NCBI GenBank assembly: GCA_964247055.1
Contig: OZ176056.1
Coordinates: 3,472,001 to 3,536,000 of the forward strand
From: Paragordius varius
Lineage: Eukaryota > Animalia > Nematomorpha
Length of the DNA stretch: 64,000 nucleotides
Reading direction: 5' to 3'
Part shown: positions 1 through 64,000 of the stretch, piece by piece
Numbering within the stretch: the stretch's first letter is position 1
Layout: each line of letters opens with the position of its first letter
Made by a program: the position numbers and the translations under genes
The notes under the pieces: generated by a model
What the model was told of the DNA's origin: nothing
The model's input: the letters and a program-made list of their open reading frames with translations, nothing else
The model's database searches: none

Positions 1-1329
1 TAATATAATTGTTAGAGCTCCGAAAGTTATCCACTTTTTAACCCCTTATGACTTATGGAATATGCAAAAAGCATGAAAACGACTATAATTAAAAATTATA
101 AAAAAATATCCAATGCTTTAATAAATGTATTCGTCATTTTGTGAACGGCATTAAAATTTTGTAGCACATAAATATTATAATATTTAAAATTCAAAAATCA
201 ACAATATTATTTCCCTTCCAAAAAAGTAAAATTCGGTATCAAACCAATATATTCTAAAATAATATAAGCGACATGCGATCAAGCTAAAAAGTGTTTAAAT
301 AATATTTTTCAGTTTTAAAATTTTAGATGATTTTAAGTACCAATTATGCTTCAACAAATTAAATAAATTTTTAAAACAACGATGTTTAAATTTTAAATGC
401 GAATAACTAGCTCTATTAAATATCGCTTTTTTATTTATATTAAAAACACTAGATCATCTCAACGAATATCACAAATGAGTTGAGTCTCAACTTTAATATA
501 ATAACTGGATATACCCGACACATATGGGTGTGACTTAGTCAAAAAATAATTTTAAGTAATCTACAAAATGGAAAATTTGACAAATAAAATGATTAGAAGT
601 CGATGAAACCATTACCGTGCTTAATTTTTTCGTCCAATTAACATCCGTTTGCGTTTTTTGATAAATTATAAAAAAACACTATTTATAAGACATAAAAATG
701 AAGTTATAGGAATATTTTAATAAATATGATAGTAATGTTCAGCATCACCGACTTATATGGATAAAAGTTTTTATATATATTATTACGCTTTAATAAATTT
801 TTGCTAAAAATTAAATTTTTATAAAAAATATGTGTGTTTAAACAGCTAATATTAAACTCTAGCCTATATTATCTCGCAATCTCAGCATCTTTGTGTTAAT
901 ATTAAAAGAACTGGCCCATTTCACAGTGTCCACAAAATATAATTTGCTGAAATTATATATTATATATTGATAGGAAAATGTATCAGGATTATCATTCGCT
1001 CTTGGTTTTGGCTCAAACCAGCGATATAAGCTAATATTCATATGCCATATAAAAAGCGAAACAATATTATTAATTTTATTTAAATGCGGGTGGCGAAAGT
1101 CCCAAATTTTTTACTTTTCTAAAATGATCCAGTTCTAGCCGAGATTTGATAAAAATTTCTAATATATATATATATATATATATTTATTTTTTGTAAAATA
1201 CATTTTTAACAAAATTCTGTTGAAGTGTACTTAACACTTTATTATCTTTACATATTGGAAGTTTTATATGCTAGAATTTATTTTGTAAATAATTTACAGT
1301 TTTGTAAGTTTATTTAAATTAAAATTCAA

Positions 1330-1640
1330 ATATCAAATTGGGACAGCCTCAAAACACGATTGAAACGAACATACTGATATAAAAATCAAGTATATGAAAT
1401 TTTGCTGGAATGTAGCCTGAAAGCTTTTTAAAGTGAATTATTTATATTTTATAACCATAGTATACTTTTATTTGCTTGTTGCATTATTAATAAATTATAG
1501 AAAAAATGGCGGCAAAAAGTTTTAGTAAAGGTTTTTTCTGAAATTCAAAAATTTTGAGCCCCCTAAAAGACTTATGAAACCATATTTTTTTAATTGGCCT
1601 AACCTTAAATACTTTTGAGGTATAAAACTTTAAATCTCTA
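1330..1640. repeat. Dispersed repeat family (copy 1; related copies near 6730-6990, 14540-14680, 22630-22900)
   Basis: Shared blocks such as AAATTGGGACAGC..AAAACAC.ATTGAA, AAAAAATGGCGG(C)AAAA and CCTAAAAG..TTA..AA..CATA...TAAATACT recur in these copies. Boundaries approximate; class not determined. Confidence 0.6.
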
Positions 1641-2971
1641 TGTGATATAAAACTAACCCAAAATTAATGAAGTGTTAACAATATTTTTAGTTATGAGGAA
1701 AATGATATATAAACTTCTTTATAAATAATAATGCTGGACATTTCTATTACCTCAAATTTAATTAAATATTTATTTGTCTTCAAATTTATGTTAAAAATAA
1801 AAAGTGATTCTTTACAAGTCACCAAAATTAGAAGATAAACCCAATTCTAAATAAATTCTGAAGCTATATAAATCAGCATTATCGAATTATAAAAAAATAT
1901 TTTTATCATATCAAAAGCGTTTTTATACTGTTCTTATTATTCCTAAAAATAAAAGGGAATACGCTTCAAAAAATTTTGCTAAAATATTAATTATATTGTC
2001 ATTTTAGTATATATTTAATTTTACCAGTTTTGCTTTTAATATAACTAGGTTATTTGAGAAGCAAAAAAATGGGACTTTCTGAGCCTACACCTAATAATTA
2101 AAATTATTTATAATATGGTTAGGTAGTTTTGATATATTTTAATGATATTGAATTAAGCATAAAAATTTCACCAAAAAAATTGTTAAAATTTGTGTAAATT
2201 TTGCCATTTACTGATAGGGAGCACTTACCACAAAATTGTCAATAAATTATTTTACTCGCAAGGGCTCAAATGATAATCTTGATACATTTTTTATCAGAAT
2301 ACAATTTTATCAGGGGCTGCCTTTTATCGCAATCTCGGACTCATGTTTTAAAATAGCGGAAAAATTTGGGAATTTCGGAGCCCAACTAAACATTAATAAA
2401 AATATTTTGCATTTTTAATGTATTTTAGCGATACATTTAGAATGAACCATTTAGCTTACATAAAAAAAATTTGTTAAAAAAATGTGGGCAACTTTTTATT
2501 TTTAGATATGGAGAATTAATAACATTTTTATCACTCTGAAAACTAAAATTACCATGATAATTATACGTTCTCCTATCATATATATTTTTTTCATCAGGAT
2601 ATAATTTACCCACCGATTTCGGACGCAGTAGAAATCTTTTCTTGCATTTTGATTCAAATTTAATAAGTGCAAACTTTTATATGGTTTTACATTCCATATC
2701 ATAATATTTATCATTTAACAAGCGTTGGTCGTCAACCAACCAATTCGAGCCCAAGGATCCGCACACATTATTGCATTCTAGTGTTAACTTAAATATTTGT
2801 GCCATTGTTTTAATCTATAAGTTTTTAAATAGTTAAAAGATTTTATCATATTTTTAAAAGCAATAATATATTTATTGAAACCGAAGTATGAATACTAATA
2901 TTTTTTACATATATACCTGGATGTTTAGCAAAAATATTTATTCATTCGTTTGCACCATATAGTATCCGATC

Positions 2972-3530
2972 ATGTCAAAGAGTGTAAGCCTCCAGAAAAC
3001 GCAAAAGCGAAAACAATTTCCCTCAAGCAATGCTCAACAAAAGAATAAAAAGGGCCAACCACAAGTTGGAGGAAAGAAAAAGAAATCAGCCAATCGATTT
3101 ACCATTGATTGCAGTAATCCAGTAGAAGATGGAATTTTGGATGCGGCCAATTTGGTATTCATATATTTTTATAAATAAGGAACAATATTTGAAAGAGCGC
3201 ATAAAAGTTGATGGTAAAACTGGCTATAAGGGGAAAGATTTAACTGTTGAACGCAACAAAGCCAAAGTTATTGTAGTTGCCGAGATTCCTTTTTCAAAGA
3301 GGTTTGTTTTTTTATTTTATGTTATTCTTTTTATAATTTGAATTTAATATATCTATCACATAATTTTACACTTATAATATAGGTACCTGAAATATTTGAC
3401 TAAAAAATATTTGAAAAAACACAATTTGCGTGATTGGCTTAGAGTTGTAGCAAATACTAAAGATAGTTATGAATTACGTTACTTCCAAATCAATAATGAG
3501 GAAGGTGACGAAGAGGACGAAGAAGAATAA
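2972..3530 (+). CDS. RpL22: 60S ribosomal protein eL22 (L22), 3 exons
   Basis: Exons 2972-3154, 3180-3301, 3383-3530 with GT..AG introns of 25 and 81 nt. Spliced product reads ...[19 protein letters not shown]|[13 protein letters not shown]...EIPFSKR|[48 protein letters not shown], the canonical eL22 signature. Confidence 0.97.
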
Positions 3531-6500
3531 AGCAAAAAATGATTTATTTTCAAATTTTCTATCTATCCAATAAATTAAGTTTGATACCTACCATTCAATT
3601 TACAGAAGATATATTATAAAACATAATCATTTATCTTTTTTTCATTCAAATTAATCTAATTGACCGAATTAAAGTTACCTAACACTTATTTTAATATATT
3701 TTAGCTTTATTGAAAATAATTTTTCCCTTGATGTATGCATAATTTATTATTTTTTAATTACGCTGGGCAACAAATTTTAGTACCATTAAACTTTGAAATT
3801 TATTTCATTAAAGTACATTTATAGATTATCTGAAAAAAATGGTCCAACACCTAAGAATTTTTTATTATTAGTGCTTATCTAATTGGCCCCGATTTAACAT
3901 CAAAATCGTTTTCTATATTAAGAGTTTTAGAAACAGAGCCACATATTTTATATCATTTGAAAAAGCGCACAAAACCGAAACTCTCGAATGGTTGTTAGTC
4001 ATTTATTTCAATCTGATGTAAAATTTATTTGGCTTTATGGATCAAAAATTTTCACCCTTATATAAGTCAAAAATTTTCAACCAACTAATATAAAGATCAT
4101 ATAAATTGGTTTAATATATTATTGGGTTTACATTAATATAAAATTAAAAATCTTTGAAAAAATTTTTGGTTTACTAGTTTAATAAAAATTATTATTAACA
4201 AAAATTATCTAGTGGATACTAAGATGCATAATTATAACTGTAAATTTATTACACAATGGCTATAAAAAAGAATACCTTAAACTATATTTCTAATCTTTAA
4301 AATTTTGAAAATGTCATCTAAAAGAAATGATAATATTGATATAATGGATTTTTTTAAGACCAAAAAAATAAAAATAGCTGTTTTGAATGACATAAAAGCA
4401 ATAATTGTGTTTTAATCTAAAAAACTTTATAAGGTCATTAAAAAAAGTTTAAGCTATTTTCAGCTATTAGTTTAAAAAATATAATTAAAAAACGCTCTCG
4501 CTTCGCAGGTTTGTCGCTTCCTATGTCCAATTAACTAGCGATTTAAAACATTTGTATGCATTTTGAGTTTTCATTACTCTTTCAAACGATATATTCCGAA
4601 TGGTAATTTATTGTAAATTTCCAACGAAAAATATTTTTTAGTTTTGATAAAGAGGCCCATAATCATAAAAATCATATTACACAAAATTTTTAGGTGGTAT
4701 TATAATTTTTATATCAGATTCACTCTTAAAATGATAACAATAATCAGAAATGCAAAAAACAAGTGGCAGAAAAATTTGTTGTCTAGCGTTATATATAACA
4801 TAACCTTGTTCTCTTTGGTATTTTTAATTAAACTTAATCTTCATTATAAACGGGAAATATTCTAAATGTGTCAAAAACTTTCAAACTTTTTTAAGACTGC
4901 GATTATAATCAGGGTAAATAGTGACCCCAGACTTTATTGATATTTTTAAAAAACTATAGAAAGAAACGGCTGTGATATAACTTTATGTTTCTAAATTAAT
5001 AAAAATTATATGTAAGCCGAAATACATATAATTTAGTTTTAAGAAAAAAGTTTAATATCAAACTACTTTGACGCCATTTTTATTTTACAACATTTTTGTA
5101 TATCGTGTTAATTTAATTCTAACGCTAAAATTATAGTTATATTTATTTAAATCCTATCTAACATTGATATAAACAGAAAAGTGCCTTTTTACATTATATA
5201 TTAGCTAATGCACACATGTCATATAAACTTAATTGTACCTGTTTATCCATAAAATAAGTAAACATCAAGTTTTTTTGATTATAACTTTATTAATTTTGGT
5301 AATCAATGTTTAAGTGCAAACTTTTGCAATGGTATATTTTTATATTCGATTTTAAACAACCCTGTGGTCCCCAAAGACCCCAATTTCAATCAGAAGATGT
5401 GATGAATGTGTTGTATCCACCCAAGTGTTAAAAAACATTTATTTGTGTTGTTAAGCCCTTAAAAACCACATAAATTTTATAATTGATAATTTAAAATAAC
5501 TGTTGAAGTTTGAGGGTAAAGGTTGAATCTGTGTAGCAGCTCATTGACGAATCTTTTTGGTTGTTTAATTTTTTTGATTACACACACACATACATATATA
5601 TATATTCACTGAATAGTCGATCATCCAATAATTTTTATTGGTAATTTTTGATATTACTTTAAATTTTTTCAGTCCGGAACTACCACTATTCTATAGAAAG
5701 TTGCGAAACCTCCATTTAAACGAGTTGTAGTCATTAAAAAACCTTAAAAGGCATGTCCAAAAAAATATATTTCATGTCTTAAGGGCCATTATGCAGATAA
5801 AATGTTTATAGCTGTTTGACAGATTTGCAGATATTTTAACGATATAAGTACCAAAAAATGCAATAAATAATTGCCATAAAAGAGGACTTTTATAGCCGCG
5901 TGGCATTTAATCCATAAAACCTTTAAACCATATTATTACTTTCTGCAAAAATTGGAGCCAAACAGTTTAAATTAATGTTTAAAAATTATTTTTTATCAGG
6001 TATTATCATTTAAATTAGTAAGGTGCTATCCAATGAAATTAAATATCAATTAAATCTTTTATTACGACTATCATTAACCCTACCCTATTTAGTAAAATTA
6101 TAAGGTTTTGCCCCTTTGACGGTAAAATTAAATATTTGTAATGTAAACGATGAGAAAATATAAAAACTAAGCAAGGATTATTATATCTCAAACAACTAAT
6201 TATTTAGTTTTATACAGCCTCGTTTTGACATATGAAAGTTAAAAAAAGATGAATACCTGCAAAAAAATTTAATTAAAGGTGTTTTCGGGATGCTAAATTT
6301 TTATATGGAAAGATATTGGAATGTTGGTTAGTTGTTAAGAAACTATTATTATAGATTATTAATCATTTTGGTTCGTGATTTAGGGTTTTTTAAATGGACC
6401 ATGCAAAAATGATATTAGTTTTTGCCGTAAAAATTTTACTCATGGCTGTTTTATACCAACCAAAAATATTTTTGGGATATTTTATCGAATAGTGGGTGAA

Positions 6501-8546
6501 AACGATGATGGCTTTGCAATTTCAGTGATTAAAACAGGCTTAAAACTTATTAAGCATTCACAATGTTTACTGTTGCTCATTAACACATCATTACCTCTCT
6601 TTTAGGGCTTTATCCCAGCGCGCAATTTTGTCAATAACAGTTTTAGAAGTTATTGTAAAAATTCAATTATCAAACGTTTTTCCTACGTATTATAAAAAGC
6701 TTATATTAGTTTTGTGAATTCTAGAGTTTAAAATTGGGACAGCTGCAAAACACAATTGAACCGACCAGCTGATATTAAAATCAAATGAATGCTTTTTAAA
6801 TTATTTACATTTCCTACATTTATTTTCCAGTTATATTAGCGATTAAAAAAATTTATACAAATTGCGGCAAAAACTTTGAGATGAAAATTTAAATTTATTA
6901 ATGCACCTTAGAAAGACTAAAAAAGCATAGTTTTAAATCTGGCTTAATGGCTTAAATACTTTTTTTAATCAAATTTCAAATCGTTATGGGAAATAAAAAT
7001 ACCTCAAAAGGTAATGGAGTGTTGAAACTCAGCAACCCTTTATAATTTGTTATGAATTATAATAAATTATTGTGGATGGACTTTGGAATTTTATGGGCTG
7101 ATGGATAGGGAAAGCAATGTTTAATGATGGAGAATAAACACTTAAAACTACAATGTTCCAAAAAAAGCAATTCGGCTCAATTTCATAATGTAAATTAAAT
7201 AAATGCATAAATCTTAAGTCTTTCTAGATAAATATTAAAAATTTTATTAAAAGTGCTGTGTCATTTAACTTTTGAGCCCTTATCGCTTTATAACTAATAC
7301 ATTATCAAAGCCGTTAAAAAATAATTATTTAGCAGATAAAAGTTTCAACAGTTTATTGCTTGTAAATCCGTAAAGATTGGAATTCGTTTTAAAAAAATAT
7401 ACCGCAAATACCTGGATCGGAACTATGACCCAATTATATACCATCTAAAGTGCTATTCATATACAGCTCAGAACAACGTGGGCTCCAAAATTTATGCCCA
7501 GCCCTACTAAATTTTTTCAATATAAAGGCAAATCAAATAATTCGAAAATATTATAAAACCATAACTATTTAACAATTGTGTTGATAAGACCAATCGCTAA
7601 CATATTTTTTAAATGATTAGATAAGTGGTCAGATAAATTTTATCTACATTCCTATGAATGTTGCCCTCCTATCATTTTTACTTTTGCTAGAAAAGAAATT
7701 GTCGCATAAATAATATTCCAAATTTGGCTCGTACATAATCCTACGCGGGAAATCAAATGAATAAATTTTTTAGCTTAATTTTTTTCATTAATTTTCATGA
7801 AAGACACGTTAAACTAAAAAGTATATTCAAAAAACTTATCACGTTTGAATTTAAAATTAGTTATCTGGTATTTATTTAATACAAAAGATATAACTAATAT
7901 GATTTAAAAAAGGATACACAACCACAATGGCTCCCCAAAGGGGTCAACGCCTTCCAAGAGGCGCGTAGAATTTAAAGAAGGCGCGAAAAATTTAAAAATT
8001 AAAAAATAAAACTACAGACAAATTGAAGGATTTCAAGTACGGATTAACAAGATTTGTCACCGATATGGAAAAAAAATATTTCATAAATTGCAGATACAAA
8101 GATCTCAATGATTGAACTTTTTAATTCTATAATATATTTTACAATTTATATCTTGGTTTTTTTATAAAAGGGAGCGCAAGAATTTTTATTTTCAATTTGG
8201 TGGGGCGTGTATGAAATAAGGTTGGTTACCACATTACAATTTAATAAGTTTAAATTCGATAAATATATCACGAAAAAGGTTTCAAGTATTTTATAAAATG
8301 GATGTACTGATTACTTTTAGAAACTACAACACAATTTAAACAATTAAGCCAACCATATTAAATGCGTTATCTTCAATTGAACTCAGTTTTTAATATAAAA
8401 AGTTTTTCCGTACAAATTAAACACAGAATGATGGTTAATAAATTTATTTATTAAACATCAATGCAAAATATAGGGGGTGTATTATTATTTATAAAAATCT
8501 AGGATGAATTGACTTGCAATACATTTCTTCCAGATCATGTGTCCCA

Positions 8547-11500
8547 TCAATTACCTGAAAAATTAAAAATATTAGCGGTATTAGTTATATATTTATATTT
8601 TTAAATTAAATTCTTAAAATTGATTAACTACAAATTATGTTTAAATACATATTTTTTTATAAGGCTTATTTCAAATTTGACGACAAAATAAGTAAAAACC
8701 AAATGACTTTTTTATAAATACCACCATATTACCTTAATTCTTCATAATAAAAAACCAATTATTTTGAGATTTATAAAAATTAATGTTTACTTTTAAAAAT
8801 TAGTCTTTTAGTTTTTACATTTGGTTTTAATATAATTTGATTAAATACTGTGTATAACAAATAATTTAGGTTTTAAATCATTTTCCCAAAATAAAATTAA
8901 ATGAATGATTTTTTTAGAATAAATTTTGCGACAAATAACTGTGTCTAACCGGGTTGTCCTGGCATACCATCTTCATCATTTCCTGGTAAACCGGGGTTGC
9001 CAGCACCCCATCCACCACCTAAAAAATATTTTTTTTAGTTATAATTTTTTACTATATACCTCGTTTTACAATAAGTTTTTATTTAATCTTTGTGGCAATA
9101 ACTTATCGAGAGATTTGGAAATTATTGTTTTTAATATTTCATTAACAATTATCAATATTAATTTTAAGTTTTTTTCTTATTTTGAATTGTTTTATGATCG
9201 CAATCAAATAGAAAGATTAAAGAAAAACTGGAATTTAGTTTGAAAATATTGGTTTTAGGTAATATTTAGGATTTTAATTTTAAACATTATTATCAAAATA
9301 ATGTTTAAAAATTTCTAACCAGGAGCTCCGGGCATACCAGCTCCTACATTACTTCCAGGGTTTCCTGGTAAACCGGGGCCACCTGCGCCCCATCCGCTAC
9401 CTAAAAAGCAAAGTTTAAACAAAGTTTAAAACCTATTAAAACTTAATATATACAGTCATGTATCCTTTATTTTAATAAAAATTTATTTTTTTCCGTTAAA
9501 TTGGTGTAAATATTTGGTAAAGAATGGAAAAAACAAGAGCTCTATGGTAATTCTTATACTTTTTTGATGTATATGATATTGTTTGTTAATACCATAGAGC
9601 TCTTGTTTTTTCCATTCACTAAATATTTATACCCAAACGAAAGAAATTTTTTTGAGAAAATAAAGGATACATGACTGTATATTAAAACTATATAAATCTT
9701 AATCATGTAAGAATATGTATCAATTTCTAAATATATTACATTTACAATGAACTAAAAGTCTAATTTTTATTCTTGTTATAAAAATAGATCAAAAATCTAT
9801 ATTCGCTGAATTTATATGCTAATAAAGGTATAATCGTAAATTTGAAATTCAAAAAATTGATTATTTAGGACAAGGAAAAATTGGAAAATAAAAATTATAT
9901 GTACCAGATGCACCAGGTTGGCCGGGATATCCGCCACCACCTCCTAAAAAAGAGTTTTTTTAATAATTCCAATTTTAAGATAATATTAAGCGATCTCGTG
10001 TTTTACTCTCCTTATTTTTGACTTGGTTAATATTTACATTTAAAATATTTAATATAAAACTTTCCAAAACTTATTTGTTTTGTATAATAATAATATTTTA
10101 AACAAATCAAATCTTTTGACACATACTGCAGTAAAAACTGAAATTATACAGACAAAAGGTGAAAATATAAAGACAAATATTTTTTTTATTAATAGACGAC
10201 CATACTTTTTAAATCTAGATTTATATCAATATAACTCATTGTTTAAATGGAGAGTGTGTGAAATAGAGATATATAATACTTATACAATCAATTTTATATT
10301 TTAATTTTGTAGGTAAATAGCTTATAATGAGAATAAAGTAAAGTATGGTAAAAATTTGTCTTTATATTTTCAACTTTTGTCCGTATAATCTCTATTTCAT
10401 AAAAAGTCAGAAGATATTTATTTATATACTTGCATAATCAATTAAATTAAAATTGAATTGTTTGCAAAATCCTTTTAGAAATCTTTTTCAAAAATTTAAA
10501 TACTAATTTTTTTACTATAACTGATTAACTTGTTGCATATTATGAAATAGATATGTGCATATTTGTACAATCAATTATGAATTTTATCTGCGAAAATAAA
10601 AAAAATATTTAAATATAATACCAGGAGCTCCGGGTTGACCAGAACTTCCGCCATAACCCCCACCATTTCCTCCTAAAAATATAAAAAATATAAAATATAA
10701 TTTTCAATCTTGATTAATTAAGAATTACAGCGAAAATTGAAATTATACAGACGAAACGTTAAAACAAAGCAAAATATTTTTTTTCAAAAGGATTAAATTT
10801 ATAGAAATATGTCTTTTAAATATAACTTAATGTTTATTGCAAGATATGTCTTTTAAATATAACTCAATGTTTATTGCATGTATGAAATATAAATGTAAAT
10901 TACAGTAACGCAATTATTATTTTCCAAATTAATAGCAAAAACCATTTAAAAAGTATATAGTAAAAAAAATATTTGTTCCAAATGTTTTTAAGTGTTTTGC
11001 CGCCTGTATAATTTCAATTTTTACTGTTAAAGATGCGACTACTATTAGAGATTTCAATAATTTAATTCAGATTAGAATACAGTAAATTAGCAGAATATAC
11101 CATAACAATTAGAATTAAATTAAAACAATATCTTAACCGTCCGATTAATGTAAGTTTTGTAAATATAACAATTTTTTCCCATTTTTAACATACAGATTTT
11201 GCATAGTAAGTAAGTGGATAATTAAGTAAAAACAAATACTCAAAATCATTGGCTTAATATTTTATACGCTATATTGCATTTTTTTCTGAATTTAAATAAT
11301 GGATTATTTAAGCTTAACAAATTAAAAGCATATATGATATTCTGGTTTTTAGGATTATCAATATATTTCGTTACGAATAATATATGATTGATCGTTTCTA
11401 TTATGGTAACCACTTTACGTTTTTGAATAAAAATGTGCAACTCATGAATTTGGTTAAGCGCTAGAATATTAAAAAACCATTTTTGGATAATATATATATA

Positions 11501-13710
11501 TATATAAAGAACTCACAATCAAAATACGTCTCAAAAGGTTGCAACTTAAACCATAACCCTGCTTTTAACAATGCACGTCAAAAGTCAACCAGATTCAATT
11601 AATTTTTTTTCCTCAAAACTTTAAAATAAATGAGTTTTTTTTTGGGTTGCAAAAAATGAATGAAAAATATGAAAATTTACCAGGAGCTCCAGGTTGGCCA
11701 GAACTTCCGCCATAACCCCCACCACTTCCTCCTAAAAAATATAAAAATAAAATTTTTAATTTTGATTGATTAAGAATTACAGTAAAAATTGAAATTATAC
11801 AGACGAAACGTTAAAACAAGGCAAAATATTTTTTATTCAAAAAAGGTTTAAATTTATAGAAATAAATTTTTTAAATATAACTCAATGTTAATTGCAAGTA
11901 TGAAATACAAATGTAAATTAGTAACGCAATTATTATCATCTACCAAACAAATAATCCATATAGCAAAAACCAAGATTTAAAAAGTATATAGTTAAAAAAA
12001 TATTTGTTCTCTATGTTTTTAAGTAATTTGCCGCTCTGTATAGTTTCAATTTTTACCGTTAAAGATGCGACTACTGTTAGATATTTTAGGCTATTCAATC
12101 ATAAATTCAATCAGATATATGAATAGAGTCAATTATCAGTACATACCCTAACAATTAGAATTATATCAAAACAAAATGTTAACTAATGTAGGTTTTGTAA
12201 ATATAACAATTTTTTCCCATTTTTAACATACAGATTTTGCATAGTAAGTAAGTGGATAATTAAGTAAAAACAAATACTCAAAATCATTGGCTTAATATTT
12301 TATACGCTATATTGCATTTTTTTCTGATTTTAAATAATGGATTATTTGAGCTAACAAATTCAAAGCATATATGATATTTTGTTGTTTAGGATTATCCATA
12401 TGTTTCGTAACGAATAATATATGAATCGTTTCTATTATTATGGTAACTATTTTACATTTTTTAAATTAAAAAATGCAACTCATGAATTTGGCTAATCGTT
12501 AGAATACTAAAATATCATTTTTGGAGAATATATATATATATATATATAACTAAAGAACTCGTAATCAAAATAGACCTCAAAAGGTTGCAAAACTTAAATC
12601 ATAACCGTTGTTTTAACATTGCACGTCAAAAGTCAACCAGTGTCAATTACTTATTTCCTGCAAAACTTTAATTTTGCGTTAAGGAAAATGAATAAAAGAT
12701 ATATGAAATTTTACCAGGGGCTCCAGGTCGGCCAGAATTCCTACCACCTCCTCCACCACCACCTATCCAATAAAATTATTTTCATAAAATTTAGAAAATA
12801 TTGAAAGACCATTTTCTCTTAAATAGGTTTATAAACATATTTCTAATCTTTATTCGGGGCCCCTTTAAAAATTCGGCTTAATTGTTTTCATAGATAACTG
12901 ACTTTATTGGTTATTTTGGTAATTATAAATTTTAGATATTATTTTATTTACGTGTATGATAAATTATGTTAAATTCAACTTGCTCTCAAAATTTATATAA
13001 TAACAACAAAAACTAAAGTTAAAGCACTGTAATATTAAAACAAAATCTTTACCTGTTTTTAATAACCTATCGTTTTAAGTTGGAAATAGGCATACAGATG
13101 TGATTTAAATTTATTTATAACAACTGTAATTATATAAATTTTAGAATGATATGAATTAATATACAATAAAAAATATTAGTCTTAAATTAAATTATATTTT
13201 GTCTTTTCACTGAAATTAAAACTTTAAAAAATTTAAAATAAAAAATAAAAAACCTCCACCACGTCCGGGTTGACCAGGCTGACCGGGTTGACCTCCAGCA
13301 CCGCCTATAAAGTTTTTATTAAAATTTTTGATTTTTGAAAAAAATAATAAAAATTTATCTCAAAATATATCTATAAATTTTACAGTAATTATTGAAATTA
13401 TATGGCAATACGTAAAAATATAAAGACGAATTTTTTTCAAAAGATAACCATAGTTTTTTACACCTTAATTTATCTGATAAAAAATACAATTGTAAAACAC
13501 ATATACTGGAATTTATACTTTGCAATTTAAAACAATGATTTAGTTAAAAATCAAAATTTAAGTATGGTTGTCTTTTATAAAAAATATTTATCATTATATT
13601 TTTATGAATTGTCAGTTTAATTTTTACTGTAATTCAATTAAATATTTACCATAACTAAGGATAGAGGTAATGCATAAAACAAGCAAAGTTAATAAAGCGA
13701 TAATTTTCAT
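8547..13710 (-). CDS. Secreted Gly/Pro-rich low-complexity protein (elastomer/cuticle-like), 9 exons, 152 aa
   Basis: Exons (minus) 13710-13650, 13304-13254, 12762-12715, 11731-11681, 10672-10622, 9943-9905, 9400-9320, 9018-8950, 8554-8547. All introns are GT-AG phase 1 and the total is 459 nt, in frame. Protein: MKIIALLTLLVLCITSILSY (signal-peptide-like) GGAGGQPGQPGQPGRGG GGGGGGGRNSGRPGAP GGSGGGYGGSSGQPGAP GGNGGGYGGSSGQPGAP GGGGGYPGQPGAS GSGWGAGGPGLPGNPGSNVGAGMPGAP GGGWGAGNPGLPGNDEDGMPGQP GN*. Exons are GC-rich islands in AT-rich DNA. Confidence 0.85.
9453..9677. mobile_element. Tc1/mariner-type MITE (near-perfect hairpin)
   Basis: TA-CAGTCATGTATCCTTTATT ... AATAAAGGATACATGACTG-TA with about 100-bp imperfect inverted arms (inner arms GAATGGAAAAAACAAGAGCTCTATGGTA / TACCATAGAGCTCTTGTTTTTTCCATTC) and TA flanks. 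Confidence 0.85.
10622..12762 (-). repeat. Tandem duplication of an about 1.05-kb exon+intron unit
   Basis: Introns 10673-11680 and 11732-12714 align along most of their length, including the same MITE-like motif. The exons at 10622 and 11681 are near-identical 51-mers. Confidence 0.9.
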
Positions 13711-16039
13711 TATCAAAAGTTGTCGAAAAAAGTTATAAAAAGTTAATAATTAATTTATTCAAAAATTGTCGTCCAATTTATACTTTTCAAATTTGCATCA
13801 TCATTTATAATAGATTATCTTTATATTTCACAAATCCAATAAAAATGGGCCCTTGGGTGTCAAAACATAACATATAGTTTAATAATTTAGTTTTTTGGAT
13901 GTTTATAATTACGTAATAATTACAAGAATTATTATAAAGAAGAATATTTTTTTTGCATCATATAGTTGCGTTGTTTTATCATAAAAAACATTCTTTTAAT
14001 TTATAAAAAAGTGAGGACAATACAAAGTTCCAGGAATTTTATAAAACTTTATAATCTCAGATAAGATTAGTCACATCAAAAAGATAAAAATTTTAAAGTT
14101 ATGTCGTCAAATAAATCATAATGATGAAATATTACAATCATTTAGACAAAAAATAAGTTAAATACTAATAAAATATTATATTGATATTTAGTTATCCGTA
14201 AAAATTAAAAAAACAACCTTTTTTCTCATACCTTAAAAAAATTGAATCAAAATTATTATTATAATTATAAAATTATTAACACTTCGTGACTTTTTAATTT
14301 TTTAAAGTCAATTGTATTTTAGGAGCAAGTTTTTACTTGTAATATCATTATTGTGAAAAAACTATTTATCAAACATGTTTTTTTACATATGCGGATTCTA
14401 AACATATAATTTACACTTTATTTTGAATTTTTGTGAATAACTTAAAATCCGATTAAATTAAGCCATTAAATCAAAAAATTTTCTGCTTCTTGAGTTAATT
14501 ATTTACATTTAACCATATACTCATTTATTTTCCCATAGTGTTACCGATTTTAAATCAGTCAAAAAAATGGCGGATAAAATTTTGAAATGAAGACTTTTCT
14601 CTAAATCAAGTAAATAAAAAATTGCAATCTGCGCCTAAAAACCTGCATAAAATCTGGCCAGATATCTAAATACTCTTTAAAATTAATTTCGCTTTGGGTG
14701 CAAAACTACCCCAGAAAGAAATAAACTTCATATAAGAATTTCAACAACGGCATATAAATCGGTAAATCATAGATCAGCTGATCGCAATAAGTTGTTATCA
14801 TGCATTGTTTCTTAAGCCTAACTTAAAGTAAAATATCAGTAATCATATTTAAAACATTTAATAAAATCATCCTAAATACAAATCAGGTTTAATTTCAAAA
14901 TCAATAAGAATTCGATTTATAACTTGCGACTCCGGGCAATTATAATAATAAAGGGAGCTACCAAATTTATGTTTTGCTTATCTATATTAAATAATAAAAG
15001 TATACCAAAATATATAATAAAATTATGTTGGAAAAAAAAGCCTTTTGTGTTATGCAATTTTTATCGTGTTGGTAGATTATACGGGTAAAATTCAAGTTGC
15101 ATCTTTATAATCACATTTAACATTTATTGTGCCAAAAATAGTTAATTATCTAGCTCATGCGCCCCTATCTTGTCTAAGATTTTGCCAACAGATTTATTTA
15201 CGAAATAGAATTATCAATTCATTTTTGATTAATAATTTTTATATTTAAGTGCATCAATGTTATATCAATGCAAACTTTTGAAATGGTTTGTATTCATTTT
15301 ATATTTCATAAAATATTTGATTTAAAACAGGGCGTCGACATCGAAAAAGCATGTGGATATCATTAAAGTTTTAAACATGTATTTCGAAGTTATATATGTT
15401 ACCCATACGAAACAGAAATACATTAGCTATATTCCGAAACCAGGGGCCTAAAAAAACCAAATTTACAGTGAAAATGGATTACACAGTTTTTTAATCATAA
15501 ATTAAACCGTTAAATTTTATATTCTTCCCAAAAACAGCGTGCTTCGCTACAGTTATTTTCAAAATAAATGCTTAATAATTTTGTCAGCAAGGCGTCTAAT
15601 TTTATAAATTATGAAATATATCACTACAGAACACAGTAAATATTGAAAATAAAGGCGTTTATATTAATAAATCTATATATTTATAAAAATGGAAAATGCT
15701 GGCTTTGTGATCTGGTACAGGAAAACGGGTAGACCCAATCAAATCCAAACATCGAAAAAATATAATCATTAATGAATGCCCCGACAATAGCTTCGCCCTT
15801 TTTTTGAATTAGGTCCCCAGTAGGGGCCCACCCCGTGTAAAAACGTTTTTTTCGAAAAAAGAAGTCCACAAAAATCGTGTCTTTGAGACTTCCAGAGAAC
15901 GTGTTTGACCAATTTCAAATATGATTTTCTTAATCGATTGCGCGGAACATAGTCGGCTCGCTTTTTTGATTAAGGCCCTCTTTTTACCCGCTCCCTCCGT
16001 AAAATGCCATATTTTTTAAAAAACAAAGTCCACAAAAAT

Positions 16040-16750
16040 AATTTTTTAAATCTGTTTTCGACCAAGGTATGAGACAGTAAAAATTTAATAAGGATTCCAG
16101 ATATTCCCTATTAAAAGGCAAAAATTTTGGTCAAGCGTTTGATAGCTGCTGGGTAAGGAGACACCCGCTAAAAACTGACCCATTATATCAACCGGTACTT
16201 TGGGGTTAAATTTTAGAAAACTATCAGGCCATATGAATTCAATAGCTGCTTAAAATATTACCCGTAATAAGGTACAAATTAAGGTCAGGCCTTTTTTATT
16301 AACCGAGCCTTTATGCCCTAAAAATACGCCATCATATAACGATTATTTAGTGTTTAGGTATTTTTTCCAAAAACCCATGAGACGATGGTCTCAAAGATGA
16401 TTCCAAATATTTTCCCTATAAAGGCAACAAATTTAACTCAGCGCTTTTCCATATAGGCCTATGGGTAGGGGTCTACCGGTTTAAACCAAGACGCCATACC
16501 ATGGCGTGGCTTTGGAGCTAATTTTCAAACAGAACTTAAGAAGTTATACGAGTTCAAAAAAGGCTTTAAATATTACCCAAAAGGTACAAATTATAGTGTA
16601 GCGGTTTTTTCCGTTAGCCGCCAACTTGGGGCCTTTACACCAGTAAACAATATATTAGTATGAATGCACCGTTTTAAAAATCCTATGAGATCATAGCTAT
16701 TAAATGTTTCGAAATAATCCACATATATAGATCATTTTATTGTCCCTTTT
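16040..16750. repeat. Degenerate tandem repeat, unit about 310 bp, relatively GC-rich
   Basis: ATGAGA-containing anchor at about 16069, 16378 and 16685; TATTACCC..AAGGTACAAATT at about 16257 and 16571. Confidence 0.55.
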
Positions 16751-17571
16751 TTCAAATAGTCCCCCCCCTACCCAGAAGTCCGAAACATATAAATCCCTAC
16801 ATATCTTCAACTTTGGATACTTCAAGTTTCGAATTTCTTAGCGTACTTTTCCACATATCATATTATTTAAGTCTTTTAAATCCCAAATAACCACTCCTTT
16901 GTACAGATAAAATTATATTATTGAAACATTTAAAAGACATTTTTTTCATTTACTAGAAAGATAACTGTAAATAATATGAAAAAACGAGACAAGCTATATA
17001 ATTTAATTTTATTAACCATTACCAGTTATTTATATTAATGATTAACATGTAAACATTACAAATATTAATTCTTGCATTGAAAGCATTGGAACCCCAAAAA
17101 TAACATTAATGTTAAATATATCATATATTTTGAGTATGTTGCATTATATTTAAACAAAATTTCATTAATATATTTTATAACAATGATTAGGTATATGGAA
17201 AATGGAATGTTGTATTTGCACTTGAAACCATTAAATATTGCATTGTTTGCCAGTAATAAAAATAATTTAAGCTAAAAATTGGTCTTTGAGTATTTGTGTT
17301 AATTTTTAGTCAATATACAGTAAAAATAAAATTGTAAGGTGGAGCACAAAATTTATAATAATCAAAGATTTTTTTGTAATAAAAACATATCCTTATTTTT
17401 TGAAGTATAATTTATCAGTTAGGTTGCAAATATGGAATTGAGTTGCTAATTAGTAAAACACTCAATGGCATACTTATATAATTCCAAATAAAGAGATTTT
17501 CGTTATATTTAATATATTTTTTCGCTTTTTCAATTTAAATTTTTACTCTATATATATGTAAATTACAAAAA

Positions 17572-20500
17572 TTATTTGCAACCAACATTAATCATAACTT
17601 TGATTGCATTATTTTTTGCATTATCCCGGGCAGTTTCATAGGCCTTTACGGAATCTTCGAAGGGGAACGTGTGCGTTATAAAAAGTTTTGTTAATTTTTC
17701 CAAATTTAACGGTGTCCGTTCCAACAATTCTACCGTTTGAGGAAAACTAATATGGAATAAAGTAGATAAAAAATGAAAAATTTTATAATACATATTTGTG
17801 TAGATTGCTGAATAATTAATCATATAATTGTAAGATCTTAATAAAGAAAGTGATAATCGCTTTTAAAAACTTACTTTACAGATAAAATTATAGTATATTT
17901 TCTTATCATACGTAATTAATTATATGTATGACTATAATAGCAAATTAAATATTAAAATCACATTAATCAAAATAATATCTATAATTGATGAATAATGAAA
18001 TCTATACTTTAAAAATCAATAAAATTAAAAGCACCCAATCGATTACACATGATCTAACACCAATATGAATGTGAAAATACTGTTTTGACTTTTCAAATAT
18101 ATAATTGATTTTTTATAGAGTATTATTCAAAATAACCATAAACTAATGTGTTAAATCAATAATGTATGAATAATAATAAATTTAAAGGCTCTTTTTAATA
18201 AACCAATATTAACCATTAAATTCTTACACTGTTAATTATCACCCATTTAAATAATAATCCAATATAATCTTATAATCGATAATAAATTTATTTTTTATAT
18301 ATTCAACTGCAAATTATTATAATTATCCATCTAAAAACTTTTTTAAAATCCTTTTTTAAAATTCTATCATAACCAAGAAACAAACTACCAAATTGTATAT
18401 GTAAACTGATTTCTAATATAGGTCCAAAATTAAAAGCAAAACACTAATGTAAAATTAACCGAAAATTATAAAGTTAAACAATATAAACTAATAACTATCG
18501 TCAATATTTTAATTAATGTTGAAGTTTAAAAATTGTTAGTAAATAATTAAAACTATAAAAAAAACAAAACCAAAATAATTTAAAAACGGCCATACTTTAA
18601 TCTTAATATTCACTATATAACCTAAACGATTAAAATGGGGAAATTATATTTGAGTGTGTTAACAATTTACATAACTATTCTATATTTCGCAACTTAAAAT
18701 ATATACCATTTACAATTCTAATTCATCCTTGAACAATTCAAATTCACCCTAAAAATAAATTATGTGTCGGGATAATATAACATATTATAAAATGAATATT
18801 TTTAAGACATAGAGCATTATATTAATTTTTAACAGAATTTCATATTTAAAAATATTTTGTTTTTAATCTGAAAAAACACATAATTTATTTTAGGATGAAT
18901 TTGAATTGTTTGTGGGTGAATTCGAATTGTTTAAGGGTAAAATTGAACTGTAAATATATGTAAAAAAAGAAAAGGTTCTTTAAAAAAACATATCTTTTTC
19001 GTTTTCTCTTCATAATATCTATTTTTCCTGTTAAAAACTTTAAAAAACTCACCAATTTGCGTAACGAAAAACGCCCATGATATCAATTTGTTTTGCCAAA
19101 ACTTGACCGAAATTAACTGGGGTGGGGTGCAAACCAAAACCTATACATACCATTTTACTCCCAGGTTGAAGTACCTGTTTAAAAATATATATTCAGATAT
19201 TTTGAGTTAAATTTAAATAAGCAAAAATGAATTTATTAATTAAAACAATTAATATAATTATAATTGATTAAATTTAAATTGATAAATTGAAATTCATTAT
19301 AATTTTATATTTTTGGTAAATATAAAGGTTTTCAGCTTTTTTTTAGTATCGAGATCTAATTCCAAAAACATTTATTAAAACTGCTAATACAAATGAATCA
19401 AAACGCAAATTTTATGCTACATTTACAATAAGAATCCGTAAAAATTTTTTTTTCCAAAAATTTTTTTATTGTTAAAATTTATAGAATATTTTAAAATATA
19501 TGTTATTAAATGTGTAAAAATAAACTTGTAAGGCTAAATCAACCCCAGTTAGGGAACCAGTAGCTTCAAAACATACGTGAGGGCGATTGTCGCAATTTTC
19601 TGGTGACAAAATATGGCTAACTAAATCAGAATTATTTGAAGTATTTGTAATGGTGTTTTCCTCAACTGAAGCCGTAAAAATTTCTTTGAAATGAATCAAA
19701 TTAATATTATTTTTTTGAGGAGTATTTTCTGTTTTTGGCAGTAAAATTATTTGATAAGCGTGATGGACACCCAAAGCTTTTGCAGTTTTAAGCCGACTTT
19801 CAACAATATCTAAAAGCGAAAATTCAAAATTTTTTATTTTTTATAGATTAAAAAAAATGTGAATTAAAACATTTCTTATTTTGTTATAACGACAATAAAT
19901 ACTTGAAAGTATTCCATTCTTTTTAATAATAATAAAATCCATAAAAATTCATTTAAAATATTTTTTCTTATCCAGTTTTTGACATTTTTATCAGTTTGCA
20001 TTTGGTTTTGATAAGATATAGATATTAAATAGGCAAATCTACAAAATTAATATATTTATTATCTTTACTGCTATATACATATGTCAAAATATGTTAATTT
20101 TTTTAACAATTATATAAAAAACCATATTAATAATAAATAAATTTTTATAACATGCTTTTATTATCTATAAAATTGAAGATATTTCGCATTTCATTTTATA
20201 AAAACCAAGTCAAATATTTTAAACACCATTTATTTTTTTAATAATTGCCAACATTGATGATAATGCCTGGCAGGATCGCAAATATTAAAGGCAGCTTCTA
20301 TACGGATACAACACAAAAACGATACATTATAACTTTTCAAAAAATTTTATTTTATAAAAGCTTTAAAAACCATTTTACTAAACTAACCATCTTTTAAAAA
20401 AAAACTTTTTTGAACTTTTTCAAAAAATAATCTACCAGTTATAACGATATTTTTGGCGCCCATACTTAGGGCACAAACGGCGCAAGCTAGACCTATGGGA

Positions 20501-23500
20501 CCAGCCCCCGATATTAAGACATTGGGTGAATTTATGTAAGAAAACTGAGCCCGACTAAATGCATAAACAGCCACAGTTAAGGGTTCAATCAAAGCACCCA
20601 ATTGTAAGGATATACGTTGCGGTAATCTAAAAGCAAATGTTAAGTTGTAAAAGTTTTATAAAGGTGATAAAGAACTATTTCTAAATATTATAAATTATAA
20701 TTTATTATATTAACATTCATAGCCAATATATATTTAACTAATATAATGCGATATTCATTACTTTCAAATATATATATCTGTAAAAAATTAAAAAATTGGA
20801 GAAAAGGTTTCATTTTATTTAGCTTTTTGGGATACTTTTCTGCTTGAGACTGATTTCAAATTTAAAAATAATATAGCTTTTGATGCGATTGATTCAATTT
20901 TTTCTTAATGTAAAATTTTAATAAATCCTCCCCTGAAAACTTTTTTCATTTCATTCTTGAGATTTATAAATATAGAACAGGCATATATATTTATATGATT
21001 AAAAACGAAAATAAAGTTAAATTATTTAAATATAATTCGGCAGAAAATTTTTGATATTTAAGTATATTAACATTAGGTGTTTGGTTATAGGAAATATAAA
21101 ATTATAAGCTTTCAATACAGGAAAATAGGTTTGATAATTAAATTTTAACCAATACAACTCTAAATCACATTATTTAACGAATTTCTCTGGGGTAAAAAAC
21201 TACCCAATATTTAATAGTGTACAAAAAAATTAAGAGTTTCAAATGTAATATGAATAAAGACAATTTAAAATAAAATTAATTTTTTCGGTTAATTTTTTTA
21301 AATAAAAATTTTAGGTGATCATAATATTATTTGGCTGTAAAAGGCAATAATGTAAAGAATTCATTTGGTGGTAAACTGTATAATTTTTTAGTTTTTGTAA
21401 TGCGTCATAACCTAAAGTGCTGGAATAAATCTATTTTTCTTCTAAATTCCAATGTTTTTATCATGTAATATGACACAAAATCGATTGTCAATTCTGTAAT
21501 TTTTAACTTTCACACATTGAAAGTCTGAGCTAGAATCTTTTGAGATTGTGTAATTTATGATACAATATATTTTTAGTTTCGTATAAACCTTTCACACATT
21601 GAAAGTCTGAGCTAGAATCTTTTGAGATTGTGTAATTTATGATACAATATATTTTTAGTTTCGTATAAACCTTTATTAATAAAAAAGTGTTTAAAGTATA
21701 TAACACAATTAGGTAATTAACCTAAATCATTTTCTATTCTCAACAATACTTAAATATTTATAAAATTATTTTACAAACTCTATATATAGATTTAAAACGA
21801 ACATTCACAAAAATTTATTATATACCTTTTTATATCCCTAAAACGGATCACTAAATATATATAATAAATGAAAAAAGATTTTCTCCTAATCACAAATGTA
21901 AATTCAAACATTTCTAACCTAATTATAATTTATACATGACCCTTAAATTTTAAAATCCTTGTTTCAATATAAATCAAAAATTTGACATATATTTTACTTG
22001 TAACAAAAATCAGAAGGGTGAACAAAATATTTTCGTAATGTGCCATCAACAGGGGGTGTCGCATGGAATTTTATGGTTGGACATAAATTGTAGCGTCCCG
22101 AACGACATTGGTGACAAAAACGACAAGGTATACCAGGTTCAATACAAACTTTATCGCCTAAAAGAAGGAAAATGTATGGAAAGAAAAAAATTGAAATATA
22201 GCGAAAAAATTAAGATTTAATCTTTAGTAACAAACAAATTTTATGATTTTTCACGGGTACATGATTATAAAAGTGAAATAACCTGAAGGTATATAAAAAA
22301 TTCAATGAAAATATAGTTTTCTTATGTCTTTAAAAATGAGAAATTTTATTATTCTGTATTTATTCAATTTTACTGTTAATATTCGTTCAAATGTTTGGTT
22401 TTTTTATATTTCCAATTTAAGGAATTTTTAGTGCTCCTAACAGTTCATGAACTTTTCACTTTTTGTCCGCGATGACACTTTGGGATAGTGTTATATCCCA
22501 GTGCTCAATTTTGTAAATAAACAACTGTTTTGAAAGTTAGTTTAAGTAAAATTTATTTATCAAACATTGTTCTTCTGTTTTAATAAAAAAGCTTATATTT
22601 TTTATAGTTTTGTGACTTCTAACGCCTAAAATGGGGACAGTCACACCTAATAAAATCAATATATAGAGTTTTTGCTGGTAAACATGAAAGCTTTATAAAG
22701 TTAATTATTTACACCTGTTGCATGTGCGATTCAAAAAAAATTAAAGAAAAAAAAGCAAAAGATGGAGATGTGGATTTTTTTGACTTTACTTGGTAAGAAT
22801 TAATATATGCGCCTAAAAGGCCTTATGAATACACATCTTCAAATTCGGCTTTATACCTTAAATACTATTTAAAGTATTCTTTTAAATCGCTCTGGCATAT
22901 AAAATCCAAAATCTCATAGAGTATTAAAGTGGAAGAGTCCTTGTGCAATTTGCACTTTATTAAACTTTTACTTACGCAAAAACTAGTTTATTGATCGATA
23001 TTAGAGTAAAAGTAGAAAGACAAAGTTAGCTAGTAGCCAAAAAATACTAAAGCTCCTTATATATTTAACACTATTTAAGGTTTTAAAACAGTTTTAACCA
23101 AAATACATATAGCAAAACTCTCATAAATTTTTACTAATATTGATTTAATTTCGATAACTATATTAACACAAAACTAACAATGTATTAAATTAAAAAGACG
23201 AAAAAAATTTTAAATAAAATAAAGTTAACAAAAAACGTTAAATAAATTTACCAATTTGAAGTGGATTTTTAAGATTAGAGCCGAGTTTAACAACCACGCC
23301 GCTGGTTTCATGTCCCATGATCATAGGTTCATGCAGGATAAAATCACCGCATCTACCCTCAAGCCAATAATGAACATCTGAACCGCAAATTCCGACATAT
23401 GCAGTTTCTATCAACACTTCATTTTCCCCAGGTTTTGGAACTGACACATCTTGCTATAGTAAGCATTAAATTTAAGGAAATGTAATGAATTGTTTTAGAT

Positions 23501-23636
23501 AATTAGGAATTTTAAATGTATTTTTAATTTTTTATTAAAAAGAGTTAAAAAACCACTAAAAATTAAAAAAGATAAAATATTTTTCACTTACGAATTGAAG
23601 ATCCAGAATTTTATTTAAAACAAGGGCCTTCTGCAT
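17572..23636 (-). CDS. SORD: Sorbitol dehydrogenase (Zn-dependent MDR family), 7 coding exons, about 392 aa
   Basis: Exons (minus) 23636-23592, 23453-23252, 22157-21998, 20626-20436, 19809-19526, 19174-19053, 17746-17572; phases consistent (1179 nt). Motifs: GICGSDVHYW and GHETSG (catalytic Zn), EPGIPCRFCHQCRSGRYNLC (structural Zn), ATPPVDGTL, GAGPIG (Rossmann), GVFRYANC, ITHTFPFE, IKVMI. The start ATG is the least certain part. Confidence 0.95.
18704..18955. mobile_element. Foldback-like MITE, 21-bp subrepeat family B (in SORD intron)
   Basis: Left end TA-TACCATTTACAATTC.. followed by AACAATTCAAATTCACCCT-type units; inverted units at 18890-18953; right terminus degenerate. Confidence 0.75.
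21507..21674. repeat. Perfect 82-bp tandem duplication in SORD intron
   Basis: CTTTCACACATTGAAAGTCTGAGCTAGAATC...GTATAAAC is repeated identically at 21507 and 21589. Confidence 0.95.
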
Positions 23637-25498
23637 TGCAGAATTTAAATTGCCGCTGATGGCACTGTTTTTATGCGCGTAGGAAAAAATAAAATAAATA
23701 TTTTAATTAAAATTGACAATTTTCTACTTATATAGATTGTAATAAATGTTTACGTCAGAAATACATTTGAAATTTGGCATAATTTTATAATATTGGTATT
23801 AATCATATTTTTGCGTTAATGACGCATTAAAAAATCGTATTACGGCCAAATTTATAATGTCCATTGTATATGCATATATATAATTTCCCTCTTTTTTTCA
23901 TGGAATAAAAATATAATTTATAACAATTAATTATATTTTAAAACTTACCGTTTATCATAATCAGAAATTTACTTATTACCGTCATATAAAACATTATATT
24001 TAAGCCATTATAGATAGAGTCTCACTGTAAAACTTTGCTATAAGTCATCATCAAACATTGAACATAAATGAAAGTGAGGCCAGTGTTTAAAGCATGTTTC
24101 TTTTTTTAAAAAACTAATTTAAAACACAACTTATATGTAACATTTGAAGACAAATAAATATTTTAACGTAATTCTGAAGCAAAATGTTTAGCATCATTGA
24201 AATAGAAAAGTTTTCATAAATAAACATTTTTATACTGTTTTCATAATTTCCCAAACTATCATGAAAGACGTTAATAATATTTATAAAAATTTACTTTTTT
24301 GGAAAGTTGTTAATTAATATCAAAATTTATTATATATTTAAAATTATTGCGCAATACCGGCATATTCTCGTTTATTTTAAGAAAAACCTATTTTAGATTG
24401 CAAAAATATTTGAGATTTTCCCACATCAAAAAATCAAATTTTTTTAAAAATATTGTTTTGCTTTCTATATTAAGTTGATATATTTTAGTGATAGTGGAAT
24501 GGATTTAGCTTTCGTCAAAAATTACTACAAAAATGAAAATTTTGCCATTTTTTGATGCGTCAATAGTGTAAAGAAACAACTCTCTTTATCAACTCATAAC
24601 GGCCATAACACCATGATAATCCTGGTATATTCTCCTATCAGAATAATATATATTTCGAGAGTTTACTGTTTTTTTGGATGCTGTGCAATACACTTTATTT
24701 GTCTGTTGTATTGGCGAAAATATTTAAAAAAAAGCGTATATAATTTAATATTTGTTTTATGTCAGGTTAGGTTTATGTATATTTAAAAACAATCGTGGAG
24801 ATTTGAATATATAATATAATTTTCATGAAAAGTGCATCTGGTGTTGGAAAATAATATAGTTAATTTTTTAATTGCATCATTTTTAGAATAGCTCTCATAC
24901 ATATTAAAACAAATTTTTTGCTAAAGCTGAAAGCCTACGAAAATATCGCTTTAAAATAATATCTATTGAAAATATTAATTTTTATGTCTGGGTTCCGGAT
25001 GCCTAATTTTTTTATCAAACGCAATTTTTCCATAATAACTCTAGCCACTCACCGAGAGTTTAAGCTTTCACGAGTCTACAATTTAAGCTGTATCCTAGTA
25101 TAAAAATTGGGGTAATTCTTCAAAAGTTAAAATAAAAATGCCGAAATTTCTATTAATTTTAATTGCTGAATGTGAAATAAAATAAAGTTTATTAAAATGC
25201 ATACCCTACTTATAAATTAAAAATTTGGTAAATTTGTTAAAGCATGTTTTTAAAGCATTGGAAAATAGTAAAAAAATATTCCATATTACTTTAATTAATC
25301 AGGCTAAAGATTATTTTGAAGTAAAAAAATCTGACAGCTTATTTAATAAATAAGGTAATATGAGAATCTTAGTCACCATCAATTATATAGGAAAGAAATT
25401 TTATTTGAGCCATACATCAAAATATACACTTACGTTTGAACATGAACAATTTAAGAAAATTATCCTTTTTTAGGGATCTTGATTTATATAAATTAGTA

Positions 25499-26461
25499 CA
25501 GGGGTATCCATGCGGCCCTCCAAAGAATTTTAAAGGCCGCGAAAAATGAAAAATTAAAGAAACCCTACTATATTTTATCATTTATGAAATCGTCAATTAC
25601 ATTATAGAATTTATATTCAAATTTTTTTAATTGTTAACCATAACTTCTTGATTTTTAAAATGTAGGCCAATCACAATATTCTTTCCAAATTTTGCCAAAA
25701 CGGATTATACAGGTATTAAAATAATTTGTAGATATATTAAGGCCTTAATTTTTTTACAGTACCGCGATATAACAAGATATTTGGTGCCCGGTGATTATAT
25801 ACCATTTGCACTTCAAGAGTCTCATTGAACAGTTCAAGTTGGTCCTTGAACACTTCAAGTTGGTCCTTTGACTTTTTTGTTTTGTTTTTAACTTTTATCA
25901 ATCAAATCGTAAATAATTCATCTATTTTATTGTTTTTAACCTATTTTCTATTATTTAACATAAATTTTAAATCGATATCAACTTTTAATCTTTGAAAAAC
26001 CGTATCTCTTTATTAATTTCTTAAAATAAATTTGGATATTTATAAGATTTTAACATGAAACGAAAAAATATATAAATTTTCTGGGTTATTAATTGAAATT
26101 TTTCATTAAAAACATTTAAAAGTCAATAATTTTGTTCAATTGAAAAAAATAGTTTGAAACAAAAAATTCGTTTTTCAATAAAAAATTTTATTTTTAAATG
26201 AATAAAGGTATAATAAATAAAGAATAGGTTAATAAATAATAAAATAAAAAATAAATGCAAAAATTATGGTTAAAACAAAATTTATAAATTTTAAGGACCA
26301 ACTTGAAGTGTTCAAGGACCAATTAACTTGAACTGTTCAAGGACCAACTTAAAATGTTTAAGTACAAACTTGAAATGTTTAAGGACAAACTTGAAGTGCA
26401 AATGGTATATAATAATTTGTTTCAATGCTGCCCACAAAGTCATTTGCATGGGACACCCCTA
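25499..26461. mobile_element. hAT (Charlie/Buster-like) MITE hosting a nested foldback MITE
   Basis: Ends CAGGGGTATCCA / TGGGACACCCCTA, with a GGCCGCGAAAAAT subterminal motif also present in the 49482 copy. No matching 8-bp TSD, suggesting an old copy. Confidence 0.65.
25800..26407. mobile_element. Foldback-like MITE, 21-bp subrepeat family A
   Basis: TA-TACCATTTGCACTTCAAG ... CTTGAAGTGCAAATGGTA-TA; arms contain tandem AACAGTTCAAGTTGGTCCTTG-type 21-mers; 608 bp. Confidence 0.9.
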
Positions 26462-27242
26462 ATCTTGTGTATATATACATAAAAATATATATCGCACAAT
26501 TTGTGTATTTTTGCTTTCAAAAAAGTAGCCATTGAAACGGGTCCCGAATTCAAGCATACAAATGTTCTGATAACTAAAACTCACAAAAACAAAACCAAAA
26601 ACAATCATAAAAATCCGGATACATTTATCTTTAAAAATGAAATTATTTGATACAAATACTGCATTTCAGCGATAATACAAACTTATCTTATATAATTTAT
26701 TTTTTAAGATGTAGGATAAAAAAACATTCTATAAATCAGTAAATAACGCCCTTCGAACGAAACCATTCTGAAAACCCTAATTTCAATTGCATAATAGAAA
26801 AAAAAAGACATAATTTAAGAAAATTCTTTTGGAGACATTATGCTTGAAAACATAATTTATTAAGGGTGAATATGAATTGTAAATGGTATATAAATAACCT
26901 CATTATCTAAAAGATAGAATATTTCACTTTCGAAAGCTAAAATCGCGTGGACACAAAATTGTTGATTAGTGCAACAAATTGTTTACAGTGAAAATGGTTT
27001 AAAGTTATTTTTATTTTCTTGTTTAAGGCATAAATGATAATACTAATTTTATTCTAATGTAACACAGACCAGATACATCACAGAATATCGATTTTTTAGT
27101 ATAAAACGCACACAAAAAATATAAATAATGAAATAGTATATAGATATAAAAATATTGCTTCGTAAAAATCAATATATTATTTATCATATTATGTAAAAAT
27201 CCGTGCATTTCTTATCGCATTGCTAATATATCTTCGGAAATA

Positions 27243-27985
27243 ATGGTTACTCAAATATTTTTCCTAATAATAATTTATTTTTGTATACGTATTGGACGAT
27301 GCCAAATATTGCCTTCTTCGGTTTTAGAAAATAATCCCAATTATCAATCTATCCGTACTCTTAAAGATACGTCAAAAAATTATGTAGACAATCAATTTCA
27401 ATTCCCAGGAGAAAGGAGTAATGTTAAAAAACTCAATTTTGAAGATCAGATAGCATCGATTCAACATTCTTCGGACTTGTACGGTATATATACAGTAAAA
27501 TTTGAAATTAAACGGAAAAACGTAAAAATATAAAAAATATATTCTTAAAAGACAACCATACTTTTTCAAACCTTAATGTTTCCTATATAAGCTATTTAAT
27601 ATTATTGGTGTAATATATAAAAATTATTTTGACATCTCTATAACACACTTTACCATTTCAAAATGAGGTATATTTGGTAAAATCTAGATTTAATTATGTT
27701 TGAAAAATGTTTGTACTTTATATTTTACGTTTTGTTCGTATAATTTCAATTTTACTGTATATATTTTACATTCAAATTTAGTTTAAAAAAAATCATTTTT
27801 TATAAGTTTATTTGTATATGAATTTAAAATTTGATCTTTACTTTTTTATGATTAGTTCTGCCGATTCGAAAAGGCTTATGTTAATTGAACCATTTAAATA
27901 AGTCGTTTCAAATTACATCATGTAAAATCTATATTTTCTTCCTTTAGGTCAAAAATTTTATAAAGTCCCGTTGTCGTTCTCATAA
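27243..27985 (+). CDS. Candidate small secreted protein (about 92 aa), 2 exons
   Basis: Exon 27243-27483 (MVTQIFFLIIIYFCIRIGRC hydrophobic leader ... HSSDLYG) ends at a GTATAT donor. A pyrimidine-rich acceptor (TTTTCTTCCTTTAG) at 27947 gives GQKFYKVPLSFS*. The intron carries a MITE. No family recognised. Confidence 0.45.
27493..27757. mobile_element. Tc1/mariner-type MITE, family CAGTAAAAATTGAAATTATACAGAC
   Basis: TA-CAGTAAAATTTGAAATTAAACGGAAAAACGTAAAA ... TTTTACGTTTTGTTCGTATAATTTCAATTTTACTG-TA. The same TIR motif recurs near 10122, 10728, 11010, 11778, 12040, 13382, 44004, 46227, 47218 and 48410. Confidence 0.9.
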
Positions 27986-28131
27986 TTTTTTAAGGTGCAT
28001 ATTTATAATCCTCAAAACCCATAATCACATTTATTATTTTGAGTAAAATATCTATTTAAAATTAATGTCATAAAAAAGAATTACGCAACTCACCTTCATT
28101 AAAAGACGTATCCAACTTCCATGAGTCCTCC

Positions 28132-28335
28132 ATGGCATCGCGGAAACGTCGTAGGAATCAGTATAGGATTCAGAGAAGCGTGGAACTTATGAATATGGTT
28201 TATGGGAGGATCCCAGCCTTCACTGATGTGTTTGATGAAACAACATTTTATTTGACTGCATTTGGATTTACTTTGTGTACTATCTTTGCCGCATTTATAG
28301 CATCACGTTTTATAACGTTAAAACCAGTGGATTGA
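28132..28335 (+). CDS. Small single-pass membrane protein (67 aa), uncharacterised
   Basis: Single-exon ORF, more GC-rich than its flanks: basic N-terminus, IPAFTDVFDETTFY, hydrophobic helix LTAFGFTLCTIFAAFIA, C-terminal SRFITLKPVD. From memory it resembles a conserved uncharacterised invertebrate microprotein family; not verified by search. Confidence 0.75.
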   Translation: MASRKRRRNQYRIQRSVELMNMVYGRIPAFTDVFDETTFYLTAFGFTLCTIFAAFIASRFITLKPVD

Positions 28336-31010
28336 TTGATTAATTTAATTTAATTTAATTTATCAATATAAATGAAATTTAAAATGGTGCAATATGGGAA
28401 AATTATTTATTATATAATATATTTGATCTATATGACCGATATCTGTGATAGACTAATAAATTTAATTTATTACTTTGCTATTAACTTTAATTGAAGTAAA
28501 GAGGTCGAAAATATATTAATTTTGTATATACTATTTAGATTTAAATATTTTTGGGTTTGACACCAAGAATGACTACAATTATTTTATGTCGCAAACGCAA
28601 ATATTACTAATTTATATTTGGTAATTTGTTTTTTGTTTTTTCAAATTCACAAAGGGGACCAAATTTGTTCAGCGCATTCGTAAAAAATCTAATTTTGAAT
28701 TTAAATGGGCCTGCACACGTTTTCCGACATAGTAATGATTGAAAAACATGATTTTTTTGGGATGCATATTTTTTTTAAAAAAATTTTTAATACACATTTT
28801 TTCGTAAAATTATTTTAAAAGTCAACATTCTATCTTATATATATATATATATATATATATTTCAATTGTAATGCAACTATTCACCACTTCCGCAAAGGTG
28901 TGAATGACGTAAAATTTTTTATGATAGATCCACCGGACAACAAATTATAATTTTTTAAGCGCCATTTCTAAATCTAAAATTTGGATTGCTTAATAAGGAA
29001 AGCAGATAGATAATACGCCCTATCTATAAGTTTTTTATTAATCTTAAGTTAGCATGTCTCCCAAATTCTTATAAAAATAGCGTTCGAAAGAGAAATCTTA
29101 AAACTCTAAGATGTATTATGTGTTTAAAATTGGTATAAGATTAATTTTTTAGAATACGATTGAAAGCAAATTTTTTTTGACGAAATATATATTATTATTG
29201 GTCTTAACATATAATTTAGATATAAATTTAATGAATAAATTTAAATTTTATTTTTAGCAGAATAAAATCATATTTTTGCATATGATATAAAAATAGTTAA
29301 AACCACTGATATTTGATAAAAATTGTCTTGAAAGATGAAAACAATATAAAAGCAATACCTAGGTCATTAAAATATTGAGTCCGTTGATTATTATTTTTAA
29401 ACATCGTTTGCTTGTAATAAAAATTTCTATTTTTATTTAAAAACTAATTGCCACTATGTATCTTATACTAACCATCGTAAAATAATTTGAACATAAATAG
29501 ACACTCTTAAAAAGTAATTGGGCCTGATTTGCAAATAGGTTTTTTAGCCTTTTAAGGAGCATACTTCAAAGAAATTTAAAAAAATGTAAAATTGTTAATG
29601 AATTATTTCAAACCTTTTCGCCGCCATTTTTTCTTTATAAACAAAATGTATATTTTGTTTACTACAAATAAAACTCTTTTCAAATTAGATTTTACCCGCA
29701 AATTTTTAATAGTTATTAATTTTAATATCGGCTATTCGCAATCGTGTTTTGATGCTATTGAAAAACTTATAAACACAGCTTTTTTAGTATACAAGAGATA
29801 AGTGTTCGATATTTATTTTAACCAAAACAACTTTCATACTAGTTTATTTACTATAGGCTATGAAATATAAAACTACCCCCAAATGTTATTGTTTAAATCA
29901 TAAATTAAAAGGTAATGAGAAGTATTATAATATTATTGATTTTATACACAAGCGTTTGTTTTATATTTAAAGAACTCCTTTATTATGATATGTGCAAATC
30001 AACACAAAATATAGAGAAAGTTCTTATTGGCCATTTTGATTTTCAAATGGCTAAAATAATAGCTGTCCTTACTGTTCAAAAAATGACGGGCCGAATAAAA
30101 TATTTTTTGTTTCAAGGGCCACAATATCCTAAAATTGTTGCATAGCTTCATATACGGCACTCTTCGAAAGTTTTTGCGGGATATAACAAATATTTTGCAT
30201 CTTCTGCAAATTAATTAGCAATTTTGACAAATCGAAATCATCATATCAGGCCAAAACGTTATATCCCTATGACTTTTTACATATTTTTTAAATATGCCGC
30301 CTCGTTGCAAGTTGAGACAAAAAATAAGGATGATTTCAGCTATCAATATTTATTTGGATCTTGCTAAAACTCAACATTTATTCTTTGCGATTTCGTTTAA
30401 ATATTTCTTCTAAACTGGAATCATTATGATCGATTAATTCGTTAAGATGCTTAAGATATAAAGACGGAAGCATTAGGTCTAAAGAAATAAGCAGGAAAAA
30501 ATCTCATAAATAATTGTGAACCAAATCAACCGGAATTCGTATTAGTGAAAATAAATAAATATCAGATGCACTTAAAATTTTGATTGATATTTCGAAGCAA
30601 CCAAATAAAAATCGATTCAAGCTATAAAGCACTTTTAGGCCGCTGTTTGAGTATCGCTAGGTTGGAATCTCATTTTCTTTTTCGATTTAGGGTAGGAATG
30701 TTAGAAATTAGAAAATATAAAACCCCAATGGCCGAAAATGTCAAGCATTTCTTAAAGCAAATCATATATTTTAATAAATATCGCATGCATTTGATACATT
30801 TTTTATTCAAATTAAATAAACCATACAACCAATAACATGACTGCCACTATGTAGAGAGAAAGAAGAGTCTACGATTTAAAATTTGCATGTTTTCGAATAA
30901 AAGAAAACACATTTTTTTAAAAAACACGCGAACATACAAAAAAGAAAGCAAGTATATGCGTTTTATTTTCTCATTGAAAAAACCCTTATAATTAATCAAT
31001 TACATCACAA

Positions 31011-34000
31011 ATGGACGTTCTTAAAGTTTTATTTACAGAATCCGAGTGGGCTAAGATAAAAAATTTGGAAGGAGAAAATGCATTTGAATATGGTAAAATA
31101 TAAATGTAATTTTATAGGTTTTGGTAAACCGGCCATATTTAACACAATGTTAGATGATAATCCTGTATTAGTTAAATACAACGTAGCCCGCTTTATGTTG
31201 GAAAATAATCTTTTTTACGATTATAATTATTTTATTCCATATTCATCAGAAGTATTCACTGTCCCCATCATAAAACTAACTACTTTATATGAAATGGCAC
31301 ATATCAAATCTCGAACATCACTTCAAAATCTTCCGCAAATTACTTTATCGTAATAAAATTTACACTTACTAAAACTTTAATATATTGATATTAATCACAG
31401 AAATAATATACGATTGGGTATAAAGTTGATTCTTAAAATTAAGATTTAAACAAAATATAAACGATATAAAATTTAGAGTTTTTTCTAAATTTTTTATTTT
31501 GAAAACGATGTTTTTATTTTTTATTTAGCATGAATGAAATGGGAAAATCTTTAATAGCTAACTCCAATATTAAAGCCGGAACAACAATTTTTGTTGATTA
31601 TCCCCTTTTCCATGCTCCAAATAGTGACAAACGTATTAATTTTTTTACTTTATAAACACCTCATTACAATTCCATTCTTTTGTACTCAGTGACATTTTGG
31701 GGTAGTTTTCCACAGCAGAGCTATAATAGTAAACAAACTACTGTCTTAAAAGTTGTTTTGGTTTAAATTAGTTATCGATACCTCTTAGAATTTTTACGGT
31801 TTTATGACTTCTATAGCCCCAAATTCAGATAAGCCCAAAAGACGATTGAAATGAACAGCTGATCATTTGCTTGAGTTTTATGTCAAATTAGTTATGACGA
31901 GGTTTAAATAGTATTATATCTACAGTATGAGTAAGTATTTATTGCTAGAAAATTATTAATTATTGCCAAATAGCATATGCAGCAAAGAATTGGCTAATAG
32001 TAAAAGTGAAAAAACTAACTATAAGCCAATAATACTGCCCGTTTTTGTAAATGTTATTTGGCAATAATTAATAACTTTGTAGCAATGTATACATACTCAT
32101 ACTGTATTATAAAAAAAATTAATCCTTTTGGTGAATCTTTTGCGCATTCATTATCGCAGAATATAATTTATAGTTCCACTAAATTTGAATATTTTTTCGA
32201 TTTATGCATTTTATTCTCTAATTAAATTTTAATTATTAATATTTGAAACAATGTGTTTTTTTAATATGATCCCAACACTATTTAAATGTATTTTTTAGCC
32301 GTACCACCCAATAATTATTGTGGCAACTGTACAAAATATTTTGCTATGCAAGATTATTTTAGCCGAAGAAATATTTCAAAAGTAATTTTTCCAATTATTT
32401 TTAGGACAATGTTGAATAAAATGGAATGAAATGATTTTAACGATTTAAGACATTTATTGATTCATTAGTACCAAAATAGGGAATTGTTTTTAAGGTTATA
32501 CGAAAATTAATATTTCCATTTTAAAAAAGTCCGGTATAATACCACGTTTATTTAGAATTAAATATTCCAAAAATTTTAAAAATATACCATTTGCACTTTG
32601 AGAGTCACCTTAATACTTCAAGTTGGTCTTTTTTAGGCTGGTCCTTAAACATTTTTATTTCCGATAATATCAATCTAATATTTTACACCTATTATTTATA
32701 TTTCTAAAATTTTGGAATATAATCACTCTTTTTTCATGAAAGAACATTACGATTGTTTTGATATTTATAAGGTTTAACGCGTAATTAAAAAATATATAAT
32801 CTGGTATACACTTTAGTTTCTAATTGTAGTGAAAATAAATAGTTCGAAAGAAAAAGTTGTCACATAAGTTTGTAATAAAAAATATTAGTTTAAAAATACA
32901 TATAAAAATTATGGTTGTGCTTAAACTTAAACAGTTTAAGGACCAACGGAAGTGTTCAAAAACCAAGTTGACGTGTCGAAGAACCAACTTGAAGTGATAA
33001 GAAGACTCTTGAAGTATGAATAGTATAGTTTTATAAATTAACTGTAACCTTGCATTAAGAAATGGTCAAAGTTTTACAAACAGTCCATGGCTTGCGATTG
33101 TCAACAAGAGTTCTACTGTAGTGTGGAATGCAAAATGGTTAGCTGGACATCCTATCATTTAAATGTATGCACCAAAAACCCAAATCATAGCAATCGACCA
33201 GATTTGGAGAGCGCAAAAATAAAATACAGGGAATTGTGTGATATCGCTTCAACTTGCTTTTTCCAACATGATTGGCCATCTAATATTAATTCTCTCCTCT
33301 TTATCAAAATACTTTGCAAAGGTATTAAGGATCTGAGTCTGTTGATGAATGAAAAACTACATAATTCATTGTCTGATCTGAGCTTACTCTTAAACTCCAA
33401 AGTAAAAAGTGATGACTGCGCCAATGACACTAATGAAATAACTATTTTTTAATATTTTTATCAAATAAAAAATTGTTTAAAAATAACATGACACAGAAAA
33501 ATATATATGCAATAAAGGGTTATATCTAGGGTTGTGATTTTGACCCCCTTTTTCAAAAAAAGGGGGTCAGACCTAGGTCTGACCTAGGTCATACCATCCA
33601 ATATTAAATAACTACATACATAAATTGATTTAATCACATAAAAAAGGTTTTTACATAAAGTGTATATTTTTTTAAAATTATACTTTCACCAATCCTGATA
33701 ATTTAAATTTCTACAATTAACGATCTATCCTGGAATCATACATAAAAACTTAGGGAAATTCATATCACATAAAGCTAAAACTAATGAAAAAATATGAATT
33801 TATTTAAGCCTATTTATGCTCTAATTATTTAGATTGTGTAAAAACGAGTCACTGTCCATGAACATAACGTTAACTTAGGATGGTTCAAAGTTTTTTTACA
33901 CTTTAAAATTTTTTATACGATTTATTAGAATATATAATCGTGCTCACTACATTTAAAATTTCAGTAATCTTATTAAATAAATTCTTAGATCAAATTATTT

Positions 34001-37000
34001 ATTATATGACATTGGCATACATGCCATATTATATTAGGATTTTCTTTATTAATTAAATTAGCAGCCTTCATGTTCGCTGCATTATCGGTCACAATGGCAT
34101 TAATTATTTAAATTTCTAATATCTTTTATAATTGGTTCCATTATGTTATAGATATATTCGGCAGTCTACTATGATAAGATGCGTCAATAGTTAATAACAA
34201 TGATTTTTGGGATCCCTGGCCAATAAATAATATTAATTTGCTTCCTACGAATATTGGTAAAGGGATCGACGATTAATAAAATATTATTTTTACATATTCC
34301 AATAACTATTTTTATATCTTCATAACATGAATCTAATAATTTATTGGAAATCTGTTTTCTATTTGGAATAGCATGATTAGGTTTAAACTATTAATGAAAC
34401 TCCGAAAATGTTTATTTTCAACTATGTTTAGAGTTGAGGATGTATAGATAAATTTTGCCAAATGTTTCTAGCTAATTTCTATTGAAAACAGAAATTTTTA
34501 AGATTAAACTTAAGAAATTAAATAATTAGCTTGCTTTTCGACCATCACCTTCTATCATATAATTTATTTCATGATCTTCATTTAGATGTTTCTTCATTCG
34601 GTTTTTATTTAATATATATATAAGGTAATTCCATTTCTTGCATGTAACTTGATTTTTTTTGATCGAAATATTTCCACAAGGCTGATTTTATTATGTAGGA
34701 AGTAAAGAAAAAATGTGTATCATATGATATTTAAAACAAAATAATACATATATAAATAATATAAGGTTTTGTTTTCCTAAAAATTGTAAAATTAAAAAAA
34801 TAAAAAATTAAAAAAAAATAAAAAAATTGACCTAGGTCATTTTTTTCCGTGGTCATGACCATGGTCATGACCTAGGTCATGACCCTAGGTCATTGACTAA
34901 TGGGCACAACCCTAGTTATATCATATAATAATTTAAATTTAGACTGAAAAACCGTTAATTATGGTGAATAGGGTGAATTTGAGGTGTAAATTTTAGTCAC
35001 AATTAAAAATATAATTAATCTACTTTTATATGTGGTTGTTTTCAAAATTATTTATAGGTAACCCTATGTTATCTTTGGTTTCTATAATTTCAATAGTTAG
35101 GGCTCTATTTAACTACATGTCATTTTGTACCAAATTCTTTACAGTGTAACATATGAAAATTTTTTAATTATAATTTTATTAAGATGGTCAGCCTATTAAA
35201 ATTGTCTGGGGCTTAAATTTAGTGCCTTATTCCAAAAAGTGTTTCATACTACATAGGCATATAAATATTAATCACTTTAGTTTCCAAACCGTTTTTGAAA
35301 ATTTCTTGTGTATGGTAGGTAAGTGATTTCACCGGATTACATAAAATCAATCCATCCTTGATTCTTTTTAGAGCTACTTTGGTTCAAGTTTTAACAGTCT
35401 CCTTCTCCGGCTTTTAGCTTTATTCATTTCGATATATGTTTTATATACAATATGGATGAATGTATTGCTAGTTGGTTTTTCATTAACTATTGCCAGATAT
35501 CACATACAGCCAGAGCATTATTATTGATTTAATAATAATTTTTTTCCATATTCTTGTCATTCACCATTGATAATTAATGTTAATTGTTAAATATGCTATC
35601 TGGCAATCATAAGGAAATAGTTGTAATTGATTGTATTAGAACACAACACTCACCCCCTTTTAATGCGATTATTTCTTCATGGGTTTGCATTTCGATTTTT
35701 ATACAAACTTATACGGAATTATATTATATGCCCGGTCATTTCTTCTTATTCTTGACACTATTTGACCTTTTTGAGTTGTTCTTTCCCGAAAATTAATTCT
35801 ACCTACCGTTTGGCGGTTAATATGCAGTTAAATATAAGGCACCCAAAACTTATTTAAGAATGGGTACTTTTCGATGGCAATTGATTCAGGAAAATGCCAG
35901 AAAATTAGCTCAAAATTTGGTCATTATATATATATATATATATATATATTTACTAAATATTAGCACATTTTTTTTTCATTTTTTAGAATAACTTCCATCG
36001 GGCTTCACATTGTAGCAAAAAGAGCCATAGCAAAAGGTGAAAACATAACCACAAGTTATATTGGTTCTCTTGATGGACAAATAAGTTTTAAAATACGCAG
36101 GAGAGTTATATGGGAGACACATAAGTTTACTTGTATGTGCACATTGTGTAAAAGGTATTGATGTTTCGTCATATTGGATGAATATAATTTTTAAGTATTT
36201 TACTAAGACAATTAGCATGTATTCCATAATATATAATATATACCAGGGGTAGTCATAGGGTCATTCGCTTTATCTAAGAGAAGACGCAGTGAAAAGTTTT
36301 TTTTATCTGCCATTAAACGACAAACATCCACAAGATAAGATGTAAAAGTACCTATTTTATTATCATTTAGTGATAATGTTTGTGTCTAAAAAAGCACATT
36401 GGCGGCAAACTTTCGTTTCTTTCATCAAAAAAGGGCTTTTGAAAGTTATCATTTGGCATCTACAAATGATGATATGCTTTATTAATTAATACATGTGAAT
36501 CATGATTTCTAAATGCTAAAAGTCGTGATTTCATGTGAAAAAGTATGGCGGGTATACTACACAACTGCAAAGTGCAAAAAGTTATTGGCAGATGATACAA
36601 CTTAAACTTTGCAACGATGGGAAGCATTAAGTGTATTACAAAAACAATCAATAGATGCCTGCCTATGAGCAATAGGAAAGAAAAATATACTCGCTAAATG
36701 GGCCCACACTATTCGAACGCACATCAAATCAAAAATCGTAAAGGGACTTGCGAAACTCTTGAACGTCACAAAAGCAATTATGTTTGAATCGAATTGTAAC
36801 GGGTTATGGGAAGTGGCTACAATAAATGATTAATTTAAACGATACGACCGGAATTTGCCAGAAGACATGGAAAATTTGATTTGCACCTCACAGCAAAACT
36901 AAATGACACCTTGAAATCGTTTCTATAAGAAATTATATCGCATCTGCTGAATTCCTGACTTAGCGCCATTCAACTATACAAGCCTCTGAGAACAGCACTT

Positions 37001-37978
37001 CAATAATTTTAAAGACGATAGAAAATGGCTTGACCAATGGTTTGCCGCAAAAGTCAATCAGTTCTTCTGCCATGGCATTGTTACATTACTAAAAAATATT
37101 CATGTACAGAAGTCAATTTATAATATTTCGAAAAAATTAATAATTGATATTTTCTTTGAAAATAACATGTTTTATTTTTACCACGATAAAAACCGATGAC
37201 TACACCTGGTACACAACATTGTTCTATACTAAAGATCTAGCTAACACCACGGTGGCAATAATAATTAAAATAGTTTTTTAAAAAATTATTTGTAAGAGTT
37301 TTCACAAGGGGGGGGGGTTCGCATCTAGAAAGTAAAAATTCGCCTAAACTTTTACGCGACCATGTATTCGAATGATCTTGCTAAATTTCAATTTTGTAGT
37401 CATACAAATGCCTATTTTTTTCTTATATATATATATACCATTTACAGTTCAAATTCACCCTTAAACAATTCAAATTCACCCTCGAACAATTCAAATTCAC
37501 CCTCAAATAAATAACATGTTTTTAAGATTAAAAATTACCTATGTTTTAATATATTTTTAAAAAATAAAATTTTGTTTTAAATTAAAATAATACTGAAAAA
37601 AATAATTAATTATGCCATAAAGATATATTTCATATTAATAATGAGTTATATTAGTTCGAGAGCACATAATTTATTTTTAGGGTGAATTTGAATTGTTCGA
37701 GGGTGAATTTGAATTGTTCAAGGGTGAATTTGAACTGTAAATGGTATATTATATTTGATAGAGAGGACAATGTCAAAAAGTGTGAAAATTGTGGATTTAT
37801 TCCTTTTAACTTGAGTAATACCATGTCAGTGATGAATATTATTGGGGACAAAAACAACACCCAATGTAAGAAACTAATGGTGTGTGGTAACTGTGGCAAA
37901 GTTTTTTATTGCAGTCGAAAGTGTCAAACAGAACATTGGAAAAATAGGCATAAACATTTTTGTGTCTCCACAAAATAA
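31011..37978 (+). CDS. SMYD-family SET/MYND protein (SMYD5-like) with an additional C-terminal MYND finger; middle exon(s) unresolved
   Basis: Exons 31011-31092, 31118-31349, 31529-31632 (GKSLIANSNIKAGTTIFVDYP, N-SET), 32299-32381 (CGNC), 33084-about 33401 (CDCQQEFYCSVEC..W..YHLNVC, completing MYND), 35987-36154 (LHIVAKRAIAKGENITTSYI...FTCMCTLC, C-SET/post-SET), 37762-37978 (CENC...CGNCGKVFYCSRKCQTEHWKNRHKHFC). Phases match except across 33401-35987, where the NHSC-bearing exon was not found. Confidence 0.75.
31923..32104. mobile_element. Tc1/mariner-type MITE (hairpin)
   Basis: TA-CAGTATGAGTA...AATTATTAATTATTGCCAAATA ... TATTTGGCAATAATTAATAA...TACTCATACTG-TA. Confidence 0.85.
32585..33025. 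mobile_element. Foldback-like MITE, 21-bp subrepeat family A (older copy)
   Basis: Left TA-TACCATTTGCACTTTGAGAGTC; right GAAGACTCTTGAAGTATGAATAGTA-TA, with GGACCAAC-type subrepeats at 32935-33000. Confidence 0.75.
33527..34914 (-). mobile_element. Internally deleted hAT DNA transposon (BED finger plus N-terminal transposase remnant)
   Basis: 10-bp TIR TAGGGTTGTG / CACAACCCTA; exact 8-bp TSD GTTATATC at 33519-33526 and 34915-34922; subterminal TGACCTAGGTCA palindromes. Minus-strand frameshifted fragments read LWKYF..QVTCKK..RMKKHL..DH (BED-like) and AIPNRKQISNKLLDSCY..LLIVDPFTNIR. Confidence 0.9.
36240..37090 (-). mobile_element. Highly degenerate hAT-like transposase remnant
   Basis: CAGGGG-type end near 36243. 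Minus-strand fragments such as MAEELIDFCGKPLVKPFSI are reminiscent of Charlie/Buster transposases, with many stops. Boundaries approximate. Confidence 0.4.
37436..37746. mobile_element. Foldback-like MITE, 21-bp subrepeat family B
   Basis: TA-TACCATTTACAGTTCAAATTCACCC ... GGGTGAATTTGAACTGTAAATGGTA-TA with three AACAATTCAAATTCACCCTYG-type units per arm. It ends 15 nt before the terminal SMYD exon. Confidence 0.9.
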
Positions 37979-40720
37979 TCATAATATAATATTAGTTGAA
38001 TAAAGTTTTTATGTTATTTTAAAAATTGTTATATTTTTTGTTTGGTTTCTTCTATTTTTTAAAAACCGTACCCTGCTTAAAAATAACTAAGTTTTTGACA
38101 ATTTGAAATATTCTTAATGACATAACAATTGTGTTGAAAATTAAGCATCCAGTATCTAAACAGTTGAAATAATTTTTAAAACAGTTGAAAAATGGTTATG
38201 TTTAAAAAAGCTACCTCCAAAATCGGCTGGTGAATATATAGCATAAAAACTAATGATAATTTTTAATATGTGGTTGACGTCAAAAATAAACATTTTTGAA
38301 ATAATTCATATTTTGTTTATTGATGCCATTTTGAAGCACGAAGAAAACGGTTAACTAGATTTTAAATTATGAAAACATTATATAATCCAATAATGCTGAA
38401 CATTTTCACCTTCATATTTGGATAAAACGATCAAAGTTTAATTTACAAATTATTAAATTGTATTAACAAAAATTTCAATCTCAAAATAAAACGATCCCTT
38501 ATATTAAGGTTGAGGTAATAGAAATATTCAGCATTTTTGATTTATATACAAAAGTGTATTTATAGTATAAAGCGTAAATTAATGCCATCGTCCTTCAAAA
38601 TAGCGAAGAGCCGATTTCGTTGGACAAAAATGAGTCTCATAAATTTTATAAAATATTTTCTTCTATGTTTAATAAATAATTTTTGGAATTTAGCATTTAA
38701 CTTTTACCAAAAAAAATTTATTTAGCATAATGTACCCATTCGCGATATTGCGATATGAAGCAATTACCAGAAAAGATTAATATTTTTTTATATCATTCTT
38801 AAGGCATAAAACCAAAACCATTATCAGAATCCTGATACATATATCCAATTTATAGATAGTTTATTAAAAATAATCTTAGAGAATTTTCATTATATTTCGA
38901 TTTGCAAAAATATTCCACGATAGCATAAATCTGTCAAAATTATAAAATAATAGCACCAAACTATACGTTCATAAAAACTTAACTAGAAAAAAATTTTTTC
39001 TACCCAATTCAATGCCAGGATGATTGGCATCTGAATATTATTGAAAAATCTGAATTTCTTAGCTAATTAAGTAAATTTAAAACAAATAGAAGTGGTGTTG
39101 GTTTATGAGATAAAAATTCCATATATATTTGGCCTAACTAAACAAGAAAATAATTTAAACACACTTTTGAGCTATTTGTGTAAGGATATATTATAGTTAT
39201 CAATGCCAATACAATTTTGAGTGTTTTAGGAAGGTTACTCTTATTGCAAGCCTTTTCCTCAGTGATTATGCTAATTAAAGGACAATTCAAAAGTACAATA
39301 AAAAACAAATATAAAATAAAATTAATAAGAAAAATTTAATGATTTAAACTTAATTATATTTTTGTACGCGATGTTCTGGAACATTTTACCCCAAAGCTTA
39401 AAGTAGTAAACAAACTATTCATTTGTATTGTTTTGGTTAAAATTTAATTATCAAACGATTATCCTGTATTATGTTCAGTTATCTTTGAGAATCCTAAATT
39501 TAGATAGCTCTAATACATTTATACGGCAAATATGTATATATTCTGGTAAATTGTAATTTTAAAAACAAAAAAATCCCACAAAAATTTAAATCACACGCAA
39601 GGCCCAAAATCAAAACACAAGAAAACCCTATATCTACACACTATGAATTTACAAATATATTTTTTGTTTGCACAGTGTATCGCAAAAAAGGTTTGGGAAA
39701 TAACATTTGGGTTTGGGTTAAAGTTTTAATTCTATCCTATTTGAAATGTTAGAATTTTACACGTTTTTATTCGATAATTAAACCTACTTAAATTTATTTT
39801 TACAAGAAACAATGTTAATTAAGTTTTAATAACGTAATTTTTTACCCAAAAACGTAGCTTAAATATTATCAATTTTTTTACTCCAGCGGATGTGCGAGTA
39901 ATCAAACAAACATGGATGAGAAAAAATGACGATCATATATTTAGTAACAGGGCTATCTAACATAAATGATGCTTACCGCATTTTCAGCTCAAAAACGGCG
40001 GACCATATTTAGAAAACATAACATTGGACATCAATAAATATAATAATATATTTAAGACATGAAACTGACAAATATTTTAATTTGTGTTATTGGGCCGGCA
40101 AAAATTAAATATATTTAGATTAACTTAGATTATTTTAAATCATGAAGTTAAGTTTGTCTACAGTGCTTTAAATCTATTTAGGGTTTTTATTTAAAAAAAT
40201 TTCACTTATTAAATAACTCATAATACTTTATTTTAAAAGTATCAATGTAGTTTAAAATAACCAGGTCTTAAAATCCTTAACCAAAGAATTTATGGTATTT
40301 ATAAGGTAAACTGATTTAAAATTCAGAATAAATTATCAGAAGTTTTAAGCTATATTATATCAATTTTACTGAATATTTTTTTAAAGGTATAAACAGTTAT
40401 ATTTAATTGTTTTTAATTTCACGGGTCGTAAATTTCGAAGGGACGCGTGACATACCTGATTTGAGGGTGCTTATTAAATAAATCATTGTCATAATAGAAT
40501 TGATTTAATTTATTAATATAAATTAAGTAAAAGCAGCTTGTTACAAATACTAATTGCTGATGTTGTGTGATCATTAAATTATATCATAAGTTAAAATAAT
40601 TCTATGACAAAATTTTATTTAAGCACATGGAATTAACTAGTAAATGCAGAAACAAGTATTATAATTTCCTGAAGACGAGTAATAAAAAATCTTAATTGAT
40701 AAATAAAATTTGAGTTATTT

Positions 40721-43700
40721 TTATATAAAATTTGACCAATAGAATCGGTGATACGGCGATTTCTCTTGTATGTGTGATCGTTTATGAAATGATTTATCAT
40801 TATGATTTTTGGGCCCAACGACATGCTTAAAATTATATTTTGGGAGGACAATTTTTTTATCGACTTTGTCTTTTGTGACAAACGGGACGCCCTTATCTGT
40901 CTTTGTGGCGTTCAAAGCATGAATATTAACATATTTTGAGCTTATAGGTTTTTTGGCTATGGGCCTTGAGGTTTTGTGGCCAGGTAGCTTAAAAATGTGG
41001 GGATATATATTTTGGAGACGTAAGAAAAAGTTAAAATGTTGTAAGGATTCACACGACGTTGTTATGTGTGATGAATTTTGATAATATTTGCTATTTTTAT
41101 AATTATAATTGTAATAGGAACTATTATCATAATTTTGAACATTTTTGCTTTGCAGAATTTCTTGGGCTACTCTTGGAGTCAAACAGCCACACCGTTTAAT
41201 GAGTGGTACCTCTAGGCGAATTTTTTGACCGTCACCACAGAGAAGTTTAATTTTTCTACTAGTTTTCCAATGTATGGGGTAACAACAGTCTTGTAAAGCG
41301 GGCTTATCATTATCATATTGAAATGAGAGTGTCGCTTGATTTGAATATATTTTGGTTTTACAACTTCCTCTACACTCCATAATACGTATGGGTTTTAGAC
41401 TTCGGCAACCCGTTTCTGTATCCGTGTAAATTTGTCGTTTTTCATGTCGTTTACATGGTTGAGCTGTGAGTTTGCCCCAAAAAAATGTTACGTATGTATA
41501 TTTTTATATATTATACCATCTTCAGATTTTCGATATTAACTTTTTTTCTTAAAACCACCTACGCATTTTAAAATAGTTTTATGACCTCTAATAAATACAA
41601 CTAAAAATCGTTATAAAAAATATCGCACTCTAATACTCTATCATCAACAATTTCTAATGTAATAAAAAATTCCGTCTTTTTATATTAAATTTTTTTTAAA
41701 GGATTAGGGAAAAAAATACCAATATCACAAAAGGTACCACTCCACCCTTGTTCGCAAACACATTTATAGGCGTATTCATCGATAGCCACGCATTTTCCTT
41801 TTCTACACATATTAATATAACATGGGTTTTTGGTCAAATCATCCTGTGCCGGCATTTTGGAATCTGTTTTCTCCTTTGTAACGAATTTGGATGCTTGATC
41901 TTTTAAATTTATTAGTGGGTTATTTTCATTTAAAAGATTATGTTTGGTTAATCCAGTGGTGTCTTGATGCTGAGAAAGAACCTCACGTCTTTCAACATAT
42001 TTTGGTAGACCAGTTATTCTATCAAATCTATTTTCCATCGAATTCGTACTGCATCCCGGATAGAACTGGGAAGTATGGATTTTAACCTCTTTAGCCAAAT
42101 CTATAAGCTTATTGTTAACGTAGAGTTCTTTAAAACAACCTATAACAAAAAAAGGGGCAATTTAAAAATGTCTCAAATTTGGGTAAAAAATTAACAATTT
42201 TACCGGTAAATGATACTTGGCGACTTATGTGCCAATGCTTTTGTGCTGCCTGAGATAACAATTTGGGTAAACCCAAAACATATAAGTCGATAGATGGGGT
42301 ACCACCTTCAAATTGTTTTGAGGATTTTGTAGGAATCGAGCTAATAATTTCATCCAAACTCATTACTCTACCTGGATTGTATATTGTTAGGGGTAAACTT
42401 TCATCAATACGTATTGTGAGATTTTGGAATATAACCTATTTTTGATATAGATATATTAATATTTTTTAAATGCGATTAAAAAGAGTTTTCAGCATTTTTT
42501 CTATATATTTAACTTTTTTTTATTTCTTAAGTGTTAATTGGAATAATAAAATGTCAAAATATTAATCAAATAATAGTTACATTGAGCGATAACCGATGGA
42601 ACATATTATCATTAACAAGCATTGGGCTAAAGAGTGTCGAAGGGGTCAAAAAATTTCCAAGACTAAAACTGACCCGAATTCTGCCTCCATATATCTCTAT
42701 CGCTAAATGTGGATTCGCCCATTCTAAATCACAGAAATTCATAATTTTAAAATTTCCATAAAAATACTGCTAAACCATTTTCATATTCAGTGTAATGGTT
42801 CTTAGGAATGAGTCAAAATTTTTTTTAATCTTTCAGTTTGTAACCGGTTATAAATTTTTCAATCCGTTTTTAGTTATTTAAAGTTGACAGTTAATTTGTA
42901 ATGCCATATACATTTATTAAATTTAATTGGTTTAAATGAAGAATTAAATTATTTGCCAGATATCACCAGTTTACAAAGACATTCCGAAATTCAATTGCTT
43001 ATAGTATTTTATGGCTTCATAATTTTTTTCTGCTGTGGATAAGGTAAAATTTGGATTTGTGAAGAAATAAAACAGTCATTCTGTCCTTAAAATAGTAATA
43101 AATTCTTTTTCGATTTTTACTATGTGAGGTATTGATCTGTTCGGAAAGTTTAAACCGTTTTAAAAATAGTCAAATGGACTAACTTGTCTGATGAAGAGCT
43201 TAAATTCATCGTTTCAAAATATATTTTATTGGGAGAAATAAATACACTTTGATGTTATCTATGAGCAAATAACTGTGTTTTTATGTAATACTTAAAACAT
43301 ATTTTATTAAAAGAATTAATTACCTATAGGCAAATTTGTTTGATTAAGTTGTGATATAATACTCCAATAGAGAAGTATTGCATGATTTTGCTTGGTTCGA
43401 AAACTGAATTCAACTCCATTTAAAAGAGTATTTGAATGTTCTGGTCTACCAGTGGCTACATCTTGGATTTGGTTTCTATAATCGTATAAAAATATTTTTA
43501 ATTAGATATAAATTAATGGTACTCAAACCGCGGTTCACTGACCGCATGCGGCCTTAAAAATGCTATTTTATGGGCCCTTGAGACAAGATAAAAAAATTTT
43601 GCGACCCTTTAGAATTTCTTCGTGAGTACCACTATACTGGCTATCGAGTTTTACATACGATAGTATATTAAAAAAGTTGGCAAATCTTTTAAGATCAAAT

Positions 43701-44430
43701 TTTCAAATTGGTAAAATAGTTTATAATAAAACTAACTGATCAATATTGAATTCATGGGATAAAGCGTAGGATAGGTAGGATGGAGAGCTGTCGACATGGA
43801 ACAATTCTGTCATATATGTTTTACGCATCGGCAAAAAGGTTATGGCGTTTAGAATTGTACATTTTAAACCGCTGTAACCATCAAAACACTCACATTCAAA
43901 CGATAAGCCCGATACATTTGACTATATGAAACAGATATAAAAAATTAAAATAATACCCTTATAATAAAATAGTTTATGTTAACCAATAACATTGTAATTT
44001 TTACAGTAAATTGAAATTATACAGACAGAATGATGTAAAAACATAAAAATAACGAGGCTTAAAGACAACTGTGCTTGTTGAGTCTTAATTTATTATAAAA
44101 CTATAAAGTTACAAGTGTGAAATATATTTGCGTCAACCAATCTACATCTTTATTTACTGGTTGGCATGTTAATAAGTAGAGCGGTGTTTTGGGGAAAATA
44201 TATTTCTTGATATTTTAATGTCTGCGTAGTTTCGATTACCGTATATAAAATAATTATATAACGCTAAAATGATGTATAAATTTAATGGTTCATGTTAAGT
44301 AGCAAGTATATTTTTATTTTTTATGAGATGGATCTTTTTCAAAATTATATAAAACCGGTTTCTGTAACTTATCTATATTATCAAACCACAATTCTGCTCA
44401 TTAAACTATTTCAAGGCAGCTCCATGTATT

Positions 44431-44464
<34 letters not shown>

Positions 44465-47400
44465 AGTAGTTCAAATTTTATAGGACGAAAACATATTGAC
44501 AAATAGTAAATTAAAAAATTTTACTTGTTTACAAAACCCATGAACACAGTCATGATGTAGGCAAGGGCTAGTAGCGGGCCAATTTAAACTATTTGTTAGA
44601 ATAATATTATCATTTGCACCGTTTTCTGGCTGTGAGTCTTTCTGTTGCGCAGTTTTTATCTGACAAAATCGACCCTCATACCCGTGATTACAAACGCATT
44701 GAAATGTTGTAATTTTCGAATAGAATGGATTCTCAAGTTGTTGATTATTATAATTATAAGTATTGGTTAATTCTAGGGAACGCGACATGTGTGGGAACGG
44801 TTCTTGTGCTTCTCGATTTATACAGGGTGAATTATAAAGACAAAGGCCCATCCGACACTCATTTATAATTATTTCGCAGTTGGAACCCTCATAGCCATGC
44901 ATGCATTCACATCTAATAACATTATAAAATTACAGTATGCATTTTAATGGTTGCTTATTTCACACTATCGTTTGGCAATTCGCAACACAGTAGTGTATGG
45001 AAAAAAGAAAGGAAAAATTGTTTATTTTGTATTTTTTTTTTCCATACATTACTGTGTAATTGCCTAACTATACTAAAAAAGGCCACCATTAAAATGCGTA
45101 TTGTACTGTATCATGGTTAAAGTTTAAGGTAAACATAGAAAAGATTATTTGATTACCTTCTTTCAATATATTTAGTTTTTAATGATTGTGTTAAAAAGTT
45201 AACCATTAATTTGTAAAGCGAATATACCGATAGGTGTTTTCCTCATTGTGACATGTCGCATTGTGGTGACACGGCTTTAATTCATCACAAAAATCTCGTT
45301 TGATTTCGCATTGTTTTCCTATTAAAAATATTTTATTTTCCAAAAAGGTTATTCGATACTCTTTTTAATATTTTTAAAAAAACATTAGGAGTATTGCAAA
45401 AAATTCATAACGAAACCGTAATAATAAGTATAGAAAATTGTTTTAACAGATGGTCAGTCATATCCGTATATTAATTCGGTGTTAGGCACCACTTTTCATT
45501 AAAAAAATCTGGATAAATTAAATATTAAAGGCATTTGGTTGAACTACATTTTAAATATCCTTAATATAAAAAGCAAATTGTAATTTATATATACCTTTAT
45601 ATCCCTGCGGACATTTACAAGTGAAATCATTGATACCATCAATACAAGTAGCGTTGTTTAGGCATTTGGCCGTTTTTCTTTTTAGATCCATATTTAGTTT
45701 ATTTATTATATGACTATCCATGTCAGGATAGTTTTCTTTGACTTTAAAGGTTTTATTTACCGCTGAGCCAATAATTTCTGGTACCGTATCTTCATAGCAA
45801 TCATCTATATTGTGCTCACAACGGATCCCAGAAAATCCATCTTGGCAAATACAGCTAAATTAAATTTACAGTAAAAATGAAATAATATCGACAAAAAGTT
45901 AAAACTAAAGAACAAATATATTTTGAAAAAAAACAAACATATGAATTTTTTAACCTTAATTTTTTTATATATAGGAGCACTTTAATTAAAACGATTCACA
46001 TCCAACTTAATTCCCAGCCCAAAATGATAATTTTAAATTTTAAAAAATCAAGATTTTGTTAACATGGTTGTCCTTTATATTTGCCTGTATAGGATTTCGA
46101 TTGATACTTAAAATAAAAAAATCCCTATTCATACTAAAGCAATATAATATATTCCTCATTCAATATATTTGAATATTCTCCCAATACTTTTTACATATGT
46201 TGAAAAAGAGTGGACCAAAATTGATACAGTGAAAATTGAAATTATATAGACAAAACGTAAATAAAAACTAACCCTTCAATAGACAACCATCTATACTATA
46301 TTTAATTTTAATTTTTGGTATATTAAAATTGCAAAATACATGATTGATTGTGTTAACACTCAAACTCATACCTACTTTGCAATATTGAACAATGGTTTAT
46401 GTTTAAATAAATCAAGTTTAAAAAAGTAGAGCGGATTTATTTCCCTTCCGTATAAATATAAGTACTGTATAAAAACATTACCGACCTAAATCTATTATGT
46501 GGTTGAATCTTGCAGGTGCCTTCATTCACACACGGGTTCCCATAACATGCATCAATCAGATATTCACAATGTGGCCCGTAAAAACCGTTGGGGCAAACAC
46601 ATTGATAATATGAATCGCTGCGTCTATCCTTATTTAAGAGCGGGTAAGTTTTAACCACATTTTGAGTAAAATTATTCCCAGCCCTAAAATCTAATGTTGC
46701 TTCTTTTGGCAATTTTGTCATCTCTATAAGCTTACAGCTTGCTCCGTTTAAACATGGGTAGGTGTAGCACACATTACATTTCGCTAGGATTTGATCTGAG
46801 ATGGTGTCTAAGATTTATTTTAGTAAAAAATTTGCCTTTAAGATATTATAAATCAAAATTTGAATTATAAAAATATTTTAATATTGCTTGATAATAATTA
46901 AATTCGGTACAAAATTTTCTTGATAATTTAATATACATATTCAATTATAGCCTTAAAAATGACCTTTTCAAATTTTGAATTTAATAATAAGACTAACCCT
47001 GACAAACAAACTGTGAAGTGGGTGTTGATAAAATTAATTTATTTTTCATGCGTTCTGGACTATGGCATCTTGCTATGCCAGATTCCAAATATGAATCCTT
47101 GATCCATTCCGTTAACCAACCCAATGAACAATCACAATGTAACTCATTTTGTCCGATAGCTCTGTATAAAATTTTAGGAAAAATGTTTAAAAAATATCGA
47201 TACATGTAATTCAAATACAGTAAAAACTAAAATCTGCAATCCCAATGATAAGTTATATTGATTATATTTAAGTTTTAAGATATGGCTGTTTTTGAATAAA
47301 TATATGTTAACTTCTCTGTATAATTTCTATTTTTACTGTAAAATAAAATTTATAAATATGCTAAAAAACTAAAGGTAAATTACAGATGACTCAAGGTGGA

Positions 47401-50400
47401 TTTGAGGTGTTTAAATGCATTTTCCGGTAAGAACGAAATATAATTTCCATATAGGGAAAGCAATCTTAGATTGCGTAAACCAGCAAAAGTATTTGGTTTT
47501 ATACATTTGATATCATTGAAACTCAATATTCTATAACATCGTGACAAAAATTATTATTTTATCATTTTTTATATTTTCCAATCTTATAAGAAAGATAACA
47601 ATATAATGATACTTACAGAGTAGATAGTTTTGGGTTATTGACGAATAAGTAGTCGGGAATATAGGAGATTTTATTGTTACTTAAATCTCTATCAAGCGAT
47701 AAAAAAATTATTAACATATAATATAGCGTTGTCTGTAAATTTTAATTGAAAGTTAGACCTTTAGTTTTAAGATTATCGCCTTTAAAAATTAATTTAAAGG
47801 TGAAATTTGGATTATGAATGCAGGTATTTCAAAAAATTATAAAAAAATTTCATTTTTTTTTTATATTTTAGAACAAAATCTTTTTGCTTACAATCGTTCC
47901 AAAACGCTTAAGTGATTTAAAGTGTGAATGTCAAGTTGTTCGATTTCATTGTTATCCAAATAGAGTTCTGTTGTATCAGACGGTATGTAGTCTGGAACCT
48001 TAGACAAACCCAAGTTACTGCATTGTACAATAGTGTTTGAACATGTACATCCCTTTGGACATATCTGACCATGTTCACAAAAATCGATCGCAGACGGTTC
48101 AAAAGTTGTGGTTTTACCTATTTAAATTTGTTTTATATGTGTATTAAAATTTATTTAATGTAAATAACTACATAAAAATACGGACAAAACGTAATGGACC
48201 ACACGATACTTTACCTACAATAAATCATATGATTACAATTTTGAAATATAAATCCTGGTCTATCACCAATTTACATATCTAAGCCATATTTTGCATAACA
48301 AAACAATGAAATATATCCAAAAAAAAAAGATTTTAAAATTATGCTTGACTTTAAAAACATATATGGTTGTCTTTAGTTTTTACGTTTTGTCAGTATTATA
48401 TGAATTTTTACTGTATTACATGTATTGAAATGTTTATCTTTAAGTTCTGCAATAGGCAAATCCCTAACATTTGGTGGATTAAAACATCTAGGATTCCCCG
48501 TAACAATTCTTTGATTCTTTAGCCAATCCGTCATCCAATGTAAATAGCAATCGCATTCGTACGGATTCGCTAACAAATTTCTAAATGTTTGGTGTTTTGG
48601 AAAAAAAAATGAATACAAAAAGATACTTTTATCCATTTCAATATGGAGCAGATTGAAATTTGCTTCCACATGCGAGCCGGTTTAAACATAAAAAAATAAT
48701 ATTTTTCCACTTTTTAGAGGTTTTGAATATATTTAAGCTAGAAAAACGGTGCAAATTTTGTCATCCCAAATTTTAAGCCATAGGAAATTTAAACAGCCAT
48801 TTTGATAATTTTAAACCGGCTCATTAGCTAAAAGGCCAAACTAGAGGCCCCTTTATTAACCTTTTATGCGCGAAACTAATTTATTTATAGTAAAAATATT
48901 TTTTTAAATATCACTTTCCTCGTTAGAGTTTGCTTGCCTAAACAACACCGGTAGTGACATAAATATCGTTAAAAAAATGTGCAAATGATTTTTAAATATA
49001 ATTTTTCTATGCGTTGAAAAAGTTAGAAGTAAATATTAAACTCAAATTTGGGCTGTGCAGCATTATTAACTCATAAAAAGTTTAGGTTTTTCAAAAACTT
49101 AATTTTACAAATATGTCATATTGGTCATTTTGCCAAATGTACATTATTTTATAGAGAACATTATCCATAAATAAATTTACTGGCTAATATATTTTCATGT
49201 GAATAAAGAGTCTAAACTTACAAAGTTGATAACTGCATCATCGAATCAAATGCTCCCTTTTTTATAGACCGGATTTGGTTGTCGTAAAAAGATCTGGTTT
49301 ATATACAAAAATAATTGAGTAATTATAAATTTCACAATAATTTCCATGTTAATTAAAGAGTACTTACAATAATCGTAAATTGGGCATAACTTCAAACGTA
49401 TCATTCGTAATGCATGTCAATTTATTCGTCCTCAAAGTCCTAACGTTAAAAAAATATTTCAATAATTAAAATTATCAATAGCTGGGGTGTCCAACAAGTG
49501 GCCATCCAAAATACTCCTGCAGACCGCGAAAAATTTGAAATACTAAATTTTTTTATAATCTCAGAGTTGATTATCTTAAACGAATCTCCCGATTACTTTT
49601 CCAACTTTCAGCAATACACTAACAAAAATGTTAAAATAAATAGTAGTATTAGTTTTTACAGTTTTATGTTCAATATCCACTAAATTATTTGTCATTGCCC
49701 ATATATTTTAAAAATGCGGCGCCTGTTGGATATTTGAAACCAAATATGCAGGCCGCGAAGCCATTTGTGTTGGACACCTCTGATTTAAGGGAATAAAATA
49801 TTACAAAGTTTTAAGCTTAGTTAGTCCAGCAAACATTTTGGGCGTTAGCCGTGTTAATCGGTTTTCCGTCAAATATCTGTATATATTGGTTTTAATTTTT
49901 TTACAGCAATTAAACGTATTAGATATAATGTATTTAGATAATTGCTTACAAATTTGTCAGTTTTTGACAATGTAAGAAGGCATTATCTTCAATGGTATCA
50001 ATCATATTGTTGCGCAAATCCCTATACAGGTAAATAAATATATTTATGAATAAAATTATATCAAATAAAAATATTTTTTATCTAAAATAAACAGTGTCAA
50101 TAAGAGGCTTACAATTTTTCCAATTGTTTTAGGTTGGCTAAATCTGTAGACCGGATTTTCTTGATTAGGTTATTGCTCAAATTTCTAAATATCAATTTAT
50201 AAATATTGTAGCTGTGGAATAGAGTAGTAGGTTGCGTTCGGTAATTTTATATATATTTAATACATATATATATAGTAAATGAACAAATAATGATCAAAAG
50301 TAACAGTTGAAATTAAAAAGTGATTAGCTCTTTTAAATTTAGCAATCTTTTAAACGCATAATTAATTATTTATACATTTCAGTAGTATAGGTGGGTAGGT

Positions 50401-53400
50401 TTAATGGTATATTTTCTAGGTTTTGTCCATTGCATTCAACTATCGTCCCATGTTGACAATTACAAAATTTTGGGCATGGATTATCGATGAAACATGAACC
50501 CGCTAAGGCAGTAATGTATTTTTCCGCGTCTACATTTTTTTAAGTTACAAAAAATTAGCGCAATTTTTCTTTCAATAATCATAGCAGTTAAATCTAAGTT
50601 AACGTATTATATTGCATCAAATTTAGCAATTGCTATCAAAATGGGTTTACCTTTGACGCCAGTTTAAAAAGCGCTGGATTTAAATTTTTGATGCAACTAG
50701 TTCCTACTTAATGTTTTAATAGCCTTATAATTAAATGATCGCAATCACCTAAGAAGCTTAATACTGATTTGAATTTTTGACTTCCTAATAGGTTAAATAT
50801 AAATATTTGATTTATTTTTTGGGTCATTAATTGATAAATACTAGAATTTATCCCTTTGACAAAAAATTAATGGACATTTCTTTAAAATTTGATATACTTT
50901 GACACGTAAAATCTTGTGGTTTAAGATCATATATCCGATGTTTAGCAATCCGTGCTGGACCTACGCAAAATGCACCACTAGTTTCCAAATTTTTCCAATT
51001 TTTGTGATTTAGCATATGGGCTAACCATTGCAGATTACAATCACATATAAGGGGATTTTTTCCTAAATGTCTATTTTATGGTGTAAGAATTATGAAATAT
51101 CAGAGTATGGTTAAAAATGTGCAAAAGAAATAAAAAATTATTACAAAGTTTGGAGATTTGATAAAGGCGAAAACGTTTGATTGCTAATGGATTGAATTTT
51201 GTTATCATATAATGAACTGTACAATATCAGGTAAAATTATATATATATATATATATATATATTATATTTAAAGAAAATTTGTGATCATACAGAAGGTTAA
51301 GGTTTGACAATCCGACGAACAGATCGTTTTGGATGCATTCCAATGAATTACCATTCAATAATCTATGCATATATATACGATAAAATAATTGTAATATCTA
51401 CTGTTAAATTCTTAAGGGTTGGGGTTATCTATATTTTTTGGTTCTGTTACCGCTTTCTAAACTAATCAGCCAAGAATAATTATATATTAGCTAAATAAAT
51501 CAAAATTAGAAAATATAATAAAACTATTAAAACTGTTAAGTTGTGGAATTCAATGAAATTGTTATATTTGTGAAATCAATATCACCCAAATTCGCATTCT
51601 TAAAAAATTATTACAGAATATGATTGAAATGGTGATTAAATTTGATTGCTTAATAATTCACTTTATTGTGGATCGTTAATTTTTTATATGTTTTATTCCG
51701 TTTGTTCGTACACGTTTTGAGAGACTGAAATTTATGGTTAATGTTAAAATGTGCTTTGAGAATTCGAAAAAAAGAAAGTCAGCCATGCGAAAATGCAAAA
51801 AAAAACAAATACCCAATTATTAGTCTTTTAAGTAGAACTGTTACATCGCAGTAGATTGTAAAATAATAAATTATTTAAAATTTACTATTAATAATAATTC
51901 TATAAATAAATCTCATTTTAGTTTTATCAAACACTTATAATTGAAATTGTTTTGCCAAATAATTTAACAATAAATATAACTAAAATTACATATTAATTAA
52001 AGCACTTTTAGCAAAAAATTTTTAAAGCATTTAAGAATTTTTAATTGTTTTCCATATGTTATTAATGAGTTAGGGTTAAAAATGCTGATAATCAGATGTT
52101 TGGCTCATTTTTTCGATTATTTTTCTTGTCTGGCGGTTAATTCCAAATGAAAAGCAATTTCTTTATTTAAAAATTTTTACCACATGTTATGATAATAATT
52201 AAATGATATATGCACTGATAAAATAAAAGTCATACAATAATTGGAGCGATGACAAATCGGCAAATATTCTTTCGGGTAGCCGTTTAAATTGGTTATGATA
52301 CAGTATTCTGCAAAAATATGAACAAATAAATATTAAAACTAATTTAAGGATGTTTTAAATATTATAATATAAGAAAAACTACTTACAATGTGTTTAGTCT
52401 GCTTAAACCTTTGAATATATCCTGAGGCAGTGTCTTTAATGAATTATGGGATATGTCTCTAAAAATATTGAAAACAACAGTAATTGTATTTTTAATTTTT
52501 TGATATTTTTCAAATTGACTTAAAATATAGTTACAGTTTGATAAGATTTCCGACTGATCGAAATATATTTGCTGGAACTGTGGTGAATGCGTTATTATTT
52601 AGCCGGCTATCAAAATATAATAAATATATGTTTCATACTTTTAAAATATTTTTGACAACAAAATATAGCCATGTAAAAAAGCTTATAAAAGTTTGAAATA
52701 ATGAAGTAAAAAATTATTACATTTCCTTTGCGTAAGCAGGAAAAAATGGTGGAAACTCCGTCAGATTTTTATGTGAACAGTCAATAACACCAGTTGTCTG
52801 GTCACATTCGCATGGTGGAAAACAAATGTTTTTTAACAATGTATTTTCTTCTAAATTTTGTAATTCAGAGCATTTGTCACCATAGTTTACAACTTCAACA
52901 TTTTTATGATAATAGCTTTGTAAATGGGGATTTTCATAGTTTTTTTGCGAAATTTTATTAATTTTTCCCGCCCCAGAAAAATAATATGGATTGCTGTAAT
53001 GAGTATTGTAATCGAGTCGAGAACCCATAAGTGCCTGTAATAGTTTTTGCTTTGCGTGATATTTGGCGTTTTGACCGTTATAACCAATGTCATCTAATAA
53101 TTAAGAATGATATTTGCACTTTAAAAACCCGTAAACATTTTAAATAAACGTCAAAAACTTATAATTTACCGTTAAATATTCAATTCTGAGTTATTTTTAT
53201 ATTAAATATACCCTAAAATACTGCTCCCTAAAAATTTAAATAACTCATAATTATGATTGAATATTTGTTTTTGGTATTAATATGGAAATATTTTGCAAAT
53301 AAATGTCAAAAATCAAAAATGCCCAAGATTGATAATTTATATAATATTTAAATCTAACGGAAAATTGTATCGCAATTCATTTCATATTCCGATAATTGTA

Positions 53401-56400
53401 TAACGTCTTTAAAAGTGCCGCGTCGCAATTTGTTAAAATTAAAGGTCTGTTGGTCGGAAGAATCAATTTTATTGGTGATTTGATGTGCTTGTTTTTTAAA
53501 TGGCACTTTATTGGGAACATAACATTTTGTGTAAGGGCCTAAATTCGGGTTGGTTTGTAGCCAACGGGTTAACCAAAGCACATCGCAATTACAGATTAGG
53601 GGATTGTTCATTAAACGCCTAGAAAAAAAATAGTATAAAAAATACTTTTATTAATATTATAAATAAAATTAACATTATACTTATAGAGGCAAAGAATATA
53701 AAAAAACTCTGTCACCTTGATCATATAGTGCGAAATATTTTTGTTAAAAATGTGATAAAATTAGATATATAATCAAAAAGCATTGCTATAATTATGGACC
53801 AGATTTGGACATCTTTTTCGCCTTACCTGCATTTTCTGGATATATAATATTCTAAATAAATTAAACAATGTAAAATGTAAATCGATCTAGGTACCTACTT
53901 ATGAGTAACGATACGAAATATCTGTTTATGACTCTCATAAAAGCTTCAATTAATAAAATTTTAATACCATATTTTATAAATTTGATGTTATTCTACGGCT
54001 AAATTTTAAATTATTAAGTGAAATCCATTTTTTAGCTTCAAAATGTCAATTAATGGATAATACTTATTTTAAACAAGTGTACAAAAGTAAAATCTTTTTA
54101 AAACTCTTGGAGGAAGTCGTAGTTATCATTTAAGTTTTGTTTAATAAAAAGGTTGATCCTATTGTTAAAAGATCATTTTGGGGGCGTCAATATAAAGATT
54201 ACCCACTATAAATGAGTAATTGGAGGTTGAAACCCAACTGCTTATTTGTTATTTATACGCTTTTAAATCGATATTTCCTATATTTAAAATCAAACGGCTT
54301 CAGACTTGGCCGGCTTAGGTCAGAATCTAAAATAATTTAAAATGATTTTATCCAATCAAAAAAATTTATCACACTTTTCGACGCCGTAAAAGGTCCATTT
54401 GAAACTTTTAAAAAATTCTTACAACACGCGCAATTTCTTCATATTGGCAAACAGATTTTCTGGTAATGATTGCAATTGATTGTTATTTAAAGTTCTATAA
54501 TGCACACAAATACAGTGTTAAATATATTTCAAAAAAAAATAATTGTAAAGAATATCTAATAATTTACAAAATTTCTAGGAACTTCAGATTAGTCATTCCG
54601 GATTTAATGTCTATGCATTTCAAGACATTGTTATCTAGTTGTCTAAAAATATAACCAAAAAATTCATTTTCTTATAAATCATCGATGATATATCTTAAAC
54701 TTTATATTAACACTTTATTACCCTTGAATATTTAGAATTTACCCTTGATATCTTTAAAATTTAAATTTCTCTATAATTTTTTTTTGAAAATCAAGTATCT
54801 ATATTTTTAATATTATTTGAAAAAATAAACTTTGTTTAATATTAACGAAATAATAAAAAAAGGATAAAGTATGCCATAAACAAATATTTTTTAATAATGA
54901 GCTAAATTAGTCCATAAACACATGATTATTTTCAGGGTGAATTTAAAATGTTCAAGGGTTTATTTTAAATTTTCAGGGAATTTGATATGTTCAAGGGTTA
55001 ATTTGAGGTGTGAATGGTGCAATATTTTTTAATTTAATTTAAGGTTTTAATAATATAAAATTACAAGTTTTTGAGTATAAAATTTGAAGTGAACATATCC
55101 TCAGGTATTGTTGTCAATTGATTATGGCTTAAATCTCTAAAATAAAATATAATAAAAAAATATATTATGTAAGACATTTTGAAGTAAACCATATTGATTT
55201 TTAATTAAATTTAATGTCTGTTTAACAATTAAATGCTAAATGAAAGGAGATATCTGGATCTCTTGTCCATGATTTTTTTTCTTATTAGAGAATTCTGAAA
55301 GCTCCAAGAATAGTGTCGCTAATTAAATTTCCAATATTTAATATAAGAGCATTTGAAAAAAAAAGAAATATAAAAATTATATTTTACAGTCGTTCCAAAT
55401 TCTGCAAAGGATTGAAAAGTCGCTTGGGCAAGATTGTTAATTTATTATTTTCCAATCTCCTGGAAAAATATTTTAATTAGATTCTAGAATTCAACAAAAT
55501 AAATTAAAATAAAAATTATATATATAATTACAATTTTTTCAAATTTCTCAATTGTTCAAAACTTCCCTCTTCAATGTAAACGAGCGAATTATGCGTTAAA
55601 ATAAGAGTTTTTAATGGCAAACTCGTAGTTTTAGCGTCTAACGTTACTCTAAAATCTTGACTACGAATGTAGGATATTTGATTTTCTTGAAGTTCTCTAA
55701 ATTATAAAAATTTATAAAAATTTTATGGGCAACCAATATTTTTAATACCCCCAATTAATTTATTTGACTTTCTTGACTAAATAAGCTAATAAATAACACA
55801 AAATTATTCGCAAAACCATGATAACAAAATCTTCTTAGTAAAATTTATATTTTTGGTTCTGATGTTCTGAATAAGTCATCCCGAATTCGGGCGACAAACC
55901 AGCAAAAGTTGGATAAAACTAAATATTAGTGATAATATGTTCGTAATTGGTTTACAATTCTATGATTGAAATTTACAATGCAATATATTTCTTTGTTAAA
56001 GCCCATAATTAATGCCGTAAGCTCGAATTTTTGAGTCAAAAATGCGGCCTCCGCGAATCCATTTATAGGCACCATCGTTGCTCTATAATATTTCAGATCT
56101 AAACTCAGGCGTGGCATGTATAAACCGTCAATTCATATTAAAACAAATTACTTTCCCATAAAAATAGGACAAAAGTTGTATTTGTAAAATAATCTTAATT
56201 TTTGATCAAAAAAATTAATTTATAAATATGAGAATAAAAACAATATTGAAAAAATTGGTCCTTACATTTTTTGTGCTAGTGATAATAGCAAATATTTTTC
56301 ACGGGGTATCCTGGTTAAATTTTGACCAAAACATTCGATTGTAATTATTTCTCCAGAGGTTTCAATGCAAGAACAGGGGTTATTAAATTTTTCCTGGTTA

Positions 56401-56603
56401 TTCTGCTGACAAAAATTTATGCTTTGGTGGTCCATATTTTTAAAATTATCATTGGGTGAATTGACAGATTTTAGCGTATTCAAACTTTTTTCAGCATCGA
56501 ACATAGGCTCGAAAAGATAGGATTGAAATGAAAATGTTACCATCCAAAAAATGGTTGTTAGCTCATAAAATATATAGTAAAAGAATGGATATCTCCTCTT
56601 CAT
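40721..56603 (-). CDS. slit: Slit axon-guidance ligand: 4 LRR domains, 6 EGF, LamG, 1 EGF, cystine knot; 35 exons, about 2059 aa
   Basis: Exons (minus): 56603-56266, 55696-55532, 55459-55388, 55136-55065, 54642-54568, 54494-54423, 53618-53359, 53093-52721, 52606-52535, 52458-52387, 52307-52236, 51362-51291, 51216-51145, 51070-50898, 50529-50376, 50184-50113, 50021-49950, 49876-49805, 49439-49368, 49293-49222, 48580-48420, 48117-47892, 47688-47617, 47530-47384, 47161-46998, 46807-46486, 45854-45595, 45318-45228, 44912-44525, 43921-43737, 43475-43324, 42723-42581, 42435-42204, 42139-41720, 41463-40721. All GT-AG, phases consistent, sum 6180 nt. Typical 72-nt phase-2 LRR exons (e.g. [37 protein letters not shown]). 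Confidence 0.96.
44933..45108. mobile_element. Tc1/mariner-type MITE (hairpin) in slit intron
   Basis: TA-CAGTATGCATTTTAATGGT ... ACCATTAAAATGCGTATTGTACTG-TA; inner arms CACAGTAGTGTATGGAAAAAA / TTTTTTCCATACATTACTGTG. Confidence 0.8.
47218..47338. mobile_element. Short MITE of the CAGTAAAAA family in slit intron 24
   Basis: TA-CAGTAAAAACTAAAAT ... CTGTATAATTTCTATTTTTACTG-TA. Confidence 0.75.
49482..49782. mobile_element. hAT (Charlie/Buster-like) MITE in slit intron
   Basis: CTGGGGTGTCCAACA ... TGTTGGACACCTCTG termini with GACCGCGAAAAATTTG / GGCCGCGAAG subterminal motifs; TSD not matching. Confidence 0.75.
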
Positions 56604-58130
56604 ACTTGGAATGATTTGCACAAAGTCAAAAAAAATATATCTTTTGAATGTTCTTTTTAATGAAATTTAAATTGAATAAAATTGCTAACACATCATCTCT
56701 GAATTTTGTGGAATATAAAAGAAAAATGAATGCACAGCCAAAATAATTTTCTTGATTTATCAGATAGATGTGTTTTTAATTTTTCAGAAATAGAAGAAAA
56801 GAAGATACCATAAAAATGTGTGTCGCCAACCAAAATTAACAACTAGTATCTTTTATTTCATGTAAGAATATTAAAAATTTACACCATATTTGATAAAATT
56901 TATATTCTAAAATAATTAAAAATAAAAAAATAAAAAAATTAATTAATTTAATATATAGCAAAAAAAATTTGTGTTATGTAAATAAATAAATTAAAGATGT
57001 TAAAATCATTAAAGAAAAATCTGTTACATTAAGTGTAGTGTTAAATACAATTCGTACCTGGCCATTCAAAATAAAATATTGATAATATATTAAACAAATA
57101 TTAGAAAATATATTTAATCAATTTTATCAAAATATTAACGTTAGTTATAAAAATATAAAATAAAAATGTGGTATAAAATCAACAACATTTTTATATTATT
57201 TTTTGTTTATTTTTACAAATGATTTATAGATAATAACAAATTTTATTTTATAATCTCTCCAGGGGTCCAACCCAATTATCTATCCTCTTATCATTTTTTT
57301 CTCTATATTATTGATAAATATATTAGTAATAAATATATCTGGAGTAATGTAGATAATTTTTTTAATATTAAAAATTGGCTTAAAAAAATTAATGGTAAAA
57401 GAAAATTTAAAATATAATGTAGAATTTAAAAATTAAATGTGTCGTTAAAATAATTGGAAAAAAATTTTTAAAAATTTTCGATTGGGACAAAATAAGATAA
57501 TAATAATCGGCCAATATATAATCACTTTAAATTATAATCAAAATTAAAAGTTCTAATATTATAATATTATTTTTATCTTTTAATATTTTAGATAATTATT
57601 TAAAAAAACTTTCCGAAATCGGGGAATCTAATCTCAATAATAAATTTTAAATAACAAAGGTAATAATAAATATGGCATAAATATTATTTTATGTACTGAT
57701 AATATTTGCTGTTAAAATTTGTCTCTAAAAGATAAATTATAATTTTTCTATATATTTATTTTTTATAATAATTTCCATTAATTATTAATATAACTATAAT
57801 GCTATTGCACCTTTTAGGTAAAAAAATGTTTAGAGTTCTCTCGAGTGTTAACCTTAAGAGGAACGTAAAAAATCCATTAAACCAAATAAGCAGGACCTTT
57901 GTCTAATGGTCTATAAAATATTAATATAAATAGTATATACCATAAGAGCTGACAAAAATATTCGGAAAATATAAATATATACTACAATAAAAATTTATCG
58001 GGATTTTTTGGTTTCGGATTCGGTTTACCATAAAAGATTACAAAAATTATATTAGCTATGAATGCAATTAAAAATAAAATAAAGTTTTATTATATTTTAG
58101 CTTTCTTTATTCAAATTTTTTTTGAGCATA

Positions 58131-58445
58131 TACCATTTGCACTTCAAGAGTGTCCTTGAACACTTCAAGTTGGTCCTTGAACAATTCAAGTTGGTCCTTG
58201 AACAGTTCAAGTTGTTCCTTGAGCAATTCAAGATGGTCGGTCCATTCAAGTTGGTCTTTGAACATTTCAAGTTGGTCCTTGAACCCTTGAACTTCAAGTT
58301 GGTCCTTAAAATTTATAAATTTTGATTTAACCATTATTTTTGCATTTATTATATTATTTATTAACCTAATTTTCTTTATTTATTATATATTTATTCATTT
58401 AAAAATAAAAAAATTTATTAAAAAACCACTTTTTTGTTTCAAACT
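58131..58445. mobile_element. Truncated foldback-like MITE family A (one arm with about 8 subrepeats)
   Basis: TA-TACCATTTGCACTTCAAGAG followed by AACA.TTCAAGTTGGTCCTTG units. The remainder is the reverse complement of about 26150-26290. Confidence 0.85.
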
Positions 58446-58537
58446 AAGTAAATGGCAACTATATTAAGCGCAGCCATAAAAAATTAAGATGGGTTTGAAG
58501 CAATTTTTCGAAAAATCTATGAGACCCTATGGGTTAT

Positions 58538-58873
58538 TGATATCAGTTGGGTATAATTTATTAAAACACAATAATGGGAAAACACAGTAATACAATGGAC
58601 TTAAAGAAGTTGTTGTTTATATAGGTTATATTTAATTCCGAGAAATGTATACCGATCTTATTATATATTTTTATCGTGCATTAACATATACAAATTTCTG
58701 AGAATGATGAGTGTGCATTTATAAAACAGTCACGTAGTGTAAAACTTGTCACGTAGTATATAACATGTCACGTAAATATTAATAACAGAAAAGTATTATA
58801 AGTATGCATTGAATAGCAAAGTAATATATAAAATAGAGTTATGTTTTGTTGCATATTATATAACATCATATCA
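58538..58873 (-). repeat. 3' LTR (336 bp)
   Basis: TG...CA ends on the minus strand; differs from the other LTR by 5 substitutions and 1 indel on manual alignment (about 98%). Confidence 0.95.
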
Positions 58874-58875
58874 TA

Positions 58876-58887
58876 TCTCCCACCTTT
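58876..58887 (-). other. Polypurine tract
   Basis: Minus strand AAAGGTGGGAGA immediately 5' of the 3' LTR. Confidence 0.85.
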
Positions 58888-61800
58888 AATAAGAAAGACG
58901 ATCCGGAGCTTTTCGTTCCCGGCGAGGATAACGGCTTTGTACTTCTGTCAAGTTACACTCCGATTCCACAGCTTCCGTAACTGGGATCTCTGGTACAATG
59001 TCAAGGACGGGTTGTGACATAACAGACTTCTGTAGCTGATCGGCGTGTTTTCGCTGAATTTTGCTACCGTCATCAGTCTTGTAAGATAATAATCCTGTTC
59101 TTTCAATTACTTTTCCTTTCCGCCACCCCTCTGCTGTTTCATTTTTAATCAGAATAGCATCATCAACGTCAAATTCTCGTAAGGGGGCTCTAGTATTATC
59201 CGTAAAATCTGATGGTATTGTCTTTAACCATGACAAGGGACCTAACAATTCTCTTTTTAGGAATAATATGCACGGTGTTGCTCTCGTTGCACTATGAATT
59301 GCTTGCCGATAGCTTCACAAATGGTATTCATTGCTTCTTGCGGAGAGATGTCAGCCCTCTTCGTAGCTTTATATTTAGTTTTCAATGTGTAAATAGATCT
59401 TTCTACCAACCCATTCGTTCGTGGGTGATACGGACTCGACGTAACATGTTTGTTGTTTAAGTGTTTAAGCCTTTCATCAAAATCGTGCGATACAAAATAC
59501 GATGCATTATCACTTACTATCATTTTAGGAAAACCATATCTCGCAAACAATTGTTCTAAGCAATTTAAAACAGACCTGCTCGTAACTTGTTTCAATAAAT
59601 TAACTTCCAGCCATCTGGACGAGCTGTCAATTGTTACCAGCCAGTAGAAATTATCAATGGGACCAGTAATATCTATGTGTATTCTTTCCCAGACGGCGGT
59701 GTTGAAATTCCATTTGTATGTTGGGTTTTCCTGGACATTGGGCTTGTATCTTTGACATGAGTCACATGTCTTCGCAAGCAATTCAATACTTTGGTCCAAG
59801 CCTGGCCAATATACACTGTGGCGCGCAAGGGACTTATCCCTGGGTGTCCAGTGTGAAAGTAGTTTAGGACTTCATTTTGCATGGATCTCAGGAACAATGA
59901 GTCTATCCTCCAAATAAACTAAACCATACGATGCTTGGATAGCGTTGCGATGTGATTGATAATTTTTTAGATCTGGATTATCCCAATTGTTGGAATTTAA
60001 TGCAATTTTTAATTTTTTTATCACCGGGTCCTTATTGGACTGAACTAATACATTTTTTTTATTAATGTTTAAATCGTTCATAGATAAGAACCGAATTTTT
60101 TCAGCTACAGCATGATCATCATCTATTTCAGAATCGTCAATTGCTAATCTTGATAGGGGATCAGCTAAATTTTGAACCCCTTTATTGAAATGAATGGTAT
60201 AATCATACCCCGATATTTTATAAATCCAACGTAATAATTTTATACTAGTGACTCCGGTTAAGTTCCGGTCTTCCCCAAATAATTTAATCAGTGGTTTATG
60301 ATCAGTCAATATTTTAAAAGATCTCCCATATATGAAAGGGTGAAATTTTTTTACCGCGAACAAAATCGCCTTGGCCTCTCTTTCGATCGTCGAATAATGT
60401 TTTTCAGAATTTAAACATTTCCTGGATGCGAAAGAGATTGGCCGCTTGCCATCTTCGGTTACATGGAAAAGGATGGCACCCAAACCTTCGTTTAAAGCAT
60501 CGGTCTCAATCAATAATGGCAATTGCGGATTGTACGGAATCAGTTCCACAAAATTTGCTATTAGTTGTTTTGACAGTGCAAATTGTTTATCATGAATATT
60601 CTCCCATTTCCATGGCATTTTGTTTCCAGTTAAAGTGTGCAGATCACTTATGACTGAATGTAATCTTAGAATAAATATTTCATGAAAGTTTAATAGTCCT
60701 AAAAAGGACCGTAATGTTGTTTTGTCCTTTGGAACAGGACATTTCAAAATAGCCTTGATTTTTTCATCCGTTGGCTTAATACCTCTTTTAGATATTTCGT
60801 ATCCCATGTAGGATACTTTTTCCTGGAAGAATTTCATTTTATCCGGTTGCAAACGGAATCCGGCCTGTTCAAGTTTCTCCAACACATGCTCAAGATTTGC
60901 TTTGTGTTGAGTGTCTGTATTGCCGGTTACCAGAACATCATCCAGATAAGCACAAACGCCTGTGCAATCATCCAGAATTCGATCCATAACTCGTTGAAAT
61001 ATCATTGGAGCATTTGTGAGCCCGAAAGGTAATCGTTTATAAGTAAAGTAACCTCTGTGTGTTGTAATTGTCAGAATATTAGAGCATTCTTTATCAACCG
61101 GTAGTTGTAAGTAGGCATCCTTGAGATCCAAAACTAAAAATGAATGTCCATTTCCGATTTTACCCAATAATTGATCAAATGTCGGAATGATATGAGAATC
61201 TTTTGATAGATAAGGATTGATTGTGACACGAAAATCGGCGCATATACGAGCCTCCCCATTGGATTTCAACACGTTGACCGTTGGGGTTGCCCAAGATATC
61301 TCAGTTGTTGTTGGGTCTATTGGTTCTATAATCCCCAAATCTAACAATCTATTCAATTCATTTTCTACCAATGGTTGCAATGGTAGAGGAACTCTACGGC
61401 ATGGAAAAGCTTTTGGTTTTGCATCCGGTGTCAAAAAAAAATTTTTCGGATTGCCGTTGTAACAACCAAGTTCCTTTGAGAATAGTTTTGGAAATATTTT
61501 GGTCAGCTCCATCTTCTCATTAGAATTTATATTATTGATTACACCTTTTGGAAAAGGTAGCTTGTACGCTTTTATCCAAGGTAATCCAAAAATTGGATCA
61601 AAATTGCTTTTAGTTACGATACATGGTAACGTTTTCTTTTCATTGTACAACGTCACAGTGACCATAGTTTTCCCTAAGATTGTTATCTTATTATTATCAT
61701 ACGTGGTTATTTGATCGGACCACGTTAACTTAGGGCTACTGATCTGCTTCCATATTTGTTGACTTATGGGACAGCAGTCAGCACCGGTATCGAAAATCAT

Positions 61801-62704
61801 ATCTATCATATTATTGTTGATCTTCACTTTTATTTTAGGGGTAGTGCCCGCTTTTATAGATCTAATTTGATCTAAATTTCTCACCAACTTTGTTTTGCAC
61901 ATTGAACTAAAGTGGTTGTTTTTGTTGCAATAGTAGCACGTTTTGCCCCAAGCTGGACACTTGATGCAGTGATCCACAATTTCAGCAATTTACTTTAGTA
62001 TCATTATTATCCCGGACATCATTATTCTTATAGTTTTTATAATTATTATTGTTATAATGGCTCTTGTTAAAACTTCCATGAGGTTTTACATTTCTGGATT
62101 TATCCACTTTAAGCTTATTGATTTGCGAGGGAAGATTATCGGCTTCCTCAAAACTTAAAGCCATATCGACCAACATTTGTAGTGTCAGTGGTTTGTCATC
62201 TAACTTACCGAGCGGATATTTTATGTGGAGTTCTCTTTCTAATCTGGGTTGATTTAATCCAATCAAAAATATATCCCTGATTTTGTTAGAAATGTCCGAA
62301 TCAAATCCAGAATTGTCGGCCAAAATTTTCAAACGTTCTAAATACGAAAGAATAGATTCATTATCACCACGACGAATACGATAAAATGCACATCTATTCA
62401 CCCATAGACTTTTGTCTGGGGCATAGATTTGAACTGCAATTTTATAGATTTCCGGCCATTCCAAATCTTCGATGGTATCAGGATATAGAATATTTTCAAT
62501 TTTGTTCAAAATTTTAATACCACCGAAAGCTAAAAATAATTTTTTTATATTGGAATCCGTGACAGGAATATCCCTGGCCGCAAGTACCCTTTCTATGTGC
62601 CTGACATAATTTTTGAAATTGTAACATTCCTCAAATGGTTCAAGAATTATTCGATTTAGAGGATTTTGTGCATTACTAAATGATGTATCTCCGGGATTTT
62701 CCAT
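58886..62704 (-). pseudogene. Disrupted gag-pol of the LTR element
   Basis: Gag starts at about 62704 (MENPGD). A TGA at 61982-61984 lies within a C-x-x-C knuckle and is followed by a frameshift. Further frameshifts at about 59880 and 59830 (integrase HHCC region) and about 59330 (plus a stop). PR-RT-RH stays open for 701 aa. Confidence 0.9.
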
Positions 62705-62724
62705 TAGGCAGAATAAATTTTTTT

Positions 62725-62734
62725 CTCGTCGCCA
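62725..62734 (-). other. Primer-binding site, probably tRNA-Ser(GCU)
   Basis: Minus strand TGGCGACGAG, 2 nt downstream of the 5' LTR, complementary to the ...CUCGUCGCCA 3' end known for eukaryotic tRNA-Ser(GCU); 10-nt match only. Confidence 0.75.
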
Positions 62735-62736
62735 AA

Positions 62737-63073
62737 TAATATCAGTTGGGTATAATTTATTATAACACAATAATGGGAAAACACAGTAATGCAATGGACT
62801 TAAAGAAGTTGTTGTTTATATAGGTTATATTTAATTCCGAGAAATGTATACGGATCTTATTATATATTTTTATCGTGCATTAACATATACAAATTTCTGA
62901 GAATGATGAGTGTGCATTTATAAAACAGTCACGTAGTCTAAAACTTGTCACGTAGTATATAACATGTCACGTTAAATATTAATAACAGAAAAGTATTATA
63001 AGTATGCATTGAATAGCAAAGTAATATATAAAATAGAGTTATGTTTTGTTGCATATTATATAACATCATATCA
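62737..63073 (-). repeat. 5' LTR (337 bp)
   Basis: Direct repeat of 58538-58873; its inner terminus reads TA instead of CA. Confidence 0.95.
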
Positions 63074-64000
63074 GTTATATAAAGGGTTCAGATAGTTTTA
63101 GTAAAAATTATAGCCTATTCTTTATCAAGCCACTGCCTAGAATCCACGCCCTGTACATGTTCCATCATTTTTAAAAAAACGTGGAAAAAGCGATTTCTCG
63201 ATGTATTTGCACTACATAAAGGCAGTTATGGTTTTGTCCATGTTATTTAGGCTATTTCTAATACAAAAGCAATATTTTAACAAGCGCTTTTTTAAATTAG
63301 CTTACAGTTAAATTTAAAAATACTCCATTATTGTATAATAACGTGCCGAATTCCGCCCAAGTAAGAAAATTATAGGTTTTTAGATTTTCCATGAATAATG
63401 GTAGTAGTGTCGTGAAGAGGGCTTTTCCTTTTTAAATACGTCAATGTATAAAATTAATTTTGTTTAAAAGCATTTATAAAAATTTATGACACCATATCTA
63501 GACAATACTTTTTAAAAGCAAAGATTTGTTTACATAAATTAATATATTATTTTTCGCTCACTGAGTGAAATTAATATTGTTGCGCTATTTAAATTTAATC
63601 AGTTTTCTAATAATAAAATTATCTTTCCTAAAAACGTGTAAACAAAACTGACTACCTTAAAAATTATTGTGTGTTCATTCTAACCTGATAAAATATATAT
63701 ATATTGATAGGACAACGTATCAGGATTACCATAATGCTTTTGGTTTTGGCCCTTGAATAATATAAGAAAGTTATTCACAGTTTGTCGTAAGTGCTCCATA
63801 TCAGAAAATGGCAAATTTGAGCATGTTTTTTAAATAAAATTTTGGCGAAAGCTAAATGCTTCATTCTTAATAATATCACTAAAAAATATCATAAACTACA
63901 ATATAAAACAAAACTATATTTTTAAAAAAATTTAATTGTTAGATATGGGCTTCGAAAGTCCCAAATTTTTTTCCCTTCCAAAATTGGCTAATTCATTTAT

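Follow-up and report, generated by a model that had tools for sequence, protein, structure and literature searches.

A predicted eight-exon gene on the minus strand

The minus strand of the 64-kb stretch of hairworm DNA analysed here (the window) carries a signal-peptide exon followed by seven small exons that, as read from the sequence, join into an open frame of 151 amino acids. Exon 1 (13650–13710, 61 nucleotides (nt)) starts at an ATG at 13708–13710 that precedes any other in the open frame, an in-frame stop lying 13 codons upstream, and ends in phase 1 at the donor GTAAAT. Its peptide, MKIIALLTLLVLCITSILSY-G, has the features of a signal peptide, namely Lys in the n-region, a hydrophobic core of 16 residues and small residues in the c-region (ILS/SYG). 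The next six exons are all phase 1-1: exon 2 (13254–13304, 51 nt, GGAGGQPGQPGQPGRGG), which has the unusual donor GTTTTT; exon 3 (12715–12762, 48 nt, GGGGGGGRNSGRPGAP); exon 4 (11681–11731, 51 nt, GGSGGGYGGSSGQPGAP), which together with its upstream intron has its tandem twin in exon 5 (10622–10672, 51 nt, GGNGGGYGGSSGQPGAP); exon 6 (9905–9943, 39 nt, GGGGGYPGQPGAS); and exon 7 (9320–9400, 81 nt, GSGWGAGGPGLPGNPGSNVGAGMPGAP), with the donor GTTAGA.

Exon 8 (8945–9018, GGGWGAGNPGLPGNDEDGMPGQP(G)), the sister of exon 7, has two possible ends. It may be terminal, reading through GGT TAG at 8945–8950 (stop TAG at 8945–8947), or it may be spliced at GTTAGA, the same hexamer as the exon 7 donor, in which case it measures 69 nt (8950–9018) and joins an acceptor at about 8556 that adds Asn and a stop. 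A possible terminal exon with 3′ untranslated region at 8430–8556 on the minus strand is suggested by the acceptor ttttcag (about 8557), the ensuing GT AAT TGA (Asn and stop) and AATAAATAAA at about 8431–8440. Under both options the protein ends in ...GQPG(N).

A T-rich tract and AG precede each internal exon and GT follows it, and the introns, 301–1008 nt long, have a GC content of 16–23%. The lengths of all seven exons after exon 1 are multiples of three, for which the chance expectation, boundaries given, is (1/3)^7 = 4.6e-4. Four donors of the gene read GTAA(A/T)T, as do those of two short introns in a collagen locus of the same genome; four of the eight differ from this form, namely GTTTTT, GTATTA, GTACAT and, at two sites, GTTAGA. 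The first-pass annotation of this DNA, which had proposed a signal-peptide exon and seven symmetric exons of 39–81 nt, is borne out: all lie between AG and GT, all are in phase 1 and the frame remains open for 151 codons. It was also right that most exons escape the list of open reading frames; coding-strand frames of at least 55 amino acids cover none of them. Its description of the modules as aromatic GG(Y/W)G heads with GQP, GAP, GLP or GMP tails fits in part. Aromatic heads are present in exons 4–8 (GGGYG, GGGGYP, GSGWG, GGGWG) and missing from exons 2 and 3; the tails do consist of G-X-P triplets, but X ranges more widely than claimed (Q, A, L, M, N, R, Y, G) and exon 6 ends in GAS.

Tandem duplication and signs of a maintained coding gene

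The stretch 10622–12714 of the minus strand is made up of two units in tandem, each about 1.05 kb long and comprising an upstream intron and a 51-nt exon. Their similarity ends directly after the exon, with introns 88.3% identical (117 gap columns) and downstream sequence 45% identical, which is the random level. Exons 4 and 5 share 48 of their 51 nt, the differences being two synonymous changes and one Ser/Asn change, with no indels. Exons 7 and 8 (repeat family D14) share 11 identical codons and differ by 6 synonymous-only codons, 6 replacements and one in-frame gap of four codons. Transposable elements lie between the exons: intron 6 holds, between exons 6 and 7, a palindromic MITE (9448–9682; pairs I2 and I4) of a high-copy family with 3791 first-look candidates in the genome, its copies being 84–89% identical and spread over many contigs, and intron 5 holds an element with terminal inverted repeats (10135–10397; repeat family D5, pairs I1, I5 and I6), with relatives in introns 4 (10727–11027) and 3 (11779–12059). 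Read from this sequence, the gene has grown by tandem duplication of exon-plus-intron units and its introns are swollen by MITEs; the duplication of the intron-plus-exon unit would have been repeated, and the inflation by MITEs would have come later.

Of the 20 GC-rich islands that the 64-kb window contains, none but the seven exons is Gly/Pro-coding, and these all lie on one strand behind the signal exon; a finer GC scan of 8300–14300 found no further exon-like islands. GC content by codon position in exons 2–8 is 0.80/0.81/0.23, against about 25% GC in the window, indicating that position 3 has drifted to genome composition while positions 1 and 2 were held. Strong 3-nt periodicity is partly automatic in any GGN/CCN-rich sequence. 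Sister exons differ at 21 synonymous-only codons and 13 replacements (binomial p = 6e-4 against a 1:2 expectation, the pairs being non-independent; p = 0.09, not significant, for the two strictly independent exon pairs alone), and their indels are whole codons in every case. In the exon 4/exon 5 twin, exon and intron divergence (3/51 and 110/937) do not differ significantly (Fisher p = 0.26). Gly/Pro-coding GC islands, codon-position GC, mostly synonymous differences and in-frame indels together therefore point to a coding gene that has been maintained and has grown by tandem duplication, and we conclude from the sequence that it is very probably a real, selected gene for a secreted Gly/Pro-rich protein without a globular domain.

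The contrary view is that no gene works here as modelled, the exons being a silent or decaying relic, belonging to several transcripts or having other boundaries. In its favour, the open frame of exon 7, the largest, has no relative among 1.84 billion representative proteins, gene calls on public assemblies included (one chance match was to an unrelated repeat protein); several donors are weak; and the introns are at least ten times as long as the 22–25-nt introns seen elsewhere in the genome. That protein library, however, is blind to a spliced eukaryotic product unless someone has annotated or assembled it, and a relic fits poorly with a frame unbroken across eight exons that keeps phase 1 at all boundaries, with a GC content of 80% at positions 1 and 2, against 25% for the genome and a decayed 23% at position 3, and with sister exons whose indels are in frame only and whose synonymous differences are in excess. 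We consider it unlikely. Sampled words of the 5.5-kb query were nearly absent from possibly-RNA read runs, as expected with exons of 39–81 nt, and lend the gene no support.

Composition of the predicted protein and search for relatives

The mature protein would comprise about 131 amino acids (about 11 kDa), 49% Gly and 15% Pro, with no Lys, 3 Tyr, 1 Val, 2 Leu and 3 Arg against 3 acidic residues; its pI is 6.1, its GRAVY −0.83 and its 2P+G 0.79. With three Tyr and no Lys, its capacity for cross-linking is therefore small. The mature region lacks Cys, as had been noted, the sole Cys lying within the signal peptide. All 20 Pro residues stand in G-X-P-G, a count that none of 200,000 shuffles reached, and Gly has a lag-3 autocorrelation of z = 4.8. 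Two further claims, that the Gly-X-Pro runs are too short for a collagen helix and that there is no globular domain, agree with our results: Gly-X-Y runs extend to no more than 8 triplets, 2–4 G-X-P triplets being typical, Pfam has no matches on the exons, and the entire mature sequence is of Gly/Pro low complexity.

The threefold period of Gly, together with its abundance of about 49%, could also signal a fold. In the snow-flea antifreeze protein, Gly-X-X triplets form polyproline-II helices that assemble into a bundle, and by analogy the modules might pack in this way, or the G-X-P tails might dock on collagen, given that GLP, GAP, GNP, GMP and GQP are triplets of the true collagens of the genome. 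The triplet register nevertheless breaks every 2–8 triplets, exon lengths of 17, 16, 17, 17, 13, 27 and 23 residues keep no register, and there is no Cys for the disulfides that stabilize the known bundle, so that either form of folding strikes us as extremely improbable.

Relatives were sought with single exons (up to 27 amino acids, of low complexity) and with the DNA of 8900–13200, queries that make weak tests of absence. The signal exon, suggested in the first-pass annotation as a probe for paralogues, recovered none in the 110.6-Mb genome of the animal, matching the gene itself or unrelated sites, and the exon 7 peptide, the DNA of 8900–13200 and the pattern GWGAG likewise returned the gene, MITEs and unrelated sites, with no paralogue. 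Pfam recognized no family on any exon or exon open frame, collagen and cuticle families included, in these exon-sized queries. Candidate paralogues from pattern searches of the genome were rejected: matches to PGAPG are true collagens; GGYGG loci are Gly/Tyr-rich genes without G-X-P tails and no more frequent than in the control; and acceptors followed by poly-GGN, mostly poly-G, also did not exceed the control. The core of exons 7 and 8 had no match in metagenome contigs, in a search by exact pattern that is uninformative.

On balance we lean towards the view that this very AT-rich animal has, in one copy, a gene restricted to its lineage, the product of which is small, secreted and at no time globular. 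Exon 1 would supply a cleavable signal peptide and each of the seven phase-1 exons one module, a Gly-rich head, bearing one Tyr or Trp in five of them, with two to four G-X-P triplets of collagen type as its tail. Too many interruptions to wind into a triple helix and too much Pro and Gly for sheets or helices would leave the chain hydrated and disordered. X-Pro-Gly is the substrate context of prolyl 4-hydroxylase, genes for whose alpha subunit are present in the same genome, and such sites in the protein may be hydroxylated. The mature chain may go into an extracellular matrix or form part of a coating, whether of the cuticle, the egg string or the larval cyst, where its few Tyr and Trp residues may serve for adhesion or cross-linking. 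Judging by composition, it is plausible that the protein is structural or elastomer-like in its role; elastin-like proteins, in the account of Rauscher 2006 as cited in PMC5703643, are kept disordered and elastic by a high combined content of Pro and Gly. If expressed, the gene would provide a compact natural disordered protein, about half Gly and with every Pro in a collagen-type G-X-P-G context, in which each exon is one module and the history of exon-plus-intron duplication is still readable. It is one small orphan low-complexity gene, and its product is a candidate to look for in proteomes of the cuticle, egg strings or cysts of hairworms.

Comparison with known systems

The genome holds many collagens, nematode-type cuticle collagens included, with which the protein has in common its 20 G-X-P triplets, Pro always preceding Gly, and the vocabulary GQP, GAP, GLP, GNP and GMP. 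It differs from them in reaching at most 8 Gly-X-Y triplets, where the long repeat of PF01391 has tens, and in its abundant poly-Gly, and it has neither Cys knots nor N- or C-terminal non-collagen domains, nor any DNA similarity to collagen loci. The Cys clusters and N-terminal cuticle-collagen domain of the nematode-type cuticle collagens are also missing, the mature region being free of Cys and without a Pfam match.

Resilin repeats contain YGAP. The protein resembles resilin and other Gly-rich arthropod elastomers or cuticle proteins in its Gly-rich repeats, its single Tyr beside G-A-P or G-Q-P (GGYGGSSGQPGAPGG), its signal peptide and its predicted disorder. Unlike resilin and the Rebers–Riddiford cuticle proteins, it shows no chitin-binding Rebers–Riddiford or other Pfam domain, exon by exon; it has only 3 Tyr, is single copy and has no detectable homology.

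The phylum is the sister of the nematodes, whose epidermal NLP and caenacin (CNC) peptides raise the alternative of a precursor of Gly/aromatic-rich host-defence peptides akin to them in kind. NLP/CNC peptides are basic and Gly- and aromatic-rich, with YGGWG/YGGYG motifs (PMC6780910). The hairworm protein matches them in its signal peptide, its Gly-rich sequence and its scattered Tyr and Trp flanked by Gly (GGYG/GGWG contexts). Against this, it has one aromatic residue per motif and no aromatic-G-G-aromatic-G motif; it is neutral rather than basic (pI 6.1, 3 Arg against 3 acidic residues), Pro-rich and, at 131 amino acids, long for the class; it has no dibasic cleavage sites; and its 20 collagen-type G-X-P triplets are absent from NLP/CNC peptides. 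A defence function of this kind therefore seems very unlikely.

In gene architecture there is a likeness to the micro-exon genes (MEGs) of schistosomes, in which a signal-peptide exon precedes short symmetric exons of 3–81 bp separated by introns of 0.1–5 kb and the products are small and secreted, with no known domain. The hairworm gene has the same plan, a signal exon, then symmetric exons of 39–81 nt with introns of 301–1008 nt, and a small, predicted-secreted product without known domains that automatic annotation missed. Phase-1 micro-exon genes would escape ordinary annotation based on open reading frames and many homology-based annotations; within the one literature collection searched, no paper on such genes for Nematomorpha was found. 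MEG exons are mostly smaller than those here, typically about 15 bp, with 10–20 per gene, and MEG proteins are not Gly/Pro repeats. Alternative splicing and secretion are proven for MEGs and putative for the hairworm gene. The source being a hairworm, and probably a parasitoid, the protein might act at the parasite–host interface in the manner of MEG products, combinatorial skipping of symmetric exons generating variants that face insect host defences, rather than serving as a material. The near-equal composition of its modules means that skipping would alter length more than identity, and as MEGs are described as restricted to Schistosomatidae, descent from a MEG family is not expected and any likeness would be convergent, which also counts against such a role. 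We accord it little likelihood.

The all-phase-1 arrangement had been likened to that of elastin, and the parallel holds: all seven internal exons are phase 1-1, and in tropoelastin all splice sites are 1:1, so that the frame survives the loss of any exon (PMC12554196). Taken further, it would make the gene the counterpart, in an invertebrate, of elastin: the secreted product would be a disordered elastomer, and each stage would adjust its length and stickiness by cassette skipping of near-equivalent exons. We regard this reading as quite unlikely. The tuning of composition by exon skipping that the first-pass annotation proposed is conjecture. The alternation of tropoelastin domains is absent, with neither hydrophobic VPGVG-type domains nor Lys-Ala/Lys-Pro cross-linking exons, and the hairworm protein, from a non-vertebrate gene, is hydrophilic (GRAVY −0.83), ten times shorter and without sequence homology to tropoelastin. 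The two are alike in being rich in Pro and Gly, with recurrent P-G dipeptides, one module per exon and no globular domain; were the counterpart reading true, a hairworm would tune the materials of its cuticle, egg strings or cysts from one small gene.

A minus-strand gene of eight short exons

From sequence reading, the Gly/Pro-rich gene is predicted to comprise eight exons on the minus strand, running from window position 13710 to 8945. The signal-peptide exon (E1, 13650–13710) begins with the first ATG of the open frame, encodes MKIIALLTLLVLCITSILSY and ends one base into a Gly codon. It is followed on the same strand by E2 (13254–13304, 51 nt), E3 (12715–12762, 48 nt), E4 (11681–11731, 51 nt), E5 (10622–10672, 51 nt), E6 (9905–9943, 39 nt), E7 (9320–9400, 81 nt) and E8 (8950–9018, 69 nt). 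Every internal exon is preceded by a T-rich tract and AG, followed by GT and in phase 1-1, and the joined frame remains open over 151 codons, confirming the signal-peptide exon and seven symmetric phase-1 exons described in the first-pass annotation. E8 may end in either of two ways: after two more codons at a TAG, or at a GTTAGA donor (the same hexamer as in E7) spliced to an acceptor near 8556, which adds Asn and a stop. The predicted protein differs by at most one residue between the two, and the sequence past the ~8556 acceptor and stop, with AATAAATAAA, is a plausible candidate 3′ untranslated region. Word sampling of public sequencing runs identified four DNA-type runs from the same organism and one from a relative, and five possible RNA runs in which the sampled words were all but missing, as expected for exons of 39–81 nt in a 5.5-kb query.

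Several features argue for a coding function. The 64-kb window holds 20 GC-rich islands; seven of these encode Gly/Pro-rich sequence, and all seven are E2–E8, lying on one strand directly behind the signal-peptide exon; a finer GC scan found no further exon-like islands in the introns or flanks of the gene. The chance that all seven exon lengths would be multiples of three is 4.6e-4. GC content by codon position in exons 2–8 is 0.80, 0.81 and 0.23, against an intron GC of 16–23% and a window GC of ~25%; third positions have relaxed to genome composition and the first two are held.

Since three-nucleotide periodicity is partly automatic for GGN/CCN codons, we give more weight to the comparison of sister exons, the exons duplicated within the gene. 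Between E7 and E8, 11 codons are identical, 6 differ only synonymously and 6 by replacement, with one in-frame four-codon gap. Synonymous differences and replacements number 2 and 1 for E4/E5, 6 and 4 for E3/E4, and 7 and 2 for E6/E5, and gaps comprise whole codons in every case. Pooled, 21 synonymous-only codons stand against 13 replacements (p = 6e-4 against 1:2, with pairs that are not independent), while the two strictly independent pairs alone give p = 0.09. We therefore regard this, with good but not complete confidence, as a coding gene maintained by selection.

A predicted secreted protein of Gly-rich heads and G-X-P-G tails

The predicted mature part of ~131 amino acids has a computed mass of 10.9 kDa, a pI of 6.1 and a GRAVY of −0.83, and consists of 48.9% Gly, 15.3% Pro, 6.9% Ala, 6.9% Ser, 5.3% Gln and 4.6% Asn, with three Arg, three Tyr, two Trp and no Lys; its Cys content is zero, as previously claimed. 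All 20 prolines lie in a G-X-P-G context (X = Q7, A4, L2, N2, M2, R, Y, G), an arrangement reached in 0 of 200,000 shuffles. Gly recurs with a period of three (z = 4.8) in a register that is often broken, and the longest Gly-X-Y run, poly-Gly for much of its length, spans 8 triplets. Because of the G-X-P-G tails and this short, broken register, one exon is best read as one module, a Gly-rich head with a tail of two to four collagen-type triplets. As to the GG(Y/W)G heads proposed earlier, five of the seven heads have one Tyr or Trp each and the other two have none; the proposed GQP, GAP, GLP and GMP tails are present, and X extends to N, R, Y and G.

The sequence gives good support to the earlier reading of a secreted, non-globular Gly/Pro-rich protein, for which its composition makes a role as structural material plausible; the tuning by exon skipping proposed earlier is a conjecture. 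The combined 2P+G value is 0.79; as relayed in PMC5703643 from Rauscher et al. 2006, it is their high Pro and Gly content that lets elastin and other elastomers that self-assemble stay hydrated and disordered, and neither fold nor turn into amyloid. Because the genome contains genes for alpha subunits of prolyl 4-hydroxylase and for many true collagens bearing the same GQP/GAP/GLP/GNP/GMP triplets, hydroxylation of the X-Pro-Gly sites is possible. Matches to the alpha-subunit N-terminal domain lie at G000:C5:2513665-2521115 and C5:3225504-3225638 (G000 being our genome assembly), which suggests at least two or three such genes, two of them close together.

Exon duplication, transposon-laden introns and genomic surroundings

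E4 and E5 belong to two tandem units of ~1.05 kb, each made up of one exon and the intron upstream of it. The introns share 88.3% identity with 117 gap columns, the exons match gap-free at 48 of 51 nt, and the similarity stops directly after the exon. E7 and E8 are older sisters than this pair, and a ...G(Q/R)PGA(P/S) tail is common to E3–E6.

The introns of the gene (301–1008 nt) are far longer than those of a cuticle-type collagen gene of the same genome (L019, G000:C3:11971708-11974722), which measure only 22–26 nt (for example GTAATTTTTCAAATATTATATAAAG). Transposon insertions account for part of the length of the Gly/Pro introns. One intron holds a palindromic MITE of ~235 nt (9448–9682), a very abundant element family: an own-genome DNA search returned 3791 first-look candidates, with thousands of copies, and the scored copies are 84–89% identical and spread over most large contigs. 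A second element of ~260–300 nt, with terminal inverted repeats ACAGTAAAAAYTGAAATTATACAGAC, occupies three introns (10135–10397, 10727–11027 and 11779–12059) and a few other genomic sites, where its copies often adjoin those of the first MITE.

The window also contains a Slit-like LRR/EGF gene, a MYND/SMYD-like gene and, on the minus strand at 58886–62794, a Ty3/gypsy-type retrotransposon with long gag-like, protease/RT/RNase H (701 amino acids) and integrase-piece frames. An alcohol-dehydrogenase-type gene (exons 23238–23447 and 20383–20601, minus strand; Pfam ADH_N, E = 3.9e-13) lies on the same strand ~6.7 kb upstream of the Gly/Pro start codon, and nothing evident ties the two genes together in function.

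Elsewhere in the assembly, a mitochondrial contig (L070, G000:C44:5980-10320) carries perfect palindromes, whose arms measure 131 and 97 nt, as well as ~50-nt palindromes arrayed in tandem (L070 positions 53–314, 773–1472 and 4064–4257), while COX1 is uninterrupted at 1501–2841. This agrees with the hairpin-rich mitochondrial DNA of nematomorphs, in which long inverted repeats that spare COX1 have been described as exclusive to the phylum (PMC10380579). A COX1-like fragment with several stops on a nuclear contig (L071, G000:C1:10612280-10612597) probably derives from mitochondrial DNA copied into the nucleus. For Gordionus montsenyensis, a hairworm, the GC content is 26.93%. Hairworm genomes in print are said to span 200–300 Mb, against 110.6 Mb for the present assembly, a size that speaks against a hairworm source; on balance we consider such a source likely.

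Search for relatives and comparison with known systems

The 110.6-Mb genome was queried with the signal exon, the exon 7 peptide, 4.3 kb of DNA and a GWGAG pattern. These queries revealed no paralogue, recovering the gene's own locus, MITEs and four unrelated GWGAG sites; the signal exon, which the first-pass annotation had put forward as a probe for paralogues, matched its own locus alone. Pfam assigned no family to any exon-sized query, the exon 7 open frame (at most 27 low-complexity residues), compared with 1.84 billion representative proteins, gave a single match, ascribed to chance, and an exact-pattern scan of metagenome contigs returned nothing. Conducted exon by exon with queries of at most 27 residues of low-complexity sequence, such searches are weak.

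Two further Gly-rich loci came to light. About 205 kb from the gene, L043 (G000:C7:3690.3-3691.0 kb) has larger exons encoding GGNYGGGYGGNNYGGGYGSGGYG-type Gly/Tyr/Asn repeats without Pro tails, so that by motif it is no paralogue. At L049/L050 (G000:C8:756-759 kb), Gly/Tyr-rich exons (GGAYGGYGGYGGGGGGGGGYGGYG) adjoin Cys-containing exons in another candidate gene for a secreted Gly-rich protein.

Among known systems, collagen can be rejected on the grounds of short runs (at most eight triplets, too short for a collagen helix, as had been proposed), no Cys and no terminal domains. A resilin-type cuticle protein is rejected because exon-by-exon Pfam searches detected no chitin-binding domain. 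Nematode NLP/caenacin peptides are basic and carry YGGWG/YGGYG motifs (PMC6780910), whereas the Gly/Pro protein is neutral and its modules have a single aromatic residue each, and this assignment was likewise rejected. The phase 1:1 exon borders match those of tropoelastin, so that the parallel drawn earlier to elastin's all-phase-1 architecture stands; the protein itself, having no Lys and no hydrophobic domains, is not elastin. With schistosome micro-exon genes, the gene shares a signal exon, exon size, intron size, a small product predicted to be secreted and a layout that annotation misses. By its predicted structure, we class it with the symmetric micro-exon genes that encode secreted proteins of low complexity.
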